Of a DNA stretch of 64,000 nucleotides, positions 1-64,000 are shown piece after piece. The stretch comes from Fistulifera solaris. Its lineage: Eukaryota. The stretch is taken from positions 1,674,001 through 1,738,000 of the forward strand of contig AP026123.1 of NCBI GenBank assembly GCA_030295235.1, in the 5' to 3' direction. Position numbers and translations under genes: made by a program. Under the pieces are notes generated by a model. That model was not told the origin of the DNA. It saw only the letters and a list, made by a program, of their open reading frames with translations, and made no database searches. Numbering within the stretch: the first letter of the stretch is position 1; each line of letters starts with the position of its first letter.

Positions 1-2646
1 CAGAGGAATTGTGCTGCATCGATTCAAGTTTTCCGAGCGCGTCCGGCACATGGCGTTTAGTCCAGCCAGCTCGTCTTATCTTGCCGTCACGCACGGCAAA
101 CATGTTCAGGTTTGGTGTACCCCTCGCATGCAAAAGGAGTTGACTCCTTTAGTGCTTCATCGCACGTACACGGGTCTGGGAGACGATGTTACCTGCTTGG
201 CTTGGTCACCTGATGAGTCTGTTCTCGCCGCCGGAAGTCGCGATTGTTCTATTCGCATCTGGACGCTGCATTCTACTTTGAATTACGAGCCGGTCACACT
301 AGCGGGACACAAGAGGGCCATCGTCGGACTGTATCTGCTGGCTTCTGGTGACCGAGTCCGCACATGCTATTCCGTCAGCGAAGACGGTGCGCTTGTTACT
401 TGGGAGTGCGAATACAATGATGATGAATCAATTCAAGTTGAAGACATGGATACGACGGATGACTACGATGCTGTCGGCTTCTTCACGGGAGGCACTGCTC
501 CCGCTCCTGAAGAATCCAAGAACACGTCTTCTTTTACAAACGCCGAACATCTTGTCAAGGGAACTTGGAAAGTGAAGAATCGACATTACTTCAATCAAGA
601 CAATGCCATCGTATCTACAGTTTCCTATTCGGAGCGTGGTCAGATATTGGCAGTTGGCTTCTCTTCTGGACTGTTCGGGCTTTACGAAATGCCTTCCGCT
701 GCGAATCTACACACCTTGTCGATCGGCTCCAATCAGCTCATTCGGGCATCTGCTCTGAATTACTCTGGTGAATGGTTAGCACTCGCGTGTCCCAAGTCAC
801 AGCAGTTACTGGTATGGGAATGGCGATCAGAAACGTACGTGCTGAAGCAAAGAGGTCATGCTTACGGAATGCGTTGCATGGCGTACTCTCCTGATGGAGT
901 GATTCTTTGCACTGGAGGAGAAGATGGAAAGATCAAGCTGTGGAATGCAACATCGGGATTCTGTTACGTCACCCTCGAACAAAATCATACTGCACCTGTG
1001 ACAGCTGTCGCTTTTGCGAAAGCAAGCGTCGTTCTTTCTGCGAGTTTGGACGGAACCGTCAGAGCCCACGATTTACATCGATATCGAACGTTTCGTACAC
1101 TGACGACGCCCACTCCTGTGCAGTTTCTCTCGCTGGCGATTGATCCGAGTGGAGAAATCGTCACTGCTGGTAGCACCGATCCTTTTCATATTTATGCTTG
1201 GAACCTACAGACTGGCAAGCTTTTGGATGTTTTTACTGGTCACACTGGTCCTGTTTGCAGCATGGCATTTCAGCCAAGCGGTGGGGTTCTTGTCAGCGCA
1301 TCTTGGGATGGTACAGTCAAATTGTGGGACTTGTACAAAAGGAACATTGCGACAGAAAGTCTTCAGCACACGGCAGACGTGGTTTGCGTCGCTTGTCGTC
1401 CCGACGGCAAAGAAATATGCTCAGGTACAACGGGTGGTATGCTATGCATCTGGGATGTAGAGACTGGGCGTCTAAAATACGAGATCGATGGACGCCGAGA
1501 TATTTCCGGTGGTCGAAAGATGAACGACCGCATGACGGCTGACAACAATGCCGCCGGTCGATATTTTACGTCCGTTTGCTACTCTGCGGATGGGTCTTTC
1601 ATACTAGCGGGTGGAAACTCAAAATATGTATGCATTTATGAGCTTTCTCAGCAAATTTTGCTCAAAAAGTTTCAAGTTACATTCAATCGAAGCTTGGACG
1701 GGGTTCTTGACGAGGTACGTTCCGTTTTGCATTTTGACATTGGTAGGCAGTGAGGGTCGGCAAAAGAGATCGCCATGATGATGAACTTCCCATAAACGTT
1801 CGCAGATTGCGTCGACGGTAGAGACACCAGTGGGTCAAAATAACTTCCTTGGATGTCTGAGCGATTTCTTCGACCGGAAACTTTTTATTTGTGTCAATTA
1901 TAATCGCCGTTTTTCTCACGCGCTTCTCGTTTGTTTCCTGCAGCTGAATTCTAAGAATTTAGGCCCTGCGGGTCCAATTGATGATCACGCAGATCCTGAC
2001 CAAGACGAAACTACCTACAACGCACTGAACCTACCAGGAGCCCGGCGCGAAGACGATGGATCAAGACGTTCCAAAGTGGAGGTTCTTACAATGGCCGTCT
2101 CTTTTCATCTACCGGAAGGGAGTGGGCTACTGTTTCGGGAGAAGGGTTGCACGTGTACTCGTTGGACGAAGACATGATCTTTGACCCAATCGGCCTCACC
2201 GAAGAAACCACCCCAGCACTTGTACAAACCAAAGTGAAGATTGGAGAGTTTAGTCTGGCTTTGCGTATGGCGTTGCACCTGAATGAATCTAGTCTGATCC
2301 GCGAAGTGATGGATCATGTCCCCTTGACGCCATTCCCTTGGTCGTTCGCTCGTTCGAACGCGCCGAGCCGAGCACACTGGAACGCCTCTTGCAGAATCTC
2401 GCGCAAACCATGGCCAAGTCACCCCATATTGAATACTATCTCCGATGGAGTTTGGAAATGCTACAAACCCATGGCTTGTACATGGAACGTCATCGTGGGA
2501 TCTTTATGCGATCCTTTCGTGCTCTTCACAAGTCCATCCAAATGCGATACGACGACTTGATTCGCGTCAGCGATGGTAACCAGTACATGCTCGAATTTCT
2601 TTTTGATCATGGAATGATGGCGAGGGATGCTGTCGAGATTCAATGA
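1..2646 (+). CDS. PWP2: Periodic tryptophan protein 2 (UTP1), WD40 SSU-processome subunit; 5' truncated
   Basis: WD40 repeats; QQLLVWEWRSETYVLKQRGH and LAGGNSKYVCIY motifs; C-terminal SPHIEYYLRW. Intron 1715-1943 (GTACGT..CCTGCAG) joins DE|LNSKN in frame; indels near 2103 and 2322. Confidence 0.95.
1770..1864 (+). ncRNA. U14: Box C/D snoRNA U14 (SNORD14/snR128 family), intronic
   Basis: Box C ATGATGA 1775-1781; domain A CGTTCGCAG 1797-1805; domain B TTCCTTGGATGT 1845-1856 abutting box D CTGA 1857-1860; terminal stem GAGATCGC/GCGATTTC. Confidence 0.92.
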
Positions 2647-3262
2647 TTTGTTTAACTAGCCATTGTTTATTGTATTATTACAAAGTGAATGTCTGTACCT
2701 GGTACCGGTAGTTTTGGTCACCGTTAGGTGAGTGCGGAGGAGGGCGAGAAAAGAGTTCCTAAATACTCGACTAGATAGGCAAAAATTTTTCTTCTTAGAT
2801 TATAGTAACAAGGCAATACGGTACTGAACTGTTATTTGCAGAAATACATATACTTTCGCTGTATCGTTTTAGAACGTGACTTTTGATTTTTGAACTGAGT
2901 CACGTGCGCGGGCCGCGATAACGTTACATAGAGTGATACTCCACTTTCCGAATAAATAACCAACCAACGGAAGCCTCAGATAGCAGTGCTAAGGTTTACA
3001 GTACAGGCTTTACTCACAGTTTAGTCGACCAAGAAAGAATGGAGAGTTCTGTAGTGTAAACAGTACCCAGCAACGCGCCCAATAATTTTGACAAGACTTG
3101 TCTTGGACGAAGCAGGCGAACAACACGCCACTGGTTATTTTGCAACGTCCACAAATTTCTGTGTTTATGCCATCCTTTTTCTTCTTCTTTCTCACCTCCT
3201 CCTAGCCTGCTCATTCACTTCTCTCGTTATTACGCTAAGCAGTAGAAAAGAAAAGTTGAAAA

Positions 3263-4460
3263 ATGGCGGGTAAAGTTGTGATCGAGACCGACAACGTAGG
3301 AACAACCGAAAGGTATCATGACGAATCAACAGCGAAAAGTGACGACCTAGAAAGTCAAGTATTTCTTCCCAAACCGAATAGTCGTGTTTCACGGAGACCT
3401 ACAGCGGCTACAGTCGATGCGGCGTTGTCGGATTCGGATTCGTCACTGGAAGAGATCCCCACAAAAGAATTCAGCGCAGCACCAAGTGCCCCGATTACTG
3501 TTCGGCGCCGCTGGGATTTACTCCGCTTATCTGTATTATGGGCATATTCAAGAAGATTTATTCAAGTATCGATCCACCGACAGCACTTCCTTTCAATCTG
3601 TATGGCTCTTGCAGTCGCTGGAATGTTTTGCTAATATCTTTGTCGGCCTCGTTGGTCGACGTATCTTCGGTGGCCGCGCAAATCTCTCGTTACGACCCTT
3701 CATCGCCACGGGCTGCTCTCAAGTCTTCGCAAAAGCCTTCACATCACTGGCTCTGGCAGCTGGTTTGAGTTTTCCCGTTTGTATTTTAGCGAAATCAGCA
3801 AAAATTGTTCTCGTTATGCTGGGTCAGCTCTTGTTGGGCGGTTCGAAATACGGGCTCCGAGATCTGCTATTTGTTCTATTAATTGTGTGCGGAACCGCTC
3901 TGCTGTCCGCCGGTTCTTCTCAAAAGCACAAAGACGAGACTGACACACCCGCTGGTCTCTGTTTCATCCTGATATCGTTGGTGATGGACGGCATTACAGC
4001 TGGCTTCCAGAAGCGTCTCAAGCAAACATATCGGGCTACACCTCCATCGACGTATGATTTCTTGCTGTACACCAATCTTGCCATGTGCGTTGTGGCTTTG
4101 AGTATATCCGTTGTAACGCAAGATCTGATCACTGGTCTGCTTTTTCTAGGAGAAAATCCAGTGGTGGCTGGAATGATCTGGAAGGTCTGTTTGTGTTCAG
4201 CTATCGGGCAGTCCTTCATCTTTTTCGTCGTGGCCACGTTCGATCCGATGGTATGTTCGACCATAACGACAACTCGCAAAATGCTTTCGGTTCTGTGGAG
4301 CGTGATATCAAAAGGTCATGTACTCTCGAATCAGGGATCCGTTGGATTGGCCCTGGCGATGAGCGGACTAGTGCTCGAAGTGCAAGGAAAGTTCACGAAA
4401 CTGAGTAAAGAATGCGAGAAGCAAGCAAAAATTTGTGTTAAGAACGCGAGTACAAAATAG
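3263..4460 (+). CDS. UAA-family nucleotide-sugar transporter (SLC35B1/HUT1-like)
   Basis: YLYYGHIQE, LAKSAK, SLVMDG, IGQSFIF and STITTTRK motifs; multiple TM helices; frame change near 3480. Confidence 0.88.
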
Positions 4461-4637
4461 CTTGCCATCAATACATAATGTGTTGTGCCCAACGACTTGG
4501 TGCAATCGAACTCGAAGTCAAAGAAGAGTGGAACACAAGTTTCAAGTTTGATTCGTTAAAAGATTAGAAGAAAATCTTAAACCAGGGAGTTCATTTCGCA
4601 AGTACAATTTGCTGTGGTGGTACGCTCTTCATTGTTG

Positions 4638-7150
4638 TTATTTTTCAATCCCAAATTGTCGGTTCATTTGAGTGCGCAATTGGCCGGAGCGCAGAAGCCC
4701 CTCCCGTCGATTGGAGTTAGCCCATGCGTCGATCGCCACATGATATGTGTGCACATCAGGCCCAGCAGGTAAACGACCAAGCTTATGGAAAGTGATCATT
4801 TCGTTCAACAGCTTTTCAGAACGTTCGGGGTTGTTTTTCTTCGCCATCGCTTCGATAACGCGAGTATACGCGATTGCTCCAGGACGGATATGAGCGAATG
4901 CAGGCTGTTGTCCTAAAGTCCACATCATTTGTAGAAGCTTTTCTGCTCTCATTTCATCGACGGCGTGGTGATTGCCATAAAAGCCCGACCAACTGCTGAT
5001 AATCGTTTCGAAGTTTTTCGCGTCAGGGCGGGCGGCCTTGTTTCCGTTCCGATGGTCATATTCCATTTTCTTAAGTAAGCATTCGGCTCGATGAGGCATA
5101 CCTTCTTTTGCTAATGCACTTATGCAAGTCGTATACTTGATGGTATCCAGATTAGCAGCCTTATCTCCGTGTCGATAGCGTTCCTCCATCCAATAAAGAC
5201 AATTTACAGCATGATCAATCCCGCCTTGGCCTCTCGACACCCTAGATTGGATACCCAGCAGTTAGAACAAAATTGATTTACAAGTCGTGGCAACCAATCA
5301 ACAAACTTACCAATTTTTCAACAAGAGACTGTATGTGTACTCATCAGGCTTTACATAAAGTGTTCCTTCGTCTTGAAACTGGATGAGGCGTTCCACGACC
5401 AGCTGGGCTCGACGAGCTGATTCGGGGTCGTTGGATTTCGCCCACATTGCTATCACTGTGTTGAAATTCCGAGTGTGTGGCTTTGCTTTCTTGTTTCCTT
5501 CTTTGTAATCCGAAACCATTTCCCAAAGCAATTGCTCAGCACGTTCATGGGTAGATGGATTCTTCGTGAAGATATTCAACAGGTTGGAATAGGCGATGGC
5601 ATCCACTTGCAACACCTTCGCGTCCTGCTTCATTTTCATGTACTGACGCTCTGCGACTTCGGAGGCGTCGGCGCAATCGGATTCAGCTAAGCAGTGGAAG
5701 AGCACAGTATAAGCGTACGCATCTGGCTTGCACTCAGGGGCGACACCGGTGTCGCTAAGCCGATGCATCTCTTCAAGAAGATTTTCGCATCTTTCATGCG
5801 CGTCGAGAGACTTGGACTTGCGCCATGCATGTAAAACATTAGTGTATACACGCACATTGGGCTTCGCAAGCGTGTTGTGGTAGTTGAAGTAGTCCTGAAA
5901 CATGAGAGATAGTACATTTTCAGCGGCCGCGGCGTATCCCAGCTGTGCGTATCCATGGATGACCGCGTTGAAACATGCACCATTTGGGCGAAGAGTGCCA
6001 ATGCAGTCAAGATATTGCTGAATTGTACCCCGCAGAATACTGTGAGCTTGATCTGGAGACTCCGAATCGTGTGCAATGCTTTTGAGCATACGACAATAAG
6101 CCGGGAGCTTCATGTCCGCTATTTTCTGCCCCTGGTACACGGTATCTGAGAGATCGGCGTGCGTCGAAGTTTTAGATTCTTCTAGATCTTCGTCAAAGTT
6201 GAGATCGAACTGACTGAGTAACTTCACGCTGCTAAAGACACCCTCCGGGCAAAAGACGTCCGCTAGCGAGACGCTTTTAATGGAGTCAGGACTATGCGAC
6301 TCTTGCTTACGATCCCCAATAGCGCCGAACGAGTAAATGCTGGAAAACGGATCACAGAATGGTAGTGCCGTAGAATCCTTACTAAGAAGAACTTCAAGCA
6401 ATTGTACTGATGCTGGTGCTCGTGGCTTTTCTTCGTCTTCAAGCTCTTGTGCCGATGCAGGCGCTGGTGGATCATCTTTGTCTTTCTCGTCATCGCTTCG
6501 CTTTACGCGTTCTTCCGGTTTTGGAAGCGAACCCAAGCCATCAAATTCTGCGTCAAAACGTGAGGGTCTTTTTTCTGACACGCCTTGAACGTCGTAGCTG
6601 TGTTGTAGGCGTTGAAAGAGCAATCGCTTCTTTGTTTCTCTCGTCGTGGACGAGACCCTCAGTCGCGTCGTCCGATCCAACACCCAAAGCGGCAAAAGAG
6701 CCATCTGTGATTTGTTTGCTTTTGTTCGTAGAGAAACTCGACGTGTCGTATATAGTCGGTTTCGGATGTTTCAAGTCGAGAAAGGGTATGTTTTCCTTCT
6801 GCGTTTCAGTTAGGATCCCCTTTTTGTTCGGTCGCCTTTAAGCGACGGTGAGAGCGAAATTTTAGCCGAGGCGACGGCGAAGTTCTTTCCATTCTCGTGA
6901 AGCAATAAGCATGAAGTGAGTGAATCTTCTTTCAGAGCAGAGGATGGGGATCCTCGGTTTTCATCATGTAATCGCTTCCCACTGGGCCGAGAACAATTTT
7001 CTTTGTCATCCTCACGAGGATCCAGGTCTCGGTTCATCTTTACGAGCGCTGTCTGACAAGACTCTCCGACAATCTCGTTATGCAAAGAGTTTGCTGTGGT
7101 TTCTTTCATTGGATTCATCAAAGATCTCTCGCAATGGACGTTTCCAGCAT
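4638..7150 (-). CDS. Pentatricopeptide repeat protein with long low-complexity N-terminus
   Basis: PPR motifs (PNGACFNAVIHGYA, PNVRVYTNVLHAW, PDEYTYSLLL); intron 5242-5310; start uncertain because the N-terminal part is frameshifted. Confidence 0.8.
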
Positions 7151-7541
7151 GACAGGGAAAGAATGGAACAAGAGACGCGATGCACGAAAGTGTCGATCCG
7201 ATATCTGTTGTTCCTCTTATGTGTTCGCGTGTCCGTCACTGAACTCAGTCACGCACAGTGCATAAAACAACATTCTAGTTCACTGTCAACAATTTTACCG
7301 TTAAGGTGCTACATTGTTTCTACTATAAATAAATCTTACCGGTATTTCACTTAGAGCAATTTCAGAAAGTCATACGAACGAGGAAGAGGTTCGTCCTTCC
7401 ATCGTCCGCTGTGACTTGACTGTAAGATAAAGAGTAGTAGCGAGGTCATCGTGAACGATCCTCTCAACCGATCTTCATCACGCACGGAGTGCCGCCGCAG
7501 CAAAACGCTGTTGTTGCGAAAGCACAGCATAAAACCAAAAG

Positions 7542-10511
7542 ATGGGCGACATGGGTGAAAACGGAGTGAGCAGCATGCTCAAGGAAGTCCAAGAGCTCGC
7601 GGAAAAGTTCAAAGTAGAAGAGGATGAGCAATACATTAGCCCGTACGCGCATTTGGAAAAGGCGCAAGGTAGGTCTTGGCATTGCAGCAATGGTGCCGTT
7701 GTGACCCGGCTGCTCTCATTGGAGGATAATGAAATAGTGTTGAGCGTTTGCTATCCGTTCTATTCGTATCTCACATTGCTCGCTTCTCTTTAATGTAGTT
7801 TTGCAAGAAGCAAGAATTTTTCATGACGGAAACGCTGTCAGAGAAAATCCTCGCAAATGCTGCACTGTGATTGCGCAGCTTTTGCATTTGCAAAACACCG
7901 GCCAGTATCTCTCGGGAACGGAAGCAACGGAGGTGTTTTTCGGGGTTACAAAGCTTTTCATGAGCGACGATGCATCCTTGCGCCGGATGGTGTATTTGTT
8001 TATCAAGGATGTTGCGGAGACTTGTAACCCTGATGATGTCATCATTGTGACCTCGTGTCTCACAAAAGACATGACTTGCGATGTTGACCTTTATCGAGGT
8101 AACGCACTCCGCGTCTTGGTTCGAATTGTTGATGCCGCCATGCTGGGTGCGATTGAGCGTTATGTGAAGCAAGCCGTTGTGGATTCCTCCGGACAAGTGT
8201 CCAGTTCTGCTCTAGTTTCAGCAACTCATCTTTTTATGAAGTCGCCCGAGTGTGCTGCGCTAGTGAAGCGATGGATTAGCGAGACTACAGAAGCGACGCA
8301 GAGCCCCAACGAGATGGTGCAGTTCCACGCGATGCAGCTACTTTACCAGATCAAAAGCAATGACCGACTTGGGGTGTCAAAGCTTGTTACTCAATATAGT
8401 CAGCGAAACTCTCTTCGTTCGCCACTTGCCTTGGTACTCCTCGTACGTTACACCACCAAGCTTCTTCATGACGAAGTCGCTGATGGACGTCATTCAGGAT
8501 CCTATCAAGAAGCTACCTCTCCTGTTATCAAGTCTGGTTATGCGTTCTTGGAAGCCAGCTTACGACACAAGTCAGAACTCGTGGTCTACGAAGCAGCTCG
8601 AGCTTTGTGCAACCTTCCCGCGGCCGAGCCCCAAGACTTGAATCCTGCTATTTCGGTCTTGCAACTATTCTTAAGCTCCCCTAAACCAGCTGTTCGTTTC
8701 GCGTCGATCCGGACTTTGGCCGCTGTTGCCAATACGCATCCCCGCGTTGTGTCTAAGTGCAACGAAGATCTTGAGGGCCTGATTGGCGACTCGAATCGCT
8801 CGATTGCGACTTTGGCCATCACGACTCTCCTAAAAACGGGAAGTGAAAACTCAATTGATCGACTGCTGAAACAAATCTCGGCGTTTCTCACCGAAATCGC
8901 TGACGAGTACAAGATTACGGTCGTGCGTAGTTTGCAGAAGCTCTGTCTTACATACCCGGCAAAGCACCGCGTGCTGGTTGGATTCTTGTCTAACTTTTTG
9001 CGCGAAGAAGGCGGATTCGACTTCAAGCGCTCAATTGTTAACTCAATCATCTCACTCATTCGCGCCGTACCCGAGTCGACTGAATCTTCGTTGCTTCATT
9101 TGTGCGAGTTCATCGAAGACTGCGAATTCACGATGCTGTCGACCAGAATTTTGAATTTGCTAGGAGAACTTGGTCCCACCACGTCTGCTCCGGCCCGGTA
9201 CATTCGTTTTATTTACAACCGTGTAATTCTCGAGAATTCGGCGGTGCGTGCCGCAGCTGTGTCCGCCCTCGCGAGATTCGCAGCAGCTTGCCCTTCTCTA
9301 AGAACATCCATCATGACATTATTGAAACGGTCACTTGTCGATGAAGACGATGAAACTCGGGATCGTGCCGCCTTGGCTGTGTCCATCCTTGAAGATGCTA
9401 TTGAAAAGTTTCCTTATGTAGCGCCAGCGGAGAGGACGCGGAAGGGGGAGAAATCCCTCCAGATAACCCTGCCGACGATGACACGGCCGCCTTTGTAGTG
9501 CTTGAATCTCTACCGATAAGCTTCGATAAGCTGGAGAGAAGTATGAAGGTTTACATGGCAGCCCCCGATACAATGAACAACCCCGAGCCGATCGTTATTT
9601 CCGCGCTGCCAGTTGTCGAAGATGGACCTGCCACATCGGCCGCAACGACAGAGACAGATGATTTGGATATTGCTGCTACTGTCAGTGTAGAAGAAACTGT
9701 GAAAGAAGTTGTTGATCCGGCCGCCGCTGTCTATGCGATTCCAGAGCTTGCGCATCTTGGTCGAGCCTTTCGGTCGTCTCTTCCTGTTCCGCTCACCGAA
9801 AGCGAGACCGAGTATGTTGTTCAATGTATCAAGCACGTTTTCCAGCAACATATCGTCTTGCAATTCACTGTACAGAACACAATTGAGGACCAGCGGTTGG
9901 ATAACGTGACACTTTTAGTCGACGACAGTGACTCAGAAATCTTCAGCGCTTCCGGTGAAATTGCATGTTCTGGTATCAAGTACGGAGAGACGAAAAGTTG
10001 CTTTACCGTTTTGGAACGCAACACAGAAATGCCTCTCTCTCCAAGTTCCTTCACTTGTGAGTTGCGCTTCACAGTCTGTATGGTAGACCCTGCGAGTGGT
10101 GAGGAACTGGGAGACTCTTTTGAGGAAGAGTACCCCGTGGAGGATTTGGAGATCTCGACATCTGATTTTATGGCGAAAGTAGCGGTGCCGGATTTCAAGA
10201 AAGCATGGGACGCTGTAGGAAACGACAACGAAGTTTTGAACAAGTTCGCTTTACAGTTCAAGAAAATGGAAGACGCCGTGGCCGCTGTTCTTGACTTTTT
10301 GGGCATGCAAACATGCGACGGCACCGGTGCAGTCAAACCAGGAGGAAAGCCGCACATGCTTCATTTGTCTGGTGTTTTCGTTACGGGACAACAGGTGCTT
10401 GCCAGGGCGCAGATCGCCATGCAAGGTGAAAACGGCGGTGTGGTGCTCAAGATTGCGGTTCGCAGTGATGATGCCGAAGTCTCGCAATTGGTCTCCGACT
10501 GCATTCGATAA
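7542..10511 (+). CDS. COPG: Coatomer subunit gamma
   Basis: LEKAQVLQEARIF after splicing intron 7669-7798; LCEFIEDCEF, YIRFIYNRVILEN and LTESETEYVV; indel near 9430. Confidence 0.96.
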
Positions 10512-10702
10512 AAAAACATCTTTTCTTTCGCCTTTCCTTACAATAAAGTACTCTAAAATTTCCCGTTGAATCTTACGAACATACATTGTGGTGAGGCGTT
10601 GTTACAACAATTAGAAGTAGTGCAGTTCACGAATCCTATAGTATATAATATTACGTCTGCTCAAATGAAGACGCTGTTGCTAGTGATATAGAGCGCTCGC
10701 AG

Positions 10703-11564
10703 TTACTTGCTTTTCTTGCTTTCTCCGTTTTGCGTTTTTGTAGCAGCCAAATAGGTCGGAGCAAAGGTCGAATAGAGATTGTAAACAATGAAGTAGATAG
10801 CCATGACAACCTGTGCCTTCTTCTTTGCCTCAACAACTCCGTCGGAAAGACCCGTTCCAATGAAAAAATGGAGGCACGTTGCAGCAATCAGGGCCGACAA
10901 CATGGGTTGCGCTAGCCCAGTCTTTTCAATGGGACTCAAACCCTTGTTCAGAGGAAGAAAAGCTCCACCACAGCCCGAAACGGCACCGCAGAAAATGGGA
11001 CCAAAGACCGCCATACCACTGAAATCACTCGGAGCAATCGTAGCGGCGGCCGCCAAAGTCAACTTGGTAACAACGGCAGCTCGTTGGCATTCGTACAAGA
11101 CGATAAAAGCCGTTTTGAGGAGAGGCGACAGCAAGACGACGTCTCTCAAGATGGGGAAATACTGATGCAACAAGAACGACGCAAAGATCGCGATGGGATA
11201 AGCGTCCGTCGAAAGCGGCACGGGAATCGAGTTGATGAAAAGAGGAACAAGAATTCCTCCTCCGACGCACTGGAAAATCATCGAAACGAACTTGAACGAC
11301 AAGGCAGAGTCCTTCGGGAGAGTCGGGAAAAGTTTGACGCCTGAGATTGAAGAAAAGGTCGGCACATGAGGGCGATAGCTGTAAAAATCAGATAGAGCAG
11401 CCAAATTTGGGAATAGTCTTACCATGCAAGTATGTGTAACCAAACATTGCCATGTACCGAATTTGGTCGGTGTGCAAAAGCAAGAATTCCGCGAGACTAC
11501 CAGCAATCAACCAGCCAGTAGGATCTTCCGCAGCATCCTCGTCAGATCGCTTTTTGAACGCCAT
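10703..11564 (-). CDS. Multi-pass membrane protein, TRIC/TMEM38-like
   Basis: Twin glycine motifs VGGGIL and GCGGAF in a duplicated TM layout; probable exon 1 11564-11423 and short intron 11379-11422; one indel nearby. Confidence 0.6.
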
Positions 11565-11902
11565 TTTTCAATGTTTCACTGGTGAAATATGAATGAAACT
11601 CAAATGATTGCTTTTACTTTCTTTTGAGAAGAGGACCAATGGAGTGATTTCATGAAAACTCTTCCAAGTTCGCGATCTTTGCGCGTGTGACGTTTTTGAA
11701 AAACATGCGCCGCAACGCACACGATCAGTGACATCATTGTGACGTGGTCGTCTTCAACATGGACGATACTCACAGCAGTGTGACGTCCACAATCACATTC
11801 GGTGTACCATCCGGTATTTAAACTAAGCCGAACTTTTCCTACTTTGGACTTTGGACTGGACAAAAAGACGATTCTATGAAACCATTACTTTATGCATTTA
11901 GT

Positions 11903-14900
11903 TTATCCCCGAATTCCTCTGCTTAGTTGCACCAACTTCGTTCCATCGTCAAAGGGAAATTCCATATACAAGCCGACTTGTGCATCCGAAATACCGATTG
12001 TGCCCTGTTGTTTTCCATTCTGGATGTCGATCGGTTCATATTCGTCTTCACTGTCCGAGTCGTATCCAGGAATGAAAGGAACGTGATATCCGTTTGCCGC
12101 ATGTTTCGCTCTTGTTGAAACATAAAGAGACCCGTCCCAATTCAATGCGAGCAACTCCTCAAGACTGTAGCTCGCAATATGCCGATACTTTCCGCGAGAT
12201 CCCAGCTGCAACTTCTTTGCACCGATATACACAGGCAATCCTTCTTCGGAAACTTCTAGGGGAGTAAGACGGCCTGGAATAACAAGCCTCGACTCCCGCT
12301 CTCCGCGTTTGCTAAAACCGTACGACCAGTACCCTAGAAGCGGGTCGCCCATTGTTTTCCCAGTTCGTCCAAAAGGATAACTTCCTTCCAATGGATTGCG
12401 CTTGTTGGCAGCCGTGATCTTTTCCTCTTCAGCAAAAAAGATGTAGCGACTTTTCTCCACCTTATCAAAGAACGACTTGGTAAACGCTGCAATCTTGTCG
12501 AGGTCGAAGATCAGCGACAATTGATCTGTGTAATCGTGGTCAAGAGCCGACAAAAGATGTCCCCAGAAATGAGCCAGACCCTGAATTTTAAAGTTCAGAT
12601 CAGTAGCTGTAAAGCCTTTCAATGTACTTCCTGTCATGGTTTTACCGGAACGAAGTTCGGGGTTCTTCCGAAATTGTTCGGCAAGAATACTTGTCCATCC
12701 CATATGATCCGACAAAGCGTTTACAAAATTCAACAAGATCGATCCAACTGCGGAAAAATTCACCGGAAGAACGTTGCGTTCGTCATCGTCCATAGCATCG
12801 CGCGTAATATTGATTCTGGTCAAAAGATCAACTAGCGAGCAGTAGTTCTTTTTCGCGACAACGCTCTCCTCGCTTGTACCTCCATTTCGGCTTCGACTAG
12901 TGTAATGATTCTCCAAATCTTCGGATTGAAATCTTGTTTGACTAGGCGACGATACGACGCGCTGAACTCTTCGGGGCGGATCTCGTTTAGCTGTCTGTGA
13001 TGTATAAAAGAAATCGGTTCAGTGGGCAAAATTTTACCATCATGGCTGCCACAAGTGTTCCTACCTTAGATCGTCAGCTCCATTCTTAGAAGCTCTAGCC
13101 GAAACAGGATCGCGTTTCACTTGTTGAGACGCTCTACGGGCGGCTTGACTTGCGCTCATCCCCCACGACATCCAAAAGACTTTTGCAACAAGACCCTTTA
13201 CCCGGCTTTCCGCCAACCCAAACTGCCTTGGTGTCTTTGAACACTGAGTCTATATTCCGAAGAAATGGAACTTCCCAGGATGGCTCGCGTGTCTGTAGCC
13301 CGTTGTACAGGTGGAGAGCAAATCTCAATTGCCCAAGTGAATCGACAGTTGCAGACCCCAAGCCGATGGAGCATATGTATGTTGCGTAAAGCATGTATTC
13401 GCCTCCAATGAGAGGGTTCCAAAAGAAAGGCTTTCCGCTGTGACCGGATCCACTGTCACCTGACTTTGATCATTTTTGATGATAGGAACGGGCTTGGCAA
13501 ACTCCGCAATATTACGAAACAACAGAAGATTCAGGTAGCAATTCGGTGAGTTTTCAGAAGATTTGCTTGGATCGGAAGAAGCGTGCAGCTGTTCAAAAAG
13601 TAGATTATACGACTGCTTTGTATATCCAGCGAGACGCGCCAAGTCTCCATCTCCTTGGAGAGCAAAGATAGACATCAAAACAGCATGTAGACCGAAGGTC
13701 AGAGCTATGGGTACAGGTCTGGTCCGGTCTCCTTTCACTTGTTGATGCAACAGATCAATCACAGTAAACAAATGTTCCCGGTCAGACAAAAACTGAAAAG
13801 GCGCGTTTCGACAGATCTCCATAAGTTCCGGCATGATGCTGGCCGCAAATGCTTCATCGAGATCCCCCCAAATGCGAGTCGCACGACATTTGTTTTCGTC
13901 GAACGACGGTCCCCAAAATCCTGGCCGTCCAGTAAGTCTTTGATCATCCTTCATTTGCTCCAATACCATCTGAACAATCCTCTGTGTATTCAAAATGCAG
14001 CAATTGCCCCCGATGTACTGGCTTGCATCGAGCCATGCATGCGATCTCATTCCAGCTGCGGCCATCACGGCAATATGCATTGGATTGAGACGCTCCTCAA
14101 ATTTCAAAAGAGTCTCCGTAAACGTAAGCATGAAGATTTCATGAGCAGATTTTTCCACATATTGTGGGTTTAGACCAGATTTCTTGATGAATCGCTTCAC
14201 GACGGAGGGAGTTCGGTCTTGGCCGCTATTGTGAAATGCACATTCAATGATTTCGGCAACAAACTGCAGATCCACGTTTGGGTCCCCCTTCGCGTTAGTC
14301 TCTTTGAGCAATTTGTTGATCTCAGCTATCGTCTCTGGCATTTTCACAAGTGCGAGGATATGATAAAATGACGAAAGGTGGGGATGCTCAATCGCCAAGT
14401 TGTTCGCTGCTCGATTCACACTCTCTGTGGCTAAGTTTGCGACTACAGCACATTCCATCAATAGCTGCACGCAGCTTGAATCTTGGTATGTATCCGCGGT
14501 CCCTCTCATGTACGCCTTCAGGAGATCGTAGTGACTGTAAACAGAATGCATAAACTCCTCCATGGTATACAAGAGAGCCATGGCTTGGAACCGATCGTCA
14601 CCTTTCAAAATTGCCTCGTTGATGTCAATTTCTTCTTCCACTTCAATTCCGACGTACTTGGGCACATTTCCGTCCTTGATATCACGATCGATACTTTCCC
14701 AATTAATGTCTTCCTCGAAATCATCATCGAGGATCAAGGCATTGAATCGTCCCCCGATGGTGTCTTGCGCGCGAACATCTTGGTCGCCACTGGCCTTGCG
14801 GGCGGTGGCGACAACTCGATTGCTGAACAGGAGTGCATCATGACAATACTGTAGCACCTCAACGATGTATTGATGCCCACTATCGCCTCCATCTTTTGAC

Positions 14901-15335
14901 CCGAAGCGGTCCGATGTAAAATTCACTCGCAATCGAATGCTGGATGCTAACAAAACATGATATCTGGAGGGGCCACAATGAGAGCATCAAACTGCGACAC
15001 ATCCATCGCTTGATAGATTTTCATATTCGAATCGATAATTTGATTTACTCCTTTGAGATAATCATTTACAGCAGTCATTTTACTGCGGGGGCAAGCGTCC
15101 TTGGATATCCAATCGTGAAATCGCGCCGTCGCTGCCTTGTACATTTCGTAGTACCCACCGCTGGCGACTCCATCGGGTGCTATCTTGTCTCTCTTGTGAA
15201 ATGTGGGAAGTTTGTTTTTCATTCGCTGAAGTAACGACGGCTGGCGCTCGTTTCCTGCGGAAGTATTCGCCGGCTGCGAGCGGACCTTTTATTATTGCCC
15301 TTCTTGCCCTGATTGCGTCCTTTGTTGTGAGGCAT
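11903..15335 (-). CDS. Large hypothetical protein with DUF6604-like N-terminus
   Basis: YEMYKAATARFHDW..SIRLR..DSGHQYIVEVL pattern; several ORFs joinable by single-base corrections plus a probable intron ~12996-13063. Confidence 0.6.
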
Positions 15336-15821
15336 CGTGTCAAAACGCAGAGTAGAAGTTGAAAAGGAGTTAAGAAGAAAGGTATGTAAAGTCTGACGAG
15401 TATCGTAAGCACGGGACCAAGACACTCTCTTGTAGCAAGCAATGGGTCGCAACAAAATGGCCGGACCGGTCGCAGCTTTTTTCGTCGTGTGTCTTTTCGC
15501 AAAAAGAAAAAAGATAGCATTCATTCATCATCCGTAGAAAAAGTGGGTCTGTCTTAGTGGTTTTCGAAAACTTGATCGGCGTTCGACCTTGATCCTTGAT
15601 CGCAAACAATAAGGATCGTAGATCATAGATCATACTCCGTAGTTCTTAGCTGAAAACGCAATCATAGTACATTTCAAAGACAGAGAGCATACATGAAATA
15701 TACAGCATTCCATGGGGATGACTGTTCGTCCCTTAAGAATTCTGTCCATCGTTCAATTATTAGCATTGCTGGTAAGTTGGTCACTTGCCCCTTGGTAGCG
15801 CTTGTAGCTTAGTTCCTTCGA

Positions 15822-16889
15822 TCATATAGCATTGTATGTTTGTGTCATACGACCGTCGCCTTTTATAGGTCGGCGCTCACTTTCATCACAAGATAAAGAT
15901 ACACGTCGCCGAGAGGAACGCATCTTCTGGAAAAGACTTCCGACGAGACCGATCAACAAACAAAGACATAAAGCAAAAGACAAGTAGAGTTTCCCGAAAT
16001 TACCTGAATAAGACTGGCCATCCTGCCATAATTCGCATGTCGAATGGTGAATAAAGCGCCGCCAATCAAAGCGTGATGGGTGGAATCGTTCGCAGCCAAA
16101 ATCCGATAGTTGCGAAGGATGCGCACTGGAAACCTTGCATACCGTTTCGTCAATCCAATCCACGGCAAACGACACCCGAGCATTCACAGCTGGGAAGAAG
16201 GGGTCGGCACAATCGATTCCCCATGATACTAGAGCTACCACAAGATCTTCCTCTTGGTCACTGTTCTCCGGCGTTAGCAGAATGGGACTTCCACTGTCAA
16301 AAGCGCAGGCATCTTTTTCATTGTGTGGTCCTCCACTCGTACAAATCATACTTTCTTTCATAAATAGTCCAGCGTAGCTAATGTTTCGTTTTCGATCGTG
16401 ACTCCGTTTGCATGCGGAATGAGAAACGATCTCCAGATCAACTTCCTGTAATATGTTGGAAGCAGATTCTACAAACGTAGCTGGATCTGGCGACGTACTT
16501 CCAAATCCAATCGTTGTGACAGTGGCTCCAGAAGAAGGAACTTTGGGGTCGCGGTTCAGTTTCACAGGTTTTGTTGTTGAAAACCCACTGATTTTCATGA
16601 GATTATAGTCATTGCCCTTGGCATCCCATGCAGCTTCGAAGTAGTCAGGATGGCGATGCAGCGAGGCAATGGAAAATGTTTCGAATTCTTCGGGTTGGGT
16701 CAAGTCCGTATGATTCAATCGCACCCTGACGACTTGCTCTGGTGGCGGATACACGTGACCGGCTGTCAGAATGATGTCTGGGGCAATTAGGACACCTCCC
16801 CCAAAGTGATCAAAGCTAGCAAAGTAAGGGTAGCGTCCCTGAGCTGCATCGTGTCCACCGACGATAAGGGATCTCTTTCTCGTCAGCAT
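15822..16889 (-). CDS. Trypsin-like (S1) serine protease with C-terminal TM helix
   Basis: IVGG, LTAGH, ND, DACAFDSGSP and VSWG motifs; hydrophobic LYLSFALCLCLLIGLVG; true start uncertain. Confidence 0.88.
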   Translation of the reverse strand: MLTRKRSLIVGGHDAAQGRYPYFASFDHFGGGVLIAPDIILTAGHVYPPPEQVVRVRLNHTDLTQPEEFETFSIASLHRHPDYFEAAWDAKGNDYNLMKISGFSTTKPVKLNRDPKVPSSGATVTTIGFGSTSPDPATFVESASNILQEVDLEIVSHSACKRSHDRKRNISYAGLFMKESMICTSGGPHNEKDACAFDSGSPILLTPENSDQEEDLVVALVSWGIDCADPFFPAVNARVSFAVDWIDETVCKVSSAHPSQLSDFGCERFHPSRFDWRRFIHHSTCELWQDGQSYSGNFGKLYLSFALCLCLLIGLVGSLFQKMRSSRRRVSLSCDESERRPIKGDGRMTQTYNAI

Positions 16890-17538
16890 GAGGTTAAAGG
16901 AGTGAAGTTTCTATGACAACGTTGATCTGCTATGGTGCTGATCATGGTCGACGATCATGGCATTTCTCATTATTTCTGCACCACACACAAAAAAGTCCAT
17001 CGGCACGTCATTCATGACTAACCTGAGTCGTAAAATGATAGTTTGGTTCTACACTTTTCACCATACCATATCTGGCCTACCGGAAGGACATGCGGCATAG
17101 TGATGATGGTTATTTCATTCGCAGTAGACCTATGCGACATCAATAATTGACGCGAGCGTTGTTGATGGATTTAAATGTAACCAAGTTTTGATTTGGTTAA
17201 TTTAATTTCAAAAGTAGCTGATCATGAGCATGAGCATCGACAACCTCCTCCTCCTCCTCATCCTTTGACACGGAAAATTGATGGTTCATGACTGGATTGG
17301 CAGTCGTGATTAAGTTGATACTATTACACTTTATAACCGAGCTTGCAATGAAACTAATTCATTCAATCCTCGACCTATGATAGCATCGCCTTCTGTGTGG
17401 TCCACTTTAATTTAAAAAGCCAATCCGAACGGATACGCGGCAATTAATGCCCTCAAAATGAGGCCCAATATGGCAAGGAACACATGCAACGATTCTTAGT
17501 ATGTTTTAGTAGGCAGCAGTACTCATCAAACAGTGTTT

Positions 17539-18228
17539 CTACAACTCTTTGTTGACGTCCTCTCCTGAATCGCCAGTGATTTCTTTGAACTTTCTCATTG
17601 CCACTTTGGCGAAGTAGAGCAAGCCGAAAATGTACATGGGGTTTTTCAAAATTGTGAGGAGAAGTTGCACGAGCAGGCTTCTTCCGCCAGACTGTTTCTG
17701 GGCACCTTCTTCCAGAGTCAAGCGTTCCGTGTTCTTCCACGAGTCTACCAATTGCTTCGCGGCTGCGGCGTCCGTTATCTTCAAACTCTGAATCTGTTCG
17801 CGCGTGTCCGCGGTAACAAACAAACCAGACTTGGCGTCCAAGACAATCAATGCAGGAATACCGCGGATTTGCAACTTGCTGGCGAGCTCACTTTTGATCT
17901 TTGCTGCTCCGCTATCCGTCGGAATAGCGGCCCAAGGCATCTTGCCGTAGTAGTCGTTGAATTCATTGAGCGAGCGATCCGACGAGACGTAAACGATCTC
18001 GAGCTTGAACGCCCCCGCATAGCGATCGTAAAAGTCAATCAAAACCGGAGAAAATGCCTGACAGGGCGGACACCAGCTTGCTGAGAAATACAAAAGAACG
18101 AAATCTTTATCGCGAATGATCTCTTTCGTAGACTTGGAAACAAACGCATTTGACTTCTTGGTGCGCCCTCCGGCAAAGAGTTGGGGCCCCAAAAGTGTGT
18201 CTAGCGTTGGAGTGTTTGCGTTTGACAT
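17539..18228 (-). CDS. Nucleoredoxin/tryparedoxin-like thioredoxin
   Basis: LYFSASWCPPC, IVYVSSD, MPW and IRGIP motifs; hydrophobic C-terminal segment ending NKEL. Confidence 0.9.
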   Translation of the reverse strand: MSNANTPTLDTLLGPQLFAGGRTKKSNAFVSKSTKEIIRDKDFVLLYFSASWCPPCQAFSPVLIDFYDRYAGAFKLEIVYVSSDRSLNEFNDYYGKMPWAAIPTDSGAAKIKSELASKLQIRGIPALIVLDAKSGLFVTADTREQIQSLKITDAAAAKQLVDSWKNTERLTLEEGAQKQSGGRSLLVQLLLTILKNPMYIFGLLYFAKVAMRKFKEITGDSGEDVNKEL

Positions 18229-18525
18229 GGCGACTACTCGGCCTTCGGAATGGATATACGACAACGTGGAGTTTGTAACAAGTACGGTTGTTCGTTGTTT
18301 GCGAGGTTTTTGAAGGTTCGCAGTTCTCAAATACAAAGATGACGAACAATAAAAAATTCAACGAAGGTTTTGTCGCGAACGATCTTATCGCTAAAGCTCT
18401 GTACGTCGTACGTCGCGACTGGAACTAAGGTTAGTGCACCACACTCTCTAGAGGGTTTTCTATTCTTATTTACCTTGTAGTCTATCTGTGTTGTTCGATA
18501 TGCCTTGCAAGTTTCTTGTTTTGGT

Positions 18526-21069
18526 TTAAAGATTTCCTTTTATCTCCATAAGTAAGCACAATTTCCTTATTTTTGACTTCAATGGAGATGAAATTTTAAT
18601 GTTCTTCTCCTTAACCACGCGGATCACATTCCAAAGCAAATTTCTCGATTCGACTTTATCGTGTGGTAATTGCGATTCGCATAAATCACACAAGATGTGA
18701 AAGGTCTGGCTATTTGGAGGGTACCGGTCATTCGCCTTGTATCTCGAAAGGATCTCATTCAAAACCTCGTTCGCAAGCAAGAGCTTATCTTCCACATCAG
18801 AATTTCTCAAAGCTATCAGAACATGATTAAAGTCGCAACCACCCTGGTCAAACTTCGCATCTCGTTTTAAGTCCTCGAATAACTTTTTGACGCGATACCA
18901 AGCTCCTTTGCGCTTGGAGACCGCCCAAACTTTGATCATGAGATTTATGGTCTCCGCACTCGGAATTAATGAGGAATCCTTCTTAGAATTGCTTGTTCGT
19001 TGCATCCATTGAAACAGTGCCTCTGCGCGTTCAGGTGCAAAGCCTTCTTTACTTCGGACCCAACATTTCAGAACCGAATTGCACAGCCGGTGATCTGGTC
19101 CGATTGAGCTCTTGCCTGTTTCAATCCGATTTTGCCATCGCCAGAGAATAGCCTCTGCTTCTTCTGCTACTCCTGATCCAGGATACTTTAGTAGAACGCT
19201 CACAGCCGCATCATAAACAACATTCGGAACAGCAAGATCCCCATCACCAGTGTCCAATTGTTCTTCCAACATGTCCAGTACTTCGAAAATAAGCTTTGTG
19301 GCCGGTCGGTTCTTCGAATGCTGTAATCCGTGCAAGATAGTCGTGTAGGAGATAGTGTCGGGCAGGGGAACGAATTGGCTCGAGCTATCGACCATCTTTG
19401 AAAGCATTTCCAGGGCGGAATCAATTTCATGATATTTGACGAGAGTGTGCAAAACGACATTGTAGGTAACAACAGAGGGCATTGCGTGCCGTTTGCCATT
19501 TTGAGCAAGACGGTGCATTTTGTTGAGTAGCGCCAAAACTTTGTCTACTGTATCATCGTGATTTGAGTTGGCATACACTTGCATCAGTGATGTATACACC
19601 ATTGTGTCTGGAATGAAATCTGATGCGCCTGCGGCACCGAGCATCTCCAATTTTTTCACAGTCGTCTGGGCGTGAGAAACCGCGTCGTCAGAAGCAGTGT
19701 TAGCCCACGCTTGAATGGAGGCAACATAAGATTTGAGTGAAGGACGCGGGATAGCCTCCCGCTGCGTTCATATTCTTGCTCTAATTGGTGCAACATAGAC
19801 GCAACACGTGGCCCCGAGTTTCGTTGTTTTGCCCATGTGTCAAGAACCACGTTATATACCTCAATCGATGGATGCAACAACTGAAATTGTTGATTGTTGC
19901 ATAAGTGTTTCATTGTTGACACCAGCTTACTAACACGCTCGGGGGAAATATCAGGTTTGCTTCTATTCCAAGCATTCATAACCATCAAAAAGGAAAGATT
20001 GTCGGGTCCTCGGAAGGTAAAGCTGCCATCTTCGCACATTTTCATCACGTCAAGTAGAAAGTGCTCGGCTCTTTCCGCTTGGTCCAAGCGACCCCAGGCA
20101 CTGAGAACAATATTGAACGTTATTGTAGCCGTTTTGTTATCAAACACATTTTCTTTCAAACAGCGAACAAACCAGAATTGAGCTCGTTGGATCGCATCTG
20201 GAGCATTGACGCCTGCCCAAGCACGGATCACTGCTCCGTAACATTCTCATATCAGGACACTGCATTTCAGTAAGTACTTGCTCGGCATTTTGCGCAGCCT
20301 CTTTGTTGTACGGGCTGCAACACGATAGTACATATAGATACGTTGAATATGTGGTGAGGTCCATTGAATCAATTCCGTGTTTTAGATGAGTCTCAACAAG
20401 GTCTTTTGCCAATTCCGCTGATCCACGTATATCTGGTCTTTTTGCAATAGTGTTGAGTGCCATCGTGATCGCTTTGTTCCCAGGCTTCAAGCGTGATTCT
20501 TGTAACTGTTCAGCTGCATTTGAAAATAAGTTCAGCAAGTCAACCGATAGGTCTCGACATGGGGTGCTCGAATCACTCGAAGGAACGGGATTTTTCCGCG
20601 TCTTTGTTTCTTCCAGTTGCCCAAGAATGTGCAAGAGACGATGTAGATTGTCAACTAGTAATGAACTTTCGATCAATCTCGGATCAGTCCGAAATTGCTG
20701 CTCACATTGCAACCAACGTCGCAGGATGCGAATGGCCCACTTGGTGGATGCCAATCGATCTTCCCCTGGACTATCATCTATCCATTTCTGCAGCAAGTAT
20801 TGCGCGAGTGAAATATCTTCTTCTGTCCAGCGCGTATTGTGAGTGTCTTCCAGCCACTGTTGTGACCACTTCTTCAAGTCCGTATAAGAAACATGTTCAC
20901 TTCGTTTTAGAGTTGAAAAACATCGACGCCCCGAGCACTCAGAGTCGAGATTGTCTACAATGGGCTTCTGTGAGCGCGCGGTAATTATACGCCCAACCTC
21001 AACTGTACCACTCAATCTTGTAATGGATCTTCTTGTTGCAATCTGGACGAGTTTGTATGTTGACTTCAT
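18526..21069 (-). CDS. Pentatricopeptide repeat protein, probably mitochondrial
   Basis: Three joinable ORFs with PPR motifs (PDTMVYTSLM, PSVVTYNVVL, PDTISYTTIL); Arg/Ser-rich N-terminus with RRCFS. Confidence 0.85.
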
Positions 21070-21142
21070 CCTACGAAAGGGCTAACATGTTTTATAATAA
21101 TGCGTTCATCGAAAAATGCTCTTCTTCTTGCAAACAGTATGC

Positions 21143-21530
21143 GATCCAAAACACCCTCTCCAGAAATTCTGGAACGCGCACTTTCTTTCGTTATAATCCA
21201 AAGCACAGTCTCCCGAATTTCTGGAACGTGCACAACATTCCGGTAGGATCGAAAACACTGGTCCAGAATTTCTGGACCACAACAGAATTTCTGTATGACA
21301 AGCTTTAACGTATCCTGAATTTCCTGGAATAGCGCAAGCAAAATTACAGTTTCCGTCATCTCTGGAAAGTGCAATGCTTTTCGTTACCTGGTATGATCCA
21401 AAGCACCGTCTCCAGAATTTATTGGAACGTGCACGGGATTTCGGTAGGATCGAAAACAATGGTCCAGAATTTCTGGACCACAACAGAATTTCTGTATGAC
21501 AAGCTTTAACTTTTCCAGAAATTCTGGAAT
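21143..21530. repeat. Degenerate ~50 bp tandem array of palindromic TCCAGAA(A/T)TTCTGGA cores with a 200 bp higher-order duplication
   Basis: 21196-21309 recurs at 21396-21510; TGGTCCAGAATTTCTGGACCA is present twice. Confidence 0.9.
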
Positions 21531-21701
21531 TTGCGGACACAATAACCTGAACACTACTGTTCTCGGATCGGGACTGAAGATCATCGTCATAGTTCGGCTG
21601 CATTCTGCGTCAAGCCAAAAAGCAAGAGTGTGATGAACAGCTCAACAGTAAACAATTTCACAAGTGTATCTGTTCATAACAATTGAACCTCAGCAGAAAT
21701 A

Positions 21702-24700
21702 ATGAGCGGGTTTCTCCCGGATATTGCGAATTGGGCACTTCGCGGAGGAAATGCTTCGAATGATGAGAACGAAAACGAGCCGGAACCGGAGCCGCAGATG
21801 AGTGCTGCCGAACTGCGGGCGCAGCGCCTCGCTCGCCTCGAACAAATGCAACAGCAACCGGAACCGATGGATATTGATCCCCCGAGAAAAGATTCTCCGA
21901 AACGTGAGGCAACACCTCCGCCGGCGGCGTCGCCGCCGCCGCAGCAGAAAACCGCAAGAAGAAATGGTGTCGCAACCGAAAAAAAAGAAAATGGAGCCCT
22001 CTCCTTCGGACGCTTCGAAAAAACAACAACGGAAGAAAGAATTGCTAATCAAGAAAGTGCTAGAGGTGACTCTAGTGGGGGTGTTGTACCGAGTGATTCT
22101 TCTTGCAAGGAGATCGATCTAGACGGGTCCATCGAAATCAACGAACAAACGATTACGGATGTGATTGCGACGCGACTAAACATGGAGGAATCCTCTAATA
22201 ACAATCCTGTGGCTTCGCAACGTCCTTCTCTTATCTTTTATCTGGGGCAATGTCATAGAAGAGCATCGGAGGAGATCAAGACTATGATGCAATCGAAAGC
22301 AGCCAAGGCACCTTCGAAGGAACACGAAGAAATGCTCGCCATTCTGCAAGAGATTCAAAAACAGGTCACAAACTATGCTGGATCCTGTTTGATGGTTCCG
22401 GGATTATTTCCTGCCGCCGACGACGCGGTACAACAACTGGCACGATGCTTGGTATCGTCTGTGTCAGACCCGGCGACTTCCATCACTTTTGGTGTTACTG
22501 GCAAAGTGGCTCATTCGTTTTACTACAGCCTGTGCGAGGAACTGATTCATCAAGATGAAAGCGTGTTTGTTTCTGTAATTGAAGAATTGGTAAAATACAT
22601 TTCGGAGCTGTTGAGTAAATTCAAAACCGTTTTCGATGGCAACACCGATGGGAGCGCTGTTGTCATGGTGTCGGCTCTATCTGCCGTCTGCACGCACAAG
22701 AAAGCTGCCGAAGCGATTACTCGCACGGCAAACTTCTTGCTTCCGGCAGAAGGTACACCCGAAGCCTCTCAAGTCATTCGACCTGCAATGCCAAATCCTG
22801 TTGGCGGTGCCGCGAGCTTGCTTCAGATGCTAGGAGGTGCTGATCGACCTTACCTGAAGCGTTCCGGGCCGGCATTGGAAAAGAATACTATCTTGGGACT
22901 AGTTTTGCGCGTTGGGCTCCCAAAGAATAACAGTTCTTTCTCTCCAACGTCAGTGCTGCGCCAATCGGTTGACACTGTGAACAAAACTTTTCGGCAGCAA
23001 CGGCAACAGCTTCGAGTACAACAAGAGGCTGCTTATTCCTTCGCGATGAACTTGATCAAAGGTGGACCGAGTGCGAAATCAAAGGTAATGCAATGGTTCG
23101 CAGATGCTCTCTTAGTCAATTATGGAGCCTCCGCTATGCAGCCGGATCCTTCGAAAGTAAGCAATTCGAGTTTATTGCTCAACATGTCGGTAACTCTGTT
23201 GAAGCTATGTGAACCATTTGTAAACGATCCCACCAAGCATCATTTGATTGACCCGGGATTTGTCTCGTCGATGCAAGATCACCGTGGAGTTTTTCGAAAC
23301 AAGCGGCGACCGCGCTGTTACTCGCCTGGGTGAAGGCACGGACCAAACGATGTCCGAACCGTACAAACCCAAAAATGAATTCATTCCCCAATGTTTCTTC
23401 TTTTGCGCTCGATCTTTGCATTATGGTATTTCGCCTCTTCTGAGCTTTCAAGAGAACCTGTTGCGTCGCATAAGTTACACTCACTGGGACATGCAGCAGA
23501 ACAATCGAGACATACAATCGGATCCGCAGTTTGCGTACATGGTGAGCAAGCAACGTTCTTTGGAGGTTGCTCTTTTTCAAGAGGAGATGGTAACAGACAC
23601 ACTACGCTTTTGCGATCTCATCGCATCGGTTATTCTAGGGGTCAGCGATTCTGAGCTTAGGACCATGCCGGAAGACTTCGTTAGCGACGTTTGCCACATC
23701 ATTATGTCCATTGCAAAGCTGAAGAGTAAACTTTTGGCCGGTATTGTTTTTCGAAATGTTTTCAAGATGGTAGTAAAGTTGTTATCTGCACAATATGCAT
23801 CAGTAAGTTCACTTGCTCTGACGACACACATTTGTTCACAGAAGCTAACGCATACTTTTTAGATGGTTCGAAACTACAACCTTCGAGCACAAATGGGAGA
23901 TGTTCTGTACGAGCTCTTCTTGCCGACCGCCGCAGATGATCGACGAGATGTGCCTGCTTCCGTCAGCGAAGATCCTCTCGCGGGCGGCAAGACGTACCTT
24001 CTATCCGACCCAGCCGCCCAAGAAAGCCTAGCACCATCGCTGTTGCTACTTTACGGTGAGGTTGAGCACACTGGCTATTATGATAAAATGAGTCATCGAG
24101 CCAAAATAGCATCACTGATCAAATATCTTTGGGAAAGCGCGGAACATCGATCTGCTTTCCGGCGCATCACGCAAAACAAAGAATCGTTTATCAAGTTCGC
24201 TAATGGTATCATGAACGAGACAAATACTCTTATAGCTACTGTTATGCAAAAGCTTCCCGAAATACGAAGTGCACAAGAACAGATGAAGAATGTCGAAGAA
24301 TGGGGAAGGTTGTCGGAAGAGGAACAGAGCCAGATTACAAGTCGTTTAGAAGACAGCGAGCGGGAGGTGAAGTCCGCGCTCCCATTGTGCAACAAAACAG
24401 TTCAGATGTTCGGATATCTCAACACCGATCCTGACATCCGTAGCCTCTTTCTTCTTGAGGAATTGTGCCCACGTCTTGTTGGTATGCTTCTCCACGTGTT
24501 GACCAAACTAGTGGGTTCCCGGGGACTCGAATTGAAAGTTGACAATCCAGAGCAATACGAATTCCGTCCAAAAGAGATGCTGCGCGATCTCTGTGCTATC
24601 TTCTCACTTTTTGCTGCACAGGAAGTCTTCCAGCTTGAGTGTGCGCGAGCAGGATGCGATCCAAGTTTGTTGCAATCGGCCGTCAAGACTTGTCGCCGGC

Positions 24701-25038
24701 TTAATCTCATCACCGGAGAATCGATGACTGCATTCGAGTCTTTACCGGGTTTAGTGGAAGAGGCGTTGAAAATGGTGAACCAAGATGCTGTTCTGACTGC
24801 TGATGCACCGGATGATTTCCTGGACGAAATTCTTGCTACGTACATGAAGGATCCTGTCGAATTGCCTTCCGGTCACTTTGTTGACCGTTCTACTATCACG
24901 CAGCATCTTCTGAATGACCCCATCGATCCCTTTAGTCGAGAACCGATGACCGTAAACGATATCAAGCCGGCCACTGAACTCAAAGCAAGAATGGACGCAT
25001 GGTTAGCAGAAAAGCGCCGAGCTGGCTCGTCCTCCTAG
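21702..25038 (+). CDS. UFD2: Ubiquitin conjugation factor E4, U-box protein
   Basis: Ufd2 core (FIPQCFF, VRNYNLRA, VEHTG, ELKVDNPEQYEFRP); U-box MKDPVELPSG..DRSTITQHLL..DPFSR; intron 23803-23862; indels near 21960-22075 and 23290. Confidence 0.95.
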
Positions 25039-25373
25039 AGAGCTACCAATCAGGCCTGCTCATGGATGCTGGTTTAAGATCGGCTAAAAATAGCAAATTT
25101 ATCATTTTGCAAAGTAGTTTGGAGTAGTATACAGAACGACGTCTACCCCAAACAGCAACGAAGGATCGGTTTCTTGCTCCAAATATCAGGTTGATAACAG
25201 CGACTGTGCAGCACATTTCATTACAAAAGACGTCACTTTCGTAGCTTTCAAGAATTGAAAAGTAGAATAGGTTGTGCATTATGCCATTACCTGCTCTACA
25301 GTTCTTGAAAATGCATATCGATCAGATGCAACCATTAAGGGTGGATACCACAGCCTCGTGCACCATTCAAGTA

Positions 25374-25691
25374 TCAAGATATCGTCACTCTTCTGTTGCG
25401 AAGCTTCAAGATCCGAGAAGGGGCACGTCGAGACGGTTCGACTTTTCGGTTGTGCCTTTTCGACTTTGATTTCTTGCGCTTACGGTCCACAGCATCTTCC
25501 TCATCCAGTTCTTCTTGCAATCCGGCACTTCGCTTAAGATGAACCTGCCAGAGGGATTCGCCCACCGTGGTTTGGGGTTGGTGAATATGGCTGACCTCTC
25601 TGTCAATATCTTCGGGGGCGTCATTCATCCTGGAAAGATGAATCATAAATAACTCCTCGCCCAAGGTGGGCTTCTGCGGTGCTTCGCTCAT
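25374..25691 (-). CDS. Small hypothetical protein with internal repeat and basic tail
   Basis: ATG-initiated 105 aa ORF; TLGEELFMIHLSR and TVGESLWQVHLKR repeat. Confidence 0.6.
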   Translation of the reverse strand: MSEAPQKPTLGEELFMIHLSRMNDAPEDIDREVSHIHQPQTTVGESLWQVHLKRSAGLQEELDEEDAVDRKRKKSKSKRHNRKVEPSRRAPSRILKLRNRRVTIS

Positions 25692-26158
25692 GTTATACTC
25701 TTTTAAAATGTTTATTAATTACGAGTGAAAGATTGTATCCTGGATCTGTGACGAGGTAAATGAGCGTGATTGGCCCTTTGTTGCTGTTCTTTGACACCGC
25801 AAATTTTGACATCCATGATGGCGGAACGGGGGGAGTTGCACATCTGTACCGGTACTGTAGCTTACTGTACTTAAGAACACGAGTCTTTGTAACTCCCAGG
25901 AAAAGATGCGAACTCGAAAAACGCGAACGACGCTGCTTCTCTGACAAGACTCACTCAAAATGCAGTCCCGGATTTGAACAAAAAACTTCGATGGCGTCAT
26001 CGTTCGTTGCCATGCGTCCTTTTCGTGCAACTCAACCACCACCATGCGTCCTCATCTACTGATTATAGTTGTGCGACAAGGACTTCAACGTGCTTTACTA
26101 GAAGTCCGGATATTTCTTGAGACATACTGCTAGCAAGTTATCGGAAAGCTAACGAATA

Positions 26159-26977
26159 ATGTTGCACTTCAGGGCGTCTGCTGTTGCAATCTTTCTCCTT
26201 ATCGAGAAAGGAAGCTCATTTTGTCACCTTCGACGCGAAAGACCATTCATTTTCAAGTACGTTACCAGTCAAAACGAAGAAAAGTGTTTGCGCTAAAAGT
26301 TACTTATTCGATCATGTTTTTGCTTGCAGAAAACACACATCGGTGCGCACGATATTGCATCGACAGGAGTCCGTATGAATAGCCTTTTATTGGCTTCAGA
26401 AGAAGGCGAGTCATCTCTTAGTGACATGCTGGCCGATGCGGTGAAGTTAACACAAGACACGAATACTGTCGAACTTGGAAATCAAGCCAATTTACAAATT
26501 TCTTCGGTACGTTCGTTGTGACAAATTGGTTTTAGTTGGGTCTATTGCTTCCACTGATACTTCGTTTTCTAATATTACGCACAGGATTTGATTGTTCCTT
26601 TCGTCGGAGGTGTCGGCATAGTGGTCTTAGGAGTTATATTGTCCTCTTTGGTTTCTGGTACACAATCGAAAGGTAAAGCTACCCCTGTCTCTGGGTCAAA
26701 GGCTGCTGCCAAGCAAGCGCCAGTAGAACTAAATCCAGTTTCGGAAGCATCATTTACGGAAAAAGCCTGTGATCTCTCTATTCCTTACGATGCAGCCGCA
26801 CGACTCGCTTACAAAAACATGCTTCGACAACAAGGCAAGACACCTCAGTTCTTCTTTTCAGATATTGTTATTGACGAAGCAAAATTTGCTCAGTTCAAAG
26901 TTACGTATGAAGAAGAGGCAGTCAAGCAAGTGATGCAGAAGAAGCAAGCTCGCGAACGCGAGCTAGCTCTCAAATAA
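26159..26977 (+). CDS. Putative plastid-targeted single-TM hypothetical protein
   Basis: Signal-like MLHFRASAVAIFLLIEKGSSF; introns 26257-26329 (needs a one-base correction) and 26507-26584 (in phase); TM helix; DLSIPYDAAARLAY motif. Confidence 0.6.
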
Positions 26978-27798
26978 GCTGACGGTTGACTCTCAACACT
27001 ACTACATGGTTGTTTCATTCTTGCATTACGCTAGTGCAGATTCCCTAGTTTTTTTATCGTAAATAGCCGAATATTAGATGGGATGTTTACAGCAAACGCA
27101 GGCGACCATTATCCAATCAGAAATATAATATCTACCCAATACTGCATGACGCGACGTAGCAAAACAGAATCATCGATTCCAGCAAGTGAACGGCGCATTG
27201 AAGAAAGAAGAAAAAAAATTGAGTCATCATTCGGGAGAATGCGCAATGGACTGCCACCGACCAACAAAGCGTTTCAGGTTGATTGTTGCCAGTTCAAATT
27301 CTGTCACTTTCGTTCGTCATTCTCTGTATTTGTCATTAGTTGTAAGGGAGCAGGGAAAGCATGTCTCCCATCTTCAATATGATTGGTTGACAACTAAATG
27401 CACTTCAACCCCTTTGGATTTTAGCATGGATCTGCGTCCTCGGGAACGAATTAAGCGGTACAACACGAAAACGATTAGCGCATGAGTGGTAGCTGCTCTA
27501 TGATCTAGGATGTTCTTGCATGAACCTCTTCCTACCAGGCTTGGGCTAAACGAAAACATCTTGTTCCTGCATTCTCTAGGATGTACTATGAAGAGCGCAT
27601 TATGCGCTAGCCATATGTTTCTTGTAGGAAAGGCTCTTCTTGACTTATATTTTACTATCTTGACCTTGCCTTGGCCTTGCTTGTAAACTACTGCACTTAA
27701 CAACAACGACTTTTAAAACATTCACTTCAACTGAGGCATCCGAATTCGTGAAATAGTTCGTGAAATAGACAACAACTGGTAGACGCCAATTCATCACT

Positions 27799-28632
27799 CT
27801 AAACCGAGTCCGATGACGACTTGTTACCTTCTCCTTCTTCGCGTCCATCGTTCTTCGTGGGATCGTCGCGTTCACGCTGCTTGTGTCGTTCAAAGGAAGA
27901 CGATCGGCCGCGTCGTTCGGACGATCCTCCCCGATTGTGCTGATTCACCACGCGACCACGCATTTCGTTCGGGGTCTTGCGGCGCTCTTGGGCAAAGACA
28001 ACTTCCAGCTCGCGCCCGCGGATCACAAAACGATCCATTTCATCGCGCGCTTCCGCCGCTAGAGCCGCGGTAGCGTACTCGATGAAAGCAAAACCTTTGG
28101 GCTGCTGCGAGTGGTAGTCACGGGGAATATAAACATCCCGGATTTCACCTATTCGCCCAAAGGCGCTTTGAAGATCTTGAGTGGTAATGTCCGGGGATAC
28201 ATTTCGTATCAGAAGACTGACACCGGGAGGTCCTTCATCTCTTCTTCTCTCTCCGCGGTCTCGTCGTCGCGGAGGACCCGGTGGTCCACCATGATGAGGA
28301 GGAGGAGGACCGCGATAGTAGGGATCGGCATACGGTGGAGGAGGACCGTAATCACGATGCCGGTGATCGTCGTGATACGGAGGGTAACGATAATCTCGAG
28401 GAGGAGGCCCGCGATAGCGATCGTCGCGATATCTCCGACTATCCGGCGAAGGCGAGTAGGAACGATACCGCCGAGGACTGCGGGATCGAGAGCGTCCGCG
28501 GCGCCGATCGGGCGATCTCGACCACGAGCGACTGCGTCGACGTCGGCGATGGCGGTCGCTGTCACGATCCTCGCGATCACGCGGCGGAGGGCCGCTCGGC
28601 GGTTCCTCATCGCGGTCTTGATACGAAGACAT
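27799..28632 (-). CDS. SR-family splicing factor (SC35-like/SCL), single RRM
   Basis: RS dipeptides; SLLIRN, RDVYIPRDY, KGFAFIEY and FAQERRKTPNEMR. Confidence 0.92.
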   Translation of the reverse strand: MSSYQDRDEEPPSGPPPRDREDRDSDRHRRRRRSRSWSRSPDRRRGRSRSRSPRRYRSYSPSPDSRRYRDDRYRGPPPRDYRYPPYHDDHRHRDYGPPPPYADPYYRGPPPPHHGGPPGPPRRRDRGERRRDEGPPGVSLLIRNVSPDITTQDLQSAFGRIGEIRDVYIPRDYHSQQPKGFAFIEYATAALAAEARDEMDRFVIRGRELEVVFAQERRKTPNEMRGRVVNQHNRGGSSERRGRSSSFERHKQRERDDPTKNDGREEGEGNKSSSDSV

Positions 28633-29218
28633 GTTGAGTTCAAATAAAGGTCTTTCTTATTATCAAATAGTTGTAATATTCGACTTTAAACTCAACTCGG
28701 TCAAGAGAAGAGACCTTTGGCCATGGCAACACTCGCGGTGATGATGCGTTGCTCTATTACGCTGCAGCGATGCTGAGGTCCAAAGGATCAAGCAAAGGAT
28801 CGCGCACCTCTGCCGCGGACGGCGGAGAAATTTTGAGATCGTTCGCAATGCGCGCGCATGCGTGCGTGGAGCGTCGGTACACTTCTGTCTAGAGTACAGG
28901 TACGACCAGTATACGTAGAAGATGTCACGTGTCACGCCGTCACGCCTTAACAGTACTATGAGGCAGCAGTATTGATTAATCTTGTTGCGATACGATATGA
29001 CGAGTTCTATATAGTGGTAATGGTACCGGTCATCAAACACAGCATCTAATTGAAGAACTTGAATTTTTCGACTTGAATGAAGACCCGAAAAGTCAACGGA
29101 CGAGATCTTTGATCAACGGACGAAGTCCCCCGCGCCAAAAAAATAAGATGATTGACGATGATGTTGCGGGCAAAGACTGGTCTTTACTTTCATCATAACA
29201 TTCAAAACGACAATCACC

Positions 29219-30130
29219 ATGAGTCAAGGCTATCTAAATCGTAACGTTTTTGAGCGTCTCTATAGTACGCAGACGGTTGCTTCTAGCAGGAAGCAAGAAA
29301 TAGCGTCGGCGAATGTCGCGAAGCCAAAATCAAAGCACACCGCTGAAATCAATCCCAATTCCCGTCTTTTCGCTAGTACAGAAGCGTACAAACACAAACA
29401 CGACGATCCACTCCATGCTGGAGAAAACACAGTGCCTTCTCGGAAAACGACAACACACAAACGTGCTGGAAAACCGCCGGCAGCTCGTCGATTACCGGAA
29501 AAATCACCACCGGCGAAAACCCCTGCTGGGAAAGTAATGACCAAAGCCACCCCGTCCTCGTCTCGTTCGACCAACAATAAGACGCCACTATTCTCCCCTC
29601 AGGCATCTGTGGCACCACAAACGCCCGCCTCGGCATCGACCCCGAATACCGTGCAGAGCACACCTTCGACCGTTCACGATGATGCCACCGCACTCCCCAC
29701 TTTGGAGGATTTGGTCGATATGATTGAAATTCCCATAGAAGAAAAAGTCACCGCGCTTTTTCACAGCATCGGTGCGGTGGAACTGAACGATCTCGTGCAC
29801 GAACTCGAACACCGCTATCCGGACCTCTGCACCTCGACAGCGGTGCACAACTATACACAGCGTTCCGACCGTCCGACCGGATCGCTGGAATTGGCGGAGT
29901 TCCGGTACTTCCTTCTCTTTCTCGTGTACTTTCATATTCTGTACGACGACTTTGTGTTCATCGATGATGATGATCTACGCATTTCGAAGGGTGAATTTGA
30001 GCCCGTAGCGGAACGCTTACACCTATTTGACGATTGGGAGGCTGCCTATGCGGAAATGGATGAAGAACAGGAAGGCTATATCATGTTTGATGCCCTGTGT
30101 GCGAAATGTGCCCGAAATAAGCTCGTGTAA
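29219..30130 (+). CDS. EF-hand protein with calflagin-like C-terminal domain
   Basis: LELAEFRYFLLFLVYF..IDDDDLRISKGEF..MDEEQEGYIMFD; basic Pro/Thr-rich N-terminus. Confidence 0.75.
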   Translation: MSQGYLNRNVFERLYSTQTVASSRKQEIASANVAKPKSKHTAEINPNSRLFASTEAYKHKHDDPLHAGENTVPSRKTTTHKRAGKPPAARRLPEKSPPAKTPAGKVMTKATPSSSRSTNNKTPLFSPQASVAPQTPASASTPNTVQSTPSTVHDDATALPTLEDLVDMIEIPIEEKVTALFHSIGAVELNDLVHELEHRYPDLCTSTAVHNYTQRSDRPTGSLELAEFRYFLLFLVYFHILYDDFVFIDDDDLRISKGEFEPVAERLHLFDDWEAAYAEMDEEQEGYIMFDALCAKCARNKLV

Positions 30131-30647
30131 CTTTGTCAGAAACGACCATGACGCGCCCGAGTACGTATACTGCTATGCCATTCCTCAGCTTCTTCAATTT
30201 AGTCAAAGAACAAGACCAGTGCACACGTTCATAATGAGGCCCAATTCATGCAACCGAATAGGTTGCGTTGCGGTTTAGGTTTTATCCCGTATAAAGTAAA
30301 CTAGTTTGATGTCGACGACGCAGTAAACGTGTCTTGCACCTTGCACTACAGATAATATCTTTCTGTGATAGCAGTAAATAAAAACCATTAGAACTGGTTG
30401 TTCTTTACAAAATGAAATCTAAGTTGCGCTTAGTCGACGTAAACGAGATTAACTCACTCTCTTGCGGTGACCTTAGATTTTGCCACTTTCCGTTGGAGTG
30501 TCGAAAATCGTCGAGGTGCGAACACCGCGAGGTTCTCGACCGACAAAAAAACTCTTTATAAGAATCATCATCATTCAAAGATACCGACTCAAGAGAGATC
30601 AGTGAATAAAGAAAGGTTCAATTGTATATCTTTTGTCTTCATGCACA

Positions 30648-32321
30648 ATGGAGATTTCCCCAGTTCTACAAAAGGATGACTTAGAACGGTTACATGGTTA
30701 TTTACGCCGTGATGTATACGAGCGTCTTTACAACACGCCGACTACCGCCAGCAAAATGGGCCGATGTTCGTCCTCGAGTGCGAGAACACCATCCTCGACG
30801 GGGGATATCTTAATAATACCTGCGGCGTCGTCCTCTCCTGAAAAATTTTTTAATTCCGAAAGCCAGCTTTCGCCCGCTTATCAAACTCCGAAAGAGTCTG
30901 CGAGGCGGCAGGTCAACCCTTTCGATTTGTATAGTGACCGTGACGAAATACCTCCCACCACGAAAAAGCAGGCCTTCTCTTCTAGCAATTTGCAAAAGGC
31001 GAATCATTCGGTTGTTTCTCCCGACTTGGTACAAGATTTCCCTGCAACTATGACAGCTTCGCACAAAAGGCTGTGGCTGCACCAGCTCGTGCGAAATCAC
31101 CCTTGCCGTCAAACGACAGCTATTTACCAGCGAAACTCCAACCCGCTCTAATCGCAGTACAACGAAAAATCACCGTTTTCCACAGCGAGGCCGACCGACA
31201 CCGAATCGCTTGCTCCAAAGAATGTCGCCCATTGCGAAGGAAAGGCTGGTGGCGGAGCAAACGAAAACACGTGCCGGCATAGCTGCTGCGGCCATTAAGG
31301 GTGTCAAAAATTTCTTTGAAAACATCGAACAAGAGGAAATATCACTTGATGAAATTAGTGAGGTGATCAAAGAGCTGTACCCGGACCTCGATTGTCATGC
31401 GTTAGCTCTCCTTGCGTACGAGTCCCTGCAGTCAAATAATCGAGATGGCCTTGTGGATCTCGCAGAATTCCAGCAATTCATTCATTTTCTGGCTTTCTTT
31501 AACGGTGTATGGAAAGATGTTGTGTATTGGGATCATAGATTTGGACTGAGTGTTCGGAAAAAGGATTTCGTGATCGTTGCGCAAAAGCTGGGTCTCTTCA
31601 ACAACCCGTTGGAAACCTTTTCCGAGCTTGACACAGAGGGTCGCGGTCGTATTCTTTACAACCAGTTTTGTACGTTATGTGCTAGTAAAAGGCTTCAGAC
31701 GAAGGAATGGAACATTACGCGGGATGAGCATGAAGCTAAAGAAGTTGCTCAGCCATCAGATGTCAAACAAGAAGCTAGCAAAGGTATGAATAGCAAAGGC
31801 GGCTTGTGTTTATCGCAAAATAATTTTGTGTTCTCACATCCACTCCAGTCAACCTGGCCCCGATCCAAGAAATCCTTCGGATGTTTGATTCCAACTTCGT
31901 GCCGACGAAGGAAACAGTACTCGACCTTTTTCGCAGAATAGACGTTCATGACAGTGGAAAGTTGAAGTTTTCGGATATTGAGAAAGGCTTTGACTTGACA
32001 CATGTACCATCTGCGAGCAAACCACTTGCCCTCGGCGTATATGCCACGTCGGATTGGGGAGAAAAAGAAGTGTTTGACCCTGACAGTTTCTATCTATTCG
32101 TTCTCTTTCTAGTGTACTTTAACAACTTGTGGGATTATTTCGGATTTTCCGGCAAGAAACATCTACGTGTTCCAAAGAGACGTTTTATCCGAGCCGCTCC
32201 TAAATTGGGATTATTTCACGACCCAGAGGATGATTATGATTTAATGGACAAACTGGATCAAGGCTTCATTTCTTTTCAGGACCTTTGTATCGTTTGCGCG
32301 CGGCGTCGAGCAAAACAATGA
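30648..32321 (+). CDS. Paralogous EF-hand protein with two calflagin-like domains
   Basis: Shared GYLxRxV(F/Y)ERLYxTxTxAS motif; intron 31784-31848 in phase; indel near 31065. Confidence 0.75.
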
Positions 32322-32962
32322 TAGACTTAGAGCGTGAGCTAAAATACAGATGATATAAAGCTAGACCGAAGTTACACCAAGCATGATAAGAAAATGTTTC
32401 GATTTTACGCTCTGTAATGACCTTATTAGCTTTTGTCCAAGCCGAAAGCTAATAAAACGATAGACGCACAACAAAAAATGAGCAGAGATTAGTATCGTTA
32501 TTACTGTTGTGCTCATTGCTGATTTCTGGTTACGTGTTTCATAAACCTACTGAATATTTTATACCCGTCTGCGAAATGCAAACACACAGCAAGAAACAAC
32601 TAACACCAACTTTCTGGATCATCGGTGACCTTTCTGAAAGGCAGATAGAATCGAATTTTGATTGGTTAGTTCCTTGTTTGCCACTACTAATTTTCAACAC
32701 TGCAGAGAGGACGTAATGTGATTGGCTGGAAGACAGAATGCGGAAACATGGTTCGGAAATGAGTATGCTTGTAACTTGTACAAAGTTGCTGACTGCGACT
32801 TGCGGATCATCCACATTGCACAGCACCACACCTTGCACTTCCGATAATTTCGCATTCCGATCCAAGTGCTAAAGTCCCAACCTTTCGCTGTATACCTTGT
32901 CAGCAGATCTTCTCATTCTTCGCAGCTTTACTTATTTGCTAATATACTGGAGCAAATCAAGC

Positions 32963-34245
32963 ATGTTTGATGTTGACGAAGCTGTTGCTGTGAAAGTCCT
33001 CTTGGGGCTAAACTCCGCTGCCGTTGCCAACTTCCCGACGGTACCGGTGAAAAAACCGGACCGCCAACGACGTGGAGGTGAAAGAAGTACCTCGAAGCGG
33101 GCCCGTCAGTTGAAGCCAAAGGTTACGAAAAGAAAGAAGAAATCAGAGAAATCCGCTGAGTTAATCCATGAGAACTATTCCGCTCAAGCCCGAGTTGTTC
33201 AAGTTTGCAGCCCTTCAAATTTACGAATGGACCAGTACGTAGGGTGCAGGACCTTTTCAGTAATCTAGACTTCTTGGGACTAACCTTTCTTTTTCTTCCG
33301 TGCATTAAAAGGAGCTCTTACAAGGACTATTCTTTGGTACAGGGCAAAGATGAATACGAAATGCCATCGAAAGTCGAAGACATGAACTTTGGAGAGAAGC
33401 TTCATCACATTCTCTCTGAGCCCAAGTATTCCACTTTCATCGCCTGGGAGCCTCACGGGCGTGCATTTCGTATCCTTGTTCCCCGTCAGCTTGAAGAGCA
33501 AAAGATCTTGCATCGTTATTTCGGCCACAATCTCTTCTCCACGTTCTTGAGTCAGCTTCGGAGCAATGGTCTGAAGCCGTTGGTAAATAGCCGCAACAAA
33601 GGTTGCTACTATCACGAGGTAAGATGCAATCTAACTTTTCTTTATCTGTACTGCTACAATGTTTTCTTACCTTTTGAATGAATAAAGTGCATGCTCCGTG
33701 GCCTGCCTCACCTTTGCAGATACATGTATGGCATCAAGGAAGGATCCAAGCTTGCTTCGGATCCGAATTTCGAGCCAGACTTTGACGCCATCAGCGCAAA
33801 ATGGCCCCTTCCTCTGGAGTCATCGGGTCCAGCAACGCCTGTTTCGTCGTCACCGGCACAACCAACTTCAGCAAATGCGACTCCTCCGCCAGACTGCCCG
33901 ATGCAAGGTGGCTTCGAAACAGCTCAGACTCTCGTGCCACCTCTTGTGTCGCCTACTTACAGCACTTCTCTCAATGAGAATACAGCTCCACCGCAGTCAT
34001 CGCATTTATTGGCCTTCTTGCAAGATCAGAGAAACTCAAACAAGCAACCCATTCAGCCGATCGGAATGGAATACCAAATGGCGCTCCTACTCTCCAACCC
34101 AAGCCTCCTTGTCCAGCTGGCCCAGCAACAGGCGATGATAACTTCGCCACCAGCGCAGAGTCACCTCATCGACACCACCACTCTTCTCCCCCCTGGCGCT
34201 GGGCATTGTATCCGGACAAGCTGGAACAACTCTGCCTGTCCGTAA
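32963..34245 (+). CDS. Heat shock factor-type transcription factor
   Basis: HSF DNA-binding domain FGEKLHHIL..IAWEPHGRAF..YYHE|CMLRGLPHL; introns 33235-33311 and 33619-33687; 3' end uncertain. Confidence 0.88.
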
Positions 34246-34419
34246 CCAGGATCCAGGACTTATGCTTTTTGAAACACTTTTGACGCAGCATAAGTTGAAT
34301 TCGACAAGTCATTGCACGCCGCAACAGACCCCTGCTATCCAAGTCACTCCTAACCCAGCAAGAAACCACATTATCGCCAGCTTTTCTACCGCACCTAACG
34401 GAGTCTAACCTCTTGACTA

Positions 34420-35625
34420 TTAATAGTCTTGTTTTACAAGCTTAGCTATTGTTTGCAGTTGAATATTTGACGTTCCCTCGTAGATAGAACCAACCTTACA
34501 GTCTCTATAAAACTTCTCAACGAGCAAATCCCTGGTAAATCCGATCCCGCCCAGCCACTCAATACACTTACTCGCCGTCTTTTCGGCAACTTGGCTGGAA
34601 TATAATTTGGCCATGCAAGCTTCTTTGACAAAAGGCAATCCTGCCTCCTTCAATCGACACGCATTATACGTCATCGTTTCCGCTGCGTAAATCTCGGTAG
34701 CAGCCATGGCTACCTGATGCTGCATGGCCTGAAAATCACCAATTGCTTTACCAAACTGTTTTCGCTCTTGCAGGTAGGGCAATGTAATGTCGAAGCATCC
34801 TTTCGCAATCCCAATTTGTTGCGCAGCAATTCCAATTCGACCTTCATTGAGGATGTTGATACAGTACTTGTAACCCATACCTACATCTCCCAGGACATCG
34901 TTCGCGGCTACTTGCACATGATCCAGTATCAGCGGACAAGTGGAAGACGCCCGCAATCCCAGTTTGTTTTCCGGTTTCCCCACCGAGACCCCTTCTGTTT
35001 GGGCATCGACCATAAAAGCCGTAATGCCCTTGTATCCTTTTGAAGGGTCGGCATTGGCAAAGACCAAAAACACACCCGCGTGTTCCGCATTCGAAATCCA
35101 CATCTTGGTCCCATTCAATACGTAGGAACCATCCAAATTCAGTTGCGCCGTGGTTTGCATCGCAAAGGCATCACTCCCACTATCCGCTTCCGACAGACAA
35201 AACGCACTGACCGTGTCAGTCGCCAGCCGCGGCAACCATTTTTCTTGCAAGGCCGGTGATCCCCAAAATCGTACGGCATTGTTCGTCAAGGTATTTTGAA
35301 TATCGACCAGAATGGCGACGGACGGATCAATGCGAGCGATTTCTTCTACCACCAAGCACGCACTCGTAAACGAAAGGCCGGAACCATTGTGCGAAGGATC
35401 AATTTCCATGCCCATGAAACCATTTTGGAACAAGCTCGAAAGAATGGTAGGTGACAGTTGTGCGACATCGTCCATGGCACGGACGACCGGTTTTAGTTCG
35501 TTATTGGCCCACAGACGAGCACTCTCGCGGGTGAGTGTTTCGTCTTCGGAGAACACTGTCACGGGGGCGCGTTGAAACGACGAAGAGAGGGAGCGCCGCT
35601 GCGGGATGGAAAGGAATCGTTTCAT
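34420..35625 (-). CDS. ACADSB: Short/branched-chain acyl-CoA dehydrogenase, mitochondrial
   Basis: FCLSEADSGSDAF, KLGLRASSTC, LNEGRIGI and IYEGTSNIQL; presequence MKRFLS..RRSLSS. Confidence 0.95.
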   Translation of the reverse strand: MKRFLSIPQRRSLSSSFQRAPVTVFSEDETLTRESARLWANNELKPVVRAMDDVAQLSPTILSSLFQNGFMGMEIDPSHNGSGLSFTSACLVVEEIARIDPSVAILVDIQNTLTNNAVRFWGSPALQEKWLPRLATDTVSAFCLSEADSGSDAFAMQTTAQLNLDGSYVLNGTKMWISNAEHAGVFLVFANADPSKGYKGITAFMVDAQTEGVSVGKPENKLGLRASSTCPLILDHVQVAANDVLGDVGMGYKYCINILNEGRIGIAAQQIGIAKGCFDITLPYLQERKQFGKAIGDFQAMQHQVAMAATEIYAAETMTYNACRLKEAGLPFVKEACMAKLYSSQVAEKTASKCIEWLGGIGFTRDLLVEKFYRDCKVGSIYEGTSNIQLQTIAKLVKQDY

Positions 35626-36254
35626 TTTCTTTTTCTGGTAAAAAGGAAAGTATTGACGAGGAAGAAGATGATGCCTTTTCTGCTCTTTTTTATTTATTTA
35701 TTAAAAATAAAAAATGAGAACACAATGAAAAGAACATGGTGCCATTTTCGTTTTCGGATTTTCTGCGAAATGTTTCGCGGCTCGCGGCTCGCGGTGTCAC
35801 AACGTCTCATGACTGAAATCAAGTCACGGGAAATGTCGCGTAGCGTACACAAGCAGGAGGGAATTTCAACGCTAATTATCCATCAGTGCGTTGCTAAGGT
35901 CAAGGAATGACAGATAATAGCTGTCTCGAAACAAAGGGCCTTCATCGTGAGTTTGAGGAATGATTACACGAAAGTCTAAAGAAGAAAATGGATCAGATTG
36001 GTCTCGTTCCTCATGATTGAAATAAAGTCACGAGAAAAGGTCGTCTACATATTCGACTATAGTCAATCGAAGCAAGAGACCTTTGCTTACGTCATCGCTC
36101 ATCGACGACTTTTTCTCGCAATAAAAAATAAATTTTGCGCCTTTTCTCACACATTGTTATGAAATACTACGTAATGGCAGCTTGTTTATTAGCTATACTT
36201 CATAAGAATTAGATAGAACACATTGACCCTCGAAACAAAGAAACAGATTATAGA

Positions 36255-37424
36255 ATGAAAATTACATGCATCGCGATACATCTTCTGTTCATCAGTGCTG
36301 TCGAAGCATTTGTGGCGACTCCGCGAACGTCGAGTGTCACGCGAATTTACAGCAGCGTCGACGATGACAATAATAACCTCTCGGAAGCCGAACGAATGAA
36401 ACAAAAGGCTCAAGAATTGAGAGAACAGATTCGTAGTATGGAAGAGAAATTAGGTGCAGACCGTCGTCGCAATTACGACAGTCTGCAGACGGAAACAACA
36501 AATGCTAATGAACCGACGTTACGAAAAAAACGCGTACTTGTAGCCGGAGCCAACGGTCGATTGGGAAGCATGGTGTGTCGCTATTTACTACGGACGCATC
36601 CTGACACCGAAGTCGTGGCGGCGGTCCATGTGATCGGTGAAAACAGTCCCACATCCCGGGGATACGGTCGATTGAGTTACGAAGTCGGGGCCGAAGATGG
36701 GATCGGGCGCATCGGTGCCGCTTGGAGCAGTGAGGATCGCACGGCGACCTTTGAATATGATCCACAAGGTATGGAAGGTTACAATTTACAGAATCTTCGT
36801 CTCGTGGAATGTGAACTATTGGATCCCGTGCAGTGTCAGACGGTCGTGGAAGGGTGTGATGCGGTGATTTGGTGTGCCACAGATTTCAATGGCAATGCTC
36901 CTCGTGCTGTAGCGAGTCTCAACTTTGCTTTCTTATTCCGAGCCGTATCGCGACCTGCCAAAGGTCGAGTGGAAGTCGAGGGACTGGAAAACATGTTGGG
37001 TGCTTTGAAAGTGGCTCGGCAAGATGCGGAACGGAAAAGAAGATTGATCGGAGACTCCTCCCAAAACAACGATCCCATCAATTTCGTACATGTATCCATG
37101 GCACCGGGCACATATAGTGATTTTGAAACACCGTTTGGTTCGTTCTGGGGCATCAAATCGTCGGGCGAGAAAATAATACGAGAGGATTTTCCGAGTCTCA
37201 CAAGTACGATTTTGCAACTGTGCGAATACGACGATACCTTTGTCGAAGAAAACTTGGAGTTGCAGTACAAAGATGTGACATCGAATCCTTCGGAGGTAGA
37301 CGAAAAGAATAGAAGAAGGATCAATCGTCGAGACGCCGCTAGAGCAGCTGTAGATGCGCTTCTCAACAAAGACTTGATTGGGAAAACAGTGCAAGTATGG
37401 ACAGATTCAAAAGAATTATGGTGA
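36255..37424 (+). CDS. Plastid-targeted atypical SDR/NAD(P)-binding Rossmann protein
   Basis: Signal peptide ending AVEA-F; VLVAGANGRLG; INRRDAA. Confidence 0.8.
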   Translation: MKITCIAIHLLFISAVEAFVATPRTSSVTRIYSSVDDDNNNLSEAERMKQKAQELREQIRSMEEKLGADRRRNYDSLQTETTNANEPTLRKKRVLVAGANGRLGSMVCRYLLRTHPDTEVVAAVHVIGENSPTSRGYGRLSYEVGAEDGIGRIGAAWSSEDRTATFEYDPQGMEGYNLQNLRLVECELLDPVQCQTVVEGCDAVIWCATDFNGNAPRAVASLNFAFLFRAVSRPAKGRVEVEGLENMLGALKVARQDAERKRRLIGDSSQNNDPINFVHVSMAPGTYSDFETPFGSFWGIKSSGEKIIREDFPSLTSTILQLCEYDDTFVEENLELQYKDVTSNPSEVDEKNRRRINRRDAARAAVDALLNKDLIGKTVQVWTDSKELW

Positions 37425-37606
37425 GTTGTTAAATTACGCTGCAACTAATATTCTCAAACAATAGAAAGTTCTTTCAATGAATCTCGTATCATAGTGCTTG
37501 GAAGTTATAGAGATCGTTCCTTTCCGGCAAAATGTGTGTCGAAAGAATCTGACCTAGCAACGTTTCAGTGTGGTGGTCTTGATCAACGAGACAAATACTG
37601 TCCTCG

Positions 37607-39441
37607 TTAAAAATTATTGGATGACGGCCTTTCTCTTTCATCAGAATCGGCAATTGAAGAATAGCCGTTTTGATGCAGTCCTTGAAAATGACATTCGATT
37701 TCTTCCAGAGACATTCCCTTGGTTTCCGGGAGTACTTGATACAGCCACACAAATCCAATCAGAGCGACAGCACCGTACATCCAAAAAGGCTCCATAGGCT
37801 GTCAAAACTTGTGGACTGCTGATCGACAGGAATGTTGCGGCCACTATAACATTCCCAAACCAGTTGGTTCCTGTAGAGCAACTGATCGCGATGGAGCGGT
37901 ATTGGAGAGGAAAGATTTCGGAACAAATGGTCCAAGGAAGTCCCCCCATGCCGATCCCAAAAGCGAGCAAGTAAGCCACCATGGCAAATACTGACATGTA
38001 TCCATAAGGACTGGTACATGCGCCTAAAACCCACTCCGACCCGATGGGACATTGTGACAAATCAGCTGGACCGGTCGATGATCCTTGCACACAATACCCG
38101 TCGCAGAAACCGCAGCCCGGAATATGTGTGCAGTCGTAGCAAAACTTCGTCTCACCACTCCACAGCATTGCAGATTGTGATTGACACGGATCAAAAGCTT
38201 GCAATACGGGCTCCGATAGGACCCGAGACAAATAAAAGGAAAGTCCCAAGAAGAACAGACACACCGCGACCAACGCCAGGGACGTCAGTACCAACGTTCT
38301 TCGACCCATGCGATCCACCAAATATAGACTCAACCCAATACCCACCACTTGCGCCAGTGCTGTGAATCCCGACAGCCAAACGGCCGTAAGTTCATCAAAC
38401 TGTGACATTTCGTAGATAGTGGCAGCATAATACATGACCGTATTGATTCCACTAAACTGCTGAATGAGCATCAAGCCACAACCCAAGATTAGGGACCTTC
38501 TGGCCCCTCGATCGCGAAGCATGGCTGCAAAATGATCCACAAAACCCAGCTGAGTACTTGCCGACAAGGTGCGATGGGAAGAACCCGGCCCGTAGGCCCC
38601 ACTGTCTCCTTCGTGATCGACAATAGCATCTCTTGTACTCATTTGCGATAAAGAATTGATGATTTCTTGTACTTCTTCATGGATTTGCTGCTCCGTCACT
38701 CGCAACGATCGTAGAACAATTCTTGCTTCGTCTGTTTTTCCTTGCAAAATCAACCAACGCGGCGACTCGGGAAGATACCAAAATCCCGCCCACAACATCA
38801 GACTGGGGATCGCTGCGAGTCCCAACATGTACCTCCATCCATCCTCCGTTGTTACCAACAATCCATCGACCATCCCCGCCGTAAATTGCCCCAAGGTAAT
38901 CAAGAAAGCGTTCACTGTGACCAATTGTCCCCGCAACGACGGTTCGGCCGCTTCCGCAATGTACAACGGTGTCGTCAACGAGGCGATGCCAACCGCGATC
39001 CCCACCAGAATCCGTCCCACGAGCAAGCTTTCGTAGTTCGAAGCGAGCATTAAGAGGCAACTTCCGAGTGTGAAAATAGCTGCGGCCAAGAGTATGGACG
39101 GCCGTCGCCCCCAATAAGCATTCAATCCACCTCCCAACACGAATGAACTCAACAACGCGGCGAGCACAGTACTCGAGACGACCCATTCTTGTTGTCGTGC
39201 TGTTAAATGAAACGCCCGCCGGATGGGTAACAGAGCACCGGATATGACACCCGTATCGAAACCAAAAAGAAAAACCACCCAAGGCGGCCATGGCCGTGAG
39301 AAAACGCATTTTTCGGTGAACTTGCTCGACATGATCTGCATCCACTATTACGCTATTATTCGGTTCCAGAGATTCTGTGTTACTGGTCGTCACCGTGTCT
39401 TTGCGCAAAAGAGCGTCGTGTATTCGTTCTTCGCTGCTCAT
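37607..39441 (-). CDS. Proton/myo-inositol cotransporter (HMIT/SLC2A13-like), sugar porter family
   Basis: GGFLFGFDTG, GRR, PESPRW, QQFSGINTVMYY, Cys-rich loop CxxCxxxxxCGFC, PETKG; indels near 39272 and 37785. Confidence 0.92.
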
Positions 39442-39548
39442 GATGTGATCTGTTTGTATTTTCTTATCATTTAATGGTTAATGGAGTCAAAGAATGAAAG
39501 CAACAATCATCGCCTTTATAGCGTTACTCATGGAGTGCGGTGTGCGGA

Positions 39549-39858
39549 TGTGATATTTTCACTTCTCCAGAAAATGTATGTGGGCGCTTGATAATTTCAC
39601 GGCTCCAGAAAATGTGGGGGCGTGGTGTTTTCAAGTCTCCAGAAGAAGTGGGCGCGTGATGTTTTCACGTATCCAGAAAATGTGGGTGTGTGGCTTATTA
39701 CTTTTCCAGAAAATGTGGGAGTGTGATATTTTCACGTGTCCAGAAAAAGTGGGGGTGTGATGTTTTCACGTGTCCAGAAAAAGTGGGCGCGTGCTGTTTT
39801 CACGTCTCCAGAAAATGTGGGGGTGTGGTATTTTCTCGTCTTCAGAAAATGTGGGGTG
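39549..39858. repeat. 34 bp minisatellite, 9 copies
   Basis: TCCAGAA core at 39566, 39604, 39638, 39672, 39705, 39739, 39773, 39807 and 39841 (TTCAGAA); consensus about GTGATGTTTTCACGTCTCCAGAAAATGTGGGCGC. Confidence 0.95.
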
Positions 39859-39989
39859 TAGCGCAAAAATTGAAATTTTTCGCGGATGCAATGATCAATT
39901 AATTAGAAATTGCTTCATTCAAAGGTAGTGGAGGCAAAGAAAGTCGTACCAAGTTGACGTATGCCGTAACAACTGCGAGAAGGCGAAGG

Positions 39990-41290
39990 ATGAACATCAA
40001 CGCCGCTCATCCGCGCGATCAGTCCTTGTTGCAAGCCGCTTGTGAAGGAAACATTTCGTTGCTCGCGTCGGTCGACGATGCCGTACTACAAAGCACGGTG
40101 TGTACTTCGGGTTGTACGGTATTGCATTGGGCGGCGGGTGCCAATCAAGTGGAAACGTTGCGTTATTTGGTCCTTCAACGAGGAATGCCGGTCGACATTC
40201 CGGTCGCCAAGCGCGCCGCGAGTGGGCGAACCGCTCTGCATTATGCGTGTCGGAATGGAGCCCTACAGGCCGCCCAGTGTCTCGTTCAGGAATTGGGCGC
40301 GAATGTCAATCACAAAGCCAAACAGGGTGTAACGCCCTTTCAGCTGGCGGTCTTTCAGAATCGACTCGAAATATGTCAATGGTTGGTGGAAGAGTGTCAC
40401 GTCGATCCGACGCAAGTGAACGATTTTGGATGCGGAGCCGTGCACTGGTTGGGGATTGTACCCATCCACCGAGCCGATGATGGGGAAGCCGGTGCGGGAT
40501 TGCTGCCTCTGGCGCGGTGGCTGCAATCTTTGCCCGGCATTGATTTCCGTGCGAAACAGAAAAGTGGACACACCGCCCTGCACAAGTCCTCCTGGATGGG
40601 ACACTTGGCATTGGTCAAGTTTTGCACCAAGAATGTGATTTATGGGATGATGCTCCGGACGATGCTGGCAATTATGCTGCTGTTCTTGCCGATATGGCCA
40701 ACACTCCACGTCACCGGATTGTGGCAGAGTATTTGAGAGAACATGCTAGTCGAGAGCGGGAGGAAAGTTGTGCCGTGTTGGGATTGGAACGGAAAGATTT
40801 GGAGGCTGCGGAAGAAACTAGGATAGCTCGCATTCGGGCCGCCTATAAAGCTAAAGTACGCCTACTGCATCCCGATAAGAAACAAACGAACGATGACTTA
40901 TCGGAATTCCACGCGGTTCAAAAAGCCTACCACCATTTGTTGCATTGCGGCGGTAGAGGCACGCAAGAGAATCCCACGCATCACTTACCTTTAATGTTGG
41001 ACATGCAAGGGAACGCACTCGTTGCGAACACGGAGGACGACGATGTTGAATTCTTCAAGGCAAGATTACTTGCAGTTATCATGGAGTTTGGGAAGGAAGG
41101 GCTTGACATGTCGAACGTCAGAAAGAAATGGCAACAAGTCTGGCCCCATGTAAGATTCCCAACCACTCGGGAGCCCCTCAATCAATTCATTCAACGCCAA
41201 GCGGGTGATGTTGTTGAATTTCGTCGGGACGACCAAGGCTTTATCCGCCTACATGCCCTTTCTACTTCACAACTAGGTGCTCGAAGCTAA
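39990..41290 (+). CDS. Ankyrin-repeat plus J-domain protein with putative C-terminal LOTUS/OST-HTH domain
   Basis: Ankyrin motifs (TVLHWAA, TALHYAC, TPFQLA, TALH); J-domain HPDK; indel near 40622. Confidence 0.82.
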
Positions 41291-41356
41291 TTAGAGTGAT
41301 TGAAGAAAAAGAATCGAAAAAGAGCTATGTTTCTTCCATTTAAAAACCATGTTCGT

Positions 41357-44300
41357 TCATGCCATGGATAAGGCTTTTCGTACATCTTCAACAAGCCGTT
41401 CTGCGCCAACGCGATCACGACACTGCAACCGCCAATTACGTGACTTCTGGAAGGGAAGTTGTTGGGCGAATGATAATCGTAATGGCTGCCGGATCAGCGT
41501 CTGCTGCTTGCACTTTGGTGATTTGTGAAAGGGCAGCCGAGTCGACCAGGCGGTACATTGTTTCGCCGACTTGTCTTGTTTCTGCTTCGACCGATTCGGA
41601 GCCATCCCCGACGTAATCCTCGTCAAGAAGAAAAAGCTTGGTGTCAGTCAAAACGCAAACACGGCGGGCAATGCCCCTATCTCCTCTTCTCCAACGCTGT
41701 CCTAATATTTGGTAATGCAGGACGACCCCTACAACGTCGGGTGCAACAGCCACACCCAGGGCATCCAGCACGTGGCGGTCATCATTTTCGATCAGCAAAT
41801 TGTCGCTATTGTCAGTAAACATATTCGTTCCCAACTGCGACTCTTGAAAAGATCTTGGATATCTTTCAACAGAGCAACTGTTTCGGCTTTATTCGAAATG
41901 AGAAGCACGTAGATAAAATCGTCAGCAGACGGCGCTTGCGAGTTTCCAAATCTTAACGTAAGCCTCTGAAAACCAAATCCGATCGTAACAGCTCGCAAAG
42001 TTGAAAATGGGTGCCGCGCAAGTGCGTGCGGCCAAACAGCGTGCATGAACTCGGCCTCCTTGGCAATAGCAAGAGGGAAGCGCTTCTTTGACCTTGCGCT
42101 CACTTTGTCATGATCAACTATCAGATAAAAGTTCAAATTCGAAAAACAAGCAAGCACTTCGCGAAATTCGGCTACAGTATCAGGCCGTATGTGTGACGAG
42201 CTCGAGTCGGACCAGAGGAGCTCTCCGTGAAATCCATACCTGGCGCCGCGGTTGGGAGTGAGTCGACGAAGTGCTGGTTTTCCACATCCCACAACTCTTT
42301 CTTTCCAGAGACGACGAAACTCTTCTGCCCGCTCTATACCGCCTGTACCCATCGACAGGTTTAAATTGCTCATACAATTTAGCTGCTTTCTGTCGGCAGG
42401 CCAAAGCTGTATCCTTGGTTCGTTCTTGAGGATGTCTCGCCATTCCGGTTCTGTACCCCCGGATAAGGTGACGACGGCTGTGATATAGAATTGTCGATGA
42501 CTCGCGTAGGGAAAACAAAAACTCGAAAATATAGTTCAAGGTCCTTGCAGATTTTGAGCGTCCCGTAGTTTGGAGGCCCGTCGTATACTGAGTTGTCTTC
42601 GGCTAAATGATATTTTCCTACGGACATTGTACCGTCGTAGCTTGGTGATCCGACTGAGCTTTGAAAAGAGCTTTGATCATCTTGTGTTACCGAATCCGGA
42701 AACTGTCCTGATAAACGCACTAGTAAGGGATGTCCAGTTTGAGCTTCATCGTATGAGCTTGTCGAGTGATGATCTTGTGTCGATTCATTAGCTGCATCAG
42801 CTCCCTCTAGAGTAAATCCCCTTTCAACTTCACTATCGGGTCCCACATTCGTCTCGGCAGATGCCTCTGTGGTAGAGGTAGACTTCTTGAGCTCTTCTGC
42901 GTTATCGCACTTAATAGGGGATATCATTAGCCGATCAAGTTCGTTCGTTTCATCTTTGCGTACATTCGAGTCTAATGTATCTTTCTCTGACGTTGTCTCC
43001 TTGACCTCAACATCATGCCCGGGTATACATTCATCAACGAGAAGGCTTAATTCAGTATCTCCATCCATTTCTCCACAAAGCAAGTCGCCTGATATGTCAG
43101 TCTTTTCAACAGTAGGTGTCTGCGCTGCTTCGCATTCAACCACACGACCCTTAGCTTCTTCAACCGCTTCATTTCTTAACGATGCATCGTCGCCTTTGTC
43201 TTCTTCAATAACATGCACATCGTCGGGTGTCTCTGGCCTGCAGAGTGACTGAAGAACATCTTCAAGCGTGAAACGTACAACTGGTCCTCCTTCTTCAGCT
43301 GTTAAAGTAGCTTCCAACGGTTTCAGAACAACGTAGTTGATGGGAGTGTCGACTTCCGCTTGCCTTGTTCTAAACTTACGTTTTATTCCACGGGTAGGAA
43401 CGACTCCACCTGCTAGCGTCCGTTCACATATACCTGCTTCTGAAGAAAGATCGATAATATTCGCTACATCTGAATCTGCACCAGAAATGGCAACACTGGG
43501 CGGTCTGTAACTTCTTATTTTTATTGCTTTCATTTCTTCGACAGAAGCCTTTTTCCCGTCCAGCGATGGTAGAAGCGCCTGCAAATCTCGATAAGTCGCG
43601 TTGACTGGCAAATAATTCTTTCGTTTCTCCTGAAACAGCGATAGTACTTCGACTCGACATTTCTTTGGCTTCTTTACTTCAATCGGATTCCCCTTAAGAT
43701 GCAGGGTCTCCAGTTCGGGCAGACGAGCCAGTGCGCTTATTTTGCTAAGCTCGCCAATGCGATTATGGTCGAGCCATAACTCCTGCAGCGAATACAGCCG
43801 CTCGATGCCTTCCGCACTTTTCAAATGGTTGTGCGACAATACGAGTGTCTGGATGTTCCCAAGGTGATAATGGGCGCTCTTCAAACACTCAATCCGATTG
43901 AACGACAAGTCGACTTTGACCAGATGAGGCATTTTCGAAAGCCCCGACAAAACGTTTTCCGAAGCCAGATCGTTGTGGGAAAGACAAACAGATTGCAAAC
44001 TTGTAAGTCGGGCCAAGGGAGAATGTATTAAGCCACTTTCAGACTCGATCGACCCTATGCCGGAACTATCTGACAGGCCGCAACCAGATAGTTTTATATG
44101 AGTCAATTGCGGAAAAAGTGCCCGTGGACTCGAAAGTGGTATAGGGGGAGCCAGTGGATCATCTGGTGATATCGCTAAAAATTGCGACTCCTCCTCATTT
44201 GAATTCAGGGGTAGAAGTAAGCCCGCCACGTCCGAAATCGGTGTATACTCTACGCGAAACACCTTGAGAGAGTTTTGAATCATGTTCACATTTCTAACGC

Positions 44301-45027
44301 ACCCTTCAGGAATATTTTCAACAAGTAACATTTCGCAGCCCGGGAACAAGCACATGTCGACGGGCGGGCACTCCATCAGAGCACTGTAATAATCAAGAAA
44401 AAGCCACGTTTCCTCAAAATCGTCGTTTGTCAGCAATCCGCTATCACGAAGTTTCCCTAAATTTTCCCAACCTCTCTGTCGCTCTCTCTTTTTGCTCGAA
44501 CTTGTGGGGAGTACTGGCCATTCGTCGGCTGTAATTCTGACGCGGGTCACTTGAGGTAGGAGCGATCGAAGCTGTGCTAGTTTGTCCCGAAACTCCTCCC
44601 TTGGTTCAGGAGAGTACATTTCAATCGCCAACCAGCCAACAGCTGTCGCAGGTAGTGATAATCCTTGTTTAACATGTTTTCTCTGTGCTGCGCCATCTGT
44701 TTTTAAATGACCTTGAAGGAGATCGAGTAGCGTTGTCGCCGCCGCATCAAGACTCGTCCGGAGTTCTCTCGACAACGCTTCTACGGATCGCTTCTTTCTC
44801 TTGATCAGAAACTTTTGCGCCCAGGATATGTTTGATGGAGCCTCTATTTCGATTTCCTCGATAGCCTCATTGTTTGCACGGCTGACGGGTTGCTGATTTG
44901 AAATTCTGTCGTCTTCAGCAACCGCTTCGTTGTTACGATCTATCATATCGTTGTCTGCTCCGTGTACGCGGCCTACTCTCTCTGTATTATGCTTCTGGTT
45001 CTTTCTTGTGCTCGCTGATGGCTTCAT
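41357..45027 (-). CDS. Leucine-rich repeat protein, nischarin/STK11IP-like
   Basis: LRRs (VDLSFNRI, LVLSHNHL, LWLDHNRI, LHLKGNP); acidic linker; C-terminal PH-like regions; four ORFs joined by indels. Confidence 0.75.
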
Positions 45028-45393
45028 ATTCAAATTCAAGATAATGTTGTCTAGAATGGGATGAGATACTTTGCTTCGATGCTCGTATTCTTTTTCTGGG
45101 ACTTATTCGACGTCAAGCGTCAAGCGTTGCAGGTTGCAGGTTGCAGGCCATTTTCGTTCTTATTGCGTCGATTTCATGTTTCGTGCCTTTCGGATTTCGG
45201 ACACAAGAATGGGGTACCTATGACGTAATCACCATAGTAAAAACCGTGTTCTCACTGATGTGTGTACCGGAAAGACTGATGCTATAGTACAAAATGTTAA
45301 TACAGTCACCACGTCACTTCATCTTGCTATGTCTCAGATAGGCGCAACAAATAACCTACAAAACTTGACCTTAGTTCAGAGGAACACAACTAT

Positions 45394-48300
45394 TTACTTT
45401 ACTTCCCTTATAGCGCCAGTAGGTGAAGTTCTCAGCTTATTAAGTTCTTCCACAATGTCGCTGAATTCGAGGCGATCGTTAGGATTTTCAGCCCAACACT
45501 TCACCATTATATCTTTCCACGGACAATCTTGCGGCACAGGGGGACGAAGATTCTCATTTGCTACCTTGGCAATGATTTGTGTCGTTTCCAAACCTTTGTA
45601 GACCTCATCACGGGTCGCCAACTCCCACAAGACTATACCGTAGCCATAAACGTCGCTGTACTTTGAGGATCGTGCATGTTTGATCACTTCGGGTGCCAAC
45701 CAACAAGCGGTTCCGACACCATGAGTCATGGTTCGCGAGCCTGACAGAGCTGCTCGAGCAGATCCCCAATCCCCAATCTTCGCTATTACTACTGATTGGG
45801 TTTCCAGTTTCTCGTAGTGTTGGCCTGAAATCCTTGGTTTTGACGATGTTGTGCTGCCGTCCTCTACATCGGTGAACGTTTCATGAACAAAGATATTATG
45901 GCTCTTTAGGTCGCGATGAATGATGGGCGGTTCCTGATTGTGCAGGTAGGTCATTCCCTCAGCAACCTGCAAAGCTAATTGTAATCGTAAATCTACACTT
46001 AGCACCCGTTCATTGTCGTCTAGTAGCTGCCGTAGACTTCCCTGCGAACAAAGCTCACTAACGATCCAAATCGCTTGCGCAGTTATCGAACAGCCGAAAA
46101 GTTGCAAAACATTAGGATGTCGTAGTATTGCCATCATTCCAGCTTCGCCTATAATCTCTTCAACAATTTCTTGTTGCATAGATGATTTACCAGCGACTGC
46201 GGCTTGTGCGAAAACGAACTCTTTCACGGCAACGCTTGAACTTCTCCACTTGGCGCTCCAAACGCGACCAAACGTTCCTTCACCAATAATTCTCTGTAGG
46301 AATATCTCTTGCGGATCAATAAGGGTCAGTAGGTGGGGCTGCTCAACGTATCTTGTTTGCATGGCTCGATTGTAGGCTTCTTTGATAGATGTATTCTCAA
46401 GTGGACTGTACGAGAGTGTATCCAAAGTGAAGCCAGATAAGCTTTCTTGCTTTGAAAACAACGCCATTGCAACATTTCTGTTGCATAAGATTGCTCCAAT
46501 CACACCGATCACGCAGCCAACAGAAACGCAATAAACAATGATCGTGATGTTCACGGAACCTCCAGAAGAGCTTGCTTGTTCTTCGTCCAATTTTGGTTCC
46601 AATTGAGATATCGCTAAGATAGCACCCCACACGACTCCGCCGGATAAAATTTCCGTAGTTGGTTCTAACAACGGCTGTGAACTCCCTTTGGTGGTATCTG
46701 CGAGTCTTCGATTGTAATCTGAGTCCGACGTTTTCGCTTTGTAGTACCACCTCGAAACAAGATTATCACCAGCGATGAACACATTCCCTTCGAATTTACC
46801 ATACCCGTTCGTCAGGGCATGGAGAGGTTCATCATGACCATCAAAACCTGGAAGCCACGACCAATTAAAATCATGATACATTTCCTTTTCAGACACGGGC
46901 TCATCGTCGTCACCCCGATCATTTTTGGGAATTGTTTTCAAAGTCGACTTCAACAAAGCTATCGTGTAAGGCCGTGATTCGTCAGGCCAGTCCGTAGTCG
47001 GCGTCGTTTTACCAGCAACCATTAATCCAAAAGGAGTTAGCAGCATATTGCTACCACCCGTCGGGAGGACGCTGTGCTTGGCATCGGAAAGACACGTCCA
47101 TCTATGCGTCTCAATTTCATAAGCAGCTAAGCCAAGACACACTTCCGATGTCTCCGTTAGTCTTTCGAAGGATCCCATGACATAGAGTACCCCGGCTTCT
47201 TCGTCTAATTGTAGCGCAGTTGCGACGCCATCCTGTGTCTTGTTTCTCATGGTAAGCCCTCCACCGGGATGTGCCACCAGATGGCCCGAGTCGTAGTCAT
47301 AAATCGCCAAACCGGCAGGCACATTTCGACCATCAATTGCATTGAATTTCCCGGCCACGTGAAGCTGTCTTCTTTTCGAATCCCACGCCAGCGCCAACAC
47401 CGTTACAGTGCACCAGGAACAGGTAATCTGACCAACATTCAAAGGCAGCCATACCTGCTCCAAAGCATTGAAATGAGCGATATTGAAGATTTTGACAAAC
47501 TCGTTGCGTTCCCCGTTCCATACTTGTGTCTGAAACGACCCAGCAACATACACGTCATTAGGACCTGCCAGAGCAGCGGTTGTGATTTTCATCCCTTTGC
47601 TCAGCGCTGAATTACACAACCCTTCGCCGACTTTGGAAAGCTGAAATCCATTCCAAGTGCCCACGGAGCAATAAGTGACTTGACTGTTTCTGTAAGTCGT
47701 ATCGAAGGCGCCGACAACAATTAACTCTCCCGATCCAGAATATTTGATAGGCTGCGGCCGAGGTGGAGCATGAAAAAGTCCGGATTGATTGCTGGTCGGT
47801 TCGTCATGACGAAGAGTATAATTCGCCAATAAGCTGTAAACTTCTCCACCGGAATAAGAGTTATAGAGCGACAGTTGAATTCTCTCTGTTAAGCTCCACT
47901 CGTGTGAATTCAGATCCATTTGCGCGATATTACAAGGGGCGTCCGCTACCGTCATCTTCCCTGCTATCACAAGTGTCGGCCCCTGTGGTGGCTCGGAAAC
48001 TAACCGTCTCCTTTGTCCATTGTTGAGAAAAGTAGACCGCAGATCCGGGGAGAAAAGATTCAAATAAGGGCCGACACCGTCAAAAAATATGTTCGAACCA
48101 CGTGTTGATGGACAGAAGTGGCTGCGAGGCAAAATGAAACGTTTCCCCTGGTCGGTTAAACCGATTCCCAAAAGGAATAAAAGAACAAAAGACATGCACC
48201 AACATGAGGTAAGTGCAACATTTCTTCTTCTTCTTTTCCGCCCTATTTTATTTTCGCCCGGAAAACCGTCAATCGCACCGCTTGAGTCCATTTTCAAGGA

Positions 48301-48534
48301 CGTGAGCATCAAATGGAAACGCTCGCCGTATGAAGGATAAGCCGTGTCAGCATATGGCGTTTTTCTGGGGATTGTTTCGCCACAATGAACAGACGACGAT
48401 GCGCCGGAGTCAATAATTGTCGTATCGGCCAGAGAACTCAACGAAGGCAAGAAACCGGCTATAGTATCATGTTCGATATCCTCAAGATCTGTGTCGCCCT
48501 CATGTGGGGCTGTGTCATTCAATATACGATCCAT
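45394..48534 (-). CDS. Transmembrane receptor-like TKL (Raf-like) protein kinase
   Basis: GEGTFG, VAVK, HRDLKSHN, IGDWG and WLAPE; two TM segments flanking a repeat-rich domain. Confidence 0.93.
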   Translation of the reverse strand: MDRILNDTAPHEGDTDLEDIEHDTIAGFLPSLSSLADTTIIDSGASSSVHCGETIPRKTPYADTAYPSYGERFHLMLTSLKMDSSGAIDGFPGENKIGRKRRRRNVALTSCWCMSFVLLFLLGIGLTDQGKRFILPRSHFCPSTRGSNIFFDGVGPYLNLFSPDLRSTFLNNGQRRRLVSEPPQGPTLVIAGKMTVADAPCNIAQMDLNSHEWSLTERIQLSLYNSYSGGEVYSLLANYTLRHDEPTSNQSGLFHAPPRPQPIKYSGSGELIVVGAFDTTYRNSQVTYCSVGTWNGFQLSKVGEGLCNSALSKGMKITTAALAGPNDVYVAGSFQTQVWNGERNEFVKIFNIAHFNALEQVWLPLNVGQITCSWCTVTVLALAWDSKRRQLHVAGKFNAIDGRNVPAGLAIYDYDSGHLVAHPGGGLTMRNKTQDGVATALQLDEEAGVLYVMGSFERLTETSEVCLGLAAYEIETHRWTCLSDAKHSVLPTGGSNMLLTPFGLMVAGKTTPTTDWPDESRPYTIALLKSTLKTIPKNDRGDDDEPVSEKEMYHDFNWSWLPGFDGHDEPLHALTNGYGKFEGNVFIAGDNLVSRWYYKAKTSDSDYNRRLADTTKGSSQPLLEPTTEILSGGVVWGAILAISQLEPKLDEEQASSSGGSVNITIIVYCVSVGCVIGVIGAILCNRNVAMALFSKQESLSGFTLDTLSYSPLENTSIKEAYNRAMQTRYVEQPHLLTLIDPQEIFLQRIIGEGTFGRVWSAKWRSSSVAVKEFVFAQAAVAGKSSMQQEIVEEIIGEAGMMAILRHPNVLQLFGCSITAQAIWIVSELCSQGSLRQLLDDNERVLSVDLRLQLALQVAEGMTYLHNQEPPIIHRDLKSHNIFVHETFTDVEDGSTTSSKPRISGQHYEKLETQSVVIAKIGDWGSARAALSGSRTMTHGVGTACWLAPEVIKHARSSKYSDVYGYGIVLWELATRDEVYKGLETTQIIAKVANENLRPPVPQDCPWKDIMVKCWAENPNDRLEFSDIVEELNKLRTSPTGAIREVK

Positions 48535-48920
48535 TCCTCGTCGTTTGACATCAAACGCAAATTCGCGGTCTCCAGAACTGTTGAGAGCGGACGCAATCGT
48601 TGTGCGATCTTCGTTCTACGATCTCTAAAATCGATTCTATTTGGTTTTAGTTTATAGTCGCAACACGCAAAGTTGCTACCGAAAAGTTTATTGCGTTCGA
48701 AGTTGACACCCTTGTACAGTTCCCGTCACAGTAAAATCTATTCGAGCGTTCCGCAGCGTCTGTCATTTATCCGTCGATCTAATTAGGTAAACTATTAGCA
48801 ATGTATGATTATGATGGCCAAATATTTGACAATTATTTGAGCAGAACGTGCTAGTCATGATCGTCATCTCATATTAGCTGTCTTTCATTTCAAAAGGACT
48901 TAGTTTGTTATAGTATTGGC

Positions 48921-49516
48921 TTATTGATACTCCGTCGGTAAAACGAATTTGGAGGAAGTATCTAAAGGTTGCTTGTCCATATGAAGCAAGCCGGTAATCG
49001 GCATATGATCCCACTGCAGTTGTAGGGTTACTTCCTTTCCACGCAGTTCACCACCGCGCTTATCGACCAAAGGATATTTGATAAAGGTATTCTTTTCTTT
49101 CAACACTTTCGAATCACCCGCTTCGACAATTTTGTCCCACAACACCACCTGATTGTATCGGCCGTTCGTTTCGTAAATCGCCACTACGTACACAAATAAC
49201 TGCTTAATATTCCAGTGAAACGCCGGTGTCAAATCCACATCTAAATCAAACGAAAGCAAGGCGCGATCGACACCTCCGTGGCTTTTGAGAGAGCGGAATT
49301 TTCTCATTTCTAATTTCTTCACCACTGATAATGCAACGCAATGAGTGAGTCGACTAGAAAACTCTTATACAACGATCAAAAATGCCATTGCTGCTTACCG
49401 GGTCGTTGACGCAAGGTGTGTCCTACCTTGCTGAGGGCGGCCATACAAGACAAGCCCAATAAAACTGTTAGCCCGAAAAAGACAACGGCATTCAGTCGGA
49501 CCCAAACAGTGTGCAT
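48921..49516 (-). CDS. SPCS3: Signal peptidase complex subunit 3 (SPC22/23)
   Basis: Exon 1 MHTVWVRLNAV; intron 49325-49398 in phase; FHWNIKQLFVY, NQVVLWD and MPITG. Confidence 0.95.
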
Positions 49517-49755
49517 AATAGAAATTGTTTCGCGTAATCAATGATAGAAAGAGATGTTCTAAAGTGAACTAACTGAGTGTTGAATGTTGAGGGAAAAGAT
49601 GGCTTGCAAACGGCGTGCAAGGCTGTATGCATGGAAAAAGGACGCGAGCGCGAGGACACGTGGAGAAGCGGGTGGAAGGACGGACCGGTGTAAGACAAAA
49701 AATGGCTAGAATTTACTAGTCTATGCTTTTATGAAAAAAAAAACATTACTTTCGT

Positions 49756-50422
49756 GCATGCAGCGAGCATTTTTTGTCTTTTTCGTGTTTGATTATAGTC
49801 TCATTATATTCACAGAACTGAATCTAATGTGCTAACCTTGGTAATTCGCGCAATCGCGTTTTCAGCCGGCAATGCTCTCGGAGAATCCTGACCTTCATGT
49901 TTTTACTTTGCACCAACTGTCGGTTCTACCAATCCACGATTGGATTTCAGTCATGAGACTCCATCAATCCTTTTGTACATGCAGCATGCAGCGCGCATTT
50001 TCTTTGCCTTTTTCGCGCTCGATTATACTATTATTACAATAATAGATCTAAAGGTAACTGTGCTCTGTGCTCTCACCTTAGAATTTCGCGCAATTGCGAT
50101 TTCAGCCGGCAATGCTCTTGAATCCTCACCTTCATGTTTTTACTATGATCCAAACAGTTGGTTGTTTCAATGCACGACTGGATTTCAGTGATGAGAAAAA
50201 ATCAATCCTTTTGTACATGCCGCTTGCCGCGCGAATCTTTTGTTTTTTCGCGTTTGATTATAGTCTCATTACAATAATAGATCTAAATCTAGACCTAATT
50301 ATGCTCTCACCTTGGAATTTCGCGCAATTGCGATTTCAGCCGACAATGCTCTCGAATCCTGACCTTCATGCTTTTAATATGCTCCAACCTGTTAGTTCTA
50401 CCAATCCACGATTGGATTTCAG
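49756..50422. repeat. ~235-240 bp tandem repeat, about 3 diverged copies
   Basis: TTCAGCCG(G/A)CAATGCTCT at 49861, 50101 and 50335, with collinear flanks. Confidence 0.92.
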
Positions 50423-50697
50423 ACGCAGCCAATAGCCTTAACGCCAATAACCGTTATTCTTTGACCCGGGCATAAAAATTCGCGCTCACGCAAAAATTCA
50501 CGTCGCAACAAAAAATAAGTACTTGTACCTGTAGCGGCGATGAAATCTTCATTGCTTCTATTTAGGCATTAGAGACAAGAAACGTAGTTGGAGCCACTTC
50601 GCCGGTTTTTCATTGCGTTAGTCGAGAGCGAAGGATCGCTACTTTATTTCAGAATTGATAAGAACGACTAAATGGATCAAGCACAAATCACAATAAG

Positions 50698-52934
50698 ATG
50701 ATTCTTCGTCATGCAACCCTTCGAAGGATATCCTTCATGCTGTCCATTGTGGCACTTCTCTCTGCTTGTAGAACTTCGACATCTTTTCTTTTGACATCAC
50801 AAGATGCTGTAGCGGGAAGAGGTCTGCCCCGTCATATCAGTACATCAAAGTGCATTCGGACGAAACGGGCTCTCTCGGACCAGAGTTACATTACTTCCAT
50901 CCGATCACAAAATCTCGCTGGAGCACAAAGCTCCAGGAGCGACAACCAAATTGTTATTGATTTTCAAAGTGGAATGACGGCTATTACTGGGGAAACAGGA
51001 TCTGGAAAGTCCCTATTTGTGGCGAGGGCACTCGAAGTGGTGACGGGAGGAAAGGGAATATCCGCTGCTTTACTCGGCGGCAAAAATAGTGAGAGAGCCA
51101 AAGTTGAGGAGCCAGTTGTTGTAGAGCTCGAGTTGAGCTTACGTGGTCATTATCTGAACGCAGCTAAATCGTTTTTGAAAACAATCGAAGTGGATGTACC
51201 GTCGACGGGATTGATTCTGCTAAGAAGGTCACTGGTTATGCAACAAGGGCGACGCGTCAAATCCGTTTGTCATATCAACAATCAACAAGTGACCTTGAAA
51301 GCACTGACCGCCTTTTCTCGGTCGCTGGTGACGGTAGTAGACGCTTCCACTGCTGCTGCAGCTTTGTCCAAGCCCGAGGCACGATTGGCTATCATCGATA
51401 GTGCGGTGTCACCCGATCTTTTGGTAGAGGTGAACGAGGCGAAGCGACAATACAGACAGGCTAGAAGAAAGCGCGAAGCGATAGAACGTGAATTGAAAAA
51501 GAGGGTACTGCCCAGTTCCTTTGTTCAATCAGATGACGACGAAAACGTCGAATTAATGAATCACTGGATTCGAGAGCTTGGTGTGTTTCAAGACCGGGTG
51601 GAACTTTTTCGAGGAAGAGTCGCCACATCTATCGAACAAATGACTGAAGTTCACGATGCGATTCTAAGATTTGCCGAATCAGACTGGGATAATGATGACG
51701 AGGGAGCTATGTATGAATCTTTTATGGACTTTCGTGACATGATTGTGTCTCTCGACGAACAGCTGGTAGCTGCCCAGAATGCGAGAGACGCCTTGGCAGC
51801 TCTATCCAGTGATCAGTCAGCTATAACGGCCATTGAAAAAACGCGGTCTTTTATCATGGACAGCTTAGGCAGCGGTGATCACGGCAAGGCCTCTACACGT
51901 AGTCTGCAAAAGGCAACAGAGCGGTCACATGAACTGCTCAATGCGGTCGAGAATGCTCTTCATGCTTGCTCAAAATTTATAGAGGACGACGAGAAAGGTC
52001 TCATTCGTACAATTGAGTCTTTACGGGAAAATTGCCCATTTTCTCTGGAAGAGGTTGATTCCTTACTAATAGATTGGAGCTCGCTTGCACGGAAACACGG
52101 CATTATTCCCAGCTCATTACCAACGTGCCACAAATCTTTGAAAAACGAGAGGGACGGGAATGTGAACGCCCAGCAATTATTACCGGCGGCCATTGCGGAG
52201 GAACAAGCAAAATTGTCTACTTTTCTGTGTGTGGCGTCAAAGCTCACACTGGAAAGACAACAAGTTGCCGATGAACTCACGTCTTCAGTGACGAGTCGAT
52301 TACCACTGGTCGGCATGGAACGATCAATTTTCACAGCCAGCATCACTCCTCGAGGGGATACACCGAATTCTGATGACACCATAGACTTTCTTCTTCTGCA
52401 TCGATACGCCGATGATGAGAAAAAGGCGGCCGATGGCGGTAAAATGAACGAAATCGCAAGTTCTGGCGAAAAGGCACGTATTCTTTTATGCGTTGAATGT
52501 GAGCTACCTGGGTCTGTAGCTGCATCGTATGCTGTGGAGCGAGCAAAAAGGAAGATGAAACGGAAGCCGAACTGGTCGGCTTACCCCCGATTGCCATAGT
52601 GTATGATGAAATAGATGCTCATGTTGGCGGCCGCGCTGCAGTTGCAATGGGAAGCATGCTGGTGGAACAATCGAAATGGAGCCAAGTCATTGCAATTACT
52701 CACAGCGCATCAATAGCAGCTGCAGCGGATTCCCATATTGTTGTTCAGCGAGAACATCCAGTTGCTCATAAGCCGAGTAAGAAGAATACTACAATGAATG
52801 CTGTATCTGTGGAGGACACTGCCCGAAGGAAAGAACTCGCGCGAATGGCGAGTGGAGATATAGCAAAAGACGAAGCTGAAGCATTTGCCGAAGCACTGAT
52901 CCGCGAGGCCATGAAAGCTAAGCTTGTTAATTAG
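50698..52934 (+). CDS. recN: Bacterial-type DNA repair SMC-like ATPase RecN, probably plastid-targeted
   Basis: ITGETGSGKS, LARKHG, ASSGEKARI, YDEIDAHVGG, ITH and RKELARM; signal-like N-terminus; indel near 52535. Confidence 0.9.
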
Positions 52935-52952
52935 TCAAAGTGTTAAATGTAA

Positions 52953-54150
52953 TTACTCATCAGTTTTTATGGGCCCGTCGTAAAGTCTCAACTCTTTTCG
53001 AAAGCGTTCCGCTTGTCTCTGCCAGTACTGGAGATGCAGGTCTCGATTTTTCGCGTATTCCGCCAAATGCCGAGAATCTGATTCTATTTTCAATACCCAA
53101 CCAACCGTTGTCTTTTTTCGCCACCGACTGCAATATATCATTTGTAGTCGGCGCTGGTATTCGCAGAGCTTTCTGGAGCAGAGGCCGTTCAATGATACCT
53201 CTCTGTTGCAACAAGAGAAGTATGAAGGTGCGCGCTCGTTGATGTTCCTTTCTCCATTGCACCAAACGTTGCGAATTCAACAAATAATTGCCTTGCACCT
53301 GGACAGCGCAAAAGGACAAGGCTTCCAAAATATCAAACTCATCCGCATCGGGAGCATGCATTCTCAGAATTGAAAAAGGTACGGGCAATCCTTTGTGCAA
53401 GAGTTCACTCATCTGTTTGACCAAACCATTCTGCGTGGGCGCTTCGTTCGACGACTCCACAGCGGGCATGTAATTCAGGGATTCCAAGTACTCCTTATGA
53501 TTGCTGTTGGGAAGAACGCACGTCGATGAGGTAGGAGCCACGCCACGAATGGAAGAGGCTGGCTTCACCAATAGTTCATTCCATTCTTCGGCATCTTCTG
53601 AAGCTTTCTTATACGCATAACTACTCCTGCGTGCCATTGCCGCTCGCTCAGATTCTCTCCTTTGAAAAACAACCGGTTTCTTGGTGTCATCCTCTGGTTC
53701 TTTCGTTTCCGATGCCTCCATTTCGGTATTAATGTGATCCAACGACGGCCGCATTTGAGCGATATGATTCAACGGAAATAACTGCAAACGATTGTCCCGC
53801 AACTGCCCCAAGCACATGTGCGTTTGCAACGGAACCGTATGACTGGTAAACGTTCGATCTTTCATCCCCCAATGGGGACTGGAATCCATGGCAAACATGG
53901 ATCGGGGCATATCATGCGTCATCTCCACCAAGCCGTGCTGGGGTTTGATGCGTGCTTGTTTGGGCAAAGAGTCATGATGATTCGTTGGATCCTGTTGTAA
54001 TGGATATTGCAGTAAATACATTTGAGAAGCCAATTCCGGGCATAAGAAAACTTCAATTTCCTGAACAACTTCGTCGTGAAATACGTCCATCTCCACATCC
54101 TGTGGGAAGTAGTCGTCGTCCTCGGCTTCTTGTTTCAATCGAACCGCCAT
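52953..54150 (-). CDS. POLR3E: RNA polymerase III subunit RPC5 (C37)
   Basis: DEVVQEIEVFL, MYLLQYPL, QMRPSLDH and AVQVQGNY; C-terminus likely continues in the 52953-53192 frame. Confidence 0.85.
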
Positions 54151-54903
54151 TTTGATGAACTATCAGCAAATTTTTGAAGTTAGGTTATATCGCGGTTTTC
54201 TGGTTGAAGGAATAGGGACAATATCACATCGGCGACTCTGTTATTTACTGTCGTTGTTGTGCAAGGATCCAAAATGAAACAAAAAAAATCCGTCGGTTAT
54301 TGTGAAAGGTGGACGGTGGATGATCAGACGCTCATACTTGAGTCAATCGTCGCCCTCAATCCCGAGTATCTCTATCCTCAAAGTTTTCGAACTGAGCCGT
54401 CAAAGAGAGAGGGCCTCGCTACTAGCTAATAGAGAAGCCCGATTTTCAATTGACAAAGCGGAGGGGGCTTCCGTTGTTGTTTGGGCAGGCAATTGTTTGG
54501 ATGAACCGTTGCCATGCCGATCGACAAAAATGGTCAAAAACTCCCACCAAATTGGGCCGGACGAAGCGAATCTGTGACAAGTTTTCCGTTGAAACTTCCT
54601 TACTTAGGCGAACGTACATTTTGAAACGCGCATGAAAGGCACGATTGCGAAGGATTCTACTTATTGTGTTAGATCCAAAATTTACTATAATTGATAATGT
54701 AACTCGATTTTGTCAATCGTCTTTCCGCGCTTTCTCCGTTGGGGTCATCGAACTCGAAAAACCAAAAACAAAGAAAACCATTTCCCATTATCAACAATCC
54801 AAGAGGAGCCCCTTGCTCTGTAAGATCATCAAGATAGCATCGAATCCTGCAATCCACAACATCTTCATTACATCTTAGATTACTTGATTGAATTTTCATT
54901 GAA

Positions 54904-56810
54904 ATGAGAATACGGCAAGATATCTGGGTGTCGCTTTATTTGTTGCTGCAGACGTGTCTCGCTGTAGAATCATCCCATCGGGTCGTCGGTCGTTCTCGAG
55001 CAACGACAGTTCACAACGCACTATCACGACAACAACAAAACTTGAGAAAAGTGCAAAGTCAACAATGTACTTTGAATGAACAAGGCTTCTACGGTGAACC
55101 GATTGGGTCAGTGTACGAAGTCGAGTATATCTACCAAATTTACGTGGAACCAGGGACCCGAATATCGCAGATTCGCGTACTCGTGGTGCCACCACTCGAC
55201 AAACAAATTACCGAAAGTATATTACCGAGCTTCTTTGACTGCGAGACTCGTCGTCGGCGATTACAGAGCCAAAGCATTGAAGGGATCAGCTGGCGTCCTC
55301 AAGATGTCGTGGTCGAATCCGGTCGTAAGTGTGGCTCGTGCACTGTTGCTGTGTTTTCTACACACTCGTCTCTCACCTTTTCATCGTAGTGTCATGTGAA
55401 GAACCTGTCGATGATGCGGATTGTTATGTGGTAAAGGGATTTTTCAGCGTTTTTGGGGAAGGATTCGAAAGTATGGAAGAGGTGGAAGAGACCGTTCTCC
55501 CTGTTGTTCGTGAAACAATGGAATCGGACGAATTGACTTCTTCAAGTGATTTTTTGGTTGGTGTTGGCTATATTGGTACCAATTTGTTTGATCTGGTGCC
55601 GACGGTGGCTCCCAATGGAGTACCCAATGCTCCGACGCCCACATCCAACGCGAGTCCTGCACCGAATGCGGATCCTACATCGACGCGGGCTCCCAACGCA
55701 GAGCCTTCTTCCACACCGGCACCGAATGCAGAGCCTTCTTCTACTCCGGCGCCCAATGCGGAACCTACTGCGACACGGGCTCCCAACGTGGAACCTTCCT
55801 CTACGCCGGCTCCCAACGCGGAACCAACGGAGGATACGCCAGCGCCCAACTCGGAACCTTCTTCTACGCTGGCACCCAATTCCGAACCAACGGAGGATAC
55901 GCCCTCGCCCAATACCGAACCCACCCCGTCACCTACCACGATCGGCCCCACGAGTACGTTCTGGCCGACGTGGAGTGAAACTCGAATTTCCAACCAGTTC
56001 GACAAAAGCTCCAACGGGGGCACCCACCACGACGTCCAATTCGACCGATATCGTACCGAGAGGATCCGAAGAAGGGTTAGACAAAATGGATTGGTGGTCG
56101 TGGTTGTTGGTCGCCGTCGGTGGAGCCTTTTGCTTTTGGTCTGTATCGGTCTCTTGTCGGGACGTTCGTCGCGGGGTCCCTCGAAACGAGCGGTCCGCAG
56201 TGACGATGGTACCGATCCGACGCATATTGGGACGCTTTCCAAGTTTGAACAATCCCGACAAGAGTATATTCCTCCGAGTGGTGACTTGGATTCGTTCAAT
56301 GTAGCACCGCAGGCGGACGACAACGAGGAGTCCAACGAAGAAAGCACGGAAAATCGTGGTGCCGATGAAGAGGGGGGATTTGGATTTTCGTACGGAAATG
56401 AAGATGCACGCGAGAACGATGCTGTCGTCGAATACGAAGACGAGGAGGATGTCCATGATGCCGACGAAGAAGATCAAGGGCAATATGAAGATGACGATGG
56501 CGGGGCGTATGAACCCGATGGTGAAGTATACGATGATGAACAAGCCTATGATGATGAAGGAGACGATGGAGACTATGAAGACGAAGGGGATGGATATGAT
56601 GATGAGGAGACATATGAAGATGAAGAGTACGCAGAGGATGGGCAAGAATATGATGAACAATACGACGACGAAGAGGAAGGTGAACAAGGACCGTACCAGG
56701 AAGACGACGGCCTTTCCTACGATGAAGAATCATACTATACGGAAGAGGTCGAAGAAGATGGACCAAGATGGGAAGGTGGCCACGAAGGAAACCGAACCAA
56801 GTCGTTGTAA
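54904..56810 (+). CDS. Type I membrane protein with Cys-containing ectodomain, Pro/Thr stalk and acidic Tyr-rich tail
   Basis: Signal peptide; RRRRLQ; intron 55325-55389; APNAEPSSTP repeats; TM WWSWLLVAVGGA-LLLLVCIGLL once local indels are corrected. Confidence 0.8.
55607..55930 (+). repeat. Coding ~30 bp tandem repeat (APNxEPxxTx)
   Basis: About 10 units such as GCTCCCAACGCAGAGCCTTCTTCCACACCG. Confidence 0.9.
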
Positions 56811-56834
56811 TCCATAAAAAATACTTGTTATTTT

Positions 56835-57465
56835 TCAAATTTTCGCGACAATTGTTTTCGCGATGGCGCGATAGGCCGCCGCTTCCGCAGCCATTTCTCC
56901 CGGCGTGCGATCCCGCCGCACATCCGGCATTTCTATAGAGGGTATGTTCTCTTTGACATCCCCTTTGGGAGTCCATTCTTCCAACGCACTGTAGATTTCA
57001 TCATTTTTCGGACCATGATAGGGGTCGGTAGCCGTCCGGGGAAGGATATGAACATGACAATGAAAGACCGATTGCCCCGAGTCCTTGCCATCCTGTACGG
57101 CGACATTGAAAGCTGTCGCTTGATAATGAACTTTCAGCAGGGACTGCACATATCGCACCGTCGACCACAAATCCAAATATTCCGCCTCGGTCAAATCGGA
57201 CAACAAGGGAGCGATGCGGGAAGGGATGACCAACACGTGACCTGGAACGATGGGTCGCAAGTTGACAAATGCGACAGAACCACCTTTCGATCGATGAAAA
57301 ATGGAATCCGCTGGTATTACAAACTTCCCAAAAGGAGCACTGCCGTTCTCCGAAACATGCATTCTTCTGGTCAAGACAGCTCGACGCGAAGATATGCCGA
57401 TCGGTTGAAATCCCCTAGCTCCTAAGAACAAATGAGCTGAATATTGATCGAATCAAGATAGCCAT
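56835..57465 (-). CDS. FHIT: HIT-family dinucleoside triphosphatase, FHIT-like
   Basis: FVNLRPIVPGHVLV, QDGKDSGQSVFHCHVHILPR, NDEIY and RTPGEMAAEA; start uncertain. Confidence 0.9.
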
Positions 57466-58056
57466 ACAGTTTGCTATGTGAAAGGGAAGAAACGGCTAAA
57501 AGTGCAACAACAAGAATTCAAGGCACCGCCCCGCACATCTTGCGGCACGTTTATTTCCCTTATTATTGTGCGATTTGCGATTCATTCCCGAGTGCCAACG
57601 ACCTTCGCTCATTCATGAATGAATAGAAAAACCGGAGCGGCACCATCCACAGGACATCAAAACAAGAACTCCGAAAGGGAAACTTCTTTTTTCCGTAGAA
57701 CGTCGAACTGGAGAAGTTCCGGTAGTTTCGATTTCTGCCTTGCGGAAGTTTCTCGTTGGAAAGTGGTGGAGACGATGACGTCTTTTCATCTGTTCGGTTA
57801 CGGTACGATAGTTTACTGTTTGTCATTTATTTCATTGAAGCATGGTGCGACTTTTTCACCACATCACCCTCAAAGTGCCGGAACGTGCAAAACACTGCCG
57901 CCGACCCACATTCGAAGACAACGGCAGAAGCAAAAGTTCAAACCAAGAAAGCAAAGAGAAAGGAAAACATCATCAAGGACACAAATTTGCGATCAAGAAA
58001 TATTGTCATCGATCTTCTTCATCATTGCTCTTCCTCGCAACTCAAACAAAGAAACA

Positions 58057-59604
58057 ATGGCAGAATCCGGTGCAGCAACCGAATGGTAAGTTCTATCCAA
58101 GTGTCTCTCATTCATCTTCGTCGTCGTCTCGGCTTTCGAGCGAAAGACGGTTGCGACGGGTGCCATCGGCATCAATTATGTCATCAGACTATGCTAACTC
58201 ATGCTTTCATGTACTTATAGGAAGAAGTATTCCGATTATAACATCAACGTTGATCCCGATCAAGATGACAAGGCGACCGAAATTAAACTCTTTAGCTTCG
58301 CCCGCCCGCACATGCGCGCCTTTCACTTTTCATGGTTTGGCTTCTTCATGGCCTTTTTTGTCTGGTTTTCCGCCGCGCCTCTCTTGTCGGAGATCCGTGA
58401 TGACCTCAAACTCACCAAGAAGGAAATCTGGAGTACTTCCGTGATTGCCGTCGGAGGAACCATCTTGTTTCGTTTCATGATGGGACCTTTGTGCGACAAG
58501 TTCGGACCTCGTATTCCCTTTGCGGGAGTTCTCATGTTTGCCTCGATTCCTACCGGTCTCACTGGTTTGGCGGTGGATTTCAAGTCTCTCCTCATCATTC
58601 GGTGCCTCATTGGTGTGGCCGGATGTACCTTTGTCATGTGCCAATATTGGACGACGCGCATGTTCGTCAAGGACGTTGTTGGAACCGCCAACGCCACGGT
58701 CGCTGGATGGGGTAACTTGGGTGGAGGTGTTACTCAGTTGGTCATTGGGTCTCTTCTTTTCCCTCTCTTCAAGATCTTTTACGACGGTGACTCGGAAAAA
58801 TCATGGCGTACGGTATGTGTCGTGCCCGCCGTCGTCACGTTCTGTGCCGGTCTTGGCATGCTCTTCTTCACGGAGGATGCTCCGAAGGGAAACTACGGTG
58901 AAATGAAGAAACACGGAACCATGCCGGAAGTTTCCGCTGCCGTATCGTTCCGCGCCGGTGCTATCAACTTCAACACGTGGATCTTGTTTATTCAATACGC
59001 GGCCTGCTTTGGTGTTGAATTGACCATGAACAACGCCGCCGCTCTTTACTTCAAGGACGAATTTGGTCAATCGACCGAATCGGCGGCCGCCATTGCCTCG
59101 ATTTTCGGATGGATGAACTTGTTTGCCCGCGGTATGGGTGGTGTCCTCAGTGATTACGGTAACGCCAAGATGGGTATGCGCGGTCGCATCCTGATTCACA
59201 CTCTCTTCTTGTTGTTCGAAGGTATCTTTGTCATTATCTTTGCCAACACCAAGTCGTTGGCCGGTGCGATCGTCGTCATGATTTTCTTCTCGCTGTGTGT
59301 CCAAGCCGCCGAGGGTACATCCTTTGGTATTGTACCGTACATTGATCCTCCGTCGACGGGATCGATCTCGGGTATTGTCGGAGGAGGCGGAAACTGCGGT
59401 GCCGTTGCGTTTGGTATGGCATTCCGTGAGTTGTCTTACGAAAAGGCCTTTATGATTATGGGCTTTTGCATTATTGGATCCGCCTTGATGTCCGCTTTGA
59501 TCAACATTAAGGGCAGTTCGGCCTTGTTTTGGGGTACCGATGACGTTGCGCCCTCCAAGACGACGGCTCTTTGCGTTCCCGAGCCGGAGAAAGAGGAGGC
59601 GTAA
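58057..59604 (+). CDS. NRT2: High-affinity nitrate transporter
   Basis: RPHMRAFH, FVMCQYW, AGWGNLGGG and FGVELT; intron 58086-58220 in phase. Confidence 0.97.
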
Positions 59605-59891
59605 ACGATGTGCTGGTTTTGATTTATTTTTTGAGTTTTAGCTGTGCAGCGGTTTTTGATTGCGAACTTGTATCAGGTGTTTGATTTTTAAAACATAACT
59701 TTATTTTTACCATATAAAGGGTCATTATTTTGATTACTTTTGATTGTTCTTGATGTAATCTAGTTTTTAATTACTTCCTACCGTGATTTTCTGCAAAAAT
59801 AGACGACGTAGGTGAAGGAATTGAGTGTGCGAGAGGATGCCAAATACGAACGACCAATACAATTTCTGTCTAAAATCCTTATGTTAGTCTT

Positions 59892-61301
59892 TCACGGCCA
59901 CATGCGCCATTCCGAATGATTGATACGACGAACATGATTGCTGATTTGCACGGGTCGGACGGAAGAATGTTGCAGACGATACAGAAGCACATGGCCCAAC
60001 AGTTGGGCGGGTGTCCCAAATCCATCTTCACTCTTCGGAGGCAACTTTTCCTTATCCAGCAACAACGCCAAAGCGGATTCGGCCACACATTGGGCGGTAA
60101 CCCAATTGCCGGGGTCTCCTTGAAATTCCAACATGACGTTCGCACGGTCTTGCACGTTGGTAACGGGATCGGCCGCCGTCGATACTTCCGCATAGACTTT
60201 CGCAAAACCCATGCGGCATTGCTCTTCGGTCATGCCTGTTCCGGGTGGAGCCAACCTTTGCACCAGATACGTTCCCAAATAGGGCATCCACAATACTAAC
60301 ATAGCCAAAAGCGTCCCAATTTGTATCATAATGACGGGAATGATGGCGAGCATGCGCAGGGCTGTCGTCATTTTGTACCCCGTGGGTAAAAAGCGTTCCT
60401 TATAGACAAATTCCGAACCGTAATTCATTGCAACTGCGGACGCATGTACGACTTTGCTATTGATGGGAGCCATAAAGAAAGGAGCGGAGGCACCTAACCG
60501 GAAGATGGTATGAAACATGGGCAATTGATTTTTCCATTCCGCCTTGGCCAATCGATTCTTGGTAGATTGATAAGAAGGATCGGAACGAATTTTCGGATGC
60601 GTCAATACAAGAGGATCGTCCAGAAGAAAAGGAACGGGTTGCGACCAGCAATACTTCCAATCCAACGGCATTTGAGCGGCCGTCATCAAAGTTCCACCAT
60701 TCGCCGTCCCCAATACATGATGCCAAGTGTATGCTTCTTGGATGTGCGCCGAGGGTGCCGCGAGACGCAATTTCTCCACCGCCAAGAATACTGCCAAATC
60801 ACTGGGAACGGAATCAAATCCACACAACGAAAGGATGCGCGCCCCCGATTTCTGCGCCGTCGGTCCGTGCAACAATCGCATCCGACCCGCCCAAGAAACT
60901 TCCCCGGTAATATCGACATAATCCGTTCCTTGTGCAGCACAAGCCGCCACGACGTGACTGCCGTATTGTTCAAAGGGTCCGGCACAAGCAATAACGACTT
61001 TTGTACGGGCCGCCATTTGTTGCAAAGCCGTTTTGTCTTGCGCGTCCGCTACCAAGGTATCAAAGACGCAGTGACCGCACGATGTACTTTCATGAATGAC
61101 ACTCAAATGCATCATTTTGGTAGTAAATTCCTCACACAGAGCATCTAATTTGTTCTGATTGCGACCCGCCAGAGTGATTTGGAGAGGAGCGATCGTTAGA
61201 CTCGTTTGCATCAAATAAGTCAATACATGACGAGCGACGAAACTTGTCGCGCCAAAGAGCGTTATATCCACTTTCGATGATGATTCGGGTACACGAGTCA
61301 T
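59892..61301 (-). CDS. Saccharopine dehydrogenase-like oxidoreductase (SCCPDH-like)
   Basis: FGATSF, CAGPF, YVDITGE, CGFDSVPSD, GGT and GDPG. Confidence 0.9.
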   Translation of the reverse strand: MTRVPESSSKVDITLFGATSFVARHVLTYLMQTSLTIAPLQITLAGRNQNKLDALCEEFTTKMMHLSVIHESTSCGHCVFDTLVADAQDKTALQQMAARTKVVIACAGPFEQYGSHVVAACAAQGTDYVDITGEVSWAGRMRLLHGPTAQKSGARILSLCGFDSVPSDLAVFLAVEKLRLAAPSAHIQEAYTWHHVLGTANGGTLMTAAQMPLDWKYCWSQPVPFLLDDPLVLTHPKIRSDPSYQSTKNRLAKAEWKNQLPMFHTIFRLGASAPFFMAPINSKVVHASAVAMNYGSEFVYKERFLPTGYKMTTALRMLAIIPVIMIQIGTLLAMLVLWMPYLGTYLVQRLAPPGTGMTEEQCRMGFAKVYAEVSTAADPVTNVQDRANVMLEFQGDPGNWVTAQCVAESALALLLDKEKLPPKSEDGFGTPAQLLGHVLLYRLQHSSVRPVQISNHVRRINHSEWRMWP

Positions 61302-61440
61302 GCTATTGTAAAAGAGTTGTCTATAATAAGTGAGAGGAACGATAATAGAAGGAAGGAATAATGGCAAAGCACTGCCGTACAAGGAAAATGACGAGAGAGA
61401 TGCGTCGCAACAATTTTTTCTTCATTTTCCTTTACTACCG

Positions 61441-61757
61441 CCTTGCAAAATTCTACGGATTTTACTTAGCGAAACGACATGAAAAGTGAGGGATTGTAAT
61501 TAAGTAAAAAAACCACTCCACGACTATTGTATATGGTGTACCAGGAAATCCATAAGGGACGCCTGTCCCAATCGATTTGTATTAAGGTTATCCAACTTTT
61601 AAGCCAGATAACCTTAATAGGATGCAAGATTTCAGTTTCCTTTTATGGGTTAGAACCAACACAATAGGCTACAGTATAAAATGGTTTTAGTCTGCTAAAT
61701 GAAATCCATAAAATTTCGTGTCGTATTGCTAAGCAAAAATCGTAAAATTCTGCAAGG
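61441..61757. repeat. Degenerate ~317 bp palindrome (foldback/MITE-like)
   Basis: Outer arms 61441-61484 and 61714-61757 match 36/44 as reverse complements; perfect 13 bp inner arms 61580-61592 and 61607-61619 share essentially the same axis. Confidence 0.85.
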
Positions 61758-62180
61758 GGATTGCAAGGCAAAAAAAATTTCTCTGGTTCGGTCGGTTAGT
61801 ATGCTTCTTCGGAATCCAAGAGAAGGAATGCCAAGACGATTTCCCCCTCATTGGGAAACGGGTTCCGGGCTTGCCCTCCACTAGCACTAGGGCTCTCAAG
61901 TCCTAGAACTCACTCGGCAAAATGCCAAATTGGAATCGGAATATTTGTGACAAAAGAGAAAAAACAGTGGAAAATTCAGTCGAATGAGAAAATTCATTCG
62001 GACTTTAGGAAATTAGGAATAAATATTTAGGATTGTGTTAGTTGAGAAAGGTTGCACCGCGTAGCAAAGACGTTGTTTTTATCATTCGCATTCATCTTAT
62101 CTTATAATAACAGTTCATATCTCTATCTCTTGCTTTCTCTCGTTATTCGCTCGTATTATAAACCCATCTAACAATTAACA

Positions 62181-63369
62181 ATGCCAAAAGCCGAAAAAGG
62201 ATCCCTCAAAGACATTGGCAAACGCATCAAAGCCAAAGGCCTCCAGAAATTGCGATTCTGGTGCGAAATGTGTGCGAAACAATGTCGTGACGCCAACGGC
62301 TTCAAATGTCACCTTACGTCCGAATCGCATTTGCGACAAATGAAATTGTTCAGTGAAAACGCTAATTCGATTGTGCGTCAGAAGAGTAACGAATTTGAAA
62401 AGTTGTTTCTCGATACTCTCCGTTTGCGACATTCCACCGTCATGGTGAATGCCAACAATGTCTATCAAGAAATCATTCGCGACAAGCAACACGTGCACAT
62501 GAATGCGACGCATTGGGCGACCTTGTCGGATTTTGTACAGTATTTGGGAAAAATGGGCAAAGCCAAAGTCGAAGAAACGGAACGGGGATGGTACATTCAA
62601 TACCGTCCCGTACAAACGATTCAACAACAAGAAGAAGCTGTCCGAAGGCAACAACAGGCGGTGGCGGATGAACAAGCGGAAGAAGCGTATCAAGAGAAAA
62701 TGATGCAATTGCGGCAGGAGCAACTGGCGCAACTGATGGGGACATCGAAAGTTGCGGAACCGACGGAATTGGAAAAGAACGCAGAGAACAAATTAAGGTT
62801 CAGTTGTCGTCAAAGGATTACAACCCAACAATAACAGCAACAAACGAAAAGTTTCTGTTTTTGGTGATGCCGACGACGATGATGACAGTGCGAATCAAGC
62901 GGAAAGTAGACATGCCGGCCCACCGCCGATTCCAGAGACGAAAGAGGTAACGAAAAAGCAACGCGTGACAAATGAAAAAGATTCGAACAGCAAGCATGAA
63001 AAAACTAATAAAAAGAACGCAGATGAAGAAGAAGAAGAACCCTGGCTGATCAAAGGGATTTTGGTTCGCATCATTAAGAAGAAATCCGAATACTTCAAAC
63101 AAAAAGCCGTCGTTGATCAACTCACGGATCCCTTTACCGCACAAGTGTCCTTATTACAGGACGAATCCATTCGCCTATCTTTCGATCAACGGCATTTGGA
63201 AACGGTAGTTCCGAAAGAAGACAATGCGAAAGTATATATTGTACGAGGACCGGATCGTGGGTTGAAAGCCAAAGTCGTGCACGTCGACAAGAAGAAACAA
63301 CGAGCTCTACTACGGATACACGACCGTCAAGTCGAATTGGATTTGGATGATTTTTCCGCGCGATATTGA
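62181..63369 (+). CDS. KIN17: DNA/RNA-binding protein KIN17
   Basis: KAKGLQKLRFWCEMCAKQCRDANGFKCH, HVHMNAT and LETVVP; indel near 62800. Confidence 0.96.
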
Positions 63370-63458
63370 TTCGACTACTAGTATCTTACTCTATTGAGAG
63401 CTGTAAGTAAGTATTGTTTTTAATTTAATACTAATACATAGCCCGTGGCTCATCTCGT

Positions 63459-64000
63459 TCATGCCAGCGAATCCAATACAGCCATGTCGGAATCCGACAA
63501 GACAAAATCAAACAAATCCAAGTCTTGCGCAAAATGCTCGGGATTTTGACTCTGAGTCGTAAATGTCACACCCTTTTGTAGGATCCACCGCAAGGCCACT
63601 TGAGCCCACGTTTTGTTATATTGTTTGCCAATCACGGCACACTGTCGACGAATGGCGGCATTGAATCGTCCACCGAGGGACTTGCCCAAGGGCGCCCACG
63701 CTTGAACTAAAATGTCGCGCGCTCGGTGGTCCGCCAAAACTTGTTCCATGTTCGGATGATACGCCACCGAAAATGGCAATTGATTGACGACGGGTTTCAC
63801 TTGTGCCTTGGCCAAGACGGCATCGAGTTGCTTCGTCGAAAAGTTGGACACACTGAGTGATTTGACCTTTTGTTGTTGATGCATTTCCTCGAACGCTTTC
63901 CATTGTCCTTGTATGGAAGCCACATCCGGTCCGGGATAATCCAACATGATTTGATCCAAATAATCAATATTCCCGTACGCAAATTCGGCCAAATTGCGTT
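63459..64000 (-). CDS. Aldo-keto reductase, 5' truncated by the window edge
   Basis: VSNF, PVVNQ, AWAPLG and AQVALRW. Confidence 0.9.
   Translation of the reverse strand, partial: RNLAEFAYGNIDYLDQIMLDYPGPDVASIQGQWKAFEEMHQQQKVKSLSVSNFSTKQLDAVLAKAQVKPVVNQLPFSVAYHPNMEQVLADHRARDILVQAWAPLGKSLGGRFNAAIRRQCAVIGKQYNKTWAQVALRWILQKGVTFTTQSQNPEHFAQDLDLFDFVLSDSDMAVLDSLA

Follow-up and report, generated by a model that had tools for sequence, protein, structure and literature searches.

A predicted U14 (SNORD14) snoRNA gene within an intron of PWP2/UTP1 in raphid pennate diatoms

An intron of the gene for the processome protein PWP2/UTP1 carries a box C/D snoRNA element at positions 1770–1864 of the window (the whole 64-kb stretch of DNA that was analysed), and we consider it highly probable that diatoms here encode their orthologue of U14 (SNORD14) on the sense strand of the PWP2 intron, that it is released after splicing, and that the intron is kept for U14. 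Two regions of U14, a box C/D snoRNA, base-pair with 18S rRNA, of which domain A pairs with the 18S 5′ domain and is required for early pre-18S cleavages, and domain B guides 2′-O-methylation of the C equivalent to yeast C414. A family member is expected to accumulate as a distinct RNA in the nucleolus and to serve 18S processing and methylation of this C, functions documented in yeast (PMC9196750).

The default Rfam scan of the window returns nothing at the gathering score, as U14 reaches 48.1 bits against a gathering score of 64, and the match was recovered by rerunning the scan with an E-value threshold instead. On this setting the SNORD14 model (RF00016) aligns at full length (model positions 1–111 of 111) to the plus strand at 1770–1864, with E-values of 4.9e-7 for the whole window and 2.7e-9 for a search of 351 nt, and is the sole Rfam match in the 64-kb window at E ≤ 0.05. 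The predicted mature RNA of ∼95 nt has box C (ATGATGA, 1775–1781) near its 5′ end, where TGATGATG is invariant in an alignment of five diatom-type sequences (alignment A1: the window, the metagenome loci L010 and L004, and the two copies of L006). A conserved block at 1788–1806 contains domain A, with its core CGTTCGCAG at 1797–1805; 18 of its 19 positions are invariant in the same five sequences, and it agrees with the Rfam consensus aCAUUCGCAGUUuCCaCC at 12 of 18 positions, with the core UUCGCAG kept and the preceding base being G in the window versus A in the consensus. Domain B (ACTTCCTTGGATGT, 1843–1856), the 18S antisense guide, equals the Rfam consensus CUUCCUUGGAUGUCUGA exactly, is likewise invariant among the five sequences, and is followed by box D (CTGA, 1857–1860), such that domain B and box D together match the family consensus fully. 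Allowing up to 2 mismatches, the 16-mer spanning these two elements has a single occurrence in the window, where 0.08 would be expected. In box C/D snoRNAs the fifth base upstream of box D pairs with the methylated target, and here that base is G1852, which would be the predicted partner of the target C. The motif TCGA at 1812–1815 is tentatively assigned as box D′: its GA is invariant in alignment A1, relatives read CCGA or CTGA, and the canonical CTGA stands at the same place in L004. The central region is shorter in the window than in the Rfam model (12 versus 28 nt). Thus box C, box D, the terminal stem and both guide domains of the family are all present, each motif lies where the initial annotation had located it, and the U14 identity proposed there is borne out by a full-length covariance-model match, although the latter scores below the gathering score. 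Lower-ranking matches in the intron (snoZ157, E 0.089; ceN33, E 1.4; sR42, E 1.8) and across its 3′ splice site (Hammerhead_HH9, E 1.5) are explained by common box and guide motifs or by chance. The default scan detects no rRNA in the 64-kb window, and a search of other contigs for the 18S target gave a single locus (L011) with a short rRNA-like fragment only.

The host gene, from a raphid pennate diatom, is PWP2/UTP1. Its upstream exon (2–1714, plus strand), cut at the 5′ end by the window start, holds an open frame of 571 amino acids with WD40 and beta-propeller Pfam matches, and its downstream exon (1944–2646, plus strand) carries the Utp12 domain (PF04003, E 1.9e-16 on 2293–2643), which places Utp12 C-terminal to the WD40 propellers. 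The top named homologues are annotated ‘periodic tryptophan protein 2’, with identities of up to 97% (to the diatom protein P0121), so that domains and named relatives agree with the host originally proposed. In the window the downstream exon can be read only across three frames, as it has frame breaks near 2101 and near 2322–2326. Four public runs (X1–X4, contigs of uncertain kind) all insert letters at both places, namely a T after 2101, with full depth in 4/4 runs, and one letter at 2322, 2323 or 2326 in each run, which marks both breaks as errors of the window's assembly.

The two exons are separated by a spliceosomal intron of 229 nt (1715–1943, plus strand; GTACGT...TGCAG), the only one found along the 2.6 kb of this gene inside the window. 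Contigs of three of the four runs (X2, X3 and X4) join 1712 to 1942 (cut +2), thereby skipping 229 nt with GT..AG ends, in line with the spliced intron that had been called from the window alone; these contigs are ∼5–6% divergent from the window in most adjoining exon pieces and thus probably derive from a second version (sister copy) of the locus. The window's own copy is presumably spliced in the same manner, given its identical boundaries and reading frame. Alternative splice forms of PWP2 are not seen in the run contigs. With the gathering score not applied, U14 is the one Rfam match at E ≤ 0.05 within 1715–1943, and the arrangement is that of an intron-encoded snoRNA, i.e. a single snoRNA on the sense strand of an intron whose splicing is seen in contigs that are probably of the sister copy. 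X2–X4 have no cover over 1787–1880 and X1 shows the intron at exon-like depth, which is uninformative on a mature snoRNA. A possible branch site (TTCTCAC, 1913–1919, plus strand), read as a motif only and hence a guess, lies ∼54 nt past the predicted snoRNA 3′ end; human box C/D snoRNAs are preferentially placed ∼50 nt ahead of the branch point (PMC5519232). The distance from box D to the 3′ splice site is 83 nt in the window, 95 nt in L010 and 112 nt in L004, with a long external stem in all three.

This external stem pairs a 5′ strand at 1755–1773 (GGTCGG at 1755–1760 and GAGATCGC at 1766–1773) with a 3′ strand at 1861–1875 (GCGATTTC at 1861–1868 and CGACC at 1871–1875), both on the plus strand, and extends the Rfam terminal stem UCGC/GCGA to 13–15 bp. 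The extended flanking stem described in the initial annotation is therefore present, and it appears in the minimum-free-energy fold of the window region, the fold of the whole region being not unusually stable (z −1.0). The 30-nt flanks form a duplex of −22.6 kcal/mol, whereas shuffles average −12.2 (sd 3.0), and a fraction of 0.003 of 300 shuffles reach a value as good; for L010 and L004 the corresponding energies are −26.1 and −25.6 kcal/mol and are reached by 0/300 shuffles, with shuffle means of −12 to −13 across all three loci. Over the five pairs adjacent to the boxes, 96% of cells pair in the five diatom-type sequences, two pairs change on both sides, and 6/500 shuffles are as good. The external stem is maintained via compensatory changes.

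A U14 transcription unit of its own is not apparent at the locus. The interval between the 5′ splice site and box C is only 60 nt long, leaving little room for a promoter, and this stretch is ∼50% identical between relatives; both points argue against a U14 that is expressed from its own promoter inside or upstream of the intron, or assembled without splicing, such that the intron would be an address only. We judge this quite improbable, against the facts that a promoter has been proposed upstream of the intronic U14 of Neurospora (PMC2780460) and that long external stems, of which one is found here, can both help box C/D assembly and free it from splicing (PMC5519232). With release from the spliced intron as the preferred route, the PWP2 pre-mRNA would be transcribed with U14 in its intron, the 13–15 bp external stem would join boxes C and D so that the core proteins assemble, the intron would be spliced out and debranched, and exonucleases would trim it to a protein-protected RNA of ∼95 nt. 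As U14 is encoded once in the intron of each PWP2 transcript, at most one U14 can be obtained per transcript, and a coupling of U14 and PWP2 output is plausible. Accumulation of the mature U14, its processing route, the methylation and a selective value of co-expression with PWP2 are what we would infer from this arrangement.

Ten metagenome loci were located by the U14 pattern, and in two of these (L010 and L004) PWP2 exons lie on both sides of U14. The amino-acid identity of the upstream exon to that of the window is 88% for L010 and 66% for L004, and both introns interrupt the same codon boundary as in the window (...LDG[VI]LDE|LNSKN...). From box C through box D, identity to the window is 80% (L010) and 74% (L004), versus 37–59% for the remaining parts of the intron, stem strands included, and 61–76% for the neighbouring exons, so the U14 stretch appears selectively conserved within an otherwise diverged intron. 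Inspection of the orthologous PWP2 intron in other diatoms, which had been recommended at the outset, thus finds U14 present at the same boundary in both loci, and the tails of the homologues discussed below agree. These data bear on whether the intronic U14 might be a decaying or redundant copy, with the working U14 encoded elsewhere. In favour of such decay are the score below the Rfam gathering score and the free-standing tandem U14 genes of a diatom contig, L006 (two intergenic copies 171 nt apart). However, all boxes and both guide domains of the intronic copy are intact, boxes and guides are invariant though the PWP2 upstream exons are 66–88% identical in amino acids and the rest of the intron has diverged, and the stem is kept via compensatory changes. 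Moreover, the ten metagenome loci contain 16 U14 matches, every one of which likewise falls below the gathering score (37.2–59.6 bits), and the low score therefore reflects the Rfam model rather than decay. A degenerate copy is hence hardly credible, and a functional intronic U14 is retained as our reading, with the qualification that the tandem copies of L006 imply that the PWP2 copy need not be the sole U14 source in a diatom.

The breadth of the arrangement may be gauged from gene calls that run past the exon end into the intron. In the set of 120 listed PWP2 homologues, of which 14 without a recognisable exon-end motif were left out, 75 gene calls pass LDGVLDE into sequence starting with V, because the V codon is made by the GT of the intron. 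In 25 of these the tail extends at least 21 residues into the intron, and 16 of the 25 contain translated U14 motifs (e.g. MMMNFP-stop, DDELPINV, FLGCLS and ITSLDV-stop); the call for P0155 reads in frame through a whole 207-nt intron, U14 included. Signature patterns are absent in nine of the 25 long tails, or in eight (P0140, P0157, P0174, P0184, P0188, P0203, P0220 and P0236) if P0207 is counted as positive. The latter matched no signature pattern, its ending resembles a box C variant, and it is probably the 17th U14-bearing tail. The long tails that lack a signature may end before the snoRNA. In a tree of 92 of the 120 homologues plus the exon of the window (93 rows), the 15 signature proteins marked are spread over all four main subclades of the raphid clade, in which named Naviculales, Bacillariales and Surirellales are found, whereas in the homologues examined from outside this clade, including Chaetoceros, PWP2 is uninterrupted at the intron site. 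Judged by these sequences, U14 in PWP2 is common to many raphid pennate diatoms, and on our reading the intron is kept at its codon boundary across them because it carries U14. This offers a clear reason for a fixed-boundary intron across Naviculales, Bacillariales and Surirellales that is absent from the PWP2 of Chaetoceros and of other outside lineages.

Among known systems, U14 is found in a dicistronic snR190-U14 unit in yeast and in clusters in plants. Clustered U14 genes, which the layout of L006 resembles, are released from a polycistronic precursor, in contrast to the U14 of the window, which lies in an mRNA intron; cluster 1 of Ostreococcus tauri (Ot-CDsno13) encodes this RNA too, with its guide elements in common (PMC7671301). 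The vertebrate U14 in hsc70/HSPA8 introns belongs to the same RNA family and likewise lies, in sense orientation, within an intron of a gene that codes for a protein, being freed once this intron has been spliced out (PMC7277114, citing mouse work), but the host there is a chaperone gene with three copies in three introns, whereas PWP2 is a small-subunit processome gene with one copy seen in one intron. In Neurospora crassa U14 (CD37, cluster V) is intron-encoded outside animals, as in PWP2 (PMC2780460), although its host contains short ORFs only plus a second snoRNA (CD16), whereas PWP2 is essential, codes for a protein and carries one snoRNA. The list of hosts in the initial annotation, i.e. 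hsc70 introns in vertebrates and polycistronic transcripts in yeast and plants, is incomplete in omitting the non-coding-host intron of Neurospora and the Ostreococcus cluster (PMC2780460 and PMC7671301). The human NOP56/SNORD86 pair resembles PWP2/U14 in that a gene for an snoRNP/ribosome-assembly protein bears an intronic box C/D snoRNA itself (PMC7277114); it differs in that the intronic RNA is bound by the host product in a splicing-switch feedback, PWP2 being not a box C/D core protein and showing no alternative splice form in the run contigs.

Among the papers listed in literature searches on snoRNA hosts, on diatoms and Phaeodactylum and on fungal U14, no description of U14 in a PWP2 intron was found, and a small-RNA paper on P. 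tricornutum treats snoRNAs as a reference gene only (PMC4247016). What is new is the host gene PWP2 for U14, and what is already known is an intron-encoded U14. That snoRNAs are hosted by ribosome-related genes is a long-established principle, so known biology is extended here and not overturned. Diatoms gain a confidently placed U14 gene, one that annotation at the Rfam gathering score would miss, in the window as in 16/16 metagenome matches. An essential processome RNA is furthermore physically tied to a processome protein gene, and the co-regulation of a snoRNA with an assembly factor becomes testable in a tractable alga.

Whether this tie has a regulatory meaning is a separate matter. We give an even chance to the view that U14 is real and its location in PWP2 a historical accident, where the intron of any steadily expressed gene would do and the linkage would endure solely since loss of the intron entails loss of the RNA. 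U14 is placed variously in the same small sample, namely in an eIF3b intron (L007), as tandem intergenic copies (L005/L009, as well as L006) and in a multi-snoRNA cluster with SNORD12 (L003/L008). It resides in a non-coding host in Neurospora and in hsc70 introns in mammals (PMC2780460 and PMC7277114), and snoRNA-bearing introns are described as positionally conserved through resisting loss (PMC3675471). PWP2 outside the raphid clade is without the intron, so diatoms manage without the linkage. Against accident, the host itself is an early small-subunit processome factor, and a second locus unrelated to the PWP2 loci (L001) places U14 beside UTP6, 89 nt after its stop codon on the same strand. 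UTP6 is another subunit of the UTP-B module that includes PWP2. Genes of UTP-B accordingly adjoin or host U14 in 3/10 sampled loci, amounting to two independent arrangements, which is suggestive of a linkage, the sample being small. An extension of this idea, namely that UTP-B module genes captured U14 more than once, that transcribing them together fixes the ratio between early 90S factors, and that snoRNP assembly on the intron might feed back on PWP2 splicing in the manner of SNORD86/NOP56, is speculative and on balance unlikely. The U14 in the UTP6 3′ region lies on an ascomycete-like contig, possibly within a 3′-UTR intron (GTATGT...CTGAC...AG).

Rereading of the sequence bears out the initial annotation of a U14 (SNORD14) box C/D snoRNA at 1755–1875, every motif being found in its place. 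All lie on the forward strand: the 5′ strand of the external stem, GGTCGG (1755–1760) and GAGATCGC (1766–1773), is followed by box C ATGATGA (1775–1781), the domain A core CGTTCGCAG (1797–1805), domain B ACTTCCTTGGATGT (1843–1856), box D CTGA (1857–1860) and the 3′ stem strand, GCGATTTC (1861–1868) and CGACC (1871–1875). A default Rfam scan of the 64-kb window gave zero matches at the gathering score. In a search with the Rfam SNORD14 model, the check proposed for U14 identity, 1770–1864 matches RF00016 over positions 1–111 of 111 with 48.1 bits, below the gathering score of 64 (E 2.7e-9 for the 351 nt searched, 4.9e-7 for the whole 64 kb), and is the sole Rfam match in the window at E ≤ 0.05. 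Domain B and box D do not differ from the family consensus in the Rfam alignment, the domain A core UUCGCAG is likewise preserved, and, with up to two mismatches allowed, the window has a single copy of the 16-mer of domain B with box D (0.08 expected). Judged from its sequence, the RNA belongs to the universal U14 family as an ordinary member and falls short only of Rfam's curated score.

The host, initially named as PWP2/UTP1, is confirmed as such by an open frame at 2–1714 encoding WD40 propeller domains (Pfam), a Utp12 domain at 2293–2643 of the downstream exon, and best named homologues designated 'periodic tryptophan protein 2'. The closest of these is P0121 from Fistulifera solaris (97% identity), followed by Seminavis (71%), Nitzschia (66–68%), Pseudo-nitzschia (62–66%) and Chaetoceros (59%), identities and lineages that place the window in a raphid pennate diatom. 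The downstream exon requires two frame changes in the window, both at short homopolymer runs. In four public runs covering the locus as contigs (X1–X4), a T is inserted behind 2101 in all four at full depth, and a single letter is inserted at 2322, 2323 or 2326 in each. The frame breaks at ∼2101 and ∼2322–2326 are thus assembly indels, and PWP2 is neither broken nor a pseudogene.

The same four runs were used as evidence of splicing. X2, X3 and X4 each contain one contig in which 1712 is joined to 1942; the 229 nt left out have GT..AG ends and define the intron as 1715–1943. These contigs are ∼5–6% divergent from the window in most adjoining exon pieces and probably represent a second locus version that has diverged; for the window's own copy we infer splicing from the identical boundaries and frame. 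Over window 1–2800 the runs contain two locus versions, one of contigs identical to the window and one of contigs 7–10% different, possibly alleles that have diverged, or homeologues. The intron of the second version has one additional letter behind 1726 and lacks one at 1768. As the read-through tail of P0121 ends in MMMNFP-stop, a translated U14 motif, the second version also bears U14.

A single metagenome scan with the U14 pattern yielded ten loci, and tblastn with the window's PWP2 pieces found U14 flanked on both sides by PWP2 exons in two of them, L010 (upstream exon 88% identical to the window in amino acids; intron 277–510) and L004 (66%; intron 3395–3678). The initial annotation had pointed to the orthologous intron of other diatoms as a check, and U14 is indeed present in both, at the same codon boundary as in the window (between LDG[VI]LDE and LNSKN). 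The box C-to-box D stretch of the window is 80% and 74% identical to those of L010 and L004, respectively, as high as the coding exons (61–76%). Identity in the rest of the intron, stem strands included, is 37–59%.

The whole-region fold is not unusually stable (z −1.0). The duplex of the 30-nt flanks, however, reaches −22.6 kcal/mol in the window, where shuffles average −12.2 (sd 3.0) and a fraction of 0.003 of 300 does as well; in L010 (−26.1 kcal/mol) and L004 (−25.6 kcal/mol) none of 300 shuffles is as good. In an alignment of five diatom-type sequences (the window, L010, L004 and the two U14 copies of L006), 96% of cells are paired in the five stem pairs beside the boxes, two of which vary on both sides; 6 of 500 shuffles reach these paired-cell and both-side values. 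Across the alignment domain B is invariant, as is the domain A block 1788–1806 at 18 of 19 positions, and a YYGA motif may represent a D′-like element.

Many metagenome gene calls of PWP2 end ∼690–780 residues in, without the Utp12 domain, and by their sequence run from the upstream exon directly into the intron. Among 120 PWP2 homologues listed, 75 have a V-initial tail after LDGVLDE, the V being the codon from the intron's GT; another 31 read on into LNSKN (30 by automatic sorting, and P0186) and are spliced or uninterrupted, and in 14 the exon-end motif is not recognisable. Translated U14 motifs are present in 16 of the 25 tails of at least 21 residues (e.g. MMMNFP-stop, DDELPINV, PINV..FLGCLS and MMMNSHKR..ITSLDV-stop), and correspond to three-frame translations of box C with domain A and of domain B with box D. 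P0207 is a probable seventeenth such tail, and the remaining eight are uninformative for U14. In P0155, on a 40.8-kb contig, the whole 207-nt intron is read in frame, U14 included. In a tree of 93 upstream-exon sequences, built with FastTree and with Chaetoceros as root, the marked signature proteins (15 calls whose read-through tail translates U14 motifs) all fall inside one 83-row clade, which contains all named Naviculales, Bacillariales and Surirellales on the tree, and they occur in each of its four main subclades. No intron at this site is found in the nine rows that lie outside both the clade and its sister row P0178; members of the clusters of these nine, one cluster being Chaetoceros tenuissimus, are continuous ORFs on contigs as long as 47 kb (P0222) and 270 kb (P0377). 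Given the confinement of signatures to the clade and the uninterrupted outsiders, the U14-bearing PWP2 intron characterises raphid pennates and not all diatoms. In the P0237 cluster, a diatom lineage outside the raphid clade, four calls on 6–126 kb contigs (P0396, P0397, P0399 and P0400) end ∼60 residues earlier, after EIDGRRDI[ST]GG, which suggests an intron at another site; their short tails contain no U14 motif.

Yeast U14 is one of three essential snoRNAs; its region binding helix 6 of 18S is essential, and the one directing methylation at C414 in helix 14 is dispensable (PMC9196750). Counting back from box D, the fifth base in the window is G1852, and the C paired to it is the predicted methylation target by the box C/D rule. 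Intron-encoded snoRNAs depend on the host promoter, splicing, debranching and exonuclease trimming (PMC7277114), and U14 of the PWP2 intron would most likely mature along the same route. In human, box C/D snoRNAs are placed ∼50 nt upstream of the branch point, and a long external stem can free assembly from splicing (PMC5519232). The distance from snoRNA end to 3′ splice site is 83 nt in the window, 95 nt in L010 and 112 nt in L004, with a candidate branch point, by motif only, at 1913–1919, ∼54 nt past the window snoRNA. As this distance varies while the long stem is retained at all three loci, the stem may be read as a conserved assembly aid.

PWP2, a processome gene, hosts the processome RNA U14, an arrangement that may couple their output. 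Utp6 and Pwp2 are both members of the UTP-B module, and the adjacency of Utp6 and U14 in L001 counts in favour of a meaning for the PWP2 linkage. L001, an ascomycete-like contig by its looks, holds a complete Utp6 ORF at 195–1535 (Pfam U3_assoc_6, E 4.7e-25; best solved-structure match 5oql_E 'Utp6 | U3 snoRNP protein', E 1.1e-68, from the Chaetomium thermophilum 90S particle). Its U14 (1623–1720, + strand, 37.2 bits) lies 89 nt past the Utp6 stop codon on the same strand, in a ∼450-nt gap ahead of a convergent gene, and is bracketed by GTATGT near 1588, CTGAC near 1771 and AG near 1785, so that it may occupy a 3′-UTR intron of Utp6. Counted against a special meaning of PWP2 hosting are the absence of the intron from diatoms outside the raphid clade and the other settings of U14. 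On the GC-rich contig L007, U14 (3473–3577, +) lies between eIF3b exons encoding the RRM (2611–3492) and WD (5566–6447) regions, probably inside an eIF3b intron. The diatom contig L006, whose gamma-COP is 73–76% identical to named pennate and centric diatoms, carries a tandem pair (2718–2815 and 2889–2986, +) in an intergenic gap, each copy with its own external stem and a 5′ half identical to the window's; neither the ∼2.7 kb upstream of the pair nor the ∼3.5 kb downstream contains PWP2. In L002, L003 and L008 (the latter two on the − strand), a SNORD12-like snoRNA and U14 in three copies share one strand at spacings of ∼300–1500 nt, a layout that resembles the multi-snoRNA hosts of animals. 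In L005 and L009, U14 has an unusual box C region (AGATGA) and appears tandemly repeated, another copy starting directly after the first in L009.

Intron-encoded U14 of mammalian hsc70 is the founding case of an intronic snoRNA, and NOP56 with SNORD86 is already known as a ribosome-assembly gene hosting a snoRNA (both in PMC7277114). In the literature searched, neither PWP2 as host of U14 nor a U14 from diatoms was found to be described. The PWP2–U14 arrangement is conserved and real, of help to annotation and to the study of diatom intron evolution, and unsurprising in principle. Annotation that relies on the threshold will overlook U14 in many protists, fungi and invertebrates: all 17 matches fall below the gathering score of 64, namely that of the window and 16 in the ten metagenome loci, the latter scoring 37.2–59.6 bits.
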